A program made the position numbers and the translations under genes. Below the pieces are notes generated by a model, which was not told the DNA's origin, searched no databases, and saw only the letters and a program-made list of their open reading frames with translations. Positions 1-64,000 of a stretch of DNA of 64,000 bases are shown one piece after another. This stretch comes from an uncultured virus (IMG/VR IMGVR_UViG_3300029288_000091) (lineage: Duplodnaviria > Heunggongvirae > Uroviricota > Caudoviricetes), in IMG/VR virus record IMGVR_UViG_3300029288_000091. One strand, given 5' to 3'. Numbering within the stretch: the first letter of the stretch is position 1; every line of letters starts with the position of its first letter.

Positions 1-10
1 ATATTTTCTC

Positions 11-496
11 TCATTCCAATTTTATATTTATAAGCGGGCAAGTTGTAATAAATTGGTGATATTTAACTCCCGCCGCATCAAGCATTCTTTTAGAGGCAAT
101 TTCCCAGTCCAAATCTTGGTATTTATCTTTTAAATAATAAATCTCTTTAATACCACTCTGAATCATTAATTTAGCACATTCGTTACAAGGAAATAAAGAA
201 ACATATAAAACGCAATTATTTAAATCTTTTTGATTAGAATTTGCAATCGCGTTGAGTTCAGCATGTGCGACATATAAATATTTATTTTCTAATGGATCTT
301 TATTATCTCGTCCCCAAGGGAAAAGATCATCTTCACATCCATTAGGAAAGCCATTATAGCCAACTCCCACAATCTTCTTATCTTTATTAACAATACATGC
401 GCCAACTTGAGTGTTTGGATCTTTTGAACGCATAGCTGCAAGTTGCGCCATAGCCATAAAATAATCGTTCCACGATATGTAATCATTTCTTTTCAT
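11..496 (-). CDS. dCMP deaminase
   Basis: HAELNAI and PCNEC zinc motifs, SKDPNTQVGAC. Confidence 0.95.
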   Translation of the reverse strand: MKRNDYISWNDYFMAMAQLAAMRSKDPNTQVGACIVNKDKKIVGVGYNGFPNGCEDDLFPWGRDNKDPLENKYLYVAHAELNAIANSNQKDLNNCVLYVSLFPCNECAKLMIQSGIKEIYYLKDKYQDLDWEIASKRMLDAAGVKYHQFITTCPLINIKLE

Positions 497-717
497 TTAT
501 CACCAAGTTTTTTGTTATTAAACTCACCTGCCTAATAAAACTATCATAGTCCATTTTGCCTTTCATAATATTACACACTCCACAACAAGGCAAACAATTG
601 GCTAATTCATATCCAACTTTATTATCTTTCCTATCAATGCCAACTCGATAATTTCCACCACAATAATGACAATTTTGATTTATAATATTTAAAAATTCTT
701 CTTTTGTAAGTAAAAAC
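483..717 (-). pseudogene. HNH endonuclease C-terminal remnant abutting the IS right end
   Basis: Manual translation FLLTKEEF..CHYCG..GIDRKDNKVGY..NCLPCCGVCNIMKG; no start codon. Confidence 0.7.
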
Positions 718-734
718 GTGACACTCTGCTTGGG

Positions 735-1898
735 CTAAAGCCCAGCAGCTTCTCGAACAACGTGTGGCCTTACTTCAGCCTGCGTTAGCGCTCGAAGGCG
801 GTGCCCCCGCCGTTTAATATTTTTAGATGCGTTTATGTCGCGATCTTCCACAAGCCCGCACTCGGGGCAAACGTGGATGCGAACAGACAGACTCTTTTTG
901 ACTATCGCGCCACACGAACTACACTCTTGCGAGGTCCCTCTCGGGTTCACTCGAAAAAACTCTCTCGCGGCACTTGCAGCCTTCGATTCGAGTATCTGAG
1001 TGAACTGTGCCCACGCGGCATCATGTACTTGTTTTGCTAGACGACCTTTCGCTAAACCCTTTACATTTAAATTTTCTACAGAAATTGAATCAAACTGTCG
1101 GACAATATTTAATGCTGTTTTGTGGTGAAAATCTAAGCGAACACGCCGAACGCGATCATGCTGCTTAGCGAGCAAAACAATCGCTTTTCTTCTTCGATTT
1201 GACTTTTTATTCTTTCGTCGGGAAACTACCCGTTGCGCCTTGGCTAGCGCTTTTTGTGCCGATTCGTATGGCCTTGGATTAGCGATCAACGTCCCATCGC
1301 TCAAAGCAGCAAATGTACTAATTCCAACATCAATCCCAACACTCCTTCCTGTTTTTGGGAGAGGAGTCGCAGAAATATCAACACAAGAAAAAATAGCGTA
1401 CCAATGCCCATCGCCGCCTAACGTGATCGATACTTGTTTGACTTTACCATCGATAGGTCGGTGCAATTTAATCTTTATATTGCCAATGCCGGAAACCTTA
1501 ATCCGCTTTTTACTATCCGAAAGGCGCACGCCGTTATTATGAGAAGCGTCTTTGAAAGTGAATGTTCTGTAGCGACCTCGCCCCCTGAACCTGGGATAAC
1601 CCGGTTTTTCTCCAGATTTACACCGTCTAAAAAATGCTTGAAACGCTCGGTCTAAACGTGTGATGGCGTCCTGCAAAAGGTGTGTATGTATTTGGCCATA
1701 CTCAGGGCGAATCTCGCGAACAGCGACTATCTCTTTCATCTGCCTGTAAGCCGTAATGGAAATACTTTGTTTTTGGTAGGCATCGCGCCGCTCTTGTAAT
1801 GCCGCATTATACAATTCGCGCAAACGCTCAAGCGTTTCCCGCAACACAATCTCTTGTGACTTCGTTGGGCAAATCCGATATTTAAACGCTTTAACCAA
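735..1898 (-). CDS. tnpB: TnpB RNA-guided endonuclease
   Basis: KAFKYRI HTH start, RuvC GIDVG / VENL / DRDINAS, zinc finger CSSCG..CPECG. Confidence 0.95.
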   Translation of the reverse strand: MVKAFKYRICPTKSQEIVLRETLERLRELYNAALQERRDAYQKQSISITAYRQMKEIVAVREIRPEYGQIHTHLLQDAITRLDRAFQAFFRRCKSGEKPGYPRFRGRGRYRTFTFKDASHNNGVRLSDSKKRIKVSGIGNIKIKLHRPIDGKVKQVSITLGGDGHWYAIFSCVDISATPLPKTGRSVGIDVGISTFAALSDGTLIANPRPYESAQKALAKAQRVVSRRKNKKSNRRRKAIVLLAKQHDRVRRVRLDFHHKTALNIVRQFDSISVENLNVKGLAKGRLAKQVHDAAWAQFTQILESKAASAAREFFRVNPRGTSQECSSCGAIVKKSLSVRIHVCPECGLVEDRDINASKNIKRRGHRLRALTQAEVRPHVVREAAGL

Positions 1899-2291
1899 TT
1901 AAAGTCCTCGTTGCGCCGCAATATATTTTTGAATCGTGTCCTGACTCACATTTCCTGCGGTAGCTGCAAAAAATGAACGTGTCCACAAAGATGGAAGCCT
2001 TCGTTTTAAGTCTGGGTACTTAGCTCTCAATTCATGCGAAGTGAGCCCCTTACATTCCTTGACAATCTCCGAAGCAGACGTCTCTGGCCAGACTCTAACA
2101 AACAAGTGAATGTGGTCCGGCTGAATCGCTAATTGCAGTATCTTCCACCCATGCTGATCACATTTTCTCTCAATTAATGTTTTACAATCAGAAGCAATAT
2201 CGCCTACCAAAATGGCTTTGCGCCGTTTTGGCGTCCAAACTAAATGAAAAACCACTAAATGAACCCGATGCTCGTCTCTTTGGTAATCCAT
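1899..2291 (-). CDS. tnpA: IS200-type Y1 (HUH) transposase
   Basis: HLVWTPKRR, DHIHLF (HUH), LWTRSFF, KYIAAQ catalytic Tyr; start MDYQ chosen because it follows the promoter and RBS. Confidence 0.93.
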   Translation of the reverse strand: MDYQRDEHRVHLVVFHLVWTPKRRKAILVGDIASDCKTLIERKCDQHGWKILQLAIQPDHIHLFVRVWPETSASEIVKECKGLTSHELRAKYPDLKRRLPSLWTRSFFAATAGNVSQDTIQKYIAAQRGL

Positions 2292-2315
2292 AAACTTGTT
2301 GTTTCCTTTGTATCC

Positions 2316-2343
2316 ATTATACATCTCCTCAACACAAAGGCAA
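2316..2343 (-). promoter_or_regulatory. sigma70-like promoter in the IS left end
   Basis: TTGCCT-16 bp-TATAAT upstream of tnpA. Confidence 0.55.
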
Positions 2344-2459
2344 GCTAAAAGATGTGGCTAAAGCCAAAGAAAAAAGCCCGCCTATTCGCTGGGACTAAAG
2401 TCGCGCGACTTGCGGCGGGCTTCAGGAATGGTCAGTTTCAGGACGCTCGTCCTTTATCA

Positions 2460-2714
2460 TTATTCCCTCTTATAGTTTATTAATTTCCTTCTTTGCTTCT
2501 TACATTGCTGTTTTATTAGTTCTTGTAATAGTTTAAATAAGAACTCTGGTGTAATTTGCGCACCACATAAATTAATTGATGTACTATTACAATAAGACTG
2601 TAGACTTATTTCCTGATTTGTATAGACCACATCAGGATCTCCATTATGATAAAATTTGGTTTTAAGAGTTAAACTTTCTCCACCATTATCATGATCGTTG
2701 AAACAAAAAAACAT
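2460..2714 (-). CDS. hypothetical protein
   Basis: ORF in gene-dense run. Confidence 0.55.
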   Translation of the reverse strand: MFFCFNDHDNGGESLTLKTKFYHNGDPDVVYTNQEISLQSYCNSTSINLCGAQITPEFLFKLLQELIKQQCKKQRRKLINYKRE

Positions 2715-2734
2715 GTATTTTAAGCAATCTATCT

Positions 2735-3355
2735 CTATTCATCTCGTTCTCCCATTTCTCCATTATTAATCTTAATAACTATATTTTTAAGTTTCTCAAT
2801 GTCTTCTGCCATTTCCTTATGTCCTGAACCCCTCAAACAATAGCTTGGATGTAGCATTGGGAAAACAGGATATTGTTTTCCATTTGACCAAGTGCGTGAT
2901 AAAATAATCACTCCTCTCTTTTTGGTAATACCAGTTGTCTCGCAAACTCCATAAAGAGGTATATTTCCTAGTGTAATTATAAGTTTAGGGTCGTGTAAAT
3001 AAATCTCGGCGTCCAGAAATTCGCGGCACGCCTCGATCTCGTTAGGTAGAGGATTTCGATTGCCAGGAGGTCGACAGTGACAGGTGTTTGTTGTATAAAC
3101 TTCTTCCCTTGAAAGACCAGCACCAGTTAAAATTTTGTCGTTATAAAATTGACCAGAACGACCGACAAGTGGCAGTTTTTGCCTAACTTCTTCAGCTCCA
3201 CCCGCCTCGGCAATAAATATAATTTCTGCTGGAACACGCCCATTAGCAAATACATGTGGATCTTCACCATCTACTAATTCTTGGCCCAAAGTACATTTCT
3301 TACAGGAATAGCACTTTTCTTTTAGCTTATAGATCTCATCTTTATAATTAATCAT
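2735..3355 (-). CDS. udg: uracil-DNA glycosylase, family 4
   Basis: CKKCTL Fe-S cysteines, AEAGG, CRPPGNRNP, HPS motif. Confidence 0.9.
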   Translation of the reverse strand: MINYKDEIYKLKEKCYSCKKCTLGQELVDGEDPHVFANGRVPAEIIFIAEAGGAEEVRQKLPLVGRSGQFYNDKILTGAGLSREEVYTTNTCHCRPPGNRNPLPNEIEACREFLDAEIYLHDPKLIITLGNIPLYGVCETTGITKKRGVIILSRTWSNGKQYPVFPMLHPSYCLRGSGHKEMAEDIEKLKNIVIKINNGEMGERDE

Positions 3356-3989
3356 TTGTGCTCCGTATTAACCATTCTATTTTGGTAGCTTTGTTGTGAG
3401 CATCTTGGTAGTTTTTTCCCTTTTCCATTAATCGGCGCTCAATAAGTTCGTGGAGCATAATATATAATCTTTCGCCCTTAACAACATCATTGTCAATCCA
3501 AACTTCTCCCTCTGGAATAAAATTATATACCAAATCGTGGCCACCTTCAGTAAAGTCTATGTAAAACAAATCTCTAACAAGTTCCCCATCAACTACCCAT
3601 ACATCAACATCTTCAAACGCGGCAATCTTTTTAACTTTTATTTTTTTAACTTGTTTAGAATAATCTTTAGGTGCCTTTTTAAACTTTTTACTTTTAAAAC
3701 GGTCTGCACGTTCTGCCCGATCAGCCAACTCAAGAGCTTCTTCATAAGAAAGCCCTTGACTCATAAATTTTCTCTCAATAAGGAGGTGTGTAATGAAAAA
3801 ATTTATTTCATTACTATCTCCATCATCAATCCATAGTTCATTTTCTGGAATGAACTTAAATCGCCAATGTTGGCCAAAGTTTGTGAATTCTGGATCTACA
3901 TTTTTACGTATGATTGGCCCACTGACACTCCAAATTTCCAACGGGCCAATCTTGTTAATCAGTTTCTTCTTCGGAGATTTCTTCGTCAT
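3348..3989 (-). CDS. hypothetical protein with internally duplicated domain
   Basis: Two repeats of W-x-V-x-G..R..FT..G.H....FIPE.E.WID..H(L/E)LIER. Confidence 0.75.
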   Translation of the reverse strand: MTKKSPKKKLINKIGPLEIWSVSGPIIRKNVDPEFTNFGQHWRFKFIPENELWIDDGDSNEINFFITHLLIERKFMSQGLSYEEALELADRAERADRFKSKKFKKAPKDYSKQVKKIKVKKIAAFEDVDVWVVDGELVRDLFYIDFTEGGHDLVYNFIPEGEVWIDNDVVKGERLYIMLHELIERRLMEKGKNYQDAHNKATKIEWLIRSTND

Positions 3990-4000
3990 TATCTACCTCA

Positions 4001-4810
4001 CTACCAGGCAAAACATTTGTTTTTATATTTTTTTATGCCAACCCTATTTGCTTTTATTTTAATTGCCATAACAGTTCTACCCATTATTTTACTTAGTTCT
4101 TTAAGTGTATAATTCATATAATTATTATTTAAATATTCTATTTCTTCGCTTGTCCAAAAAGATTTATTTTTCTTTTTATTTATACCATCAATGGCTACCG
4201 TATATTTCCTGTTTAAAAAAAGTCCAAGGTCGGAGTAAATCAAATTTATAAGCCTCTTTGTGTTTTTAATTGATAAATCTAAGTTATAAGAATTATATTG
4301 TTTTCTTATCCTTGATTTAATATCTAATTTTTCAAGTATATTTTTAAAACCTAGTATAAAATCATAAGATGTAGAACAAAAACTAGATTCAATATATCCA
4401 CGATGGAAAAAGAATGAACCATCTCCATCCCACAAACCACGTATAAAGTGTAATAAAAATTCTTCTGGAATATTTGGAAATTTAACTAAAAAGGTTTTAT
4501 TCGGAACTATATAAAATTTCTCCAGCTGTTCATAAAGTTTCCATCCAAAACCTTTATCTCCATATTTACTTATAGGAAAATTCCACCTATAGCTTTTAAT
4601 TTTTCCTTTATGCTTTTGTGGCAATACAGAGCCGCCAAAAACTTTTAAAATATCGTCTAAAATTTGTTTATCTTTCGTTTGTAATTCTATACTAACACAC
4701 GGTGTTTTCTTATATAAATTTCCATCTGTTAAAATCAATCCCAAAAGATATGCCTTATTTTTATCGAGGACATCAAACATAGACATCTCCAAAAGTTTCG
4801 CCTTTACCAT
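4001..4810 (-). CDS. free-standing LAGLIDADG homing endonuclease
   Basis: YLLGLILTDG and FIRGLWDGDG motifs, C-terminal HTH. Confidence 0.9.
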   Translation of the reverse strand: MVKAKLLEMSMFDVLDKNKAYLLGLILTDGNLYKKTPCVSIELQTKDKQILDDILKVFGGSVLPQKHKGKIKSYRWNFPISKYGDKGFGWKLYEQLEKFYIVPNKTFLVKFPNIPEEFLLHFIRGLWDGDGSFFFHRGYIESSFCSTSYDFILGFKNILEKLDIKSRIRKQYNSYNLDLSIKNTKRLINLIYSDLGLFLNRKYTVAIDGINKKKNKSFWTSEEIEYLNNNYMNYTLKELSKIMGRTVMAIKIKANRVGIKKYKNKCFAW

Positions 4811-4830
4811 ATGACAATTAATTAATAGTT

Positions 4831-6045
4831 CTATTCTTCGTCTTGTTGAACTTCAGAATTGTCACCCGGAAGATATAAAAAAACTTGTCTATTTTTTGAT
4901 TTAAATGTTTTTTTACAAGACACATTAATCTCTTCTTTTGACATATTATTAATCCTATTTATAGAAACATTTAAATCTGGCAAATTATAATATGAACGAC
5001 CATTAAGTATGGCATTCAGTCCATATGAAGTTTCGGTAATAGAATATATTTCTGATTTATATTTATTTTTAGCTCTTATCATTTCTTCATCAGTTGGACC
5101 ATTTTTAAGAAGTAATGCTACTTCTTGGTCCATTAGGTTGATAGCTTCCTCGACGTTTTTCTGGGCAGTTCTAATCCATAACATATACCAACCAACTTCA
5201 CGATAAAAAGATAAATAACCACCAACTGCATAACACAATCCGCGCTCTTGTCGTATTTTTTGAAATAGTCTTGAATCCATATCATCTGCAAAAAACTTAT
5301 TAGCATAGTTTAGAGAAAGCGAGTTAGAGTCACCAATATTACAAGATTTATAACAAACAAAAGCTCTTGCTTGTTGAATTCTATCGTCCTTTATAACTTG
5401 TATTTTTTCATTTTTAAAAGTTGTTTTTACTTTTCTAGAACGCTTAAATTCTCCATCATTATCTCCAAATACACTAATAATCGTATTGATGTCAAGCTCA
5501 TTTGGTCCAGTTATTGTAAGCAGTAATCTCTCTGGACGATAATAGTTTTTATGAAATTTACGAAGCTCATCTAAAGTAATCGCTTTTATGCTTTCTTCCG
5601 TACCAATAATTGGAGCAGAATATGGGCCATTACACAAAAATATATTTAATGATTCATAAACACAAGAATCAATATCATCGCGACCACCACGTTCTTCTTC
5701 TAATACAACATCACGTTCTTTTTCAAAAGATTCATTGTTGAATTGACCATCAAATAAAACTTTTTTAAGTAGTTCTGCAGCCTTAAAAGCATTTTCTACT
5801 GGTACAATAATATAAAAACAAACTTTGTCGTGGTAGGTACCAGCATTCCAATCTGCTCCCAAAGTTGCCATCTGACGATTCAGTTCGTCAGGGCTTAGAT
5901 CTTTAGTTCCCAAGAAAACCATGTGTTCACAGAAATGTGCGATTCCTGGTGTAAAATTGCCACCAAATTCAACATTAGAACCAGCATCAAAAGTTGCTTT
6001 TAAACATACGCGCTTAGAACTAATAAATTCGAAAATAGCTTTCAT
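4831..6045 (-). CDS. M16 family zinc peptidase
   Basis: GIAHFCEHM (HxxEH), NAGT, SRLFQKIRQERGLCY. Confidence 0.92.
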   Translation of the reverse strand: MKAIFEFISSKRVCLKATFDAGSNVEFGGNFTPGIAHFCEHMVFLGTKDLSPDELNRQMATLGADWNAGTYHDKVCFYIIVPVENAFKAAELLKKVLFDGQFNNESFEKERDVVLEEERGGRDDIDSCVYESLNIFLCNGPYSAPIIGTEESIKAITLDELRKFHKNYYRPERLLLTITGPNELDINTIISVFGDNDGEFKRSRKVKTTFKNEKIQVIKDDRIQQARAFVCYKSCNIGDSNSLSLNYANKFFADDMDSRLFQKIRQERGLCYAVGGYLSFYREVGWYMLWIRTAQKNVEEAINLMDQEVALLLKNGPTDEEMIRAKNKYKSEIYSITETSYGLNAILNGRSYYNLPDLNVSINRINNMSKEEINVSCKKTFKSKNRQVFLYLPGDNSEVQQDEE

Positions 6046-7012
6046 CTATTTTTTTCCTTCCTCTATTTTTAGAGAATTTTTATAAACAATATCCCAATCA
6101 TTTTCCCAAATTGTAATTAAATTGTAGCCCGCCTCTTTTATTAAACGCTCTCTTTTCATAGTGTTTTCATATAATTCTTTATAAGTTTTATGATATACAC
6201 GACTTATACCATCTAAGTTTCTGATTTTAAGATTTCCGTAAAACTCATCGCCATAAAACTCATAAAAAGTGTTTGTTACAGAATCAAAACCATCTGCCTC
6301 GATTTTTCTCTTAAAACCTTTTACATCCACTCTAAACCCTTTTTAATATTTAGATTATTAAAACTATCTATCCAAGCAAAAAAAATTTTTTAGAGTATAC
6401 TTTTCTACATTTAGGACATCCCGCTATTGCTATTATTTCTATGTTTTAAAGAAGATCTCCATTTAAACTTACACTTTATACATTTCTACCAAATTTTTCT
6501 TTACTATTTGGAGCATACTTGTCTGGTACTAATTTATTTTTATCGTGATCCCATTCTTTACATAGTTTTGGATTTATAGTTAATAAGCAGTTGTTTTCAT
6601 CTATATATTTATTAATGTATTTTGGACAACCTGTTTTTTGAGACATTCTATTATTAATATGTGCTATCCATTAATGTCCACAAGTATTACATTTCACCAA
6701 ACCCTTTTGTTGCTGTTTGACGCAAGATCTTTTGGACTTATAATATTTTTAATTCTTCACATAATTTTGGATTTACAGCTAATAAACAATTAGTTTCATC
6801 TATATATTGACTAGCACACCTGGCACCCTCTTTTTAAAAAACCCTATTGTTTATTTTGGTTTACATTTAAAATTGTATTTTATACATTTCCACCAAACTA
6901 TTTTATCGATATGGGTAGCAACTTCTTTTGGGACAAACATATTCTGTTCGAAATCCCATTCATCACAAAGTTCTGGATTGCTTTCAAACAAACTTATCTT
7001 AATCGTTTTCAT
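6046..7012 (-). pseudogene. decayed zinc-ribbon-repeat / Vsr-like endonuclease
   Basis: Start MKTIKISLFESNPELCDEWDFEQN..VWWKC with RBS, several frameshifts and stops; C-terminal ADGFD..YEFYGDEF..GYNLITIWE. Confidence 0.7.
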
Positions 7013-7101
7013 ACTAATATTCTCCTTTTGTCAATATAACTATGTGTAAAAATTAGTAGAAAACATAATCATTACAAACACTTTTGCTATTCGTTTTCTT
7101 T

Positions 7102-7644
7102 TTAGGTTAATTTTTGTAGCGATTCCTCTAAGTCTAGAATTTTCTCTATAATTGAAAGTCTATCTGGTCGATCACTAACCCACAATTCTCTTACAATATC
7201 TAGTTTTTTCTGTAACTCTGCCAATTCACTTCGTGACTCATATAATTGAATAAAAGCTTTTTGTAGTCTTGAAGTAAATTGTTCATATTTATATTTAAGT
7301 TCATTTTGCATCGCTTCATTTTCACCAGCAACAAGTTGAGATGATCTAAAGAAATCAACCATAACCAAATGAAGCAACTCATGACACGCTGCTTCATTCA
7401 TCTTTGCTTCAAAATCTTCTTCTCTTAATTGAAGCATACTATATGATATTTCTATTGTAGCAAAGAAATATTCAGTTGTTGATGCGTCTACTCTCGCAAA
7501 AGCTCCAGGTGTTGTATCATCATCGAATATAGTTAAATCAATGCTCCATAATGGATCCAAATGTAAAATGTCCCGCCACTTATCAATAATTTCTTCAGCT
7601 AATTTAAGCAACTTTCTTTCTTTTTTAGTAAAATTAAGATCCAT
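7102..7644 (-). CDS. hypothetical protein with HExxH motif
   Basis: HELLH. Confidence 0.65.
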   Translation of the reverse strand: MDLNFTKKERKLLKLAEEIIDKWRDILHLDPLWSIDLTIFDDDTTPGAFARVDASTTEYFFATIEISYSMLQLREEDFEAKMNEAACHELLHLVMVDFFRSSQLVAGENEAMQNELKYKYEQFTSRLQKAFIQLYESRSELAELQKKLDIVRELWVSDRPDRLSIIEKILDLEESLQKLT

Positions 7645-8131
7645 TAATTCCTCGCTTTATAAGTTCATCAGTAGCTAGCTTTTTGACAAGCGCGCCATCA
7701 ACAACTTTATTATTATCTTTAAAATGTTTCATTACAAAACCAATAACCTTGCCTAGTTGTTTTATATCGTTTACATTTAAATAAGTGATCACCAATCCTA
7801 CTACTTTTGAAACATCTTCTGCTACATCGTTTTGATTAGGTAGAAATTTATCACAAAATTGAATTTCATTCTTGTATTCTTCTATTAAATTCTTTGCTTT
7901 TTCATCATCTCCGAACAGCTCAATAGCTTTTTCTAAAGACTTTTTATGAGCTGTAATAACTATGATTAGTACATTATCGTCTGCAAGTTTGGTTCTATCG
8001 ATTTTGTTTGCTACACAATATTCAGACACTTTTGCTTTCAAACCTCTTGTATAATTCTTGACACTTTCGTTGCTTGTCTTCATAGCTTCTTTAAGTTCAT
8101 CATTCAATTTCTGATGAATACTCATTCTCAA
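7634..8131 (-). CDS. GatB/YqeY domain protein
   Basis: LKEAMK start, EI..CDKFLP, KQLGKVIGFVM..VDGALV. Confidence 0.8.
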   Translation of the reverse strand: MRMSIHQKLNDELKEAMKTSNESVKNYTRGLKAKVSEYCVANKIDRTKLADDNVLIIVITAHKKSLEKAIELFGDDEKAKNLIEEYKNEIQFCDKFLPNQNDVAEDVSKVVGLVITYLNVNDIKQLGKVIGFVMKHFKDNNKVVDGALVKKLATDELIKRGINGS

Positions 8132-8895
8132 TTCTCCTTAGTCTTTTCAAAACATTCCCCACAAATATCATTCGGTTTATCAAAATGTTGCGAGCGAGCA
8201 TCATTACCACACCATTTACAAGGAATTTTATTTTGTTCCATTTGTTCATCTATTTTTTTAGAAAAATCTTCAAAAGACACCCCTTTTGAAACATCTTGGG
8301 CTCTGCTTTTTAATTCTTGAAGAGCGTAAGCCTTAATATCTGGAGGACCAATAAAAGCCAATTCTTCCACAATACCAATAATTAAATCAGCTAAAGTGTA
8401 TGACATTTTGGTTTTCAAAACTATTTCATCTGTTTCAGCATTTATTATAGAAACATTCTCATCTAGGATTATGGGAATTATCGAAAGCTCATTAAGCGGA
8501 GAAAACTCAACCGCATATTGCTCATCTTGTCCGCACCCATGAAAATCAAAATTCCAGAACATTTCAGAATTGTTTATTGTTACAAAACGACTTAATTCAA
8601 GAACAGAAATATTTTCTTTGTCTTTGTCTTTGTTAATTGTAGGTTCTAAAAGAGCTTCTATAATTAATTCATCTAAAAAAGGACAGCCAGTAATAATAGA
8701 AAATGTTGTAATATCTCTAGATAAAAGGACGAAAATATCTCTAAGGGTAACACCAACACTTAAACAAACAGTACTCGATAAATTAAGTTGAATTTCTTCT
8801 TTACAAATATCTTCGTTTACAAAATCAGCCGCTTCAGAATTCCAATCCCTTGCGATTAAATTTCCGCCCTTTGTGATTTGGATATCATAAATCAT
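8128..8895 (-). CDS. hypothetical protein
   Basis: Long ORF overlapping neighbours; C-terminal CxxC pairs. Confidence 0.7.
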   Translation of the reverse strand: MIYDIQITKGGNLIARDWNSEAADFVNEDICKEEIQLNLSSTVCLSVGVTLRDIFVLLSRDITTFSIITGCPFLDELIIEALLEPTINKDKDKENISVLELSRFVTINNSEMFWNFDFHGCGQDEQYAVEFSPLNELSIIPIILDENVSIINAETDEIVLKTKMSYTLADLIIGIVEELAFIGPPDIKAYALQELKSRAQDVSKGVSFEDFSKKIDEQMEQNKIPCKWCGNDARSQHFDKPNDICGECFEKTKEN

Positions 8896-9880
8896 TATCA
8901 ATCCTCTTTTTCGACAACGCAAATAAATCATCTGCTAATTTGACCAATTTAACTCGATCTTCTACGCCCCACCTCCAGCGCTCTGGAAATTGCGAATAAC
9001 CATATACAGCACCTAAAATAGAACCCGCAAGTGCACCAGTAGTGTCGGCATCTCCACCCTGGTTTATAATCTTCTCCAAACAATCTTGTAAGTTCTTACC
9101 ATATTTAAAAATCATAGCATATGTGAATGCGACAGATTCATTAACAAAAGACTTGACCCCTATCTTTTCACGCAATTCTTGGTCACTTTTGTCTCTTGCT
9201 AAATTTATTGCATATTCTAATTTTCTGAAAAACAGTTCTTTATTTAATATATCTTCATTAAATACTTCTTCTATTTGCTCTGCAAATATTGGTAATTCTT
9301 CAATATCAAACAATAGGGTCTCAATGTTTCCTTTAAGTGCCCTACCTATAAGATAAGCATGTAGTATTGCTGTTGTTGTAGCTCTTGGATCTCCATGTGT
9401 CATTTTTGATATATTGATACAGGCAGTTATAAGTTCAAATTTATTAATAATATCTAAGCCATATAAAATACCTATCGGAGATATTTTCATTGGAGGTCCA
9501 TTGCCCGCCGCATCTTTCTCTTCAGATTCCCACCAATTCACTCCGCTTAGAATTTTTTGGCAACCATTAAGAGTCGCTTTTCCCCAACCCCTCCGTTCAA
9601 CCTGAGATGCCTGTACATGTTTTATAGCTATATCATCATAATTAATACCATTATTTGCTACAATGGATTCTCCAATAGCAACTGTTAATTGTGTATCATC
9701 CGTCCATTGTCCTCTCTTTAAAGTATAATATGTACTACGACATTTTGGATTTGGTGTCCTATAAGAATTAATTATGCCAAAGTGTTTCTTTATCGTATTT
9801 GGTAAAAGCCCTTCAACTGGCATACCTAAAGCATCTCCAATAGCTACGCCAACAATTGCTCCACGAACTTTATCTTTCAT
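8885..9880 (-). CDS. ADP-ribosylglycohydrolase (DraG/ARH family)
   Basis: GDALGMPVE, WTDDTQL, GNG, THGDP, GGDADTTGA. Confidence 0.93.
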   Translation of the reverse strand: MKDKVRGAIVGVAIGDALGMPVEGLLPNTIKKHFGIINSYRTPNPKCRSTYYTLKRGQWTDDTQLTVAIGESIVANNGINYDDIAIKHVQASQVERRGWGKATLNGCQKILSGVNWWESEEKDAAGNGPPMKISPIGILYGLDIINKFELITACINISKMTHGDPRATTTAILHAYLIGRALKGNIETLLFDIEELPIFAEQIEEVFNEDILNKELFFRKLEYAINLARDKSDQELREKIGVKSFVNESVAFTYAMIFKYGKNLQDCLEKIINQGGDADTTGALAGSILGAVYGYSQFPERWRWGVEDRVKLVKLADDLFALSKKRIDNDL

Positions 9881-9985
9881 AAGATATCTCCTATCATACT
9901 AAAATTTGAAGTTATTTGGAAATCTGCCAATAAATAATAATTTATACAGGCATTATTTTATTTCATTTATAAGGAGCCAGTACCG

Positions 9986-12814
9986 ATGATATCTAGATTC
10001 GAAAATATCAAAAATTTATATCGCCAAGTTATAGCTTCTGAACTTGTAAGCTCAGCTGACGATCATAAGTCAAAAGAAGAAGAATACCTTAAAGGATTAT
10101 CCGAAGGTCTTTTAACTGAAGAAACAAAGTCTACAAAACCTACTGCTACTCCAAAAGGGAAATCAGAGGAAAAATTTATTCCTCTCGAAGAACTTGGAAA
10201 ACAATTAGGTGGAGCCACACCTCTAAAGAAAACCCCAATATTTCCACATAGAGAAAAAGGTAAAACTTTAGACTTAACACTTCCAGACGAAATGGAAACA
10301 ACAAAATTTACTCCTGGCGCTATAAAAGGGAAAGTATGTGATATTTGTGGAAAATTTAATTTTCCAGCCTGGAGAAAAGAGTGTTCATATTGTAAACGCA
10401 CATATAACTTTATGCGCGATTTAGTTGACTTCAAGGGTCTTACTCCAGCCAAAGCTGCTAAAGCAATTGCCGGCGGCCAAACAAGAGTTCCAACAGAAGA
10501 AGAATTTGCTGGTGTTATAACCTCTCCAGAGCGCCTTCCTGTTAAAAAGAAGCATTATTTAACAGAAGATCAACTAAAAGAAATTTGGATGAAAGGCGGA
10601 AAAATTATGCTTCCAGATCTACCAGAAACATTGGACCAACGTTTTGAAGATAAAAAGGGACTTATTGGTGTTCCAAATATAATAAAAATGCAGAACGCCT
10701 TAGAAACTCAACTCAATGTACAAACAATTGATAAAGAAGTTTTCGATCCAAAAACTGGACAAACTTTTAAAACAAAAGATGTATATTATAATACTGAAGG
10801 TGAGCCTGTTCCAATTAAATACTCTGAGCGCGATTTTTTCAGTATTGCTGATATTGCAAAAAAATTAAAACTTGATGTAACTGGTGTTCTAAAAGCAATT
10901 ACCAATTATAATGAAGCACAAGGATTAAAACCAAATGATCCAAAAGCAATACGACCAGTTAGATATTACGATGAATTAAACCAAATTTTTAGTTGGAAAA
11001 ACAGTATTGAGCCAGTATTTAAAGATAGAATCAAAGAAGTATATAAAATGTTTAAAAATACATACCTCTCAAACTTATCACAAAGAAAAGAAAAGTTAGA
11101 TGAGGATATTCTAAAATTAGAACTTTCTGTAAATATGATAACAAACAATAAAAATAAAATCCAAGAAAATATTGAAAAACATTCTGATAGAAAAGCATTA
11201 GCCACTCTTTTTAAACTACGCCAAGATACCAGCGAATTATTTAATAAAATAAACGAACTTAAGGGAGAACCAACAAAAAGGAATGCCCTAATTGATAAAC
11301 TTAATAAAATTAACGAAACAAAAGAACCATTAGAAAGCAAATATGGAAAAGATTTAAATACATTTATACAAAAAATGAAAGAAACTACTGATGAATTAAT
11401 GAGGATTAGCAAACGAATTAAAAGAATGAAACAATCCAGAGATAATATTATTACAGAAGCAAGAAATTATATTGATGCTGTAGGAAAACCTGGACAAATT
11501 CCAGAAGAACTTAAACCAGCAGATTTACAAAAAGCTCAAACTGGGCATTCTGCTCCAGTTAATGGGGATATTGATTTAGAAGAACTTGGAACAAAACTTA
11601 CTGGTAAGAAAAAAGCATATCAATTAAATTCATTTCTTAAAATAGCTGACGATCCAGATAAAATTGATAAGTTGCCAGGACAACTAGAACTCCCTTTTAG
11701 TGAATTCGATCCAACTGGTAGAAAAGAAAAAGCTCTCAAAACAATATTTCGAGACTTAACACCAGAAGAATTAGAAAAAAGGAAAATCCGAGTTAAAATT
11801 ATAATGAAAGGAAAATTAACACGAGAAGAAGCCGAAGACCGTTTGGATGCTTCTAATGACCTACTAACTAACGAGGAGAATTTAACTCCAAAGCAGAAAA
11901 TAGAACGTCAAAATAAAATTAGAAAACTTATGGAAGAACACCCAACAGAAGAAGAAGCTATTTCTCGTTTAGATGCTATAGAATCTTCAAAACCTCTACC
12001 AATGAAAGAAAAACAAATGATAGAACACAAAAAAGAACTTTCTGGCGATATCTATAAAGAGCAGGAATGCCCATTTTGTAAAAAGAACAAAATAATAAAG
12101 GATTCAGATCGCTGTACAAGTTGTGGATTTATATCTGTTCCAAACAGAAAAGATGTTGTTGTAGAGAAAACACAGTTTAAACTAGTATATGACAAAGATG
12201 GAAATTCTATTCCAAAACTCGATACTGATGGAAACCAAATGATTGATATACATGGAAACTCAATATTTAAAAAGCGTCCAGAAAAACAGTATAGTTTGGT
12301 CTCTATTCAATTTGATGATCTTGGCCAACCAAAATGGGCACAAGCTAGAAAAGTATCAGCTACTACTCCAGATATTGGTACAAAAACCAAAGAAGAAAAA
12401 GAAAAGTTTTATGAGAGAATGGGCAAAGAGAATCCAAAAATTAGAGAAATAAAACCATTAACAAAAACTCCAGAAGATTTTCGTCCAATTTATAATTGGA
12501 TTATAGATGAAAAAACAAAAACAGAGAAAAAGGTTGATTCCGGTAAAAAAGAACATAAACAAAAATGTAAAGGTTGTCCAGATCCTTGGGTTAAAGTTAA
12601 ACCAGAACAATTTAGCGAATTTCCAGTTATTGAAGAAGCCTACAAGTTTATAAAAGGTGACAAACTAAATGAAAATACAAAAGCTTGGTTATTCCAAAAT
12701 ATTTATCAACCTAAAGAAGAAAAAATAGATAAGCAAAAATCATTTGAACCAACAATTCTTCCAATAGGCTCAAGCCGATTTGAACAAATCCTAAAACTTT
12801 CTAAAATGCCTTAA
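9986..12814 (+). CDS. large Lys/Glu-rich hypothetical protein with CxxC pairs and coiled coil
   Basis: 942-aa ORF with AGGAG RBS and downstream terminator. Confidence 0.85.
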   Translation: MISRFENIKNLYRQVIASELVSSADDHKSKEEEYLKGLSEGLLTEETKSTKPTATPKGKSEEKFIPLEELGKQLGGATPLKKTPIFPHREKGKTLDLTLPDEMETTKFTPGAIKGKVCDICGKFNFPAWRKECSYCKRTYNFMRDLVDFKGLTPAKAAKAIAGGQTRVPTEEEFAGVITSPERLPVKKKHYLTEDQLKEIWMKGGKIMLPDLPETLDQRFEDKKGLIGVPNIIKMQNALETQLNVQTIDKEVFDPKTGQTFKTKDVYYNTEGEPVPIKYSERDFFSIADIAKKLKLDVTGVLKAITNYNEAQGLKPNDPKAIRPVRYYDELNQIFSWKNSIEPVFKDRIKEVYKMFKNTYLSNLSQRKEKLDEDILKLELSVNMITNNKNKIQENIEKHSDRKALATLFKLRQDTSELFNKINELKGEPTKRNALIDKLNKINETKEPLESKYGKDLNTFIQKMKETTDELMRISKRIKRMKQSRDNIITEARNYIDAVGKPGQIPEELKPADLQKAQTGHSAPVNGDIDLEELGTKLTGKKKAYQLNSFLKIADDPDKIDKLPGQLELPFSEFDPTGRKEKALKTIFRDLTPEELEKRKIRVKIIMKGKLTREEAEDRLDASNDLLTNEENLTPKQKIERQNKIRKLMEEHPTEEEAISRLDAIESSKPLPMKEKQMIEHKKELSGDIYKEQECPFCKKNKIIKDSDRCTSCGFISVPNRKDVVVEKTQFKLVYDKDGNSIPKLDTDGNQMIDIHGNSIFKKRPEKQYSLVSIQFDDLGQPKWAQARKVSATTPDIGTKTKEEKEKFYERMGKENPKIREIKPLTKTPEDFRPIYNWIIDEKTKTEKKVDSGKKEHKQKCKGCPDPWVKVKPEQFSEFPVIEEAYKFIKGDKLNENTKAWLFQNIYQPKEEKIDKQKSFEPTILPIGSSRFEQILKLSKMP

Positions 12815-12833
12815 TTTTAAACTTAACTTATTA

Positions 12834-12863
12834 AAAAAGGCGGTGGATATCCACCGCCTTTTT
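12834..12863. terminator. bidirectional intrinsic terminator
   Basis: Perfect palindrome AAAAAGGCGGTGGATATCCACCGCCTTTTT between convergent genes. Confidence 0.9.
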
Positions 12864-12917
12864 ATTTCTTTTTATCTGTATTCTGTTTTTTATCTTCTAA
12901 TATCTTTTTAAGTTTAT

Positions 12918-13091
12918 CTACGCTACACCTGGGAATGCTAATCCAATAGGTGGATACTTTCTTTCAATCATAAGTAATTTCGATCCATCAGGAGACTCTA
13001 CTATTCCTACCGCTGCTACTCTTGGTGTTACTATTTTCTTCTTCCAATCTTCTTCTTTTTCTTTAGCATTTATGTAAAAACTATTATCCAA
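12918..13091 (-). pseudogene. truncated Nudix hydrolase N-terminus
   Basis: AGGAGG RBS + TTG; TPRVAAVGIVE..KLLMIERKYPPIGLAFPG then stop, at the point where the Nudix box would begin. Confidence 0.6.
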
Positions 13092-13137
13092 GATTGAGTT
13101 CCTCCTATATACTATAATATAGGTTTATTAAATAATA

Positions 13138-14451
13138 TTATAAGATCCCTCGGTTTTCAATTATTAACTTATTTTCGAATTTCAAAAAGTCAAGTTTCAT
13201 ATCGTTCAACCAAAAACAATAATCGCGCCACGGTTCCGGTATTATAGACCGAGATAGTGACATAACTGCGACTGGCACCCAATCAGACTTTGCAGGGTGG
13301 CGTTTCAGTTTCATATTAGCCTGTGCTGGAGTTCTATTCCGTTTTTTGTCGTTACAATCTGAACAGCATGCAACTATGTTTTCCCAACATGTTGTGCCAC
13401 CTTGTGCCCTAGGAATAACGTGATCAAGAGTAAGCTCACTTGATGAAAAATTTTTTCCACAATTATGATGTGGAAAACCATCAACAATTAAAGTAGAAGA
13501 AGTAGTTTGAACTTTAGCAATATCCATTTTTCCTATTAATTCAACAGAAACTACTCGATGAATATTATTTGATTTAACTATTCCTAATAAACTGGGAGAA
13601 AATTTCTCAAGCAATCTATTTGGCCTAATTTGTCCAAGAAACCTTGCATTTTCAGAAATTCCACCACAAATTAAAATTCTCTCACAAGGTCTACCTTTAT
13701 TTATTATAGAAGAAGATATATTAAAATTTCTAGAAATTAATTCATTTTTAATAATATCTGAAATTATACCGGGATTTTGTCCTATTCCTGTATTTACTCC
13801 ATTTCTATAATCTATTATCCACCCTTCTCCATCATATATTCCAGCAAGCCAACCTGCTTCACGAGAGTTTTCGGTTTTCCAAACATCAAATAATTTTGGA
13901 ACATATTTACCAAGAATATTATTGGTATTAAACCATTTTAATTTTGCTTTTGGTATAGTTTTACCTAACCACAAGTGGTCAGCAGTTACTTTGAATTTAG
14001 TATCATCGTCTAGAGTAACAACATATACCTCTTCTTTATCTAAAACGCAAGATTCTACTATTGCTTCACAAAATTTTCTGGCATGTTTAAAGTTACTATT
14101 TTCTTCAAATGCGGTCAGTTTATCTCCCACACTCAAATCTCCTAATGGAACCCATCTCAAATCGCTTGTTAATACAAGATGATCTGGTGTCAAGCAATAT
14201 TGACAACGCCAGCGATCCCTAGCCCATATATTTTTACGATTAAACTTTATTCTTTTTCTTGGCCTATTAAACATACCATTTAGTCTAATAACTACAGGCA
14301 TCTTAAAAGCTATTTTTGATGTTCGCACAAATTTATCATCATACTCTCTGACTATTTCCGTCTTATCTAAAAAAATCAATCTAATAGCTTCTTTCCAATC
14401 TATAATTTCGATTGGTTCATAACTCTGATTTAGCTTAAGAACTTTTGCCAT
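13138..14451 (-). CDS. HNH endonuclease (McrA-like) containing an intein
   Basis: VLKLNQSYEP, RDRWRCQY/CG, LTLDHVIP..GG..WENIVACC..CN. Confidence 0.9.
   Translation of the reverse strand: MAKVLKLNQSYEPIEIIDWKEAIRLIFLDKTEIVREYDDKFVRTSKIAFKMPVVIRLNGMFNRPRKRIKFNRKNIWARDRWRCQYCLTPDHLVLTSDLRWVPLGDLSVGDKLTAFEENSNFKHARKFCEAIVESCVLDKEEVYVVTLDDDTKFKVTADHLWLGKTIPKAKLKWFNTNNILGKYVPKLFDVWKTENSREAGWLAGIYDGEGWIIDYRNGVNTGIGQNPGIISDIIKNELISRNFNISSSIINKGRPCERILICGGISENARFLGQIRPNRLLEKFSPSLLGIVKSNNIHRVVSVELIGKMDIAKVQTTSSTLIVDGFPHHNCGKNFSSSELTLDHVIPRAQGGTTCWENIVACCSDCNDKKRNRTPAQANMKLKRHPAKSDWVPVAVMSLSRSIIPEPWRDYCFWLNDMKLDFLKFENKLIIENRGIL
13462..14196 (-). mobile_element. intein (245 aa) with LAGLIDADG motif
   Basis: N-terminal CLTPD, block B TADH, WLAGIYDGEG, C-terminal HHN followed by Cys. 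Confidence 0.9.
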
Positions 14452-14463
14452 GATTTTACCTTT

Positions 14464-15516
14464 CTATAGTATGCCGTGCGGTAGGCTCTCTTTATATCCA
14501 GCAGAAGTAATTTTTATAAACTCTGCGTTTTCTTTTAGCTCAGTTAAGTTCTTTGCATCTTGATAACTCATACCAGAAAGAATACCAGTAATCAATTCTT
14601 CAAACACATATCTAACCTGCCCCTTATATGGCAAAAACATCATTTCTCCCTCAACAGATGATGCATATCCTTTCCAATTTTCCTGGGCATCTTTAGAGGC
14701 CATTCCGCGATATTTCTTTTCAATGCCCTTCTTTCCTCTTATTTTTTCTCCAGGAGCTTCTTCAGTACCAGCAAATAAATTTCCAATCATAACTGCATCA
14801 GCACCTGCGGCAAAACTTTTTACTATATCACCACTATAACGTATGCCACCATCGGCAATAATTGTTGGCTTAAAATTCAACACCTTATCGATACAGAAAT
14901 CTTCAAGTGCGCGTCTTGCTTCTATGATGGCGGTCATCTGTGGTACTCCACACCCAGTTTGAATTCTCGTAGTACAAAGACTACCAGGGCCTACACCAAC
15001 TTTTACAGAACAAACTCCAGCATTTAATAATTCAAGAACACCATCATAAGTTGCCACATTACCAGCTATAATTGGAACACTACAAACATCTTTAATACGT
15101 TTTATTTGTTTTAGCATAACTTCAGAGTGGCCATGAGCTATATCTATTAAAAGAGCGTTAATTTTTACTAATTGAAATATAGTTTGAAACCTTAAAAATT
15201 CTTCTTTACCAACTCCAATACACAATACTTTATTTCCAGATATATTTTTAAGCAAATCAATATGATTTTCAATACTTAAAAACCTATGAACAATCCCAAT
15301 GCCACCAAGACTTTCCATTTCTTTAGCCATGGCATCTTCTGTAACTGTATCCATATTTGCAGAAATTATCGGATACTTTAGAACAATATCTGGAACCAAC
15401 ACTGTTGTAAGGTCTACCTCTCCTGAAAACCTACTCGAGATGGAAGACTTCTGTGGTATAAGTAAGACATCATCAAAAGATAAACCAACATTATCAAGTA
15501 TTTTCATATTAATCAT
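14464..15516 (-). CDS. guaB: IMP dehydrogenase / GMP reductase family, CBS-less
   Basis: SFDDVLL, SANMDTVTE, GPGSLCTTR, IIADGG, YRGMAS. Confidence 0.88.
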   Translation of the reverse strand: MINMKILDNVGLSFDDVLLIPQKSSISSRFSGEVDLTTVLVPDIVLKYPIISANMDTVTEDAMAKEMESLGGIGIVHRFLSIENHIDLLKNISGNKVLCIGVGKEEFLRFQTIFQLVKINALLIDIAHGHSEVMLKQIKRIKDVCSVPIIAGNVATYDGVLELLNAGVCSVKVGVGPGSLCTTRIQTGCGVPQMTAIIEARRALEDFCIDKVLNFKPTIIADGGIRYSGDIVKSFAAGADAVMIGNLFAGTEEAPGEKIRGKKGIEKKYRGMASKDAQENWKGYASSVEGEMMFLPYKGQVRYVFEELITGILSGMSYQDAKNLTELKENAEFIKITSAGYKESLPHGIL

Positions 15517-15793
15517 TTTTTACAAGTTGTTTCCACCCGCGTTCTTCTTTTATAAAGACATATCTATTATTTGTGCTAACTATATTAACGATAGAACGTG
15601 GTCTAATATTTGCCACAAATACAACAAAAGTATCACCCTCGTCTTTTATAACATCATATAATCCAGACGCCATGTAACCAAAGTATTTAGAATCTGTAAA
15701 AAGTTGTCCATCTACAAATACTAAAAAATTTTCTAGTACTGCTTCTGGCAACAAAAGAGCGCTCCATATTTGTTTAAAAGTAAAATTATTCAT
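15509..15793 (-). CDS. hypothetical protein
   Basis: ORF in overlapping run. Confidence 0.55.
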   Translation of the reverse strand: MNNFTFKQIWSALLLPEAVLENFLVFVDGQLFTDSKYFGYMASGLYDVIKDEGDTFVVFVANIRPRSIVNIVSTNNRYVFIKEERGWKQLVKND

Positions 15794-16032
15794 TTTTTCC
15801 TCTTTTCTTTATCTATTTCCAAACTATTATTAGAGTCTTCTAATCGCTGTTTTAAAACACTTGAAACAGTTAGGAAAAAGCCAGCTATCACGATAGTTAT
15901 AAAAGTTGATATATCAACTACTATCTTAGTAATAGCTACAAGCTTAAGTAAATCAAGCGTAATAATAAAAAAGCAAAACAATAATAACAGATATGAAAGA
16001 ATGAAACAAGCTGTCAAAAATTTATTATTCAC
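15790..16032 (-). CDS. small membrane protein
   Basis: Two hydrophobic segments. Confidence 0.5.
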   Translation of the reverse strand: MNNKFLTACFILSYLLLLFCFFIITLDLLKLVAITKIVVDISTFITIVIAGFFLTVSSVLKQRLEDSNNSLEIDKEKRKK

Positions 16033-16041
16033 AAAACCTCA

Positions 16042-17061
16042 TTAAAGACGTAACCCATTGAAAATCATATGCACTTTGGGGGTTTTTCCATATGGAACCA
16101 TATTGATTAAATCTGAGTAATGGCACATATTATAAAATTTTCTGTCTACACCATCTCTATCGACATAATTTAAAGCATATTTAACTGCCATATCATTTAT
16201 AATATTAAATATTTGTGATGGAATATTAAACACTTCGATCTCCCTAACCATTGCATGGCTTGTCTTAATCTCTGCTATATATGGGTTATCATCCTCTTCT
16301 AACCATTTAGTAAATTCATCATACGGTTTTTGTTTCTTATCATATCCATATATATTACACCACAACATAGCTTTACCAATATCTTTGGCTGAAAAATTAT
16401 AAATATAGTTGGACCCAAAATAATTTGAACTATATGTTTTATTTCCACATATTTTAATAGTAGAAACCCAACCGAGAAAGATTGCCTTTTTACTAGATTT
16501 GTTTTCGTATAAACCACCAACTTTAAGTTCTTTGGTTCCTACCTTTTTTAAATTTCGACGCTCACCAGCTTTATTTAATTCGCTGTGTAGTTCAGAACCA
16601 ACCCTAACTAATTTCATTTGAGAACCAACCTTACCCCAAACAAACGAGCCACCTAACTCTCCACCTTTAAATATTCCTTCATTTAGAATTGTATCTAAAA
16701 GTACTTCTTCTTTTAGATCGAAATAGTAACCATCTGAAGTAATAATTTTATATACTCTGCCACTATTGCCTCTATGTTCCAAACCTAATACTTTCACTCC
16801 AGTAATTGGAGTATTTTCAACTTCTTCTATTTTTAATTCATTTCTACGCACATATGTGCAACTTTCAGTATTATAATCAGAAAGCCTTTCTGCCCATTGT
16901 TTTGCGCTCTTTACCATGTTTGCGCTTGAACTATCAACGGCATATGCTTTTGTAACCAATAAATCAACTTCTTTATTTCCCAGATCCCACCAGCGATACG
17001 GTTTGGATTTTCCATTAGAAACTATGGTAATATTTTCTGGTATTGAACCGTTTTTTATCAT
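16042..17061 (-). CDS. hypothetical protein
   Basis: 339-aa ORF with RBS. Confidence 0.75.
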   Translation of the reverse strand: MIKNGSIPENITIVSNGKSKPYRWWDLGNKEVDLLVTKAYAVDSSSANMVKSAKQWAERLSDYNTESCTYVRRNELKIEEVENTPITGVKVLGLEHRGNSGRVYKIITSDGYYFDLKEEVLLDTILNEGIFKGGELGGSFVWGKVGSQMKLVRVGSELHSELNKAGERRNLKKVGTKELKVGGLYENKSSKKAIFLGWVSTIKICGNKTYSSNYFGSNYIYNFSAKDIGKAMLWCNIYGYDKKQKPYDEFTKWLEEDDNPYIAEIKTSHAMVREIEVFNIPSQIFNIINDMAVKYALNYVDRDGVDRKFYNMCHYSDLINMVPYGKTPKVHMIFNGLRL

Positions 17062-17070
17062 TTTTAAACC

Positions 17071-17988
17071 TCAACTTAATAACATTTTAAGTAGAGCCAT
17101 ACGAGTATATAAGCCATTTTCGGCTTGCTTAAAATACTTTGCTCTATGATTATCATCCACTCCATATCTAATTTCATCAACTCTAGGCAATGGGTGTAGA
17201 ATAATAGAATCAGTTTTCATTTCATTTGCTAGTTCTCTAGTTACAACTAGTTTTCCTTTTGATGCCTCGTATCCTTCTGGAATTTCGAATCGTTCCCGCT
17301 GAATACGCGTCTGATATAAAACATCAATTTGATCTATAATTCCACAAAAGTCATCTGCTTGGTAAAACTTTACATTATGTCTACCCATATAATCGATAAT
17401 TTCTTTTGGCATTGTTAAATTATTTGGGGCAATTAAATACAGCGTAATATTATCAAATTTACCCAGTAAATAAGCTAGTGAGTGTACTGTTCTTCCGTGT
17501 TTGAGATCTCCGACTAGTGCCACACTAAGACCATCTATATTGCCAATCTCATCATAAATTGTAAATAAATCTAGGAGGGATTGAGTAGGATGCTGCCCAC
17601 TTCCATCTCCACCATTAATAATTGGAACTCTAGACACATGGGCTGCACGAGCAGCGCCACCTTCTTCATGATATCTTAGAACTATACAATCACAATAACT
17701 ATCTAAAACCCTGATTGTATCTTCTAGAATCTCGCCTTTTGCCGCTGAAGAAAATAATTTAGCACTTGCGGTAGAAATAACAGTGGCCCCAAGTCTCATA
17801 GCTGCTGCCTCGAAAGATAAACGTGTACGAGTAGACTCTTCATAAAAAAGAGTAGCAACTATACGACCAATAAGAAGTTGATCAGCCTTTTTCCCTTGTG
17901 TCATTTTTTTCATTTCATTCACAGAATTAAAAAACTCTAAAAGAAATTCTCTGGTAAAATTTTGCGTCTTAATTATATGTTGCGGCAT
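17071..17988 (-). CDS. pyrB: aspartate carbamoyltransferase catalytic subunit
   Basis: FYEESTRTRLSFE, HPTQSLLD, GDLKHGRTVHSL, HPLPR. Confidence 0.96.
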   Translation of the reverse strand: MPQHIIKTQNFTREFLLEFFNSVNEMKKMTQGKKADQLLIGRIVATLFYEESTRTRLSFEAAAMRLGATVISTASAKLFSSAAKGEILEDTIRVLDSYCDCIVLRYHEEGGAARAAHVSRVPIINGGDGSGQHPTQSLLDLFTIYDEIGNIDGLSVALVGDLKHGRTVHSLAYLLGKFDNITLYLIAPNNLTMPKEIIDYMGRHNVKFYQADDFCGIIDQIDVLYQTRIQRERFEIPEGYEASKGKLVVTRELANEMKTDSIILHPLPRVDEIRYGVDDNHRAKYFKQAENGLYTRMALLKMLLS

Positions 17989-17999
17989 TATTCCTCCAA

Positions 18000-18266
18000 T
18001 TAATTTAGTATATTGCCACCCTTATCATCGTCTTTCTTATTAATTATTTTATAAATCTCTTCTTCTTGGGTTTTCAATATTTTATTAATTTTACTAGCAA
18101 TTTGCACAATACCCATATAAAAAACTGCTCTTATATCTTGTGGAGAATTTACTACAGTAAAAACTAAAGCAGCTAGCTTTTCTATTTCAATATCTTCAAT
18201 TAAATACGAACTCTTATATTCTTGTAGTAGTTTTTTTATTTCTTCATAAAGTTTTTCGTCTCTCAT
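18000..18266 (-). CDS. hypothetical protein
   Basis: ORF in run. Confidence 0.55.
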   Translation of the reverse strand: MRDEKLYEEIKKLLQEYKSSYLIEDIEIEKLAALVFTVVNSPQDIRAVFYMGIVQIASKINKILKTQEEEIYKIINKKDDDKGGNILN

Positions 18267-18268
18267 CT

Positions 18269-18739
18269 TTATCCTTCAATCCACCACGGCTCTACGCGGT
18301 TTTTCCAATAAAACAAATGTTTCTTTTCTCCATTATAGTAATTACGATAAGAATCAACCACACTATCTACTTTATATTTATCTGGTATGGCTTTAACAAA
18401 GTCTGTAAGACCTATGTCACGAATATTTGGTATATTATTACTACACCACTCTATTACTGTTTGACAGGCATGTTTCTTTTTATATCTAAAAGTATATTCT
18501 TTACATAATTCCAGACTAAAATCTATCAACCAAATATAATTAGATAATGATAAAACAACCCATTTTGTAACGGGATGATATTGATGAGTTAATTTATATG
18601 GAACTAATAAATTAGACTTAAATAAATGATGGACATTACACAATAATTGTGCTCCCTCAAGTGGCATCTTAACAATATGACGATCAGTATGATATTGAGC
18701 CGCTAGTGATTTATTATCATCAAGAATAAATATATTCAT
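18269..18739 (-). CDS. pyrimidine-dimer DNA glycosylase / endonuclease V-like protein
   Basis: MNIFILD..HIVKMPLE.AQLL..HP...W..EY..RY.K.H. Confidence 0.75.
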   Translation of the reverse strand: MNIFILDDNKSLAAQYHTDRHIVKMPLEGAQLLCNVHHLFKSNLLVPYKLTHQYHPVTKWVVLSLSNYIWLIDFSLELCKEYTFRYKKKHACQTVIEWCSNNIPNIRDIGLTDFVKAIPDKYKVDSVVDSYRNYYNGEKKHLFYWKNRVEPWWIEG

Positions 18740-19112
18740 AATCTCTTTCCAATAAAATTAATTTATATATGTATTTAAGACAAAAAATGTGGGCATACCA
18801 AATCTTGTGATTTCAGTAGCCCACATTTTTTATATGTCAGAAAACTTACGTTGTTTTAAAAAGTCACGTTCAGATTCTTCAACTTTGCTTGCTTCTAACT
18901 TGCCATATACTTTAACGACGCGCCAAGGGCCATCAAATTTGCCATTCTCTTTTTTGATGTTTACCAATTTGCCAATGTGAGAAAATTTCTCTGGAATCCA
19001 AGCAGTATCTATATACTCTCCATTTTCTGTTAATTTCCTAAGTTCACACTGGCAATAAAACTCTTTTTTGTTGTATTAATACACTCCCAAAAACTTTTCC
19101 ACAAATCACCTC

Positions 19113-19310
19113 TTAATCATCATAATAAATTGGCCAGTTATAAATAGTAACCTTTTCTTCATCGTCATCGTCAGAAATTATTGGTTTAATATCTTTTCTG
19201 AAATTTTGACACTCTTTATTTGTACAATAAAAAGCAAAAACAGCATCCTCTCCCTTAGAGCCACATATGGGACAGCGAGTTAGTTTTTTCATTATAATGT
19301 AAGCCTCCAA
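19113..19310 (-). CDS. small zinc-ribbon protein
   Basis: CPICG..CTNKEC. Confidence 0.5.
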   Translation of the reverse strand: MEAYIIMKKLTRCPICGSKGEDAVFAFYCTNKECQNFRKDIKPIISDDDDEEKVTIYNWPIYYDD

Positions 19311-19504
19311 AGATACTTACATTATAATGAATATTTATTGACAGAGTTTATCCCTTTGGAACGAGCGGGCCTTATCATATTTTAACTTTATATCGTTTTT
19401 ACCAACACAATCTAATGAACAAATAGATAATATTACATATCTTCCATCTGAATATGGACCAGCATAACGAATACATACTTTTTCTTTAACATTCTTTTTT
19501 TTGT

Positions 19505-19753
19505 TTATTCTTTTTCATATATCAACTTTCTCTTTTCTATTTTGTCCATCTTTTTTATTTGAGCTTCTCTTTTAGAAGCTTCACTTCTTGATTCATGTTC
19601 TTCTGTCCACACTAATTTAAGCGGTCTATGTGCTTTTGCCCATTTAGCACCACGCTTTGATGTATTATGCTCTTTAATGCGGCGAGCTGTATTGGTAGTA
19701 ATTCCACAGTACAATTGTCCATCACAACCTTGTGCTAAATATACAAACCACAT
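19505..19753 (-). CDS. small GIY-YIG nuclease (UPF0213-like)
   Basis: FVY..LYCGIT..RRIKEHN..RPLKLV..SEASKRE. Confidence 0.85.
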   Translation of the reverse strand: MWFVYLAQGCDGQLYCGITTNTARRIKEHNTSKRGAKWAKAHRPLKLVWTEEHESRSEASKREAQIKKMDKIEKRKLIYEKE

Positions 19754-20361
19754 TATAACATCTCTTTTGTAAAATCTTGAGTCTCAAGGAAATATTTCAT
19801 CTTTCTAATAGCTAAACCACGATGACTTATTTTATTTTTTTCTTCATCGGAAAGTTCAGCAAATGTTTTTCCTAGTTCTGGAAGATAAAAAATACTATCA
19901 TACTGTAATCCCGGCTTCGCTATTCCTTTTGGAACCTTTAAAATTTCGCCACGGCAGTGGCCACCAAAAAACGTATCATCTCCATACGGCTTTTTACAAA
20001 AAGCAATACAGCAGACAAATTGGGCATTGCGATTCATATGTTCTCTTAGTTTATCTAAAACAAAATCTCTTTTCTGCTCATCAGTAGCATTTTCTCCAGC
20101 ACAACGGGCAGAATTTATACCCGGAAAACCACCAAGAATGTCTATTTCCAAACCACTATCATCGGCAATTGCTGGCAAACCAGTTATTTCACAAACGGCT
20201 CGTGCCTTTAATACCGCATTTACAAAAAATGATCTTTCAGTTTCTTCGATATCTGGAATATCAAATTTAGACATTGGAACAAATTCAATACCAGGTACAC
20301 ATAACATTTCAGATAATTCAACAAGCTTCCCTTTATTTTTTGTAGCTAATACTATTCTCAT
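19753..20361 (-). CDS. rdgB: non-canonical purine NTP pyrophosphatase (Ham1/RdgB)
   Basis: ATKNKGK, ADDSGL, PGINSAR, KNKISHRG. Confidence 0.93.
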   Translation of the reverse strand: MRIVLATKNKGKLVELSEMLCVPGIEFVPMSKFDIPDIEETERSFFVNAVLKARAVCEITGLPAIADDSGLEIDILGGFPGINSARCAGENATDEQKRDFVLDKLREHMNRNAQFVCCIAFCKKPYGDDTFFGGHCRGEILKVPKGIAKPGLQYDSIFYLPELGKTFAELSDEEKNKISHRGLAIRKMKYFLETQDFTKEML

Positions 20362-20538
20362 CTGCCCACCAAATCTGTTAGTTTCATTTATCATCACTTT
20401 TTAAAACATTTTTCATTGTTATTTCTAGCACATATGCTATAAAATCTCTATCTAATAATATCTAACAATATTTAACAATATCTTATGTTCTCTTACATAG
20501 TGTGAGAGTTTTTTTCTGTCCAAACATATATTCCATCA

Positions 20539-20838
20539 GTGACACTCTGCTTGGGCTAAAGCCCAGCAGCTTCTCGAACAACGTGTGGCCTTACTTCAGC
20601 CTGCGTTAGCGCTCGAAGGCGGTGCCCCCGCCGTTTTGGCGTCCAAACTAAATGAAAAACCACTAAATGAACCCGATGCTCGTCTCTTTGGTAATCCATA
20701 AACTTGTTGTTTCCTTTGTATCCATTATACATCTCCTCAACACAAAGGCAAGCTAAAAGATGTGGCTAAAGCCAAAGAAAAAAGCCCGCCTATTCGCTGG
20801 GACTAAAGTCGCGCGACTTGCGGCGGGCTTCAGGAATG
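20539..20838 (-). mobile_element. 300-bp non-autonomous derivative (MITE) of the IS605 element
   Basis: Matches 718-815 joined to 2221-2430 through the 8-bp repeat CGCCGTTT. Confidence 0.95.
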
Positions 20839-21059
20839 GTCATTCTTGACCATTTCTGGTAGCCCAAGAATGATGAAAAACTCAATAATTGCGTTTAATA
20901 TCACAAATTTCTTTTTCATATGGATATAGACGATAAACCGTGCCACGAGAATATGACCAGCAGCCAGGAGATGTTTTATAATGTCTAACTAAAATCCAGA
21001 TGGAGAAAATTCCTTACTTCTGTGTTCGATAATTTCATTATCATCCTTAAAATAATCTT

Positions 21060-21329
21060 TCATATACAGCCCCCACAACATACTGTAATTCTTTCCAAAA
21101 CATCACGAACTGCATTGCGAATGTCATTATCAAAGTCATTCGCATCTTTCCATTCAAGCTCTCCAGCCTCTACATGAGCATCCCATTCTTTACCAAACCA
21201 TACAGATCCTGAAGAAGCACAACAATATTTTTTATTATATACTTCTTTATTATCAACTTTTATAATTAAATTTCCCATACAAGTACACGGCCATTTTCCA
21301 TCATAGGACACTTCAATTTTTCTCTTCAT
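21060..21329 (-). CDS. hypothetical Cys-rich protein
   Basis: ORF ending CCGGCI. Confidence 0.65.
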   Translation of the reverse strand: MKRKIEVSYDGKWPCTCMGNLIIKVDNKEVYNKKYCCASSGSVWFGKEWDAHVEAGELEWKDANDFDNDIRNAVRDVLERITVCCGGCI

Positions 21330-21595
21330 TTTATAACTCCAGAATTAATAATTCGTTTGCTAGTTTTTCTCTTATAGAAAATGTTTGGGCCATTGATTTC
21401 ATAAATATCAATTATTTTAGTATAAATTCCTGTAGTAAAGTTTAAGGAGTAGCCATGTGCACTTTCACCCGGCAATAATACTTTTTCTCCAGTCATAGTA
21501 TCTGTATCTACCCAAAGCACTCCTGGCAGCTGTTTTCCATCTCTGTCATAAACTTTTATGTCTATAGCATTTGGATCATCAGCAGTAATAATCAT
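21326..21595 (-). CDS. hypothetical protein
   Basis: ATGA overlaps on both sides. Confidence 0.6.
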   Translation of the reverse strand: MIITADDPNAIDIKVYDRDGKQLPGVLWVDTDTMTGEKVLLPGESAHGYSLNFTTGIYTKIIDIYEINGPNIFYKRKTSKRIINSGVIK

Positions 21596-21960
21596 TTTTC
21601 CTCTTTAAACCAAGGTTTAAAATTTAGAATTTGTTCTAGAAGCCCCTCGGTTTTTCCATCAAACCTAATTCCTCTATCATCAAGATATACATCAGCTGCA
21701 ATCTTTCTGCTTCCGTCTTTTGGCCATGGCTGCCAATTTATATAATCATATAGAATATTATATTTGGCAAGATGCTCTTTCATTTTCTCGGTTTCTTGTC
21801 TTACAGTCCATATTATAATATTCCAACCAGCTTCTTTTACTTTCATGAGAAGTTCAACTATTCCTTCGTTTGGTTCACCAAAATGGTCCCAACCACGGAA
21901 CTTATCGTATTTAAAGAGTGTTCCATCCAAATCAACCGCTAAATTTTTCTTATGAGCCAC
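21592..21960 (-). CDS. HAD-superfamily hydrolase
   Basis: DLDGT, WTVR, K..ADVYLDDR. Confidence 0.85.
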   Translation of the reverse strand: MAHKKNLAVDLDGTLFKYDKFRGWDHFGEPNEGIVELLMKVKEAGWNIIIWTVRQETEKMKEHLAKYNILYDYINWQPWPKDGSRKIAADVYLDDRGIRFDGKTEGLLEQILNFKPWFKEEK

Positions 21961-22276
21961 TTATACACCTCGCTAAACTTAGTTGAACATATTCAGCACC
22001 AGGGTTCATTTCATATAATCCATCCATAGGTGTCCTAGAAGTTATCCTAACTAACAAACAATTACGACTAAAATTCTCTTCAAAATTAAACGAAAGAGAA
22101 CTATAATCCTTTATTTCTATACCTGAAAATTCTATAATTAGCTGTAAAGCTGCGTCATTTCTAGTAATCCAGTCATACACTTGATACCTACTAATATATG
22201 AATTAGGAACTATAACTATAATTCCGTATTCTTTTATTTTAAGCAGATCTTCTCTACTAATTCTTTGTTCTATCAT
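21950..22276 (-). CDS. hypothetical protein
   Basis: ORF in run. Confidence 0.5.
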   Translation of the reverse strand: MIEQRISREDLLKIKEYGIIVIVPNSYISRYQVYDWITRNDAALQLIIEFSGIEIKDYSSLSFNFEENFSRNCLLVRITSRTPMDGLYEMNPGAEYVQLSLARCISGS

Positions 22277-22699
22277 ACTCTACTGCCTTTCCGCTATTGA
22301 TGTTTTAATAGCTTTCTTCATAACTTCAAGAGCCTCATCATAACGCATCCTGCCAGTTGCCAAAGCTTCTCTTAATTCTTTAGCCAATTCTCCTAAATTT
22401 ATATCATATACAAAAGTTCCCTTTTCCATTATCATCTCCTAAATTTTTTGAAGAATGGGTGAAAAGCTCGCCGGCCATCTGGCCTTGTTAATTCTTCATC
22501 TATAATTTCTTTTTCAATTTCTTTTTTCCAACAATTAAAATATCTAGCTTCTTGGACTGACTGCCACCCTTGATAAAACTTTTTGTTCTTTAAAATATAG
22601 CGAATAATATAATACAAAATGGCACAATAGAAATTTATTGTTCTCAATATAATAAATTATTTACAAAAAGAAATCTCAAATAAGATATAAAAATAGTTT

Positions 22700-23090
22700 A
22701 CAGCCATTCTTGTGCTTGTTCTTACCAAAACACTCATAAAACTACTGAAACTCGTCGTTCTAAATTAGAGTGTTGGTTAGAGACTGAACTTAAAAAGTTA
22801 TATCCCAATTTATAAATATTATTCAATAATAAAGAAATAATTAATTCTGAATTAGATATTTATATTCTAACTTTATTACTTGTGTTTGATCTTAACATTA
22901 TATATCATTATGAATCAATCCATGGATAAGAAAAACTAGCATCTATTCAAAACAATGATACAAGAAAATTTTAAGCCTGCTTTGAAAAAGGCATCGAACT
23001 TTGTATTATTGATTCTTCTCAATTAAATTATTTCAAACCAATAAAAGCTCAGAAATATTTAGATATAATTATAAACATAATAAATTTAAT
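22700..23090 (+). pseudogene. decayed PD-(D/E)XK/Vsr-like endonuclease
   Basis: RRSKLECWLE..YPNL*ILFNNKEIINSELDIY..HG*EKL..QNNDTRKF*ACFEKGIELCIID with in-frame stops; boundaries approximate. Confidence 0.65.
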
Positions 23091-23106
23091 AAATATAAAA
23101 ACTTTG

Positions 23107-23184
23107 CGGAAAGGAAGGGAGTTAAACCCTCAGAACCTTACGGCTCACTCGTAGCACCCGGCATCGTTGCGGGATGGCCTTTCC
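23107..23184 (-). pseudogene. degenerate tRNA-Ser-like gene
   Basis: GGAAAGG/CCTTTCC acceptor, G discriminator, long variable arm, T arm; D and anticodon arms broken. Confidence 0.55.
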
Positions 23185-23228
23185 ATAACATACACTCTAT
23201 GTAATGTATGTTTGTATAAATATCGACA

Positions 23229-23531
23229 TTAATTTAACAATGTAGCTGATAATTTTTCTATTCCATCTAAATACTCTGTAAAATTATTTTCTCTAAGCCA
23301 AACTATCCATTCTTGATTTGCCTGTCCCAAAATATATTCTCTACCAGAGTATGTTGATGATCTACCATTAGAAATATCTAAGTCCATAACTTTTGAGGTT
23401 ACGACAAACTTTCCATCTTCAAAATTAGGATGTCCATACGCATTTCCTTGGAGAGAAATATTTTGTCTCTCTGGTACCATATAAAAATCGTTGCCCCTAA
23501 AACACAAAGACCAATTTTCTAACCTAACCAT
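23229..23531 (-). CDS. hypothetical protein
   Basis: LENWS..L.G.AYGHPNFEDG..V.TS pattern typical of small phage proteins. Confidence 0.7.
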   Translation of the reverse strand: MVRLENWSLCFRGNDFYMVPERQNISLQGNAYGHPNFEDGKFVVTSKVMDLDISNGRSSTYSGREYILGQANQEWIVWLRENNFTEYLDGIEKLSATLLN

Positions 23532-23532
23532 T

Positions 23533-23820
23533 TTATTCCTCTACTATCTTTAAGCTACGTGTAAATTTAATTCCAAGTGGTTCAACTCTACCCTTTAAAA
23601 CGCAAATTATATGTTCAAAATTGTCAATTTCATCAATGTCTGTCTCGCCATCGTCAATTATATCTAATGCTTCTAATTCAGCTTGTTTCAAAGTATTTAC
23701 ATAAATATAATCTATTTCTCCATCTCCGCTAGCATAGATTAAAGTATATCCTTCTTGAACTTTTTCTACTTCATTGCTACTTGTTTCATCTAAAGGTATT
23801 TCCTTACAAACTTTTTTCAT
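23533..23820 (-). CDS. hypothetical protein
   Basis: ORF in run. Confidence 0.55.
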   Translation of the reverse strand: MKKVCKEIPLDETSSNEVEKVQEGYTLIYASGDGEIDYIYVNTLKQAELEALDIIDDGETDIDEIDNFEHIICVLKGRVEPLGIKFTRSLKIVEE

Positions 23821-24305
23821 TATTTCTCCTTTTTAAATAATATAATAGCTCTTGCATCTCTACCAAAAGTAATTTTTGATTTAATCATGGTCTTAAGTTT
23901 ACGCCGGCTACATATTTGAAGTGCTTTTCCCTCACGATAATTATTTACCACTAGATAATGTTTGCCCAATTTTCCTGAAATAAACACATAATGTCCAGAA
24001 TATCCATCAAAAGATTCTAAGTCTTTATAATAATATTCTAAAATAATGGAGCCCCTATTTTTTATATAGTAGTCAATGTCGCTAATATATATAAAATGAC
24101 ATTCCAAAACATCAAAAAGTTTTTTATAACTCTTAACCACCTTAACAATGCCGTCATAATCAGTACCACTAATACCGCAATTAGATATTTTTTTAATATG
24201 CTTAAAATGTGAATTATAAGTAATCTTGGCGCCCGCCCATTTTAAAACGTTCATAATAGCAATCGGTCCACACGCATATTTGTCGCGTTGTTTTATATAT
24301 CTCAA
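23820..24305 (-). CDS. C39-like cysteine peptidase
   Basis: Q..KYACGP, GT, GHYV. Confidence 0.7.
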   Translation of the reverse strand: MRYIKQRDKYACGPIAIMNVLKWAGAKITYNSHFKHIKKISNCGISGTDYDGIVKVVKSYKKLFDVLECHFIYISDIDYYIKNRGSIILEYYYKDLESFDGYSGHYVFISGKLGKHYLVVNNYREGKALQICSRRKLKTMIKSKITFGRDARAIILFKKEK

Positions 24306-24698
24306 GCAGCATCTCCTAATTTTACAATTTCAAAAATTGTCCCAAACATGTGTGGTTTATATAGAAACCATTTTCAATCTTCTTTCAAAGATATGATCTT
24401 GAACCAATCTTCAAGCTTACTATTCCCACCCCAAATTCTCATTGCATCAAAGAAATTTGTAAAATATACTTTAAATCCATTAACATTTTCTTCGACCTTT
24501 TTAATACGAAGTTTTTTATTAGACATACCCCAACCTTGAGATTTTAAAACTACTATATCACCTTTTTAAATCCGTAATTTTCATTTATATAACCCTGGTT
24601 ATGTAAATCTTTACAAACTAATAATCTCTTTAATACTATCTTTCCATTTTATCTTTATATCGTCTTTATATGTATCGTATAAAAGACTTATGAACTCA

Positions 24699-25906
24699 TC
24701 ATTTTACCGTTCTATTAACTTCTCGACTCTTTAAATTGCTCCATTGGCTCCCTCTAAGTTGTAGTTTAATTTTCTTATTGAATTGGAATTTACTTATTAT
24801 TTTTATGATATAAAAACAAACACGCATATAATTTGGGTCAAACCAGGTTTTATTTTCTATAATTTTTTGAATGCCCCCGTAGGAAAGACTATACTTTTCC
24901 ATTAGCATAGAAAATGTGTAATCTTGGTTATTATAAAAATTTCTTATCTCTTTAACCATGTCTTTATTAAGTTTAGATTTTCTCCGCTTTTAGCGAGCAT
25001 ATTATGATTTTCTTTAGCCATATACTTATAATTTTCCTGTGGCCATACTTTATTCAATACTATATTTCTAACCAAATTTTCACTTATTTTAAACCTTTTG
25101 GCTATATTTAAAAATGAAATAGTTGTATCTTTATACATTTCCCTAATTTTACATGCTATTTCAAAATTAATACCATGTCTTATTGCCACAATATTTTTAT
25201 TATCTAAAACTGGTAATATATATTTATCATCTTTCCATGTTTCATTTTTTTACTATACTTTCTATAGCGCTAAATGAAATATCTTTTTCTTTATACAATT
25301 TTTCAATTTCGAATATTCTGTATCCATCAATATATAATTGTCTAATATTATTAACATCATTCCAAATAACTTAGCATGGGAATGTCGTTATGGGTCTTTA
25401 TAAATTATTTCATCACAATTATAATTTGGGTCTATCCAAGTTTTGTTTCTAACAACGGCTAAAATAGTTCCTGAGCAAACATTAAATCTTTTTCCTAACT
25501 GTTTGAGCGTAAGTCTTTTATCATTTTTTATATAAATTTCTAATTTCAAAAACTTCAGTCCAAGTAAGCTTTGAGCTGCCGTGATTTTCTCCCTTAATAT
25601 CAAGCATTTGTTCAACAAAATAATTTATATTATACCCAAATTCTGGTTCATAACTTTTAAACTCATCTAATCTCTTTTGTTCCGTTTGTAATAATAATTC
25701 AATCGAACATTCTTCTAAAACATTAAAATAAAATTATTCTATCCATACTTATCCCATGCTCTTTGAAGTCTAATGGAATGATGTTTGTTGTGCCTCAAAA
25801 GTCTTTTGTGTTCATAAAATCTTTTTAATATATCCTTACTACTTCCAATATATAATTTATTATTTGTTATATTTTTAATATAGTAAATACCAGATATTAT
25901 AATCAT
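24699..25906 (-). pseudogene. decayed GIY-YIG homing endonuclease with tandem HTH repeats
   Basis: MIIISGIYYIKNITNNKLYIGSS..RF.EH..KYG* then several broken I..NKTW HTH repeats. Confidence 0.8.
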
Positions 25907-25913
25907 TAAATTA

Positions 25914-26204
25914 TTACCAAAAAACTACTTTAATGACCCAAATTTCGCATTCTTTAAGACCATAAGGAACAGAAATAGTTCTATCATCTTTTTTGGGGAC
26001 AAATATTCTTTTATAAAATTTATAACTTTGTGTTTTATAATTAAAATCACACTTGGTTTCTAACAAGACACCAACAGCATGTGTATTGTGGATATGTATA
26101 TTAGTATCTCTTTTTATCTCATCTCCATTTGCCAGACCAACCAAAATTGGCGCCAACATAAACAATACTAAGAGCCCCAGCATTAAACAAAACTTTTTAA
26201 ACAT
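25914..26204 (-). CDS. hypothetical secreted protein
   Basis: N-terminal signal-like segment. Confidence 0.6.
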   Translation of the reverse strand: MFKKFCLMLGLLVLFMLAPILVGLANGDEIKRDTNIHIHNTHAVGVLLETKCDFNYKTQSYKFYKRIFVPKKDDRTISVPYGLKECEIWVIKVVFW

Positions 26205-26206
26205 TT

Positions 26207-26638
26207 TTATACTCCACGTTTTATAATTTTTCCCGTTGTTAAAATAGATTCAAATTCGGGATATTTATCCAAAAGCTCTTTCAATTTCTTAATTTCAGCA
26301 TCCTGTTCTTCTTTAGCTCGTTGTTCAACATCTAAACGATGTCTTTCTAGAATTGTGCGTTGTCTTTCCTGTTCTCTTCTCTCTGCGTTTTCAAGTTCAG
26401 TTCTTACACTACATAATACGTGTTCATTAGAAACTAATTCAACTATCTCACAATCTTCATAAATCTGAAACCCACGAAGAATCCCTACACTATTTAAATG
26501 ACTTCTCAAATGTCCAAGAGTTCTCCATATCTTGCCCTTTTTAGTAAACTTTGGATAAGAGCCGCCATTAGAAAACAAATCATCGGACCGCCTCTTTATT
26601 TTATAAAAAATTTCTTCTGCCATTTTTATTTTCCACAT
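26207..26638 (-). CDS. hypothetical protein
   Basis: FSNGG..PKFTKKGKIW motif plus coiled coil. Confidence 0.65.
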   Translation of the reverse strand: MWKIKMAEEIFYKIKRRSDDLFSNGGSYPKFTKKGKIWRTLGHLRSHLNSVGILRGFQIYEDCEIVELVSNEHVLCSVRTELENAERREQERQRTILERHRLDVEQRAKEEQDAEIKKLKELLDKYPEFESILTTGKIIKRGV

Positions 26639-26979
26639 ATTGAAAAAATTTGATAAACTTCATTAATACTGGAAACATTCTTAGTTTTGCCACCGCACCA
26701 ATAACAATTCGAACGACCATCATTATTTCTTGGTTCTATTAAATTATTAGTAGGTTTTCTATAAACATCCAACTCATAATATAATAAATCTACAGAAAAT
26801 GATACAAAAAGCCATGGATGACCTGGATTTGGATCTGCGACTATTTCAAGGGTATCTCCCTTTTCAAATTCTATATAACAGTTGTGTGAAACGCTTACCA
26901 TCTGTGTGGGAAGACTGCTTGAAATACAAAACATATTTTTAAATAAGCCGTTTTTTACCGGATGAATATATATATACAA
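26626..26979 (-). CDS. hypothetical protein (start uncertain)
   Basis: ORF with CYWCG. Confidence 0.4.
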   Translation of the reverse strand: MYIYIHPVKNGLFKNMFCISSSLPTQMVSVSHNCYIEFEKGDTLEIVADPNPGHPWLFVSFSVDLLYYELDVYRKPTNNLIEPRNNDGRSNCYWCGGKTKNVSSINEVYQIFSICGK

Positions 26980-27464
26980 GACCAGGTTGGAACCATAATA
27001 ATCCCACCATTCTGTGGAATAGGACTATTCCAATATCCAGTAATGCCTATACAAACACTAATCTCGCCAGTTTCGCTTATAGTGTGTTTAAGTAATGTTT
27101 GTTGTTGGTAGGGCAATGCTATTTGTCCAAGATCAAAAAACTCTACTTTTACAGCTTATCCTTTCTTAAACGCTTCTCAAACATCTTCCTTTTTAAGAAG
27201 TTATTCTTATTCTTCAAACTCATTTTTTAATGTCTAGTTGTTCCTACAATAATTCTCAAATCTCCAACAGCGGGAGTTTTTTTAAGTAATCTTTTAAAAA
27301 ATGCTGAGACCAAACTTAATTTAATATTTGTAATAATTTTTGTCTTACTAAACTCTTTAAATTGATCTTCAGTTATTATACCGTCATAATATAAATCTTG
27401 TAAAGCGCATCTTTAACTTGATTTGCATATTCATTTAATTCATCAACACAAAAACTATACATGT

Positions 27465-28090
27465 TCATTTTAAATCTTCTCCTATAGAAACAAAATCATC
27501 GGGATTCCATTTTCCATATTTTTTCCCATAATTTGAAGAGCCGACCCAAATTTTTTTATCAAGCTCAGATGGTGTCATATTAAGTTTATCCGCCTCATCT
27601 AAAAAAGCTTGTTCAAGCTCTTTGTATTGTTTTCCATTTGGCGTGGACTTAGGAACTTTATAACCCTGTTTACCCAGCCATCTCAAGACATGAACATCAA
27701 GCGCGGCACACTTGGCATTTGGCCGAGTCCAAAGAATAAAAAACCTTGCAGTTTTTGGACCAATACCATAAATCTTTTCTAGATCTTCGACAGAGCAAGT
27801 TCGTAGATTTATGTTAGAACAAACTAGCTCTCTTAAGCATTTATTTATTTTATTGTAATTTCCGGTTTTAGTTTCTCTTAGTTTATATAAAACCATATCT
27901 GTTATATTCAATTCCAACAGTTCGCTTATATGGGCAATCCACCGGCCAATAGTATGAAAAGGTGTTTCGCCATAATCCATGTCTTTTAATAATTGTTTAG
28001 TCTTTTCTTCAGCAAATCTAGCATTTTGCCGGCAACTATAATAGAATATATAATTCTATATTGTAATTCGGCATCTGATAGTTCAACCAT
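27465..28090 (-). CDS. HhH DNA glycosylase (8-oxoguanine glycosylase-like), frameshifted near 28026
   Basis: GIGPKTARFF HhH with Lys, AALDVHVLRWL with Asp; N-terminus MVELSDAELQY..IVAGK lies in another frame. Confidence 0.7.
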
Positions 28091-28673
28091 TATTTCCCCA
28101 AATTATGTGATTACATATTGGACATTTACAAATATTATTTGTAATTACACCTTTAATTCTATGATGAGGACAAATATCCGCGTCTAGAACTAGATTAGCA
28201 ATCGGTATTTCTTCATTTTCATATTCATTAATTGCTAACTTAGATTCAATGTCAAGAGGACCAGTATCATCGACAAAAACTCTATAGGTTGGAATATTAC
28301 TTACAGTATGTTCTTTTTTTATAATAAAATCGCACTGCTGAGGGTCATTACCATTTCTAATAAGATTAGAAATTTGTTGGAACACCTGAACACCAAATTC
28401 TACTTTTTTTATTACATTGTCTGTTTTATCTAAAGCTATTACATTATATCTTGGGGTCCTACGCATCTTTTGTTTACACAGATCACAATCTTTTTCATCT
28501 TCACATTTTTGCATTTTCCATCTATCGTTTACTTTTGTCCAATGGATATAAGAAGTTTCAAAATCCCCAATTATTCTTATTTTATTATTTTGCCAATCAA
28601 TCGTCTTTTGATTACTGTATCCCAGGATGCTTCTCCTATTTTGCCGGGCTCAAAATATTTCTTTTCATCTGCC
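28083..28673 (-). pseudogene. gp32-like ssDNA-binding protein fragment, frameshifted 5' part
   Basis: NKIRII..HW..C....CDLC...RY....LD......V.FG..VF..I pattern; upstream ATG is out of frame. Confidence 0.45.
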
Positions 28674-28831
28674 ATTTATACCTCATTTGAGAAATGTCTT
28701 AAAACGCTCTAGGACCGCTTTCACGCCGTTTTAATATAAATCTGACATCGTTGCTGTTTTGCTTTTAGTGCGCCTCTGCGGTCATTATAGCTGTATCTAC
28801 AGAGTTCTAAATAACCCTTATGAACTATTTT

Positions 28832-29590
28832 TTAGTATGGTTCAACAAATACTTTAGTTCCAAGCTCAATAAAATTTTCGATAAGCCATTTTGAGTCTTT
28901 CTTAAATATTCTAACACATCCGTGAGAAATATTTGCTCCAGGAACATGACCTTCTTTTTCGCCGTGTAATGCTTCTCCATGTAAACCAAATTTCATTACA
29001 TTGTAGTATGGATGGCCGCATTCCTTTTTATTTATACATTCAACTGGATATAAAGATGAGCGTTGGAAACCCTTTTTAATTTCATATATTTTCCATTCGC
29101 CGGCTGGCGTCTTACACGTGTTTTTACCTGTTTCTTTACATTTTCCGATGCCACCATTTGCTACTCCCCATTTAACAAGCCTTCCATCTTTATAAGCACC
29201 CCATGCAAGTTTACCTAAATCCACAGTTATAAATTTTTCATTGTCAGCGCTTGTTTTGGGGAATGGTGAAAACTCTAGTTCATCTTTGGATAAATTAAAT
29301 GGCAAAGCGATACAGTGATTTATCCATATAAGAGTATTCCGCCGATTCACTTTTTGAACCATCTGCTTCACTCTCTCACCAGATGTACCAAAAATTTCGT
29401 CCCAAGTAACATATTTTTGTCTATCTTTGTAAAACCTAACACAACGATATTTATCAGGATTAAGTCTACACAGTTTAACAGCAAAATCTTGACGACATTT
29501 TTTATATGAAGCCAGTGTGTCCATATGAAAATTTTGAGCAAAACAAATACTACTAATTAAAAAAACAATTAAAAAACTAATAAATTTCAT
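28832..29590 (-). CDS. L,D-transpeptidase (YkuD family) with signal peptide
   Basis: ITVDL, TPAG.W.I, ALHG..SHGCVR catalytic motif. Confidence 0.88.
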   Translation of the reverse strand: MKFISFLIVFLISSICFAQNFHMDTLASYKKCRQDFAVKLCRLNPDKYRCVRFYKDRQKYVTWDEIFGTSGERVKQMVQKVNRRNTLIWINHCIALPFNLSKDELEFSPFPKTSADNEKFITVDLGKLAWGAYKDGRLVKWGVANGGIGKCKETGKNTCKTPAGEWKIYEIKKGFQRSSLYPVECINKKECGHPYYNVMKFGLHGEALHGEKEGHVPGANISHGCVRIFKKDSKWLIENFIELGTKVFVEPY

Positions 29591-30045
29591 CTTTTTTCAC
29601 CATCAAATTTGCAATCTGTATCGGTTAAACTATAATCTATATGCTCTCCGTGACGATGCCCCCAATTCACAAAAGTTTCAATAATATACCCATCTTCGAT
29701 ATCGCCCAGAAGCAAATAACCAAGGTCGGTCATCCAAAATCCAAATGACTTAGATACTTGTCTTTCCTTTGATTCCCAATTCCAGCGCTCATTTGTTAGT
29801 TTATTATATAGCTCTTTTGCCTCTTTGATTGTCATGTCTTCTGGGAAATCAGCTATACCAGTTCCAACATACTTGGGTTTGTCACTCATCTTCTTAAACT
29901 CTTCTTTTGCTTTAAAATAATTTTGGGTAGCAGTATCTACATCTTTTTCAAATTGTTCTTGTGTAATGTTTTCAGGAGCTAAAAGATAAGTATATCCTTC
30001 AAATTCTCCACAGCGAATATGTTCAATCCTCACAAACTTCTTCAT
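29587..30045 (-). CDS. hypothetical protein
   Basis: ORF in run. Confidence 0.65.
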   Translation of the reverse strand: MKKFVRIEHIRCGEFEGYTYLLAPENITQEQFEKDVDTATQNYFKAKEEFKKMSDKPKYVGTGIADFPEDMTIKEAKELYNKLTNERWNWESKERQVSKSFGFWMTDLGYLLLGDIEDGYIIETFVNWGHRHGEHIDYSLTDTDCKFDGEKR

Positions 30046-30286
30046 CTTCATATTCCTCTTCATCATCTATACTTAGTTCATTAATTGTATCTTCAAATGT
30101 CGGAGTTCTAGCACTTACCCAATCATTATCATTATCAATAACACATTCAATTGCGCTTATCCAATAATATTTTGCCCTATTCCAGGTGTGTTCTGGGGCG
30201 CTTTTTAGAATATACTTTGCATCGCCAATCAATTCTTTCATCTTTTCTTTTATTTCAATTAGATCGCCAACATCTTGGTTTGTCAT
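30023..30286 (-). CDS. hypothetical protein with acidic tail
   Basis: ORF with RBS. Confidence 0.6.
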   Translation of the reverse strand: MTNQDVGDLIEIKEKMKELIGDAKYILKSAPEHTWNRAKYYWISAIECVIDNDNDWVSARTPTFEDTINELSIDDEEEYEDEEVCED

Positions 30287-30288
30287 TT

Positions 30289-31338
30289 CTATCTCCTAAA
30301 ATCCACATTTTGATATTCCAAACAAAATTTGACAAGCAGTTTTACAGTATTTTCTAAATCATCAAGACTAATCATCTCTACTGGAGTATGCATATATCTA
30401 TTAGGAACAGAAATATTTGCGGTTGGTATACCACCTCTTGCTCTAAAACACTCATCAGCGTCAGTTCCACTACGTCTTGGGCTTGCTTCCATTTGCAGTG
30501 GAATGTTGTTTCGTTCTGCCGTATCGATTAACATTTGATTGAGTTTAGGATGAGAAGTAGATCCAATGTTTACCGAGGGACCATCGCCAAGCCTAACATC
30601 GCCACATTTTTCTTTTGATATGCCTGGACTGTCTGTTGCGTGTGTTACGTCTATTGCAATAGCAATATCTGGTTTTACTTTTTCTACGGCAATTTTAGCA
30701 CCATAAATCCCATTTTCTTCTTGGATTGTCGCTGCACCAATAACATGACACTTTAGATCTGCCCGTTGTTCTCTGAGTTTAGTTATAGCTTCAGCAACAC
30801 ACCATGCACCAATGCGATCATCTAATCCACGTCCTACAATAAGGTTATTAGGATATTCTTCAAAACTAACATCAAAAGTAATTGGATCTCCGATAGAAAT
30901 CATCTTGAGCGCATCTGCTTTGTTTTTGGCACCAATATCAATAAACATTTGATGGAGTTTTGCTGCCTTATCTTCTTTGTCAAGAAGGTGAATTGCTGTT
31001 TTACCAAATACACCACTAATCGGTCCATTTTTATTATGGATTGTTACCCGCTTAGCAACTGCAACAGTGGGGTCAACTCCACCAATCATATCTACATATA
31101 CAAAACCATCACTATTTATGTAGTTTACCATAAATCCAACTTCATCGATATGTCCACTTAACATTATGGTTGGATAGTGGAAAAATCCGGCAACAGCATA
31201 TGAACCACAATATACATCTGTATCATAAACTGCATCACCCAAATAATCTCTCCAAACTTTAGCAGCAGCATCTTCAAAACCAGATGGGCTTGGAGTATTT
31301 ATAAGTTGCTTTAAAAAATCAAGAGACTTTTGTTCCAT
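30289..31338 (-). CDS. M42 family aminopeptidase
   Basis: SPSGFE, GHIDEVG, LDDRIG, QEE, GTDAD, RYMHTPVE. Confidence 0.93.
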   Translation of the reverse strand: MEQKSLDFLKQLINTPSPSGFEDAAAKVWRDYLGDAVYDTDVYCGSYAVAGFFHYPTIMLSGHIDEVGFMVNYINSDGFVYVDMIGGVDPTVAVAKRVTIHNKNGPISGVFGKTAIHLLDKEDKAAKLHQMFIDIGAKNKADALKMISIGDPITFDVSFEEYPNNLIVGRGLDDRIGAWCVAEAITKLREQRADLKCHVIGAATIQEENGIYGAKIAVEKVKPDIAIAIDVTHATDSPGISKEKCGDVRLGDGPSVNIGSTSHPKLNQMLIDTAERNNIPLQMEASPRRSGTDADECFRARGGIPTANISVPNRYMHTPVEMISLDDLENTVKLLVKFCLEYQNVDFRR

Positions 31339-31604
31339 TATTTTTTCCTATCTGTACAACGGCAAGTATTTTACTATAAATAAATTTTAGCGTCTGTTAG
31401 AGTTATACAACACTCAGAACAGAAATTATATTGGTCAATAGATAAACGAACAATAGCACCACAGTCATTTGTAATTCGTTTTGTATACCAACCAATATCA
31501 ACTTTATAAATTATTCGCGACGAATCTCATCTCTACATTCGCTACATTTTTCTCATAAAAACCAAGATTTAGATTTATAAATTCTATATGGTCGTTCGTA
31601 TTTA

Positions 31605-31811
31605 TCAATAGGTTTTCTTCTCATCTTTTCCCTTATTTAATTTTATAAATTCTGGAAATTTCTTTTCCTCAAATTCATCAATCATTTTCGTTAGTTTTAT
31701 AAGTCTTTGTCCATCAGGCGAATCAATGGATGCGCCCCACAATAAAGAAATTTCTATAAGCGCTTCTTTATAATTATTCATACTTTTGATTTTTCTTTGT
31801 CTCTTTGTCAT
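31605..31811 (-). CDS. HigA antitoxin N-terminal-like small protein
   Basis: YKEAL.EI..LW.A...SP.G.RL..L...I..FE resembles the HigA N-terminus; no HTH. Confidence 0.45.
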   Translation of the reverse strand: MTKRQRKIKSMNNYKEALIEISLLWGASIDSPDGQRLIKLTKMIDEFEEKKFPEFIKLNKGKDEKKTY

Positions 31812-32066
31812 CAAACCTCCGTCCATAAGTTGGGCTTATAAGTATTTATGTTTAAGCTGCCCATATACGCAGATTGGATCATATAATTTGTCTTTATCTT
31901 TTTTTATATCGTCACCACATCTCATTCCATAAGTGTATAGCATAAATACCCTCTTTTATCTTATATTTTGGATTTACCATACTAAAAAATTCTCAACCGA
32001 GATAAGTAAATGTATCAATTGGTTTTAAATACTGAGTTAAATTAAACCTTTCAACACACTCTTTAA

Positions 32067-32540
32067 CTAGCATGGGCCAATTTCCTTATGTTTTAAATTA
32101 TTAAAATCTTTTTCCATACAACGATCAATAGCATATTTCATGGCATCGCTATTAATTGATGCTTTTATTATGTCGGAACCTATTTCTCCATTATGACTAT
32201 TATGAAAGACATATGGATCTTGAAAATCAAAATGTTTTAAACAAATCACATCTAAATCAACCAAATATCCACCACATTTATAAAGCATAGTATAACGAAA
32301 CAGATTTGAAAAAGAAGATACACTCCCGTTAGAAGGACCTGCTGCAGGACCATAATAAAATATAGAATTTTCTGGAAGAATTTCGTTTGCGTCTTTTATA
32401 ATAGTTCCGGCGGGAGTCTCTAAATCTTTATATAGATATAGATTGAATTCATGGCCATTTTTAAGAAAAGAGTTTATAGATAGTCTTTCTATAGTGGAAA
32501 GATTATCACCTATCCAAAGACCTTGAATAATATCACTCAT
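32067..32540 (-). CDS. DxD glycosyltransferase (GT32-like), probably truncated
   Basis: LWIG..LS..ERLSINSF, FSNLFRY..LY..GG..VDLD. Confidence 0.75.
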   Translation of the reverse strand: MSDIIQGLWIGDNLSTIERLSINSFLKNGHEFNLYLYKDLETPAGTIIKDANEILPENSIFYYGPAAGPSNGSVSSFSNLFRYTMLYKCGGYLVDLDVICLKHFDFQDPYVFHNSHNGEIGSDIIKASINSDAMKYAIDRCMEKDFNNLKHKEIGPC

Positions 32541-32733
32541 ATGTTTCTTTATCTCTTTCTATTGTTTCTCTTTTAATCCACTCACGATTTTCTTTATCAA
32601 GACATTTATCACAAACATACCACCATTGTCTTGGGTCTTCTCCTTTAAAATTTACAGCATCAAGATATGATAAATTATATAAACTATAACCACATTTACT
32701 ACAAGCCTTGCAAGCTTTCATTATAAACTCCAT
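32533..32733 (-). CDS. small Cys-rich hypothetical protein
   Basis: CSKC..CDKC. Confidence 0.45.
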   Translation of the reverse strand: MEFIMKACKACSKCGYSLYNLSYLDAVNFKGEDPRQWWYVCDKCLDKENREWIKRETIERDKETYE

Positions 32734-32745
32734 CTTTGTAATAAG

Positions 32746-32821
32746 TGCCTCCGGTAGGATTCGGACCTACAACTCGAACTGGGTAAGGGCCAGGTATGAT
32801 TGCCTATTTCACCACAGGAGC
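32746..32821 (-). tRNA. tRNA-Lys(CTT), degenerate
   Basis: Cloverleaf with anticodon loop CCCTTAC, T loop TCCGAAT and stem mismatches. Confidence 0.6.
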
Positions 32822-33502
32822 GTTATTAAATTTTATTTGGTTTTTAATATGTTTTCTAATAGCATTATCACTTACACCTAATTTTTTGCCAACTGCTAAA
32901 TATGAACTCTCATTTATCATTTTAGTAAGTTCTTCTAATGTTGGCCATATAATTTTACTCTTTTTATTAATTCTAGAAACTGCTTCACATTTTTTACATT
33001 TTTTGGCAGCATGGGTTATTATACAACCACAGTCTTTACATCTTCTCTTTTTTGGTTTATTCTTAGCAACACAATAAGTATCGGTTAGAGAATGACAATT
33101 TGGACAAAGAAATCTTAAATTATCTAATTTATTATTTTTGTTGTTGCCATCTATATGGTCTAAATGTAGTGTTAAAATAGTTCCGTTCCATTCTAGAATT
33201 CCACATATGGCACATTTATATTCAATAAGATTTTCTTTTATTATTCTTTTTCTTAAAGTATGTCTGTATAAATATTTATTACTACATATAAGTAATTCAG
33301 CTATGGGCGTTTTATGTGTGCATTTCCCAATTTTTCTTTTCCAATGTGAAATGTCTAATTTAAAAATAATAATATATTTTTTAACTGTTTCTCTATTAGC
33401 AGATCCTGGATGAAGTTGTAGTTTCTCTAAAACCTCGTTTATTGAAAAACAAGATTTAACCGCTTCAACAAATTCATCTCGCGACCAACTTCTTTTTGAC
33501 AT
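32804..33502 (-). CDS. HNH homing endonuclease
   Basis: CAICG..LHLDHIDG...NN...NLRFLCPNCH; 3' end overlaps the tRNA. Confidence 0.9.
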   Translation of the reverse strand: MSKRSWSRDEFVEAVKSCFSINEVLEKLQLHPGSANRETVKKYIIIFKLDISHWKRKIGKCTHKTPIAELLICSNKYLYRHTLRKRIIKENLIEYKCAICGILEWNGTILTLHLDHIDGNNKNNKLDNLRFLCPNCHSLTDTYCVAKNKPKKRRCKDCGCIITHAAKKCKKCEAVSRINKKSKIIWPTLEELTKMINESSYLAVGKKLGVSDNAIRKHIKNQIKFNNAPVVK

Positions 33503-33554
33503 ACCTGAGCCTCCAAATTAGATTTCCTAATAGGTATGTCAAAATATTCATAGA

Positions 33555-33698
33555 TTATTTTGTTCGTCTATATATGGCATAAATATTTCCATCATTACCA
33601 GCGCGAACAGAAAATAATTCCCAACCAACGTTTTCAAGTTCTTGGATACGTTTATTGTTTTGTTTATTAACATATATCTTAGTGTATTCCCATTTCAT
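33555..33698 (-). CDS. small protein (MKWEY..GWELF, DUF4177-like)
   Basis: 47-aa ORF with GAGGT RBS, below the track cutoff. Confidence 0.45.
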   Translation of the reverse strand: MKWEYTKIYVNKQNNKRIQELENVGWELFSVRAGNDGNIYAIYRRTK

Positions 33699-33790
33699 AG
33701 TTCACCTCTGGTAAGTGTTATTTTGTAGCATAATGGTACCAATCTATCAATAGTCGCACATAACTACATATTTTAAATAGGAGCGAATAT

Positions 33791-34294
33791 ATGCCACAGT
33801 GTAAAAAATGTAATAAAAGTTTCCCCAATCGAATTATCATAGATGGAAAAGAACGAAATTTAAGCAAAAGAAAATTTTGTCTCGGTTGTTCTCCATTTAA
33901 TAAACACAATACTAAATCTTTAGAAAATTCTATGTATAAAAATGGTAATGTGTGTATATGTGCCTCTTGTAATAAAGAATTCGAATACCAAAGAGCTTCA
34001 AACATGTCACATTATTTATGTAGTACTTGTAATTCAACAAAAAATCGTTACAGAAGAAAAATAAAATGCATTGAATATAAAGGAGGAAAATGTATAATTT
34101 GTGGCTACTCAAAATCTATATTTGCTCTTGGATTTCATCATATAAACCCATTAGAGAAAAATTTCCAGATCTCTGGGCATCACGACATGGCTTGGAACAA
34201 ATTAAAACTTGAGCTTGATAAATGTGTTCTATTGTGTTTAAATTGCCATGCAGAAATTCATGCCAACAATACAGACATCTACAAATTTTTATAA
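33791..34294 (+). CDS. HNH-like endonuclease
   Basis: YKGGKCIICGY..ALGFHH..K..ELDKCVLLCLNCHAE.H. Confidence 0.85.
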   Translation: MPQCKKCNKSFPNRIIIDGKERNLSKRKFCLGCSPFNKHNTKSLENSMYKNGNVCICASCNKEFEYQRASNMSHYLCSTCNSTKNRYRRKIKCIEYKGGKCIICGYSKSIFALGFHHINPLEKNFQISGHHDMAWNKLKLELDKCVLLCLNCHAEIHANNTDIYKFL

Positions 34295-34339
34295 AATTTA
34301 TTATTGTCCTTGAAACTTTATCTATTTTTACTACAACAA

Positions 34340-34645
34340 TTATATATATATCCTATAACAATCAAATTTACCCTTATCAAGCATGTTAGTTTCCCTTCCA
34401 TAACAAATTGCTTCAATTTCATCAATTGCTGATATAAATGGCTCATAAAAACTTTCCCAAGCGGTAATAGGAAAATATTCATTCTTATAGAATTCTCTTA
34501 CTTCTTCTATAACTTTTTTGATTTTTAAAATTCTATCTATTTCTGAATTATTACAATAACAATTATATACATGCCCCGCCCAACCACAATTTGGCCCGCC
34601 TTTACATATGGTCATTTTTTGTCTCTCAATCTTAAAATCTGCCAA
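34340..34645 (-). CDS. hypothetical protein
   Basis: ORF in run. Confidence 0.5.
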   Translation of the reverse strand: MADFKIERQKMTICKGGPNCGWAGHVYNCYCNNSEIDRILKIKKVIEEVREFYKNEYFPITAWESFYEPFISAIDEIEAICYGRETNMLDKGKFDCYRIYI

Positions 34646-34827
34646 GTCATTTTTTTATTAGTAAATTCTATTAAACAATCTATACAACAAAAATAAAGTT
34701 TTATTAAATCTTCATGACGTTGTTCACATTTGTCACAATAATTAATAATGCCAATGGAAACATTTGCTTGTATATTTTCTGTAGTCATCTCCTTGCCACA
34801 CATATTACAACAAATTGATTGTAACAT
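34612..34827 (-). CDS. small Cys-rich hypothetical protein
   Basis: CNMCG..CDKC..FCC..C; RBS. Confidence 0.55.
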   Translation of the reverse strand: MLQSICCNMCGKEMTTENIQANVSIGIINYCDKCEQRHEDLIKLYFCCIDCLIEFTNKKMTWQILRLRDKK

Positions 34828-34839
34828 TAAACTATCTCC

Positions 34840-35223
34840 TCACTTAAAAACGCCTTTTATTGATGACCACGCTCTAGCAAAAGCGTTTCTTTTTGGTAAT
34901 TCGTCGGTATATACACCTATACAGTAGCCGCTAACATTTTCTTTATTCTTTGCAATTATTATTTTAACACTATCTACTTTTGATGTATCTATGCAGGCAC
35001 TTTTAAGCGTTGTACCAACTGTTCTTGATAATTCTTGTGCTAATTTTGGACTACATTCAAGGAGACCTTCATTATCAGAAAGTTTAAATGTAAACCTATC
35101 AATCTCTTTTTTAGCCCAAATCTTCTTTATTGGTATACACCAATCATTTCTATAATCAAGTGTAAACTCTGCAAATTCCCTAACCGGCATCCTCGCAACC
35201 ATTTGCTTATCAATGTTTGCCAT
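34840..35223 (-). CDS. hypothetical protein
   Basis: Start MANIDK; ORF in run. Confidence 0.6.
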   Translation of the reverse strand: MANIDKQMVARMPVREFAEFTLDYRNDWCIPIKKIWAKKEIDRFTFKLSDNEGLLECSPKLAQELSRTVGTTLKSACIDTSKVDSVKIIIAKNKENVSGYCIGVYTDELPKRNAFARAWSSIKGVFK

Positions 35224-35431
35224 TTTTCTTACGCCTTTCCTCATTAGCTTCGTATATGTCTTTTGCCCATTCGCGAAGCGAGGGACCTTTTTTCCATTGC
35301 CCAGGAAAACCAACGCGAATATAGCCACATTGAGTACAAGCATCAGCTAAGCTATCCATCATGTGAAACCACTCGATATTTCCACAATCTGGGCAAGGAT
35401 AATCTCTATCTGTACTTTGGTGATCTGACAT
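35210..35431 (-). CDS. small zinc-ribbon protein
   Basis: CPDCG..CTQCG; GGAG RBS. Confidence 0.6.
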   Translation of the reverse strand: MSDHQSTDRDYPCPDCGNIEWFHMMDSLADACTQCGYIRVGFPGQWKKGPSLREWAKDIYEANEERRKKNGKH

Positions 35432-35446
35432 TTTTTCTCCATACAT

Positions 35447-35479
35447 AAAAAAACCGCCTGGTTTTTTAGGACCAGGCGG
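35447..35479 (-). terminator. intrinsic terminator / attenuator hairpin
   Basis: CCGCCTGGT-loop-ACCAGGCGG followed by U7. Confidence 0.85.
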
Positions 35480-35506
35480 CATCAAGTCATCAAAAACTAT
35501 TATATA

Positions 35507-35650
35507 TTATCCGCCTGGTGGTCTAGTTTCGCGATTATCTTTACCCAATACTGCTGGGAGTTCAATGGCGGAAACTATACGCACACATCCCCAGCTAGCT
35601 AGATGCTTATAACTAAAAGGCTGTGATGTTTGACGTATAAATGATAACAT
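35507..35650 (-). CDS. putative 47-aa leader peptide
   Basis: GGAG RBS + ATG; the final codons (PPGG) carry an anti-terminator strand. Confidence 0.5.
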   Translation of the reverse strand: MLSFIRQTSQPFSYKHLASWGCVRIVSAIELPAVLGKDNRETRPPGG

Positions 35651-35691
35651 AATATCTCCAATCGAGTATATTAATTCTTTATTATTGATAG

Positions 35692-35726
35692 AAAATACTT
35701 GGAGGTTTGTGGCCTCCAAGTATTTT
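35692..35726. terminator. terminator after the Ro60 gene
   Basis: AAAATACTTGGAGG / CCTCCAAGTATTTT inverted repeat. Confidence 0.8.
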
Positions 35727-35728
35727 TT

Positions 35729-37444
35729 TTAATAATTGGTTCTAACATACTCCAATGATGGCAAAATTCTTCCATCTTCAGAGTCCGCACCTTCGAATGT
35801 TAATATCTGATTGAAAATCTTTTCAGAAAATCCAGCCACAACATTAACGTTTCCAGATGCTACTTGTTTAGTACCATAGCCCTTAAGATCATAAAAATGG
35901 GCATAAACGTTAGGATTCACGGTTCTTTGATATAACTTAAACTTCTCTGCTACGCTGGCACCGTATCCCATAGAATCATAGCATTGCATGTCAGAAAGAA
36001 CAACAATTCTATCTACTTTGATTTTCTTTGCAAGCAAATAATCAAAAATTTTCCATGCATCCGTCGAGTGTCCACGAAAATTGTCTTCATAGGTTGCAAT
36101 TTTCTGCATGTTAGTAAGTACAGAGTTTCTAGTAGTAAGCGGCGGCCATACCACATTCGTTCCAAAAGCGCCAACCAAAGATTCTTTTGAGCGCTTATGT
36201 AGAATTGCACACAATACGTTTGCAGCATCCTTGATAGTCATAACCGAATCCTTGGATATTGGCGTGCTCATACTTCCAGAATTATCCGCAACAATACAAG
36301 TAACACCAGGAAGCATCGGTATGTTATCAATAGAATAATCAAGGGCAGTCTCAATAGCATCAAGCATGATCTGCATTTTCTGCTTGTCCCAAGAAGCCCT
36401 ATCACGTTCTACGCCAGCTCGCTTCATTATTCCAGAATACCAATTCTGTTCCTCTGGATAAAGAGTTCTATAAGCAGCCAAAAATCTAAATGGAAGTTGC
36501 TTAGATTTTTGAACATTCTCTCTATTGGATAATTGTTGAGCAACATATTTACACATTTCAATAGAAATATTTGCACCTAGGAAATTTCCAATATTACGTA
36601 AAAGTGCCATGTATCCCATATTCGGTATTACGGCTTCCCAAACCTCTTTCTTATTCCCAAACTGAGATAATAGAACTTCCCAAGTAACTCCCGCTTTTTT
36701 TGCTAATACGGGAATATCATTACTCCAAACCTTACGAGAAGTAAGTTCCTTACGTGCGGCAAACATAGGAGTAGCTTGAGGATCAATTACTTCTCCCTTA
36801 AGAATAAATTCGCGCACTGGCTTAGAGAATGGGTATCCTTCTTTACGTTCACAAAATCCCAAAAGATCCTTAAAAGACGGATGACCATCTGTATTATACT
36901 TCATAATCTCATATTCAGACATAGTAGATAAACGATCAGATACACCCTTCTTTAGACAAGCTGGAAAACCCTTCCAACCAAATAAATGTTCATAAGCACC
37001 AACAACTTGTTTTACTTCATCTGCGCGAGACGAAATAAGAGGCACGTATTTGCGCACAAACTGCTTAGTGTTCTCGTGCTTTGCCGCAACAGCTAGCATA
37101 ATTTGCGGAGTGGTTCTCATATTGAGTTCTTTACGAGCCCAATGCGCAAGAGCAAGTAAATCTCGCGGGCTATCACTTTCAGCTATTTCAAAACAAGCAT
37201 TTATAATCTTAACAGCTTGCTCATCAAGATTATCTGTATTGAACTCTTTATTTTTAAGATCTTCAAGCTTTTCTGTATCTTGGTAATATTTTGGCTCCAC
37301 AAACATGGCCGAACCAATAGTTCCAAGTAAATACTCTGCCGGGCTGGAAAAGTCATAGGCGAGCCCATTAGCTTTATTCTTAGTTGCTGCCTTGTTAACT
37401 TCTTGCTTTACGGTTTTCTTCTGATTTGTATTTAGTTTTGACAT
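35729..37444 (-). CDS. Ro60/Rsr (TROVE + vWA) RNA-binding protein
   Basis: N.A.G.AY, RADE, TWE..LS, MGYMALLRN, SKQLPFRF, MIDAS DNSGSM, LSDMQ, GFSEKIF. Confidence 0.93.
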   Translation of the reverse strand: MSKLNTNQKKTVKQEVNKAATKNKANGLAYDFSSPAEYLLGTIGSAMFVEPKYYQDTEKLEDLKNKEFNTDNLDEQAVKIINACFEIAESDSPRDLLALAHWARKELNMRTTPQIMLAVAAKHENTKQFVRKYVPLISSRADEVKQVVGAYEHLFGWKGFPACLKKGVSDRLSTMSEYEIMKYNTDGHPSFKDLLGFCERKEGYPFSKPVREFILKGEVIDPQATPMFAARKELTSRKVWSNDIPVLAKKAGVTWEVLLSQFGNKKEVWEAVIPNMGYMALLRNIGNFLGANISIEMCKYVAQQLSNRENVQKSKQLPFRFLAAYRTLYPEEQNWYSGIMKRAGVERDRASWDKQKMQIMLDAIETALDYSIDNIPMLPGVTCIVADNSGSMSTPISKDSVMTIKDAANVLCAILHKRSKESLVGAFGTNVVWPPLTTRNSVLTNMQKIATYEDNFRGHSTDAWKIFDYLLAKKIKVDRIVVLSDMQCYDSMGYGASVAEKFKLYQRTVNPNVYAHFYDLKGYGTKQVASGNVNVVAGFSEKIFNQILTFEGADSEDGRILPSLEYVRTNY

Positions 37445-37902
37445 CTTATCCTCCTCCGACCTCCGGTTTTAATACCGGGGAAATGTTTTGAGATAAATTT
37501 CTGATCGTTATCAATGTCACGTTGCTGGATCCAAAATGAACTAGCAAATGTTTTAGTCGACAAATGTGTTCTTACTTTTTGATAAAACTCTGGTAGTTCT
37601 TTAGTTGCGCGTTTATATTTTCTAATGTGTACCTTTGGATAACCACCAAACTGCGTTGCTGTTATATCTATAATATAACCGTCGTATTCATTGTAGGCGT
37701 GTCCAATGCCTTCGCTGATTTTAATATTAATCCCTACTCTTTTACATGCGAGATGTAACTGAATTGCTGCTCGTCCACAATATCCGCCCAAGCGACAACC
37801 AGCCCAACCTTCATTCTCTTCGATTTTTTCAAACACATTGCGAACTTTTTTCGCTATTTTTTTAATCTTTTCAAGCTTTTTGTCTCGAACCGACTTTTTC
37901 AT
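37432..37902 (-). CDS. hypothetical protein
   Basis: G.C..A..H....IIDITATQF transglutaminase-like pattern. Confidence 0.6.
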   Translation of the reverse strand: MKKSVRDKKLEKIKKIAKKVRNVFEKIEENEGWAGCRLGGYCGRAAIQLHLACKRVGINIKISEGIGHAYNEYDGYIIDITATQFGGYPKVHIRKYKRATKELPEFYQKVRTHLSTKTFASSFWIQQRDIDNDQKFISKHFPGIKTGGRRRIRCQN

Positions 37903-38462
37903 TTTCGTTTCCAATAAGGTTGAAATTGCGTCCCATCGTCCCATCCATAACCATCGCACATTGCTTGTAAACGAGCATATGAACGCGAGCCGGGACCTGT
38001 CGCATATGGTTCATCGTACACAGTAAGTCGGTTATCATTTATAAAAGAATGTTCAATTTTATCTACTTCCATATCAAAATTCTGCTCTATTTTTTCTATT
38101 TGATAATTGGGCAGATCATTAAGATCTCCTGGCAATTTTCCACGTTCGATCATTTCTTCAAAATGAATGGCAGCAAAGATATTCCAAGCTGCTTGGGCTA
38201 GGTGATCTTCATCTCTCAAGCCTTCAATATATTGAAAAATATGACGAATGGCACTATCAAGAGCGCGAGATATTGGAAAGCCCTTTTCCCAATTCCTATC
38301 CCCATGGTTAGCTGCACCTCTTTCATATACACCAGCAAGACGCTTTAAAGCCATAGGAGAAATTAAAACATATTTTCCTTTGCTAATAGAATTGTCGCGC
38401 GTTGCCCCACTACTATATTCTTGTTTTGTTCCAGAAAACTTTGTTTCGTATTTCTTACTCAT
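37899..38462 (-). CDS. dATP/dGTP diphosphohydrolase-like (DUF5664)
   Basis: SGATRD..KG..LI..AL.RLA..YERGA....RNWEKG..DSA.RH..EDHLAQAAWN. Confidence 0.82.
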   Translation of the reverse strand: MSKKYETKFSGTKQEYSSGATRDNSISKGKYVLISPMALKRLAGVYERGAANHGDRNWEKGFPISRALDSAIRHIFQYIEGLRDEDHLAQAAWNIFAAIHFEEMIERGKLPGDLNDLPNYQIEKIEQNFDMEVDKIEHSFINDNRLTVYDEPYATGPGSRSYARLQAMCDGYGWDDGTQFQPYWKRK

Positions 38463-38487
38463 TTACTCTCCATAGTACATAATATGT

Positions 38488-38682
38488 CTACTTTATAAGT
38501 CCATACCATTGACACCAATAATTAATTCTTTCTTGGTCCCAACTCCACAATATTTTACTAATTTCATATGTTAATTCGTCTTTTGTCACGCCTGGCTTTT
38601 GATATTTTAATGTCTCTATAATTCCACCAATAATGCCCTCATCGAGAGCATTAAGAACCGCCGCAGCTTGTTGATTAATCAT
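38488..38682 (-). CDS. hypothetical protein
   Basis: Short ORF in run. Confidence 0.5.
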   Translation of the reverse strand: MINQQAAAVLNALDEGIIGGIIETLKYQKPGVTKDELTYEISKILWSWDQERINYWCQWYGLIK

Positions 38683-38896
38683 CCAAATCTCCCCACTTTC
38701 TAGCGTACTCCATAATTCTATCATGAACATCACCTAAAGTTTCAAGCCAATCAACCATTAAATCGCCTGCTGAATTCCCCCACTTATCAAATTCTTCAGT
38801 ATCTTCTCCAAGCTCTTCTTTATCGTACATCCACTTACTAACCGCATCACTTGCTTTTGATACGGCCTCTAGTGCTTCTTTGGCTTTATTTGACAT
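38675..38896 (-). CDS. hypothetical protein
   Basis: Short ORF in run. Confidence 0.55.
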   Translation of the reverse strand: MSNKAKEALEAVSKASDAVSKWMYDKEELGEDTEEFDKWGNSAGDLMVDWLETLGDVHDRIMEYARKWGDLDD

Positions 38897-39599
38897 GTTT
38901 TTCTTTCCAATCTTCTTTAAGAACACTAAAATCATGGAACTCTTCTTTTATTTTCTTAACAAATATTGTTTTATATTCCTGAAGTATTTTAGCGTTACTG
39001 GGCATTCGTTTAAGATAAGGCTCCAATTCTGGAAAACAAACAGCCATATCTTCTTTGCTATATAATTCAATTCCTTGTAATAAACCCAAACATTGACCAA
39101 TTTGGAAAGCCACATGTTTGTAGAACTCAATCAAATCTTGATTGTTTTTACCTAAGTCCACAACTTTTTCAAAATCAATTTGTTCTAATACTTGGATTCT
39201 CTTTTCTGTATTACTTCTCAAAGCTTCTTTTACAACCGTTCTATATTCAGATCGTGATAAAAATGATAAAATAATACGAATAGCTCTAGCAACTTTCAAT
39301 GCCACATCGCGCGGCAGAATTTTGATTGTTTGTAGTGGACAAAATTGTTCATGTAAATGATAGGTGGCTAGTATAGAATTATTACATTCATCCGGCGTAC
39401 CTTTAAATACTTCTACAATTGTTCCATCTTTTATTACTGCTAAATTTATATTAAGTTTCTTATTATGTAATATTGGTAGTAAAGACTTTTCAAAGTCTAG
39501 ACATAGACTTTTACATTCTTGAATAGAAGGAATAGTATCTAAAAAAACCATAATATCGTAGTCTATGCTACTTTGTGAACCAAAAATATTGAAAATCAT
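38886..39599 (-). CDS. putative Pol-beta-like nucleotidyltransferase
   Basis: N-terminal FGS...IDYDI (GS/DxD) motif. Confidence 0.5.
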   Translation of the reverse strand: MIFNIFGSQSSIDYDIMVFLDTIPSIQECKSLCLDFEKSLLPILHNKKLNINLAVIKDGTIVEVFKGTPDECNNSILATYHLHEQFCPLQTIKILPRDVALKVARAIRIILSFLSRSEYRTVVKEALRSNTEKRIQVLEQIDFEKVVDLGKNNQDLIEFYKHVAFQIGQCLGLLQGIELYSKEDMAVCFPELEPYLKRMPSNAKILQEYKTIFVKKIKEEFHDFSVLKEDWKEKHVK

Positions 39600-39610
39600 T
39601 TCTTTTCGCT

Positions 39611-40066
39611 TTACTTACTACATTTTAAACATGTATTAGTTAATTCACAATAATAAATATTTCCGCATTTCTGGCATTTAAATGGCCCGCCAGGAAGTTC
39701 AAAACCTTTTCTATGGTCAATGGAGATAGTAAATACAGGAATATCTTCAACACAGCCATCTCTATCTGTTGGCATCCAATGTTTTGATTCTTCTGTCATA
39801 ACTTTTAAAGTTAAAAAGGTGGGATGCGTAGTTATCCAATTTTCCAAATCAGGGTCATAACTTTCAACTTCAACCTCTCCATCAGGGAAATTAGGTGCTA
39901 ACGAAAGGTAATTATAAGCACGTTCTAAAAATCCACCGCAATAAGTTGCGACACCACATTGGCGCCGCACATCATACCATTCATCTTTTCGAGCAAACAC
40001 ATTTTTAATTTCATCTGATAAAAACAGTTTGTCGCCAGACTGTGGATTGAAACTGCCATTTTTCAT
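39611..40066 (-). CDS. hypothetical protein
   Basis: ORF with AGGAG RBS. Confidence 0.65.
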   Translation of the reverse strand: MKNGSFNPQSGDKLFLSDEIKNVFARKDEWYDVRRQCGVATYCGGFLERAYNYLSLAPNFPDGEVEVESYDPDLENWITTHPTFLTLKVMTEESKHWMPTDRDGCVEDIPVFTISIDHRKGFELPGGPFKCQKCGNIYYCELTNTCLKCSK

Positions 40067-40094
40067 ACTATTTCTCCTTAAGTTTTATAGAAAA

Positions 40095-40167
40095 TTCCCC
40101 CAGTTGGAATCGAACCAACATCAGACGGGTCAGAGCCGCCCGTTTTAAACCGTTAAACTATAGGGGA
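40095..40167 (-). tRNA. tRNA-Gln(CTG)
   Basis: Cloverleaf, loop CTCTGAC, TTCGATT. Confidence 0.9.
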
Positions 40168-40185
40168 ATAAAGTAAGGAAGGATT

Positions 40186-40298
40186 GCGGGGAAAAGCGCA
40201 AAGAGTACGATTTATGAATATCCGTCCCTATCGACTAAAGTGGCTCTCGAATTCCACGGATGCCCTGGTAAATGAAGTAACTCCTTACTGGACCTCGC
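40186..40298 (-). ncRNA. YrlA-like Y RNA with permuted tRNA-like module
   Basis: 5'/3' closing stems GCGAGG/CCCCGC and GTAAGGAGT/ACTCTTTGC; internal TTCGAGA T-like hairpin followed by a GG D-like hairpin; lies between tRNAs near Ro60. Confidence 0.65.
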
Positions 40299-40302
40299 AA
40301 AG

Positions 40303-40375
40303 TTGGGGAAGTAGGATTTGAACCCACATTGCCAGATTCAAAGTCTGGAAGACTAAGCCATTGTCGTATTCCCCA
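40303..40375 (-). tRNA. tRNA-Gln(TTG)
   Basis: Cloverleaf, CCAGA-CTTTGAA-TCTGG. Confidence 0.9.
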
Positions 40376-40379
40376 AGAA

Positions 40380-40453
40380 AGCGCCTAGAGGGATTCGAAC
40401 CCTCTCGAATAGAGTGGAAGTCTATCATGCTAACCGTTAAACATCATAGGCGC
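40380..40453 (-). tRNA. tRNA-Gly(TCC)
   Basis: GCGCCTA/TAGGCGC, loop CTTCCAC, TTCGAAT, U73. Confidence 0.92.
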
Positions 40454-40456
40454 ATA

Positions 40457-40531
40457 AACCAGGAATAAATCGACCAGGGAGCTTGATACAATTAAAAGTT
40501 GTGAAGTATCCCTGAAATCTGGACCTTGGTT
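40457..40531 (-). ncRNA. minimal Y-RNA-like element
   Basis: Shares AGGTCCAG..TACTTCA with 40186-40298; closing stems AACCAAGG/CCTGGTT and CAGGGA/TCCCTG. Confidence 0.6.
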
Positions 40532-40533
40532 AT

Positions 40534-40607
40534 TGGTTGCTCAGCACGGAGTCAAACCGTGAACTTCCGGACTTGGGCCGGAAATGATTACGTTTCACTA
40601 CTGAGCG
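40534..40607 (-). tRNA. atypical tRNA, anticodon CAA, initiator-like acceptor stem
   Basis: CGCTCAG/CTGAGCA-A-CCA, TCCGG-CCCAAGT-CCGGA, short variable loop. Confidence 0.7.
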
Positions 40608-40610
40608 GTG

Positions 40611-40681
40611 CGGTTCCAGAGGGAGTTAAACCCTCGCCGTTCGGGCGACAACCGAATATTCTATCGCTAAACTATGGAACC
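40611..40681 (-). tRNA. tRNA-Asp(GTC)
   Basis: GGTTCCA/TGGAACC, loop TTGTCGC, G73; T loop TTTAACT. Confidence 0.8.
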
Positions 40682-40695
40682 AAATTATTAATATT

Positions 40696-40863
40696 TTATG
40701 GATGTCTTTTAATTCTATTTCTAATAGCATTGTCTGAGACACCAAGCTTCTTTGCTATTGCCACATATGATTCTGCCTTAACCATAACAATAAGCTTTTC
40801 TGTATCAGGCCAATCTATTTTTGTTTTTTGACGAAGAGACGCGCAATGTAAACAAATTTTCTT
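40696..40863 (-). pseudogene. C-terminal remnant of an HNH endonuclease paralogous to 32804-33502
   Basis: KIDWPDTEKL..SYVAIAKKLGVSDNAIR. Confidence 0.7.
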
Positions 40864-41184
40864 TCACCATCTAAAATAATGTTCCATCATTAAATATCGA
40901 CATTCGAAAGTTTTACTATTATTTCTTAAATAAATTCCTAATTCGTGGATATTGCCAAGCACTATGTTTTTAGAAACCCCTAAAATCCATTTTTTAAGAT
41001 CTGAGGTTTCCAATGCACTAACCAATTCCTCATCTTCTGCATATTGCCAAGCAGCTTTTTCATCTATCTTCTGAGATTCAGATTTTATCTCTTCTGGGGA
41101 AATGCTTGGAGTTGGACATGGAACGGGTATTTGAGTAGTACAACAAGCAGAAATAAAAAGTATTATTAGTAATAAATATTTCAT
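40864..41184 (-). CDS. putative lipoprotein
   Basis: MKYLLLIILFISAC signal with lipobox-like Cys. Confidence 0.55.
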   Translation of the reverse strand: MKYLLLIILFISACCTTQIPVPCPTPSISPEEIKSESQKIDEKAAWQYAEDEELVSALETSDLKKWILGVSKNIVLGNIHELGIYLRNNSKTFECRYLMMEHYFRW

Positions 41185-41402
41185 TTATCTCTCCCTAAAA
41201 ACTTTTCAACAGTATTAATAGCATCTTTAGTTGATTCTATTTTTTGCTCTGAAATTGTACAAACACTATCTACAAAACTTTTACCACTAAACATTAAACT
41301 AATAATTCTAAGAGTTTTGTTAATAGATCCAAAAACATCTAATAGAATTACAATTGGCATCGTACATAAAAGAACTATTGCAATAATTATTTTCTTAATC
41401 AT
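41181..41402 (-). CDS. small membrane protein
   Basis: Hydrophobic N-terminus. Confidence 0.5.
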   Translation of the reverse strand: MIKKIIIAIVLLCTMPIVILLDVFGSINKTLRIISLMFSGKSFVDSVCTISEQKIESTKDAINTVEKFLGRDK

Positions 41403-42237
41403 GTGCCTTCTCTATAACTTCTTTTAACATATAATATAAAATGTTGGGGCAATTATTACTAAGACCGCTCATTGTTCCACAGTTTAATTCTATTACAATC
41501 CATTCGCCTTCGGCGGTCTGTGCAACATCAATGGTATAGAAATTAGAATTATCTCCAACTCTTTCAATTATATCAAATATTAATTTTCCTGGAACCACGT
41601 CAGCGCATGGAACCAAACCAAATTTTTCAGCAATGTCCTCTGCAAAATTTGACCAATAAAATGCTCCGCATAATATCTGTTTGTATGCTATAAAAAATCT
41701 AAATTCTTTAGATATGGGCAACCCTCTAATTCCAACGGCGTAGTTATATAATGGAATAAATTTTCTAATATAAATATCTTGGCATCCAATTAAAGTATCA
41801 TCTTGGAGTTTACAATAAATTTCCATTACTTTGTTGCGATCTTCTGCAAACATATGGGTATCCCAAAGAAATTTCTTAGAGTTTGTTTTTCCTTTTAAAA
41901 CAAATGCGCCTTTTTCATTAATAGGAACATCATACGGGCGAAACCAAGTCTTCGGAGTAAGATCTTCTATATCCCAATAATAATTGTTCATATCAGCTAT
42001 ATATTCGTGTTGGCGATATGAATTTATAAGTTTCGCTCCAGCTTTATTAATATCTCTTTCTTGTTCTTCATAATATGGCAAACTCGAATATCTAGGTATA
42101 ACTAAATCCCCTTTTTGGATATCAACTCTACTATTTGTACAATAGAAATACCTTCTCATTGTTTCTAATTCTTGATCAAAACTTATATCACATGGGTCGC
42201 GGTATAAAATTACAGGTCTCATTTCTTGCTTTTCCAA
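41395..42237 (-). CDS. ATP-grasp protein (R2K / DUF4343-like)
   Basis: FVLKG..NS.K..W, EFRFF, YWS, IDVA......WIVIELN.G..SG. Confidence 0.8.
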   Translation of the reverse strand: MEKQEMRPVILYRDPCDISFDQELETMRRYFYCTNSRVDIQKGDLVIPRYSSLPYYEEQERDINKAGAKLINSYRQHEYIADMNNYYWDIEDLTPKTWFRPYDVPINEKGAFVLKGKTNSKKFLWDTHMFAEDRNKVMEIYCKLQDDTLIGCQDIYIRKFIPLYNYAVGIRGLPISKEFRFFIAYKQILCGAFYWSNFAEDIAEKFGLVPCADVVPGKLIFDIIERVGDNSNFYTIDVAQTAEGEWIVIELNCGTMSGLSNNCPNILYYMLKEVIEKAHD

Positions 42238-42527
42238 TATTCCTCATAATAATTAATAAGAGATTCAAGATTAATCGGCTCTTTACATAAGTAGCGATGA
42301 AAAGAAGTAATAATAATACCTGACAGATCATCTGGATGGAAAACTCTTAGACCAGTAAAAGTCCATAAATTGCATTTATTTATTAGAAATTTACTTAAAC
42401 AATGGTGATATATATATAGATTTTCTTCTGGAGTGTTTTTAATATCTTCAATTATTTCGGATTCTAAAATTTTAGAAAGCTCAGCAAAACATTCTTCTAA
42501 ATTATTCATTTTATTCTCTATAAACAC
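42219..42527 (-). CDS. hypothetical protein (DUF6794-like)
   Basis: HH.L...L.N...LW..HPDD.S..I..SFHRYL. Confidence 0.55.
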   Translation of the reverse strand: MFIENKMNNLEECFAELSKILESEIIEDIKNTPEENLYIYHHCLSKFLINKCNLWTFTGLRVFHPDDLSGIIITSFHRYLCKEPINLESLINYYEEYWKSKK

Positions 42528-43452
42528 ACCAACATACTATTCTAAATTAGAAGTATCTAAAGACTCCTAATTAATAAAAAAATATACCGCAATTAGGAAG
42601 AACCACATTAGATTATCAACTCTAATCCCATTAAATATAAGCATTAAAATAATCCACATCATATAGAATATAAAAATTAATAACTTTATATTCCTCATTT
42701 TAAGTCTAAGCTCTTTTACATAAAAAAAATAGAATAAGATATAGCATAACAAAATATTCATCTTACACAATTAATCAATCTTATAAATATATTCTTACTT
42801 CACTATTCATAAAACCATTATACAAGTAAAGTCTTATTTTATTTGTAAATTATTTTGTAATCTTATAAGAATTTACAAATTTAACATATTCTTCCATTTA
42901 ATTATATATTATATTATCACGAATACTTTCATCAAGACTAAACAAATATTCATACCAGGAAATTACTAAATATAAAACAAGCTCTTTATTTTTTTGTCAA
43001 ATATATTCTTCTCCTTTGTGCAAAAGAGAAATTAAAGATGGCTGTGTATTACTATCCTCTTTCAAAAAGATATCTTTTTTAGATAATAATTCAATAATTT
43101 ACACCAACTTCTGGATGCTCAAACTTACATAGCAACAAAGAAGAATTTATTCCTTATCCTTTCTATTTGTGGGGCTCACCCCCACATGGATAAGCAACCG
43201 TTAGTGCATCGACGTACAGGTTGTAAAAACCATTTAATATTTATCAATGACATATAAAAATCCTCCATTAGTTCAAGATTTCTTCTTGTCCTAACTTTCG
43301 ACTTCTAATCTTACTATTAATTAAATTAATTTCTATCCTTAGATTATAAATCTTTTCATTTTGTTCTTCTAATTTTTTAACAAGAATTTTCATTTTTTCA
43401 GTATTGCTTTTAAATTTTTCTATAAGCTCATCAAATTCATCTTTCATTTTAT

Positions 43453-43743
43453 CTACCCTATATTAATATGAAAACCATCATCTTTGATAATACTTATTAT
43501 TATAAATGAAACTGCTGAGGATATACACCCAAAGAAAAAAGATCCTAAATATAGATTAGGAAATAAAATAATACCACTAAACCAAAACCCCAAAAATACT
43601 AGTACACCTATATGAAATCCTATACACATTGGACATTGTAAAAAATGCCATCCCAGTTTTTTTCTAACTGGTTCAAAAATTTTGCCAAGAGACACTATTT
43701 GCGTCATACCGTAACATATAAAAATAAATATTATAAAATTCAC
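43453..43743 (-). CDS. membrane protein (DUF1360-like)
   Basis: IFEPVR..LQCPMCIGFH; hydrophobic. Confidence 0.65.
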   Translation of the reverse strand: MNFIIFIFICYGMTQIVSLGKIFEPVRKKLGWHFLQCPMCIGFHIGVLVFLGFWFSGIILFPNLYLGSFFFGCISSAVSFIIISIIKDDGFHINIG

Positions 43744-44555
43744 AGGAGGCGGCCCCCTTTTCTAAGATTTTCTTCTTTTTTAAGCCACTGATGATTCTCA
43801 GGAGCAAAAGCCTTTTTTATTTCGTCTGGATTATTAAAATTAAATAAATGTAATGGGGTAACATGATCAATATGAAAATCTTCGCATTTCCCTGGACATG
43901 GGCCGATATGTTTTAAAATAGCTTCAAAATATATTCCATATTCTTTAGATTTTTTAATCTTGCCATTTTTAGAAAATACCTTAAAAGCGCTTTTTAATCT
44001 TTTTCTAAGACGATCTATAACTACAAAGCGTTGATCATTCTCAATTCGCCACTTAGTGTAACAAGAATTACACATATTAAATACATTTTTCTTAGTATGA
44101 AATTCTTTGATTTTATTACACTTTTTACACAATTTTACTGGCCGAGAATATTGCTGTTGATAACATTCTTTACATATTATTTCATCATTATCTATTTTAG
44201 CAATTTGTTTATTTTTTACACACAAACTACATATCTTTTTATTGTTGTTTATATAACAAAATTTACAAATATATTCTCCACCTACTATCTTTTTAATAAT
44301 AGAGTTTCGGCCACATTTAGAACAGATCTTAGTTGGTCTAAAATGTTTTTCATAGCACTTAGAACATATTGGTCCATTTTCTGTATGTAATACTATTTTT
44401 GAAACATTTTTACACATATAGCATTCGTTCATTATATTTTTATAAAAATATTTTTTAAGACAAGTATTACAAATTGCTCCGTCTCCAGTTCGTTTATAGA
44501 CTGGTTTTATATTATTAAAAATAATACATAACTCTTCTGGTCTTTTATAATTCAT
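43740..44555 (-). CDS. CxxC-repeat protein with C-terminal HNH-like nuclease
   Basis: Multiple CxxC repeats; HIDHVTPL..NHQWL...ENLRKG. Confidence 0.75.
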   Translation of the reverse strand: MNYKRPEELCIIFNNIKPVYKRTGDGAICNTCLKKYFYKNIMNECYMCKNVSKIVLHTENGPICSKCYEKHFRPTKICSKCGRNSIIKKIVGGEYICKFCYINNNKKICSLCVKNKQIAKIDNDEIICKECYQQQYSRPVKLCKKCNKIKEFHTKKNVFNMCNSCYTKWRIENDQRFVVIDRLRKRLKSAFKVFSKNGKIKKSKEYGIYFEAILKHIGPCPGKCEDFHIDHVTPLHLFNFNNPDEIKKAFAPENHQWLKKEENLRKGGRLL

Positions 44556-44765
44556 TTATTTATATGTTCCTCGAAGAAAACTTTTTCAAATTTTTGAAAC
44601 TCAAACCAATATTTATCGCGATTCTTAAAAAGCTCTCTGCGATCTTCTTCGCTCAGTCTAAAAAGATATTCATCCCACTTCTTCGCAATGCTTAGCATCT
44701 GCGTTTCTTTCTCATCACCCATTATATTCACCTCAATATAAAATTATTAGTATGTCTATAAATAT

Positions 44766-44798
44766 AAAAAGTCCAGGTATCTTGCGATGACCTGGGCT
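44766..44798 (-). terminator. intrinsic terminator
   Basis: AGCCCAGGT..ACCTGGACT followed by a T run. Confidence 0.55.
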
Positions 44799-44820
44799 GA
44801 ATTTTAAATAAAGCTTTGTT

Positions 44821-45090
44821 TTAACAAGAGCTTCCGTCAAAATCCTCCCAGAGCAATTGAATTATGTGATACTGCCCATCAATAAATCCTTTTTTGCCTT
44901 GCCAACGTATGGGTCCAAATCTAATAAAAAGAAATACCGTTTCTTCTAATCCATATGAGCGATTACTCACAGCAATTCTATCAGAACGGTTGGCAATATA
45001 ATTAAGCAAGCCAAATTGGGAATGATTTTTATTACTGCTTATCCAATTTCTAAATTCATCTAGTGTAAGATCTTTTTTACATATCTTCAC
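44821..45090 (-). CDS. hypothetical protein
   Basis: ORF preceding a terminator. Confidence 0.5.
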   Translation of the reverse strand: MKICKKDLTLDEFRNWISSNKNHSQFGLLNYIANRSDRIAVSNRSYGLEETVFLFIRFGPIRWQGKKGFIDGQYHIIQLLWEDFDGSSC

Positions 45091-45639
45091 TCTCTATAAT
45101 AGTATTTATTTTATTATTGAATAATACAAACATTTTTCCACTAACATTATAAAATTTTGCAAGGTTTCTTGATACTCTTTAACAAGCTGCCATCGACTAT
45201 ATATGTTTTACCATTATCTGTTTTAATCTAATTTTTGGCAATTTTTGGACCGCCAATTATATCGAGCCATTTTTGTGATAGATTGGATATACCAGACATT
45301 TTACAAATAGAACATCAACAACCAGTTAAATGATTAATAGCTACTTGTTTGAAGTCTCTGTGTTTATGACATATAATTACCACTTGGCATAGTATCTCCC
45401 ACCAGTTGGGCTACGGAGACATAAGCTTTTCGTCTTAATCAGCGATCCATTCAGATCCTTCTTGGACCTCTTCATCAATTGGTTTCTAATTCTCTAAAAT
45501 TAGTGATTTAAATTGTTTTGTAATCACAATAATCTATCTCTACCCAATCATCACTTCTAATAATCTTAAATATCTTATTAAGAGCCTCAGCAATTATTTT
45601 ACCCAAACTCTCATCTGTATTTAGAAATTTTAGTTTCAT

Positions 45640-45858
45640 TTAATCATCATCCGTGTATGTTAGGTGTTCAAAATCTTCATCTTCTTCCTCATCTTCCATT
45701 TCATCAAAGAAATAATCTCTAAGTTCTTTTGTAAAATCATAATCTGAGGCTTCTCTATTAAGTTCTTTTACAAATTCAACCAACTCTTCATGCGAAAGAG
45801 AACTGAGCAGATCAGAAATAATCTCAGCTGTATCAATAATAGTCTTAGTATTTATCAT
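45640..45858 (-). CDS. acidic hypothetical protein
   Basis: ORF with AGGAG RBS. Confidence 0.6.
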   Translation of the reverse strand: MINTKTIIDTAEIISDLLSSLSHEELVEFVKELNREASDYDFTKELRDYFFDEMEDEEEDEDFEHLTYTDDD

Positions 45859-46279
45859 ATATAAAATCTCCTTATCATATCTTATATTAATATGTATTTT
45901 ATATAAAAGATTTTATAGATTTATTAATTTTTCTATTTTTTAAAATCTTATTAAGTTTTTATCCACAACACTTTTTCTTCAAAAATCTATTTTTATTCTT
46001 ATAAATTATAATTAATTCTTAATTTTTTATAAAATCTTCTGTACAATATAAAAAGCTTACTTTATTACTATATCTATTTATAATTTAGACATTTTGATTA
46101 TATCCTTTAAAAAAATGTAATAATTTTATAAGCACACTATTTTTAAGATAGCTTTTCAAATAATTTACTATTTTATTTGTAAAGCATTTAATTATAACAA
46201 ATAAAATAAAAAATGTAAAGATAGCATAATAAATGTTAAGCTACCTTTACATTTTAATAAATAATTTAATAATTAAATA

Positions 46280-47212
<933 letters not shown>

Positions 47213-47631
47213 TTCACCTCAAAAAAAAAAAAAAACCTCCTTAACCTCATCTCTGAGAAAGATCCAACTATCTTAATAAATTTCATAGTTCAAAATATTT
47301 TTAAGATTCTAAACTATAAAATTATTTTATAATAATATATAAATATTTTATCTTAATTACATTAAGAAGTAAAATCTCTCCCCATCTCATTTCAATATTT
47401 TTAGACTTTTATAACATAACAAGAAATAATTTTGTAAAAAACTTCATGTCCATTTTTCCTATATTATCTATATAATACAAAAAAAAGTACTTAAAAATAA
47501 TCGAAAAATATTTTATAAAAAAATTTAATAAGACATATTTATATTTTCCAAAAAAAATTCATACTATATTTTAAATATCTTCTATCTCTGCTGGAATTTT
47601 AAATTTACGCATTAAGTCTTCAACACATCTC

Positions 47632-47862
47632 TCACACAGAGAAAAAAATGAATGTCTTTCCATCATAATAAGAACCATATCCACAATTCATTTTTACTTC
47701 TTTAAGACCACAAAAATTATTATTCATTTCCATTTCTTTAAGACCACAAAAATTATACATTCCGTCTATATTCATATCTGGTTTCAGAGTATTTCCACAA
47801 AGATTACAAATAAGATCATCAATTTCTTCAACTTCACGATTAACTATTTTTGTAATTTTCAT
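47632..47862 (-). CDS. hypothetical protein with short internal duplication
   Basis: NFCGLKE occurs twice with a 36-bp period. Confidence 0.5.
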   Translation of the reverse strand: MKITKIVNREVEEIDDLICNLCGNTLKPDMNIDGMYNFCGLKEMEMNNNFCGLKEVKMNCGYGSYYDGKTFIFFSV

Positions 47863-48309
47863 ATATTTATCCTTTCATTTGGCCAAACAAATCTGTGGAG
47901 TTTCTTTCTATCGTTTAAACTTAAACTTCTAAGATCATCATATGTGCGCCTGGCGTCGTCAGCACTAATTAATCCTTCATCTAACATCCGTTTAAGCATT
48001 CTATCAGGAGCAAATGGCGAAGTATTAATTATTCTCATCTCGATCCTTTAATTCTTTCAATTCTTTTTCAAATTCTGTAATTTTTCTTGCTATTTCTAAT
48101 GCGTGTTTTAATTGAGCTTCTACGCAGCATAACTTACACCAACACTTACTCATACCATGTGTAAACGCCATTAATCCGCCGACAACCAAGTTTCTGTTGC
48201 CTGTCTTTTCCACAATTTTGGCACATTATATATTCTTCATACTTCTCTTTACAATCAAAACATTCCCATTTACCACAACCTAAATAAAACATACTTTTTC
48301 CCTTTCTTG

Positions 48310-48383
48310 TCGGGATGACTGGATTCAAACCAGCTACCCCTCGGTCCCAGGCCGAGTGCTCTATCCAACTGAGCTACATCCCG
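48310..48383 (-). tRNA. tRNA-Pro(TGG)
   Basis: CGGGATG/CATCCCG-A, loop CCTGGGA. Confidence 0.88.
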
Positions 48384-49108
48384 ATTTAGTTATTTATTAC
48401 ATTTGGGGCAAATATCGTATGTTTCTTTCAACCCAATGAGGTACACTATTTGTTCCAGCAAAAAAATTTAGTGTTTCCGCTCGTTGCTACTTCAATTAAT
48501 CTCTGTTTATAAAATTCGCTCTTTACTATTAGCAAACAAAACATATGTGGATTAAATCTATTATCTTTAAATAAATCATTACGTGTAATTGTTAAATGAT
48601 ATGGAGTAATGGTTGCCCAAACATTTTTAAGAACTATAACATAATTTATCATTGACGCATCAGAGACATGTTCTACGACTATCCTTAATTTTGAATATTT
48701 ATGAGTAATAAATCTATAAATTCGTATTCTCTTCTAAAAATATCACAGTCCACTGTTTCGGCATGGAATATCTTTTTTCTCCATATATTTTAAGACATTT
48801 ACTATACTGTCTATATTAGTTATTCCATTATGACTATTTACCGTAGCACCTGTTGGATATAATTTACATCCAACACATTCTATATTAGTCATAAACTCTA
48901 CATCTTCTATTTTGGTATTATCGGTCAAAAAGAGCGTTATTTTTGGGTATCAGTTTTGTCCCAGTTACTAATATTTCATTCCGATAAGAAATCATATCTT
49001 CTTTTGTGACTAATGGCACCATCGTGATAGAGATTCATGACTCTCTATTTGGAAAGCATCGAGTCCCGTTCGGAACTCGATGCTAACTAACACCCTCTCC
49101 GCGATAAA

Positions 49109-49178
49109 TATCCAGGAATAATCGCTAAGAGTTCTATTCGTATCAATGATGAAGTATCTCTTAACTGGGCCTTGGATA
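49109..49178 (-). ncRNA. third Y-RNA-like element (minimal)
   Basis: TATCCAAGG-CCCA-GTTAAGAG-ATACTTCA..CTCTTAGC-GATTATT-CCTGGATA; same fold as 40457-40531 with compensatory changes. Confidence 0.6.
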
Positions 49179-49281
49179 ATTTCTATTATTATATTAGATT
49201 TAATTAGTCGACAAAGCGCGCCAAAAATTTCGAATCTAAAAGGTCCAACGAACTTTTTTTCTCGATTCACATGCGCGCAAT

Positions 49282-50283
49282 CTAGATCTTATCAGGGCTA
49301 TAAGAAAACATAATTTTTACACCTTTACGAATGTTTTTCTTTAAATACTTCTTAAATTCTTTTTCATTTTTAAAGAAATTTACGTATTTGCCACATTCTC
49401 CTTTTCTATAAATTCCCCAAACCCCCACTTCGTTAAGAATATCCATTTTGTTAATAACCAAAATATTTACACCATTTATATCAATTGCCTTGTTTAATTG
49501 GTCTAAGTCCATGAAATCGCATTGTCGAACACGTCCCGTTGTTGCGCCATATTCTTTTCCTACTTCTTGTATTTTATTTAATATAGGAAAATCTGGTTGA
49601 AATTTCATGGCTCCAACATATGTAATATATGCTTTACATACTCCATAAATATTCCTTACAGATTTTGGAGGAATACCAGTTTGTGTTACTGCTCCTACAC
49701 CACAAGAAGAAGATGTTACATATGGATAATAAACTCCATGGTCAATATCAAGCCCAAAGCCTTGGCTATTTTCAAATAATATTCTATTATTCTTTTGGCT
49801 AAAAAGTTCTTCATATATATCAACTAAAAAAGGTTTTAATTCTGGAATGCTCTCTGCTCTTATTCCCGTTCTATTATATTTATCTCTATATGCTGGACCA
49901 TTGCCCTGTTTTGTTGTTCCTATTTTTATATCTTTACTATCTTCTTCTATATGAATATCAGTAACGATATGGGCATTGTAAGCAACTTTAATAAGTTCTC
50001 TACAATTATAACCTTTTTCTTCAAGATATTTAACTTCATTTAAAAATTTATCCACATTCATTACGCAACAGGGCCCAATAATAGATTTTATGCCATGTAA
50101 TACGCCTGCTGGTATTAAATGAGTTACAATTTTTTCTCCATTAATTATAATGGTATGGCCAGCATTAGATGAACCATTTGGTTTTACACAATAATCATAT
50201 TTATTTTTTTGTAGTAAAGAGGAACTAACACATCCTTTGCCACTATCACCAAAAACTAAATCTACAATAATATCAACTTTCAT
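49282..50283 (-). CDS. purA: adenylosuccinate synthetase (short form)
   Basis: FGDSGKG, NAGHT, IGTTKQGNGPAY, YPYVTSS, GATTGRVR, NKMD. Confidence 0.92.
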   Translation of the reverse strand: MKVDIIVDLVFGDSGKGCVSSSLLQKNKYDYCVKPNGSSNAGHTIIINGEKIVTHLIPAGVLHGIKSIIGPCCVMNVDKFLNEVKYLEEKGYNCRELIKVAYNAHIVTDIHIEEDSKDIKIGTTKQGNGPAYRDKYNRTGIRAESIPELKPFLVDIYEELFSQKNNRILFENSQGFGLDIDHGVYYPYVTSSSCGVGAVTQTGIPPKSVRNIYGVCKAYITYVGAMKFQPDFPILNKIQEVGKEYGATTGRVRQCDFMDLDQLNKAIDINGVNILVINKMDILNEVGVWGIYRKGECGKYVNFFKNEKEFKKYLKKNIRKGVKIMFSYSPDKI

Positions 50284-50339
50284 TTTATATTTCCAGTTCT
50301 GTTTTATCCAATAAAAATATATATTCAAATATGGTGTCA

Positions 50340-51262
50340 CTATTTTAACGAACTCTTGTGCTGCTTTCTTCTTTGCTTCTACTTCATCTTTATAGTTTTC
50401 ATACCAATATGAACTCTTAATTTCGATGAGTTTTGTTATATTATTGTGTAGAATTAAGAAGTCTGGATGATAAATTCTTTAAACACATATTTTATAGGCG
50501 GCCCATTTTCTATTTCTATATTATTATTTTACAAATTTCTCTTCAAGTTTTCCTTGAACCAAAATAATATTACCAAATTTTGTGATATATTTTCGTGCTG
50601 GACAAAATCCACCACCATTTAATATGGCTTTTTCACGGAACTTATCAATATCCATCGCTTGATCTGTTCCATATAATTCAACCATTGTCTCTTTTGCTTT
50701 GTTCCTATTAGTATAATATTCATCTCCGTATCTTTCTTTTTTTCGTTTCTCTTATTTTTGTTTTTATTTCATCGGCTTCACTAACATTTTCTACACCATA
50801 TTTTAATAAATTATTATCTTTCATTCGCTGTTTAATAATATTGGAGCCCATAGGAAACTCTACACCATAATTTTTAAGCAAAGTTTCTTTTTTCTTATTC
50901 TTAGTTTCTAGACTACTTGATGGGTTCTATACTCCATATTTCTCTAATAAAGTTTCTTTTGATTTTTGTTTAACACTATCAAGTTGGAAATTATTTATCA
51001 CTCCATATTTTTCAAATAATATATTATTACGATATTTATTACCACATTGACGACTACAACATTTGTTGTATCCAACATTAGAAGAAAGAAATTTGATTTC
51101 TTTTCCACAAATTAAACATTTACCTTCATTATTTTCTTTTTTTAAATATAAATCATAATATTGTTTTTTAGTTAATTTATGAATCTTAAATATATGGCAA
51201 TCATTAATATCAATTTCTTTATTACAAATTTTACATATAATTGTTTGCCTTTTATTTGTCAT
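50340..51262 (-). pseudogene. decayed KYGV-repeat endonuclease
   Basis: Zinc fingers, repeated ET(L)LEKYGV units with an in-frame TAG, C-terminal YHPDF..IEIKSSYW out of frame. Confidence 0.7.
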
Positions 51263-51517
51263 ACTTATTATATAAAAATATTAGCATTTTTCTATTTTAA
51301 TATTCATTATCACCCTCACCTAGTATAATGAAGATACGGAATATAATTAAAATAATTACTTTGTGATGTAGTAGTACTTGAATTAATAGTTATATAAATA
51401 TAATTACTATTAACAAAACTATTTGATACTATATTAATCAAATGATCTACATTGGTCTAATATAATTTGATTCATATTCTGGAAGACCAAAATCTTCTGC
51501 TGTAATTTCCGCGTCTT

Positions 51518-52840
51518 TCATATTACTCCCAAAACTTCGTAAATTTTATTTACATTTTTTAAATATATAGTACTGTTTGTTAAAGAGATAAGCTGATCTC
51601 TAAAATCTCTATTCATTTCAAAATCTGGGAAAGTCTTTTTAATGTTTTCAAATATTACCCAAGTAAAATCACTTATAGAATCTCTGCCGTCCATCATTTC
51701 TTGGGCTGCATTTTGAATAATTTTATAAGCCTCAGTTCTATCAAATTTATTTGATATTAGGAAACTCAGTATATTTTGGCTATATATAAGTCCATGAGTT
51801 CTATCAATATTTTTCTTAATTTGATCTTCAAAAACAGTAAGCGTTTCGATTAGACTTTTTGTTTTTATTATCATATAATGAGTAAGATGGAACATGTCTG
51901 GAAAAATTATTCTTTCATTTGAAGAATGAGATATATCTCTTTCATGCCATAGAGCAACATTTTCAAAAGCAGTAATCATATAGCTTCTAAGAAGTCTAGA
52001 TATGCCGCAGAGACGTTCAGATAATATAGGATTATGTTTATGCGGCATCGCTGATGAACCTGTTTGTCCTATTTTAAACTTTTCTTCAACTTCTCTAATT
52101 TCAGTTCTTTGTAAAGATCTAATCTCAGTTGCTATACGTTCAATCATTACTCCAACTAGAGCTAAACAAGATACTACTTCTGCGTGTCTATCTCTTGGAA
52201 TAATTTGAGTGGCAACGTCTTCTGATTCTAAATGTAATTTATTAAGAACTTTGTGTTCAAAATCCCAGTCATGTTGGCTATAATTACCAACTGCACCTGA
52301 GAGTTTTCCGAAACTCATATTCCCCCATTGAAACGCAAGCCTATCACTATTTCTAAGACTTTCAGCATACCAACTTAAAAACTTTAATCCAAATGATGTT
52401 GGCTCCGCATGAATACCATGTGTTCTTCCAATACATGGCAAATCTTTATATTTCAATGCTTTTTCTTTTAAAACTTCTCCAAGTTCACACATAGAATTTA
52501 TAATTATTTCTATGCTATCACGAATTGCTATAGAAGTAGCAGTATCAACAATATCACTACTAGTTAACCCTTTATGTAGAAACCGTGCAGCAGACCCCAT
52601 ATTTTCTCCATATGCTCGCACAAATGCTACAACATCATGGTCTGTTTCTTTTTCTAATTCATTTATTCTCTCTATAGTGGGTAATTCTGCTGTCACCATT
52701 TTTGTAAATTCTTCGTCTGGTATTTCTCCACAGTCATACATGACAGAGGCCACTATTGCTTCTATTTGTACCCATCTTTTTATTTTGGCCTCTTCATTCC
52801 AAATTACATTCATTTCTTCTGTTTTATATCTATCTATCAT
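51518..52840 (-). CDS. purB: adenylosuccinate lyase
   Basis: MIDRY, HDVVAFV, GLTSSD, GRTHGIHAEP, GSSAMPHKHNP. Confidence 0.96.
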   Translation of the reverse strand: MIDRYKTEEMNVIWNEEAKIKRWVQIEAIVASVMYDCGEIPDEEFTKMVTAELPTIERINELEKETDHDVVAFVRAYGENMGSAARFLHKGLTSSDIVDTATSIAIRDSIEIIINSMCELGEVLKEKALKYKDLPCIGRTHGIHAEPTSFGLKFLSWYAESLRNSDRLAFQWGNMSFGKLSGAVGNYSQHDWDFEHKVLNKLHLESEDVATQIIPRDRHAEVVSCLALVGVMIERIATEIRSLQRTEIREVEEKFKIGQTGSSAMPHKHNPILSERLCGISRLLRSYMITAFENVALWHERDISHSSNERIIFPDMFHLTHYMIIKTKSLIETLTVFEDQIKKNIDRTHGLIYSQNILSFLISNKFDRTEAYKIIQNAAQEMMDGRDSISDFTWVIFENIKKTFPDFEMNRDFRDQLISLTNSTIYLKNVNKIYEVLGVI

Positions 52841-52987
52841 GTTTTCTCGAAATAAAACTGACCCTACCATTTATCTAGTAAGCCAGCTTCTAAAATTAAT
52901 ATTTATTATTTTACCCTTTCTTTAGTAGTAAATTTTTTGTATCCTTTCCCACATGCCGACTAGACCAGTAAGAACAATAACAACAAA

Positions 52988-53009
52988 ACCAATACCAATA
53001 CCAATACCA
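52988..53009. repeat. short (ACCAAT)n tandem repeat
   Basis: accaataccaataccaatacca. Confidence 0.7.
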
Positions 53010-53892
53010 ATACCATGGCATGAGAATTATCTTTATTTATTTATTCACACTGAAAAACCCAAGCAGCTTGCTGCCGAGCAGTTCACTTATATTTTTTTAT
53101 AATTGAATCTTTTACTTTAAAATAACCTTTTTTAGCCAATTCCCATAAAAGTATACCACCAGCAATACCTACTGAAATTCCTAAAAAGAAATCCATATTA
53201 AAAATGGACCCTCCATATATAGATTTTTTCTACAATTATATATGGATTGTTTAATAGAATTTTGCTTTTTTACATCTCTCTACAAATTTCTTAGAGTCTT
53301 CGTGAGAACATCTATTAGTTTATTCATAAATCCATTTTAAATATTTAACAAATTCTTCATTTTCCTACAAATCTTCTATTATACAAATTATTTTTCTAAT
53401 TATTTATTATCAAAAAAATATATAAATTTACTTGTGGTAATCACAACATATAATTACAGTTTCTATGCCACCTCGTTTACATGAAACCAATATGATGTTT
53501 CGAGAAACGTTCTTCGCCGTTTTTTCAGCAAAACATACATACAAAATTTTCGCTAATTTTTCACTTTTTGCTTGACAAATACAATCATCGAAATAAGTTA
53601 ATAATCGGAGGCTGAAGGGAATTATTATAATACTAGCAACCTATTTTTTTATAGATAAAAATATATTATTAAATTAAGACAATAATAATGAATATATAAA
53701 CAAATAGATTATAATATAATATAATATATGCTATTATATTCAATACATTAATTACTTAATAAAAGTATAGTATTTAATAACTGGTTATCAATAGAACAAA
53801 TTAAAAACACAATAAATTTATCTAAGAAATATATTATAAAGTATTAACAAATAATGTTAAAAGTGATACTTTTAGTAAAAGGCACGCTAAAT

Positions 53893-55728
53893 TCATTTGT
53901 TAATTTTATTCGAAACCTTTTTATAGTGCTTTATGTAATCTTTAAACTCAGATACTTTATTTTTAACGTTACAAAGAGCTGCAAATCTATGGCCACCACC
54001 TCCAAAAAGTTTTGCAATTTCTGAAACGTTTAAAGATTTATCGTTTGTTCTTAGCTTAACATTTTTTTCTTTGCCATATATTAAATAAACAGTATTATTC
54101 ATTTTCATTAAAATTGTCATGGCATTTTCTATGGATGTAATATCACTTTCATTAGTTTCAACTACAAAACCATTTTTATAATTATTAACTTTAGAATCTC
54201 TTATAATATGCCAAGTTTTTCTATCAGAACGAAAACTCACTTTTTCTAATATATCTTCTATTTCTTCATCTGAAATATTAAGATCGGCAAGAAAACATAA
54301 AACTTCGGTAATATTTTTTGAAAAATATGTATCAGTATAAGCTCCAATAGCAAGCACATTATCTTTAATACCAAACCATCTAAATAAAACTACAGCAGTA
54401 CTACAAGCATTAATTATATATATCCCTTTATCTGGATTATGTTCATTTATTCGATTAGTACCATGATGATCAATATTAATAATAGAAAGATTGCTTGAAA
54501 TTTCCCATCCTATTCTTTCTTTTGTACAATTAGAATCTAATACGATTACCTGTTCACAAGAGTTTAAATCATCATCATTTTTTATATCATTTAAAATCCA
54601 AGAAAGATTAGTTGGAATTGTTCCACATAGTTTAATTGAAACCTTTTTGTCATTTATTTTTAAATAATTATATAGTGCAACACATGATGATATAGCGTCT
54701 CCATCTGGATTTATATGTGAAGTAATTATACTATCTTTTAGAGGTATAAAATAATATTTAGAATACTTATCAATTATAATATCCAACTCACTAAATGACG
54801 AAACTATTTCATATGGATATCTATATTTTTTATAAAACTTTATTTTAGGATGACTATCTGTATATGAACCACCATGTATACGATTATCTCCCAAGCTATC
54901 GACTTCTAACAATAATTCAAAACCAGTAGTAAATATTATTCTAAAATCACAAGTCCAATTTTTAGATGGAGTTACAACTACCTGAGATTTATAATCTAAT
55001 ATTATTTGCTCATTCTTAAACTCAAATAGTTTATCAGCTACTAAACCTTCAGTTTGAGAATAATACATGTTTCCATCTTTAGATAAGTATTGTTTTCCCC
55101 AACCAGTTAAAGGCTTTATACTATCATAATTTATGCCGGCAGCTTCTACAGCATTACCCCATGAACCAAAAATAATTTCAGCTATTTTTTTAAGACGATT
55201 ATGATGTTTAGAAACGTATTTAAAATTAATTGGTTCATTATTTTTATAATAAAAGTTAATTATATTAATAATTTTTTCTCTTGTCCATGGTACGTTTATT
55301 AATATGTCTTCATAATTAATTCCAATATTTTCGATGGCGTTTTTAAGTGATCCAAAAACTCTAATACAAGCAGTATAAATTCCATTATATTTAGTTTTTA
55401 AAACTATTGGAGATAGATTTGAAACTGGTATTTCTTTAAGAGCGCGTGTAAGTGAATCTTTAGTCCACTTATTTGTATTCTTTTTACAAATATTAATAGG
55501 ATTAATGTTTGAAGCTTTTAATGCTTCATCCCAAGAACCAAACAAATCAACAGCAGCACAATATAATTTCTGATAGTTATTCAAAATAAATTTTTTATTT
55601 ATCGACTTTTTATTTTCATAAAAACTGGTTAGAATTGATATTATTTGTTCTTTACTAATTTCTCGAATATTAATTCCATTAAACAGATTTTTATACCTGT
55701 CTAAAACATTTGACTTTGTTTTTGTCAT
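53893..55728 (-). CDS. fusion: homing-endonuclease-associated repeats + PD-(D/E)XK domain + DHH/DHHA1 phosphoesterase
   Basis: FGSW/FGSL repeats x3; S..E...DF..LEVD; HINPDGDA, DHH, GGGGH. Confidence 0.82.
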   Translation of the reverse strand: MTKTKSNVLDRYKNLFNGINIREISKEQIISILTSFYENKKSINKKFILNNYQKLYCAAVDLFGSWDEALKASNINPINICKKNTNKWTKDSLTRALKEIPVSNLSPIVLKTKYNGIYTACIRVFGSLKNAIENIGINYEDILINVPWTREKIINIINFYYKNNEPINFKYVSKHHNRLKKIAEIIFGSWGNAVEAAGINYDSIKPLTGWGKQYLSKDGNMYYSQTEGLVADKLFEFKNEQIILDYKSQVVVTPSKNWTCDFRIIFTTGFELLLEVDSLGDNRIHGGSYTDSHPKIKFYKKYRYPYEIVSSFSELDIIIDKYSKYYFIPLKDSIITSHINPDGDAISSCVALYNYLKINDKKVSIKLCGTIPTNLSWILNDIKNDDDLNSCEQVIVLDSNCTKERIGWEISSNLSIINIDHHGTNRINEHNPDKGIYIINACSTAVVLFRWFGIKDNVLAIGAYTDTYFSKNITEVLCFLADLNISDEEIEDILEKVSFRSDRKTWHIIRDSKVNNYKNGFVVETNESDITSIENAMTILMKMNNTVYLIYGKEKNVKLRTNDKSLNVSEIAKLFGGGGHRFAALCNVKNKVSEFKDYIKHYKKVSNKINK

Positions 55729-55737
55729 GTGGTTTTT

Positions 55738-56004
55738 TTAATTATTAGTCAAAAATTTTCTAAGCACATCAGTGCTTTGATTCCCGATCAATCTACCTAC
55801 TTCTTGACCATCTTTGATTAAAATTACAGTAGGAATAGAACGTACTCTATATTCACAAGACTGTTCAACATTTTCATCTATATTTATTTCTTCTAAAGTC
55901 ACATCAGGAAATTCTGGCAGCAATTTAGATAGAGTATTTGAAAGAATTTTACATGGTTGACACCAAGTTGCATAAAATTTAATTAAAGTTGTTCCGTTAG
56001 TCAT
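55738..56004 (-). CDS. thioredoxin
   Basis: FYATWCQPCK, VRSIPT. Confidence 0.92.
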   Translation of the reverse strand: MTNGTTLIKFYATWCQPCKILSNTLSKLLPEFPDVTLEEINIDENVEQSCEYRVRSIPTVILIKDGQEVGRLIGNQSTDVLRKFLTNN

Positions 56005-56122
56005 AACAAAACATACCTCCAAGATAATTACATATCTAAGTATTGAATTATTGATAGGATTATTTTATAAAAAAATATCCAATTATTATACAATTTATAT
56101 ACAAATTAATAGATAAATATTT

Positions 56123-56425
56123 CTACTCAGAAGAGTATGTTTTTCTTATCTTTGATATAAGATCTTTAGAGTGTTTATCTGTACTACTTATATCTTTCTT
56201 ATCTCTGTTTTTGTTATTTCTATGAGACTTTTGCTTATCTTTTGGTTCAATTTTACTTTCACCTTTAAGAGAACATCCAGAACAAGAACTCATATTGCGC
56301 TCACCTGGGCATACTGGACACTCTTTAAATTCTAAACCATGATACCATAACACATATGGAGACAATGGGCAATAAAACTTCGAACGTGGAGATTTTGGAA
56401 ACTCATTTGTAATATCTTTAGTCAT
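56123..56425 (-). CDS. hypothetical Cys-containing protein
   Basis: ORF with AGGAG RBS. Confidence 0.6.
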   Translation of the reverse strand: MTKDITNEFPKSPRSKFYCPLSPYVLWYHGLEFKECPVCPGERNMSSCSGCSLKGESKIEPKDKQKSHRNNKNRDKKDISSTDKHSKDLISKIRKTYSSE

Positions 56426-56462
56426 CTTGACTCCTTATTTTTAAAGTGATTAATAGAAAAAC

Positions 56463-58055
56463 CTATATGCCATGGCAGTTTTTCCATTTTACCGCTTTTC
56501 CATTTATTTTTTTTCCACAAGGACAAGGGTCGTTTCTACCAATTTTTAACTTTCCAACAGCCCTATCAATAATTAATATTCCCTCTAGATGATCACAATT
56601 ATGTACTAATGTATTATTAGCAAAAAAATTATGGCAATCTTCTACTTCAATATTATATAAAGCACTCTCCATTTTTTTAAGATAAAAAACTTCTTTAATT
56701 TTTTTACATGATATGTCCAAAGGGATTTTATTAAACAAATAATTGTTTGATATAAATCTATATCTATATGGCAATTTATATTTCATTGATTCGTGTACAT
56801 ATTTTGAAATTAAATTAAAAAACCTCTCAGAATTTTTTTTATCTAAATGAAGATAGAACATGTCTTTTTTATTGACTAGTTTTTTATAAATTTTGAAATC
56901 TAGATTAAATTTTGAAAATAGAATTGACACGCAATTTTTAATGTCTTCTATTTCAAAACCCTCAGTATGGATGCTAGCTCTATCTCTATCTAAACAACCA
57001 TCATCCATATACCAAAAAGCTAAAGAAATTTCATTTATTAAATTAATAATATTAGATGCTTTCTTATTTGGAGTATAAGAAATTTCTCGTAATTTTTTCG
57101 TCTGTTCTGTTATGGGGCAATGTATAGAAAAATTTGTTTTTTCATCTCTAAAGCCGCTAAAACTTTTTGTTATATATCCACAAAATAAATCTTTTTTAAA
57201 CTCAGCATAGTCTTTAAAATTAATTCCATGGTTAAAAACTAATTCACCAGTTTTTGATATACACCCATCTCCCAATAAACAACCAAATATAGAAGACATT
57301 TGATCACTATTATAAAGTCCACACTCCCTTGTGCTTTTGTTATTAGACAAACGAACGGAATATTTACTAACCATATCTCTAGCTTGACAATATTTAATAT
57401 TAATTGTCGGAGTTAAAATATCTTCAATAAAACCACACAAATGATCTTCTGTGCATTTTAGAGACTTATGTGGAGAAGTTTTAGAAAATTTTAAAGAAAT
57501 CCATTTTTTATTTTCTATATTCATCTTTTTGCTCACGCCAATAATTTTCTTAAATTGCGTTGTACCACTACTATCAACACAAAGTACTCTACCATTATAT
57601 TTTGTTTTAATAACCCAACTAATAGTCTTTGGACCAAGTTCAGTATAAATTATTGATTGAGAAGTAAGACATTCATGTTCTATAATAGTTGCTACAAAAC
57701 CACAAGCAACAAAACCGGCAGGATGTAAATCATCAACAATAAAAATCTCTTTATGTCTTTGTGTATTAAAAGATTGTCCAGGTAGACTTAAACAACATTC
57801 GTTTTTATTTAAATACGAATTATTGCGCTCAAGTATTTTTGGATTAACAAGATCTATAAATTCATTAATTCCATTTGATGTATATCTAATTATAGCAGCC
57901 GATTTATTAATTCCAATTTGTGGTGCAGCCAACCCAACACCTGGAGTTATAGATTCATATAGATCTTTTTCTAACTTAGAAATAATATCTAATATCTCTT
58001 CTGGTTTTACTTTATCAGCTTTTTTTCTAAGTGTAGAAATATCAGTTACAATCAT
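56463..58055 (-). CDS. def: peptide deformylase with intein and C-terminal SEC-C motif
   Basis: GVGLAAPQIG, ECCLS, HE/CDH, GRNDPCPCG..KWKNCHG. Confidence 0.92.
   Translation of the reverse strand: MIVTDISTLRKKADKVKPEEILDIISKLEKDLYESITPGVGLAAPQIGINKSAAIIRYTSNGINEFIDLVNPKILERNNSYLNKNECCLSLPGQSFNTQRHKEIFIVDDLHPAGFVACGFVATIIEHECLTSQSIIYTELGPKTISWVIKTKYNGRVLCVDSSGTTQFKKIIGVSKKMNIENKKWISLKFSKTSPHKSLKCTEDHLCGFIEDILTPTINIKYCQARDMVSKYSVRLSNNKSTRECGLYNSDQMSSIFGCLLGDGCISKTGELVFNHGINFKDYAEFKKDLFCGYITKSFSGFRDEKTNFSIHCPITEQTKKLREISYTPNKKASNIINLINEISLAFWYMDDGCLDRDRASIHTEGFEIEDIKNCVSILFSKFNLDFKIYKKLVNKKDMFYLHLDKKNSERFFNLISKYVHESMKYKLPYRYRFISNNYLFNKIPLDISCKKIKEVFYLKKMESALYNIEVEDCHNFFANNTLVHNCDHLEGILIIDRAVGKLKIGRNDPCPCGKKINGKAVKWKNCHGI
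56598..57671 (-). mobile_element. intein (358 aa) with LAGLIDADG endonuclease
   Basis: CLTSQ start, CTEDH, GCLLGDG and LAFWYMDDG, YNIEV..HNFFAN..VHN then Cys. Confidence 0.93.
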
Positions 58056-58573
58056 TTACCATCTCCAACAATAACCATTATAATAGCATTACCTTCGACA
58101 GTAGCATTTGTGCTAATTATGAACTTTGTAGAGATTTTTCCAAGAAATTTCTCAAGGAGTTTTTTTCCAGTATCAAACATGTGTTCTTGTTCTCTACCCT
58201 TAAACTTAACTATAATTTTAACTTTATGACCTTCTCCTATAAACTCATCAATGTGTTTAGCACGATAATTAAGGTCATTATCTCCAGTATTCGGTCTTAA
58301 CTTTATCTCTTTTGTTTGTTGTTTTTGTTGAATAGATTTTTTCTTTATTTTATCTTGTTCATATTTATATTTACCATAATCAATAATTTTACATACCAAA
58401 ATATTATCTCTATTATTAACTTCAACCAAGTCAAGACCAGAAGTATATGCTTTAGAAAGCGCCTCATTTATGGTCACTACTCCCAAATTTAAGCCATCTT
58501 CATTTATTAATAAAACTTTTGTAGCTTTTATTCCATGATTAACATTTACAACTTTTACATTTGTCTGACTCAT
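58052..58573 (-). CDS. infC: translation initiation factor IF-3
   Basis: LDLVEV, CKIIDYGKYKYE, KEIKLRP, FKGRE. Confidence 0.93.
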   Translation of the reverse strand: MSQTNVKVVNVNHGIKATKVLLINEDGLNLGVVTINEALSKAYTSGLDLVEVNNRDNILVCKIIDYGKYKYEQDKIKKKSIQQKQQTKEIKLRPNTGDNDLNYRAKHIDEFIGEGHKVKIIVKFKGREQEHMFDTGKKLLEKFLGKISTKFIISTNATVEGNAIIMVIVGDGK

Positions 58574-58574
58574 A

Positions 58575-59609
58575 TTAATTATTATTCTCCTTTTTTATTA
58601 ATCTTATATTTTGAACAACAAGAACCGGAAATTTCTCTGGAGTTTCGTCATCAAACTCTTCAATTCTAAAACTTTGTTTTATAAATTTTATAGGATTAGA
58701 ACACAAATCTTGTGCAATCTTTATCTTATCAATTCCAAAATCTGTTGGAGGGTTTATATATACTTTAAAGTTTCCACTTACAAATGGATCATACCATAAA
58801 ATTATTTCTGGAAAATCTTTCTTATTTTTAACTATTTTATTTTTTATATTTAAAAATGTTTCTTCTTGTACTAATAAAAAGCCAACCCTTTGGTCAGTTT
58901 TTTGTACATGTATCCCAGGAATAATATATAATTGTTGTATATAATTATCGCTTATACTTCTCGATGGGCGAACAATCTCTTTATTTTTTTCTAACCAAAT
59001 CGCAGGAAAAGTAAATGGATCACCGACCACTTTAAAAACAGTTGGTTGAACCATATCAAGCATAATTAATTCTGTAGAAGTAGTTTCAACATTTTGTATA
59101 GAATTAATAAATTTTTGATCTTTATTTTTTACGGTTTGTTTACTAACAATATTAATTATTTCAGACTCATCAATATTATTTTTTTCAATCTCGAATTCAG
59201 GAATAAATACTGAACATAATAGTTCAACTTGCTTATTACTTAAAGAATCAATAAAAAGTTGAACTTTTTCAAACTTAATTTTACTTCTTACTACTATATT
59301 TTTGCCACTAATTGTTAAGCAAAGAGTTTTATTATTTAGTTTTGTATTTTTAAGTATACTTGCTGGAATTCTTATTCTGCCATTTGTAATATGTATTATC
59401 CAAATATTTTTAGAATTATCTTCTATATGTTTGCTATAAATTAAAAGCTCATTGTTGAAAAATTTAATATAAGCTATGTTATTTTTATCCCATCCTAATT
59501 GTTTAATAAGTAATTGTGGAATCTCAACTCTTCCATCACTTTTAGGATATGATATAGTTCCATGTTGTACAATCAAATAATTAAGCACTTTTTGTTTTAA
59601 ATCTTCCAT
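58575..59609 (-). CDS. hypothetical protein with N-terminal tandem AbrB/MraZ-like motifs
   Basis: SDGRVEIP and NGRIRIP. Confidence 0.6.
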   Translation of the reverse strand: MEDLKQKVLNYLIVQHGTISYPKSDGRVEIPQLLIKQLGWDKNNIAYIKFFNNELLIYSKHIEDNSKNIWIIHITNGRIRIPASILKNTKLNNKTLCLTISGKNIVVRSKIKFEKVQLFIDSLSNKQVELLCSVFIPEFEIEKNNIDESEIINIVSKQTVKNKDQKFINSIQNVETTSTELIMLDMVQPTVFKVVGDPFTFPAIWLEKNKEIVRPSRSISDNYIQQLYIIPGIHVQKTDQRVGFLLVQEETFLNIKNKIVKNKKDFPEIILWYDPFVSGNFKVYINPPTDFGIDKIKIAQDLCSNPIKFIKQSFRIEEFDDETPEKFPVLVVQNIRLIKKENNN

Positions 59610-59624
59610 TATATATCCAATAAT

Positions 59625-59652
59625 AAAAAGCCCCGATAATCGGGGCTTTTTT
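59625..59652. terminator. intrinsic terminator after groEL
   Basis: AAAAAGCCCCGAT-A-ATCGGGGCTTTTT. Confidence 0.88.
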
Positions 59653-59667
59653 ATTAAAAACATTTTT

Positions 59668-61275
59668 TTATTCTTTTGTTTTTTCTACATCTGATGGATC
59701 ATCGGCAATCATTGCTTCTGTAGTAAGTAACATAGAAGCAACAGAAGCAGCATTTTGAATAGCCGAACGCACAACCTTCTTTGGATCAATTACACCAGAT
59801 TCAACTAAATTCTCATATATATCTGTAGCTGCATTATACCCAAAATCCACATTATCTTCTGACATAATTGCTGCAACAACAACATCAGGCATACCACCAG
59901 CATTTTGTACAATTAATCTAATTGGTGCTTGTAATGCAGTCATTATTACTTCAACACCAGCTTTTTCTCCATGATTTAATAATGAATCTGAAAATTCTTT
60001 AAGTATAGGAATACACCTTAAAAGCGCAACACCGCCACCTGGAACAATACCTTCTTCAACAGCAGCTCTAGTTGCATGCATAGCATCTTCTACGCGGTCC
60101 TTTTTTTCTTTCATTTCCGGCTCAGTTGGAGCGCCAACTCTTATAATTGCTACTCCACCAGCGAGCTTTGCTAATCTTTCTTGCATTCTTTTTTTATCAT
60201 AATCATTATCAACATGTTTTATATCATCACGAATTTGATTTATACGAGCTATAATATCTTCCTTTTTACCAGCACCACCTATAATAGTAGTTCCAGTGCG
60301 ATTTACTACAATTTTGGTTGCTTGACCTAAATCTTCTATTTCACATTTAGCAACATCATTTCCTAATTCCTTAGCAAATAGTGTTGCTCCAGTAAGTACA
60401 GCAAGGTCTCTTAATATCTCTTTACGTCTCTCACCAAATCCTGGAGATTTTACTGGACAACTAAAAAATGATCCATTACGTTTATTAAAAATAAGAGTTG
60501 CAAGAAAATTCTGTCCAAAATCTTCTGCTATTATAAGCAAAGGCCGTCCCTGTTTAGCAACTTCTTCAAATAGGGGAACCAAAGATTTAACATCTTCTAA
60601 GCGGTCTTCATGTATTAAAACAAAACAATTGTTAAGATCTGCTTGACTCTTTTCAACATTAGTAATAAACCATGGTGTTATATATCCACGATCAAAATAC
60701 ATACCTTCAGAAATATCTAAATGTGTTTCAAAAGTTGGTGATTCATCAATAGTAATAACACCTTCTTTTCCAACTTTGGAAACTGCTTCTGCAATCAATG
60801 CGCCAATCTCTGGATCATTGGCACTAATAGAACCAATTTGTTCTATTTCTTCTTGATTTTGAATAGGCTTAGTCATTTTATCAAGATAATCTACAATAAT
60901 TTTAATTGCTTTATCAATACCCTTTTTTAAATCCATTGGATTATATCCAGCAGCAAGTAGATATAAACCCTTATTATATATAGCTTGAGCTAAAATTGTA
61001 GCAGTAGTTGTTCCATCACCAGCTTCATCAACAGTTTTCTGTGCAGCAGCTCTCACTAATTGTGCGCCCATATCTTCAAATTGATCTTTAAAAGATATAT
61101 TACGAGCAACTGTTATACCATCCTTAGTAATATGTGGTGTGCCCCATGATTGCCGCATAGCAACGTTTCTTCCACGAGGACCCAATGTTACACCAACAGT
61201 ATTAGCCAAAGTATTAACACCCTTTTGTACCAATTCCTTTACTTTTGCACCGGATTTAATAATTTTTCCTGACAT
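59668..61275 (-). CDS. groEL: chaperonin GroEL
   Basis: TLGPRGRNV, AGDGTTTAT, FDRGY, PGFGERRK, EEGIVPGGG. Confidence 0.97.
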   Translation of the reverse strand: MSGKIIKSGAKVKELVQKGVNTLANTVGVTLGPRGRNVAMRQSWGTPHITKDGITVARNISFKDQFEDMGAQLVRAAAQKTVDEAGDGTTTATILAQAIYNKGLYLLAAGYNPMDLKKGIDKAIKIIVDYLDKMTKPIQNQEEIEQIGSISANDPEIGALIAEAVSKVGKEGVITIDESPTFETHLDISEGMYFDRGYITPWFITNVEKSQADLNNCFVLIHEDRLEDVKSLVPLFEEVAKQGRPLLIIAEDFGQNFLATLIFNKRNGSFFSCPVKSPGFGERRKEILRDLAVLTGATLFAKELGNDVAKCEIEDLGQATKIVVNRTGTTIIGGAGKKEDIIARINQIRDDIKHVDNDYDKKRMQERLAKLAGGVAIIRVGAPTEPEMKEKKDRVEDAMHATRAAVEEGIVPGGGVALLRCIPILKEFSDSLLNHGEKAGVEVIMTALQAPIRLIVQNAGGMPDVVVAAIMSEDNVDFGYNAATDIYENLVESGVIDPKKVVRSAIQNAASVASMLLTTEAMIADDPSDVEKTKE

Positions 61276-61291
61276 CTTACCTCCGAGTAAA

Positions 61292-61771
61292 TCAAATATT
61301 ATTCATTAATTTATTAGTAACAGAATTAAAAGTCAAAACTTTTTCAAAACCTTCTTCTTTTGTTGGGACCTCTAAATTACTATTCATATTCTCGATGATC
61401 CACTTTGGAACACCACGAAATTTAGGGCGTGCTATATTTCTAGCAAGTGAAACTTTGAGAGGACAAGGACAATATAAAGCCCAGACCTTATATCCATTAT
61501 CTATAGCCTTATTTATGTATTTTTTTCTTTTCTTAGACTTTGGAAAAGTTGCATCAAAAACAATAAGTTCATCTTCTCGCTCAAAAGCTTCTACCAGTAA
61601 AGAATCAGCTTTTTTCCATACAGCTCGAGCTGCCAACGATGTCCAAGGGTTTTCTTCAGTATAGCCTATAAAATTATCTGGAGAAATAACTACAGCATTA
61701 GGAAATTCGCTAGCAACAGCCGTAGTTTTTCCAGCTCCAGGCAAACCCACCGAGATTATAAATGTTTTCAT
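61292..61771 (-). CDS. P-loop kinase (AAA_33 / polynucleotide-kinase-like)
   Basis: GLPGAGKT, SPD, VFDAT, RN..R...VP, EEGF. Confidence 0.82.
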   Translation of the reverse strand: MKTFIISVGLPGAGKTTAVASEFPNAVVISPDNFIGYTEENPWTSLAARAVWKKADSLLVEAFEREDELIVFDATFPKSKKRKKYINKAIDNGYKVWALYCPCPLKVSLARNIARPKFRGVPKWIIENMNSNLEVPTKEEGFEKVLTFNSVTNKLMNNI

Positions 61772-61863
61772 ATATCCTCTAAATATTTATTTCTAAATTT
61801 ATCATCATATTTTTCTAAGAACCTAATTTCTCCGTCCTTATGCAATTTAATAAGTTTTGTCAA

Positions 61864-62628
61864 TTAAACGCCGGTATCCTCTATTTCAAACTCTTCGCTA
61901 TCTTCAACTTTTCGAACAAGATGTTTAGAATTAGGACTATAATCAAACCCAGCTTTCATAAAAGCTGTTTTAGTAACTCTTAATCTATTATCTGGAGTAA
62001 CAGTGGTTGAACCAATAGCTACGCTCCAATCTTCATCATCAGTGTCTAAAGATAAACAAATCTTATTATTTTTAAGAGCCATACCAACAACATCACCAGG
62101 ACGAAAATCAAAATCCCTAACCCATCCAATTGGAATTTCTAATCTGCCATCCGATTTACAGTAACATTCAAGCTCATTTTTATCAAAGCCCATATCACTA
62201 TTATCAGCAATTGTGTTTAACACATGCTGTGAATCATTAAAAGTAAATATTGGAGTTTGAATAGGAACTATAGGTGGTGGAGGAAGTATTGGGTGACAAG
62301 TTGTTGGAGCCGGTACTCCATCAGATTTCTTAGGAGGAATGGCGATCTGTTTTCTATTAAAATAAGAATCTGGGCTAACAGAAACATGGTGATAAAGATT
62401 TGTTTTTGTCTTAAGTTCACTTAAAAGTTCTACATCTATAAGTGTTCTCATATAACCAAAATCATCCAGTACGCTATCAGCAAACATTTGTCTAACAATT
62501 GGCGCGATATCTCTATGTCTTGCATCAGAAAATCCCTCTTGCTTAACAGTATTGCTCACATCCAAACTAGTAAATGATACCAAGTCATTACAAAAAGTCT
62601 TAACAATATTAAAAACTTTATTTTGCAT
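61864..62628 (-). CDS. hypothetical protein with C-terminal tandem AbrB/MraZ-like motifs
   Basis: SDGRLEIP and DNRLRV after a Pro-rich linker. Confidence 0.65.
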   Translation of the reverse strand: MQNKVFNIVKTFCNDLVSFTSLDVSNTVKQEGFSDARHRDIAPIVRQMFADSVLDDFGYMRTLIDVELLSELKTKTNLYHHVSVSPDSYFNRKQIAIPPKKSDGVPAPTTCHPILPPPPIVPIQTPIFTFNDSQHVLNTIADNSDMGFDKNELECYCKSDGRLEIPIGWVRDFDFRPGDVVGMALKNNKICLSLDTDDEDWSVAIGSTTVTPDNRLRVTKTAFMKAGFDYSPNSKHLVRKVEDSEEFEIEDTGV

Positions 62629-62812
62629 ATCTATTAACCTTTCTTTGTTTGACGGCTTTTTTATAGGCTTCGTTTAAAATGCCAATCTGAACTATATTTT
62701 TAAAACGAATATCTCTCCAATCAAGTTCTTTATTTTTTTTCTGTTCCTCTTGCTTTTCTTTTTCTTTTTCTTTATCTTGTTTTTGTTCTTCTGTTTCCTT
62801 TTCTTTGTCCAT
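62618..62812 (-). CDS. small charged hypothetical protein
   Basis: Short ORF overlapping its neighbour. Confidence 0.5.
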   Translation of the reverse strand: MDKEKETEEQKQDKEKEKEKQEEQKKNKELDWRDIRFKNIVQIGILNEAYKKAVKQRKVNRYAK

Positions 62813-62827
62813 TTTATAAAAGATCTC

Positions 62828-64000
62828 CTACATATTAGTTTGAAACTCAACAATATATTTAAGTCTATGTTGTTGATTAGGTCCTGACGAATTATAAATC
62901 ATATTTTCAGAATTATAAAGCCCGCCACCAGGAACAGCGTATACACTATGACAACCACTTGGAGGTTGTCTAAAAAATTGTGAATACGTAACAACATGCG
63001 GTTTACCAACGATTACATCTGCTAGGAACATAAAAACACTATCATTCCCAGAACTTCCCGACCAATAAGCACCTTTACTACCACAATAATTCATGCTTTT
63101 AGAACTTGATTCAGCAAAATAAAGAGCATCTCCAAACATTGAACCAGTATATACGGCTCCAGATGGTCTAATTGTCAATCCTCTTGTAATAATACCAACC
63201 ATATTTTGTGGTCTGGTGCCATGCCATAATGGCCAAACATTAGATTGTGTAAATAATTTCCTCTCGTCATTAGATAAATCTGGGCGCTGTAAAGTAGTAA
63301 ATCTAGGTTTCTCTAATTTTCCACTTATTTCTCTAGACACACGCTCTATATTACTACTAAAATAACCACTTTCTTGCTTTCTGGCAAGCCTATATATGTT
63401 GAAAATTTTAACTTTTCCCAAAAAAGAGTGGTTTGATGCCCTAGTTTCATTAACTAAATTAACTATCCAAGAGTTAACTGGATCCTTAGGATCGAGCCAT
63501 TCCAAATAAGCATTTAATTTTTTATATTGTTCATCTACAATGCTGTCGTTTCCCATAACATTTTCAACATTTTTGGCATCAAGAAATGTATCCAACATAT
63601 CATGCTTAGCCATAATTTTATCCAACGAATTAAGCCTTAATGAAAAAGGATCAATTTTGTGTGGTAATACGTGTGGAATTAAACTATAAAACTGAGATGT
63701 TAAGTTATCATAAACATCTTCATTGGTTTTAGTTTTTGAATTTATTCTACTTTTACAATCATCTAGAACTATTCTACCTTTATCAATCTGTTCTTTAGTT
63801 AATTGTCCCAATGGACACTTAAGAGTCATAGTAATATATTTACCAGTGACACCAAACCAATTTGAAACCAATCTTTGTACTTCTGGATGTAATAAACTTG
63901 CCACTACTGTTTTTTCAGTGGTTCCAGTAATACCAGTCATAGGCTTTTTAATTTGTTGAGCACCATCGGAGCCAACAGAAGTAATAGCTAAATCAACTTC
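62828..64000 (-). CDS. PARP-family ADP-ribosyltransferase (regulatory + catalytic domains), 5'-partial
   Basis: CPLGQLT..QI, FYSLIPH, LWHGT, GSMFG..LYFA..SSKS..Y, NSE.MIY; frame stays open to the window edge. Confidence 0.92.
   Translation of the reverse strand, partial: EVDLAITSVGSDGAQQIKKPMTGITGTTEKTVVASLLHPEVQRLVSNWFGVTGKYITMTLKCPLGQLTKEQIDKGRIVLDDCKSRINSKTKTNEDVYDNLTSQFYSLIPHVLPHKIDPFSLRLNSLDKIMAKHDMLDTFLDAKNVENVMGNDSIVDEQYKKLNAYLEWLDPKDPVNSWIVNLVNETRASNHSFLGKVKIFNIYRLARKQESGYFSSNIERVSREISGKLEKPRFTTLQRPDLSNDERKLFTQSNVWPLWHGTRPQNMVGIITRGLTIRPSGAVYTGSMFGDALYFAESSSKSMNYCGSKGAYWSGSSGNDSVFMFLADVIVGKPHVVTYSQFFRQPPSGCHSVYAVPGGGLYNSENMIYNSSGPNQQHRLKYIVEFQTNM

Follow-up and report, generated by a model that had tools for sequence, protein, structure and literature searches.

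Genomic context of the element

The window, i.e. the whole stretch of 64,000 nucleotides analysed here, is part of a 243,788-base viral contig. Its DNA was found letter-identical in contigs of the DNA runs X1 and X2 and piecewise in X3, all of which are possibly its source. Genes for GroEL, IF-3, peptide deformylase, purine enzymes, and HNH nucleases fit a large phage, while among the window proteins scanned no clear capsid or terminase gene was found. The minus strand carries a Ro60 gene, which was missed by the initial annotation, a tRNA gene cluster, and three RNA elements named Y RNA 1 to 3:

35729..37444, minus strand: TROVE/Ro60 (Rsr) gene, 571 aa, with a vWA MIDAS-type DxSxS motif (DNSGS, residue 387)
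40094..40681, minus strand: tRNA cluster Asp-Leu-(Y RNA 2)-Gly-Gln-(Y RNA 1)-Gln
40184..40300, minus strand: Y RNA 1, the element studied, about 117 nt, ends inferred from the closing stem
40457..40531, minus strand: Y RNA 2, short hairpin (YrlB-like) between tRNA-Leu and tRNA-Gly, carrying AGGTCCAG
49110..49177, minus strand: Y RNA 3, short hairpin

The Ro60 gene is located 2.7 kb downstream of Y RNA 1 on the same strand. Its product matched Pfam TROVE with 6.7e-39 and vWA_Ro60 with 5.3e-6, the latter slightly below the cut-off. A profile of this protein and 33 close relatives gave structural matches exclusively to Ro60 (9L5Y, 9KOP, 9NEN, 1YVP, and 2NVO), the best being Ro60 of Thermus phage phiLo (E 1.1e-28). 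About 30 relatives of the window Ro60 are 55-86% identical to it. The window Ro60 groups with those of the loci L018 and L019 (98/97); that of L016 lies outside this group at an unresolved fork.

Y RNA 1 is flanked by tRNA-Gln(TTG) (40302-40375) and tRNA-Gln(CTG) (40094-40168) and starts 1-2 nt behind the former. The cluster is probably transcribed as a single precursor; a promoter scan stayed at chance level (25 vs. 20.0 ± 4.6). We rejected the idea that the tRNA-Gln neighbours matter to Y RNA 1, as they are not kept at the orthologous locus in a second phage (L016:8362-8474; nhmmer E 1.9e-9). This ortholog is located 1.5 kb before a Ro60 gene whose product is 63% identical and has no tRNA within 3 kb, so that the tRNA-Gln genes next to Y RNA 1 are regarded as incidental.

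Detection and extent of Y RNA 1

The initial annotation had placed a YrlA-like RNA with a circularly permuted tRNA elbow at 40186..40298. These coordinates are right, with the model match extending to 40184-40300, and all motifs quoted there are present between the two tRNA-Gln genes on the minus strand. As it had anticipated for tRNA scanners, neither ARAGORN nor Rfam makes a call at the element. The check it had proposed with the Rfam YrlA model (RF02553) was negative: no match was obtained at E ≤ 10 in the 1001 bases scanned. The predicted folding energy is also at chance level (z = −0.92; 32 of 200 shuffles were equally stable). A fold of the plus strand was rejected, being at chance level as well (z −0.03). 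As for a small protein, the six stop-to-stop frames overlapping the element comprise 32-52 codons and mostly cross tRNA genes.

With a length between 80 and 220 nt, ends paired as a long stem, and a position on the Ro60/TROVE strand within about 4 kb of the gene, Y RNA 1 agrees with the Y RNA class in these respects. For YrlA RNAs, too, a distance of at most 4 kb from a Ro60 gene of the same strand has been reported (Chen 2014, PMC4201824). The element does not contain the cloverleaf of a tRNA or tmRNA, with its acceptor stem and an anticodon or tag. Of the suggested RNase P/Z processing, cleavage at an acceptor stem is therefore inapplicable.

Closing module and conserved box

The paired ends of Y RNA 1 form a bulged stem, which we refer to as the closing module, followed by a second stem and a conserved box:

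40289..40299, minus strand: closing module, 5′ strand, with a 4-bp basal stem, one bulged A, GG, and unpaired UCCA; putative Ro60-binding
40274..40288, minus strand: stem 2 (5′ strand) and G(A/T)TACTTC box
40185..40205, minus strand: closing module, 3′ strand, with the stem-2 partner, a pyrimidine-rich loop, CC, and the basal stem

Over 11 family RNAs, the six basal pairs were paired in 97% of 66 cells and four of the six showed changes on both sides, counted on a structure derived from the same 11 sequences. None of 500 shuffles reached the basal-pair score, and slid controls dropped to 28-55%. The conserved box reads GTTACTTC or GATACTTC in 263 of the 312 matches of the family set described below, and at the equivalent position the published YrlA alignment shows GGTTACC(T/A)C, which is similar (Chen 2014, PMC4201824). 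The closing module was found 12 times near close Ro60 relatives, and Y RNAs 2 and 3 share it as well. In the G001 record, all five matches of the forward pattern are located ahead of Ro60 on the strand of this gene, while controls gave none in 318 kb. Two copies of the 5′ motif AGGTCCAG are present in the window (in Y RNA 1 and at 40519-40526), which alone is weak evidence because 8 of 100 shuffles also reach two copies. The published YrlA motif GNCGAAN0-1G near the 5′ end is not found in Y RNA 1, which has GGTCCAG (GGUCCAG in the RNA) instead; as only 3 of the 312 family matches carry it, this motif does not describe the present branch. By analogy with the Y RNAs described by Chen 2014, the closing module would be the part that docks on Ro60.

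Structure of the tRNA-like end

The upper end of Y RNA 1 can be divided into the following parts:

40258..40261, minus strand: junction-closing 4-bp helix at the anticodon-stem position, pairing with 40220-40223; two of the four pairs compensatory in L016
40240..40257, minus strand: T-like arm, 4-bp stem and 10-nt loop with TTCGAGA
40236..40239, minus strand: TTTA linker, 2 nt plus a U8-A9-like TA, replacing the YrlA acceptor hairpin; identical in L016
40224..40235, minus strand: D-like arm, 3-bp stem and 6-nt loop GATAGG

The 42-nt cores of Y RNA 1 and the L016 ortholog can be aligned without gaps and differ at nine positions. Eight of the 11 proposed core pairs are unchanged, three are compensatory, and none is broken. 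Six of the differences make up the three compensatory pairs, two convert the A.G mismatch at the T loop to G-C, and one lies in that loop. In L016 the T-like arm thus has 5 bp and an 8-nt loop, and the D-like arm shows one compensatory pair with an invariant loop. Such a pattern is expected by chance with P = 3.7e-4 under random placement and 0.0022 under a stricter null; the T/D structure had been proposed before L016 was seen, and the covariation rests on this one ortholog. Two of the three compensatory pairs also fit a competing rod-like fold, which is weighed below, and only the D-stem pair and the fifth T-stem pair gained in L016 tell the two folds apart.

According to the energy predictions, the T and D hairpins of the window copy are outside the minimum-energy fold: constrained to the junction, the RNA reaches −29.6 vs. 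−31.8 kcal/mol, corresponding to an ensemble probability of about 0.014. The predicted probability of the T hairpin is 0.015 in the window copy and 0.99 in L016, that of the D-like arm 0.02-0.04, and that of the whole junction in the full-length ensemble of L016 0.013.

Hairpin 1 begins 16 nt after the conserved box, the mode for the T arm of relatives being 19. TTCGAGA is the T loop of Salmonella YrlA and of the Rfam YrlA consensus, and it is absent from the ten commonest T loops among the relatives. There is no nucleotide between the closing helix and the T stem, i.e. no variable loop, and both the window copy and L016 have only TT before the TA in place of the closed acceptor-stem hairpin that separates T and D arms in YrlA. 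As acceptor hairpin and variable loop are missing, the T loop carries an extra base, and the 6-nt D loop has its GG next to the stem, the Levitt pair and base triples of the YrlA type cannot form. A side-by-side contact of the T-like and D-like loops may still form. At the level of secondary structure, it is moderately supported that the reduced head is a three-way junction of small size carrying one T-like and one D-like arm, while the odds that it folds into a real T/D elbow are rather low, somewhat under one in three.

The structural claims of the initial annotation can be judged accordingly. A YrlA-like RNA is supported, more strongly than that annotation could tell, by the Ro60 gene 2.7 kb away, by the covarying module common to RNAs of YrlA topology, and by hairpin 1 at the T-arm position of relatives. 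Of the permuted elbow, the order of T before D fits, but acceptor hairpin, variable loop, and canonical loops are missing. The letters of the ATTTA/TAAAT helix are present, but the helix is broken in L016; the GCATCC/GGATAT helix contains a C.A mismatch, and of its pairs only the inner four are conserved. The T and D hairpins themselves gain from the compensatory pairs in L016 and lose from the predicted lowest-energy fold.

Family search and diversity of relatives

For the detection of relatives, a covariance model was built from Y RNA 1 and L016 only (R1). With this model, 42 matches were obtained in a first group of 100 sources and 14 in a further 72, without exception on the Ro60 strand. 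Y RNA 3, which was absent from the training of R1, matched with E 4.5e-7, and Y RNA 2 (75 nt; fold z −2.33) with E 0.22. Just upstream of Y RNA 3, a strong unannotated hairpin (49216-49278, minus strand) matched the model weakly (E 1.4). A second model (R2), for which 48 R1 matches from 26 sources served as the training set, yielded 203 matches in 97 sources, a count that includes duplicates and training sequences, and 164 in 72 sources outside training; all 367 lie on the Ro60 strand, and many show textbook YrlA topology. We discarded 44 rows whose E exceeded 0.001 as well as 14 that came from duplicate contigs and added the three window RNAs, so that the family set comprised 312 RNAs, 304 of them distinct.

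By crude rules, the 304 distinct RNAs were classified as short (113), T-then-D (108), T only (44), long without a strict T arm (34), and D-then-T (5); these rules put Y RNA 1 and L016 under the long RNAs with no T arm. The spacer from T to D arm is 12-100 nt in 105 of the 108 T-then-D relatives, the other three being misparses when inspected by eye, and the reduced form with its 2-nt link was present in 2 of the 304 (Y RNA 1 and L016). On the shared module the inserts vary from short hairpins via a T arm with a closed acceptor-like hairpin to a tRNA-Ile cloverleaf and canonical YrlA with V-T-AS-D topology. Near-whole tRNA-Ile cloverleaf inserts scored 41.4 and 53.8 bits with the Rfam tRNA model. 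Non-permuted tRNA-like inserts with an anticodon arm were observed at L004:6095-6205, L063:2952-3067, L083:1071-1201, and L068:1332-1442, the first two with Ile GAT; these RNAs are candidates for anticodon-nuclease decoys displayed on Ro60.

The RNA at L063:3184-3317 combines the shared closing module with the full V-T-AS-D topology and scored 31.1 bits with the Rfam YrlA model, comparable to the Gordonia phage Rabbitrun control (31.5 bits); both are under the gathering score of 69. In L019, the 3.1 kb analysed before Ro60 contain two RNAs of canonical YrlA topology and one short RNA. A scan of the 64-kb window with filters off revealed no canonical YrlA, nor did one of L016 reaching 10 kb, and judged from the DNA seen the reduced RNA may replace it in these two phages. 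In Clostridium intestinale, the distance from the end of one R2 match to Ro60 is 132 nt, and in Bacillus genomes it is 305 nt for two matches; for published YrlA RNAs, the distances listed are 132 nt for another strain of C. intestinale and 301-302 nt for B. mycoides and B. pseudomycoides (Chen 2014 Table S1, PMC4201824). These positions place Y RNA 1 in the same lineage as the published YrlA RNAs.

At the genome loci L103-L174, R2 revealed arrays of up to 6-7 Y-like RNAs, located upstream of Ro60 in Bacillota and mostly downstream in Bacteroidota, and many of the T-then-D RNAs at these loci have an anticodon-like hairpin before the T arm. Modelling of the closing module, not of the tRNA-like part, thereby finds 1-7 Y-like RNAs per Ro60 locus that are missed by Rfam, which suggests that the Y RNA repertoires of phages, Bacillota, and Bacteroidota are larger than listed. 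Chen 2014 Table S1 (PMC4201824) gives one YrlA match per species in the rows compared.

Three pattern scans of viral_contigs for further reduced-form orthologs returned the element's own contig and once, in addition, three chance matches lacking the module, and blastn of 50,697 phage records found no such ortholog at E ≤ 1. Two looser module scans of viral_contigs gave 73 and at least 120 stretches, almost all of them chance matches in coding DNA (80 loci inspected).

Likeness to known Y RNAs

The Y RNA class, including its presence in phages, has been known since 2014, with YrlA already reported in 22 phages (Chen 2014, PMC4201824). With YrlA (RF02553; Salmonella Typhimurium, 6CU1), Y RNA 1 shares the Ro60 linkage, the long stem of paired ends, the predicted order of a T-like arm 5′ of a D-like arm, the TA before the D stem, the TTCGAGA loop motif, and a similar box after the second stem. 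It differs by lacking an acceptor hairpin, which is replaced by a 2-nt link, and a variable loop; furthermore, its reduced form has an 8- or 10-nt T loop and a 6-nt D loop, whereas the D loop of YrlA has 8-9 nt. Pseudouridine 55 and dihydrouridine, introduced by TruB and DusA, are further marks of YrlA. Y RNA 1 is not a canonical YrlA and stands outside RF02553 proper. The sequence comparisons make it a member of the YrlA lineage of Y RNAs in which the tRNA-like domain is reduced. In the open-access literature searched, we found no description of a YrlA without both acceptor hairpin and variable loop. The L shape of YrlA is held by the Levitt pair and base triples (Wang 2018, bioRxiv 10.1101/312249), and the same work predicts this shape to be general to the family as well as an effector that reads the elbow.

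Y RNAs 2 and 3 resemble the long-hairpin Y RNAs YrlB (Salmonella, M. smegmatis) and Yrn2 (D. radiodurans), which are without the conserved two-arm junction of Y RNA 1. Thermus phage phiLo (9L5Y, 9KOP) likewise combines a phage Ro60 with several upstream Y-like RNAs (Yrl1/Yrl2). Those are stem-bulge-stem hairpins picked by a CGAA motif, and no T/D junction is reported for them in the passages of PMC12135203 considered. The vertebrate Y RNA, with the Ro60-contact motif GGUCCGA quoted in Chen 2014, shares GGUCC behind the basal stem but has another bulge position and 3′ strand and no tRNA-like domain. Y RNAs have also been proposed for a Listeria phage, namely abundant RNAs located upstream of its Rsr-like gene (PMC12282133).

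Proposed function and alternative explanations

Taken as a whole, the element is best explained as a phage Y RNA of the YrlA lineage that partners with the phage's own Ro60, docks on it through the bulged-stem module, and bears a reduced head serving as enzyme tether or gate; we assign this reading a probability of roughly 0.7. Y RNA 1 would probably be released from the polycistronic tRNA precursor as the flanking tRNAs mature, comparable to Yrn1/Yrn2 of D. radiodurans, of which Yrn2 is cut from a precursor containing tRNA (Chen 2014, PMC4201824). Its paired ends would then form the bulged-stem module and bind Ro60. As established for the class, Y RNA 1 would most likely serve as tether and gate, linking Ro60 to an RNA-processing enzyme of the host and controlling access to the Ro60 cavity during infection. 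Polynucleotide phosphorylase (PNPase) would be the best-precedented partner: it is tethered in D. radiodurans and co-purifies in Salmonella (Chen 2014, PMC4201824), and phiLo Ro60 binds phage Y-like RNAs and host PNPase, whose activity is lowered by Ro60 and the Yrl RNAs (PMC12135203). RNA repair would be the second candidate, as the window has kinase-like and nucleotidyltransferase-like genes and TROVE proteins of jumbo phages have been described as repair platforms (PMC7824862). A simple nuclease-decoy role is weakened for this anticodon-less form, since a damage-induced tRNA nuclease did not cut Salmonella YrlA (PMC7790460).

In the strong form of the initial annotation's reading, which is compatible with the best explanation and adds a specific tertiary fold to it, the arms dock loop to loop as a true tRNA elbow (D-loop GG against TTCGA), and Ro60 displays a decoy or scaffold for tRNA-binding proteins. 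Between phages with 63% identical Ro60 proteins, both loops are nearly invariant and the stems covary, the order of T arm, TA, and D arm is retained, and an elbow-reading YrlA effector has been predicted (Wang 2018, bioRxiv 10.1101/312249). Without a variable loop, however, the Levitt pair and base triples of YrlA are impossible, the GG immediately adjoins the D stem in a loop of 6 nt instead of 8-9 nt, the T loop is closed by an A.G mismatch in the window copy and has 8 nt in L016, and the elbow fold lies 2.2 kcal/mol above the minimum, so that we consider this docking rather unlikely. Somewhat less probable still is that Y RNA 1 binds Ro60 with an irregular-rod or switching upper end, in which the loop TCG pairs with CGA of the D arm, works like YrlB, and has kept its tRNA likeness as a relic. 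For the window copy, the rod is predicted to have the lowest energy, its pairs reaching probabilities of 0.93-0.97, and nine of its ten core pairs are kept in L016; one pair is lost there, however, and one becomes a wobble where the junction has a clean compensatory change, and in L016 the junction exceeds the rod in stability by 1.3 kcal/mol and the T hairpin has a probability of 0.99. That the element is a decayed tRNA or an inert, functionless spacer in the tRNA cluster would agree with its chance-level folding energy, its tRNA flanks, and the lack of an Rfam match. This is very improbable given that the ortholog lies away from tRNA genes 1.5 kb before Ro60, that the module covaries, that the window has three copies, and that the strand link to Ro60 is strict.

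Returning to the preferred reading of a Ro60-docking RNA, the retention in two distinct phages of a head that has lost acceptor hairpin and variable loop provides a natural deletion series that tests whether only the T and D arms matter. A more far-reaching idea, to which we give about a quarter of a chance, is that the head is a naturally minimised 42-nt elbow, its T-like and D-like loops docking next to each other on a three-way junction that has neither acceptor stem nor variable loop nor anticodon. It would be one of several interchangeable tRNA-derived heads which related large phages place on one Ro60-binding handle to recruit or soak up different tRNA-acting enzymes of the host. Such a set would comprise the short hairpin, the T-arm/acceptor minihelix, the whole anticodon-bearing tRNA-Ile cloverleaf, canonical YrlA, and the form of Y RNA 1. 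If true, the minimised elbow would pinpoint the feature read by the YrlA effector.

Further genes and signals in the window

Just downstream of the Ro60 gene, a 47-codon leader peptide ending in PPGG (35507-35650, minus strand) was observed, which overlaps the complement of a strong terminator hairpin (35453-35480, minus strand). The same layout of leader and terminator, with PGG ends and a motif like W-G/V/T-F/C-V/A-R, is present in L016, L004, L015, and L018. Leader and terminator look like a ribosome-controlled attenuator before a gene that is conserved in L016 and L018. A nucleotidyltransferase-like protein without Pfam match is encoded in the interval from Ro60 to the Y RNAs (38886-39599, minus strand; Atlas look-alikes 0.94-0.97). 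A dATP/dGTP diphosphohydrolase gene (37899-38462, minus strand) is kept just upstream of Ro60 in L016, L004, and L019, and a gene for an R2K-clade ATP-grasp protein (41395-42237, minus strand) is found near Ro60 in L019, too. Farther away, on the same strand, are a gene for a peptide deformylase with a LAGLIDADG intein (56463-58055) and genes for a polynucleotide-kinase-like protein and a PARP-family protein (61292-63940). An open reading frame at 46280-47041 (minus strand) contains about 26 asparagine codons in a run near its start.
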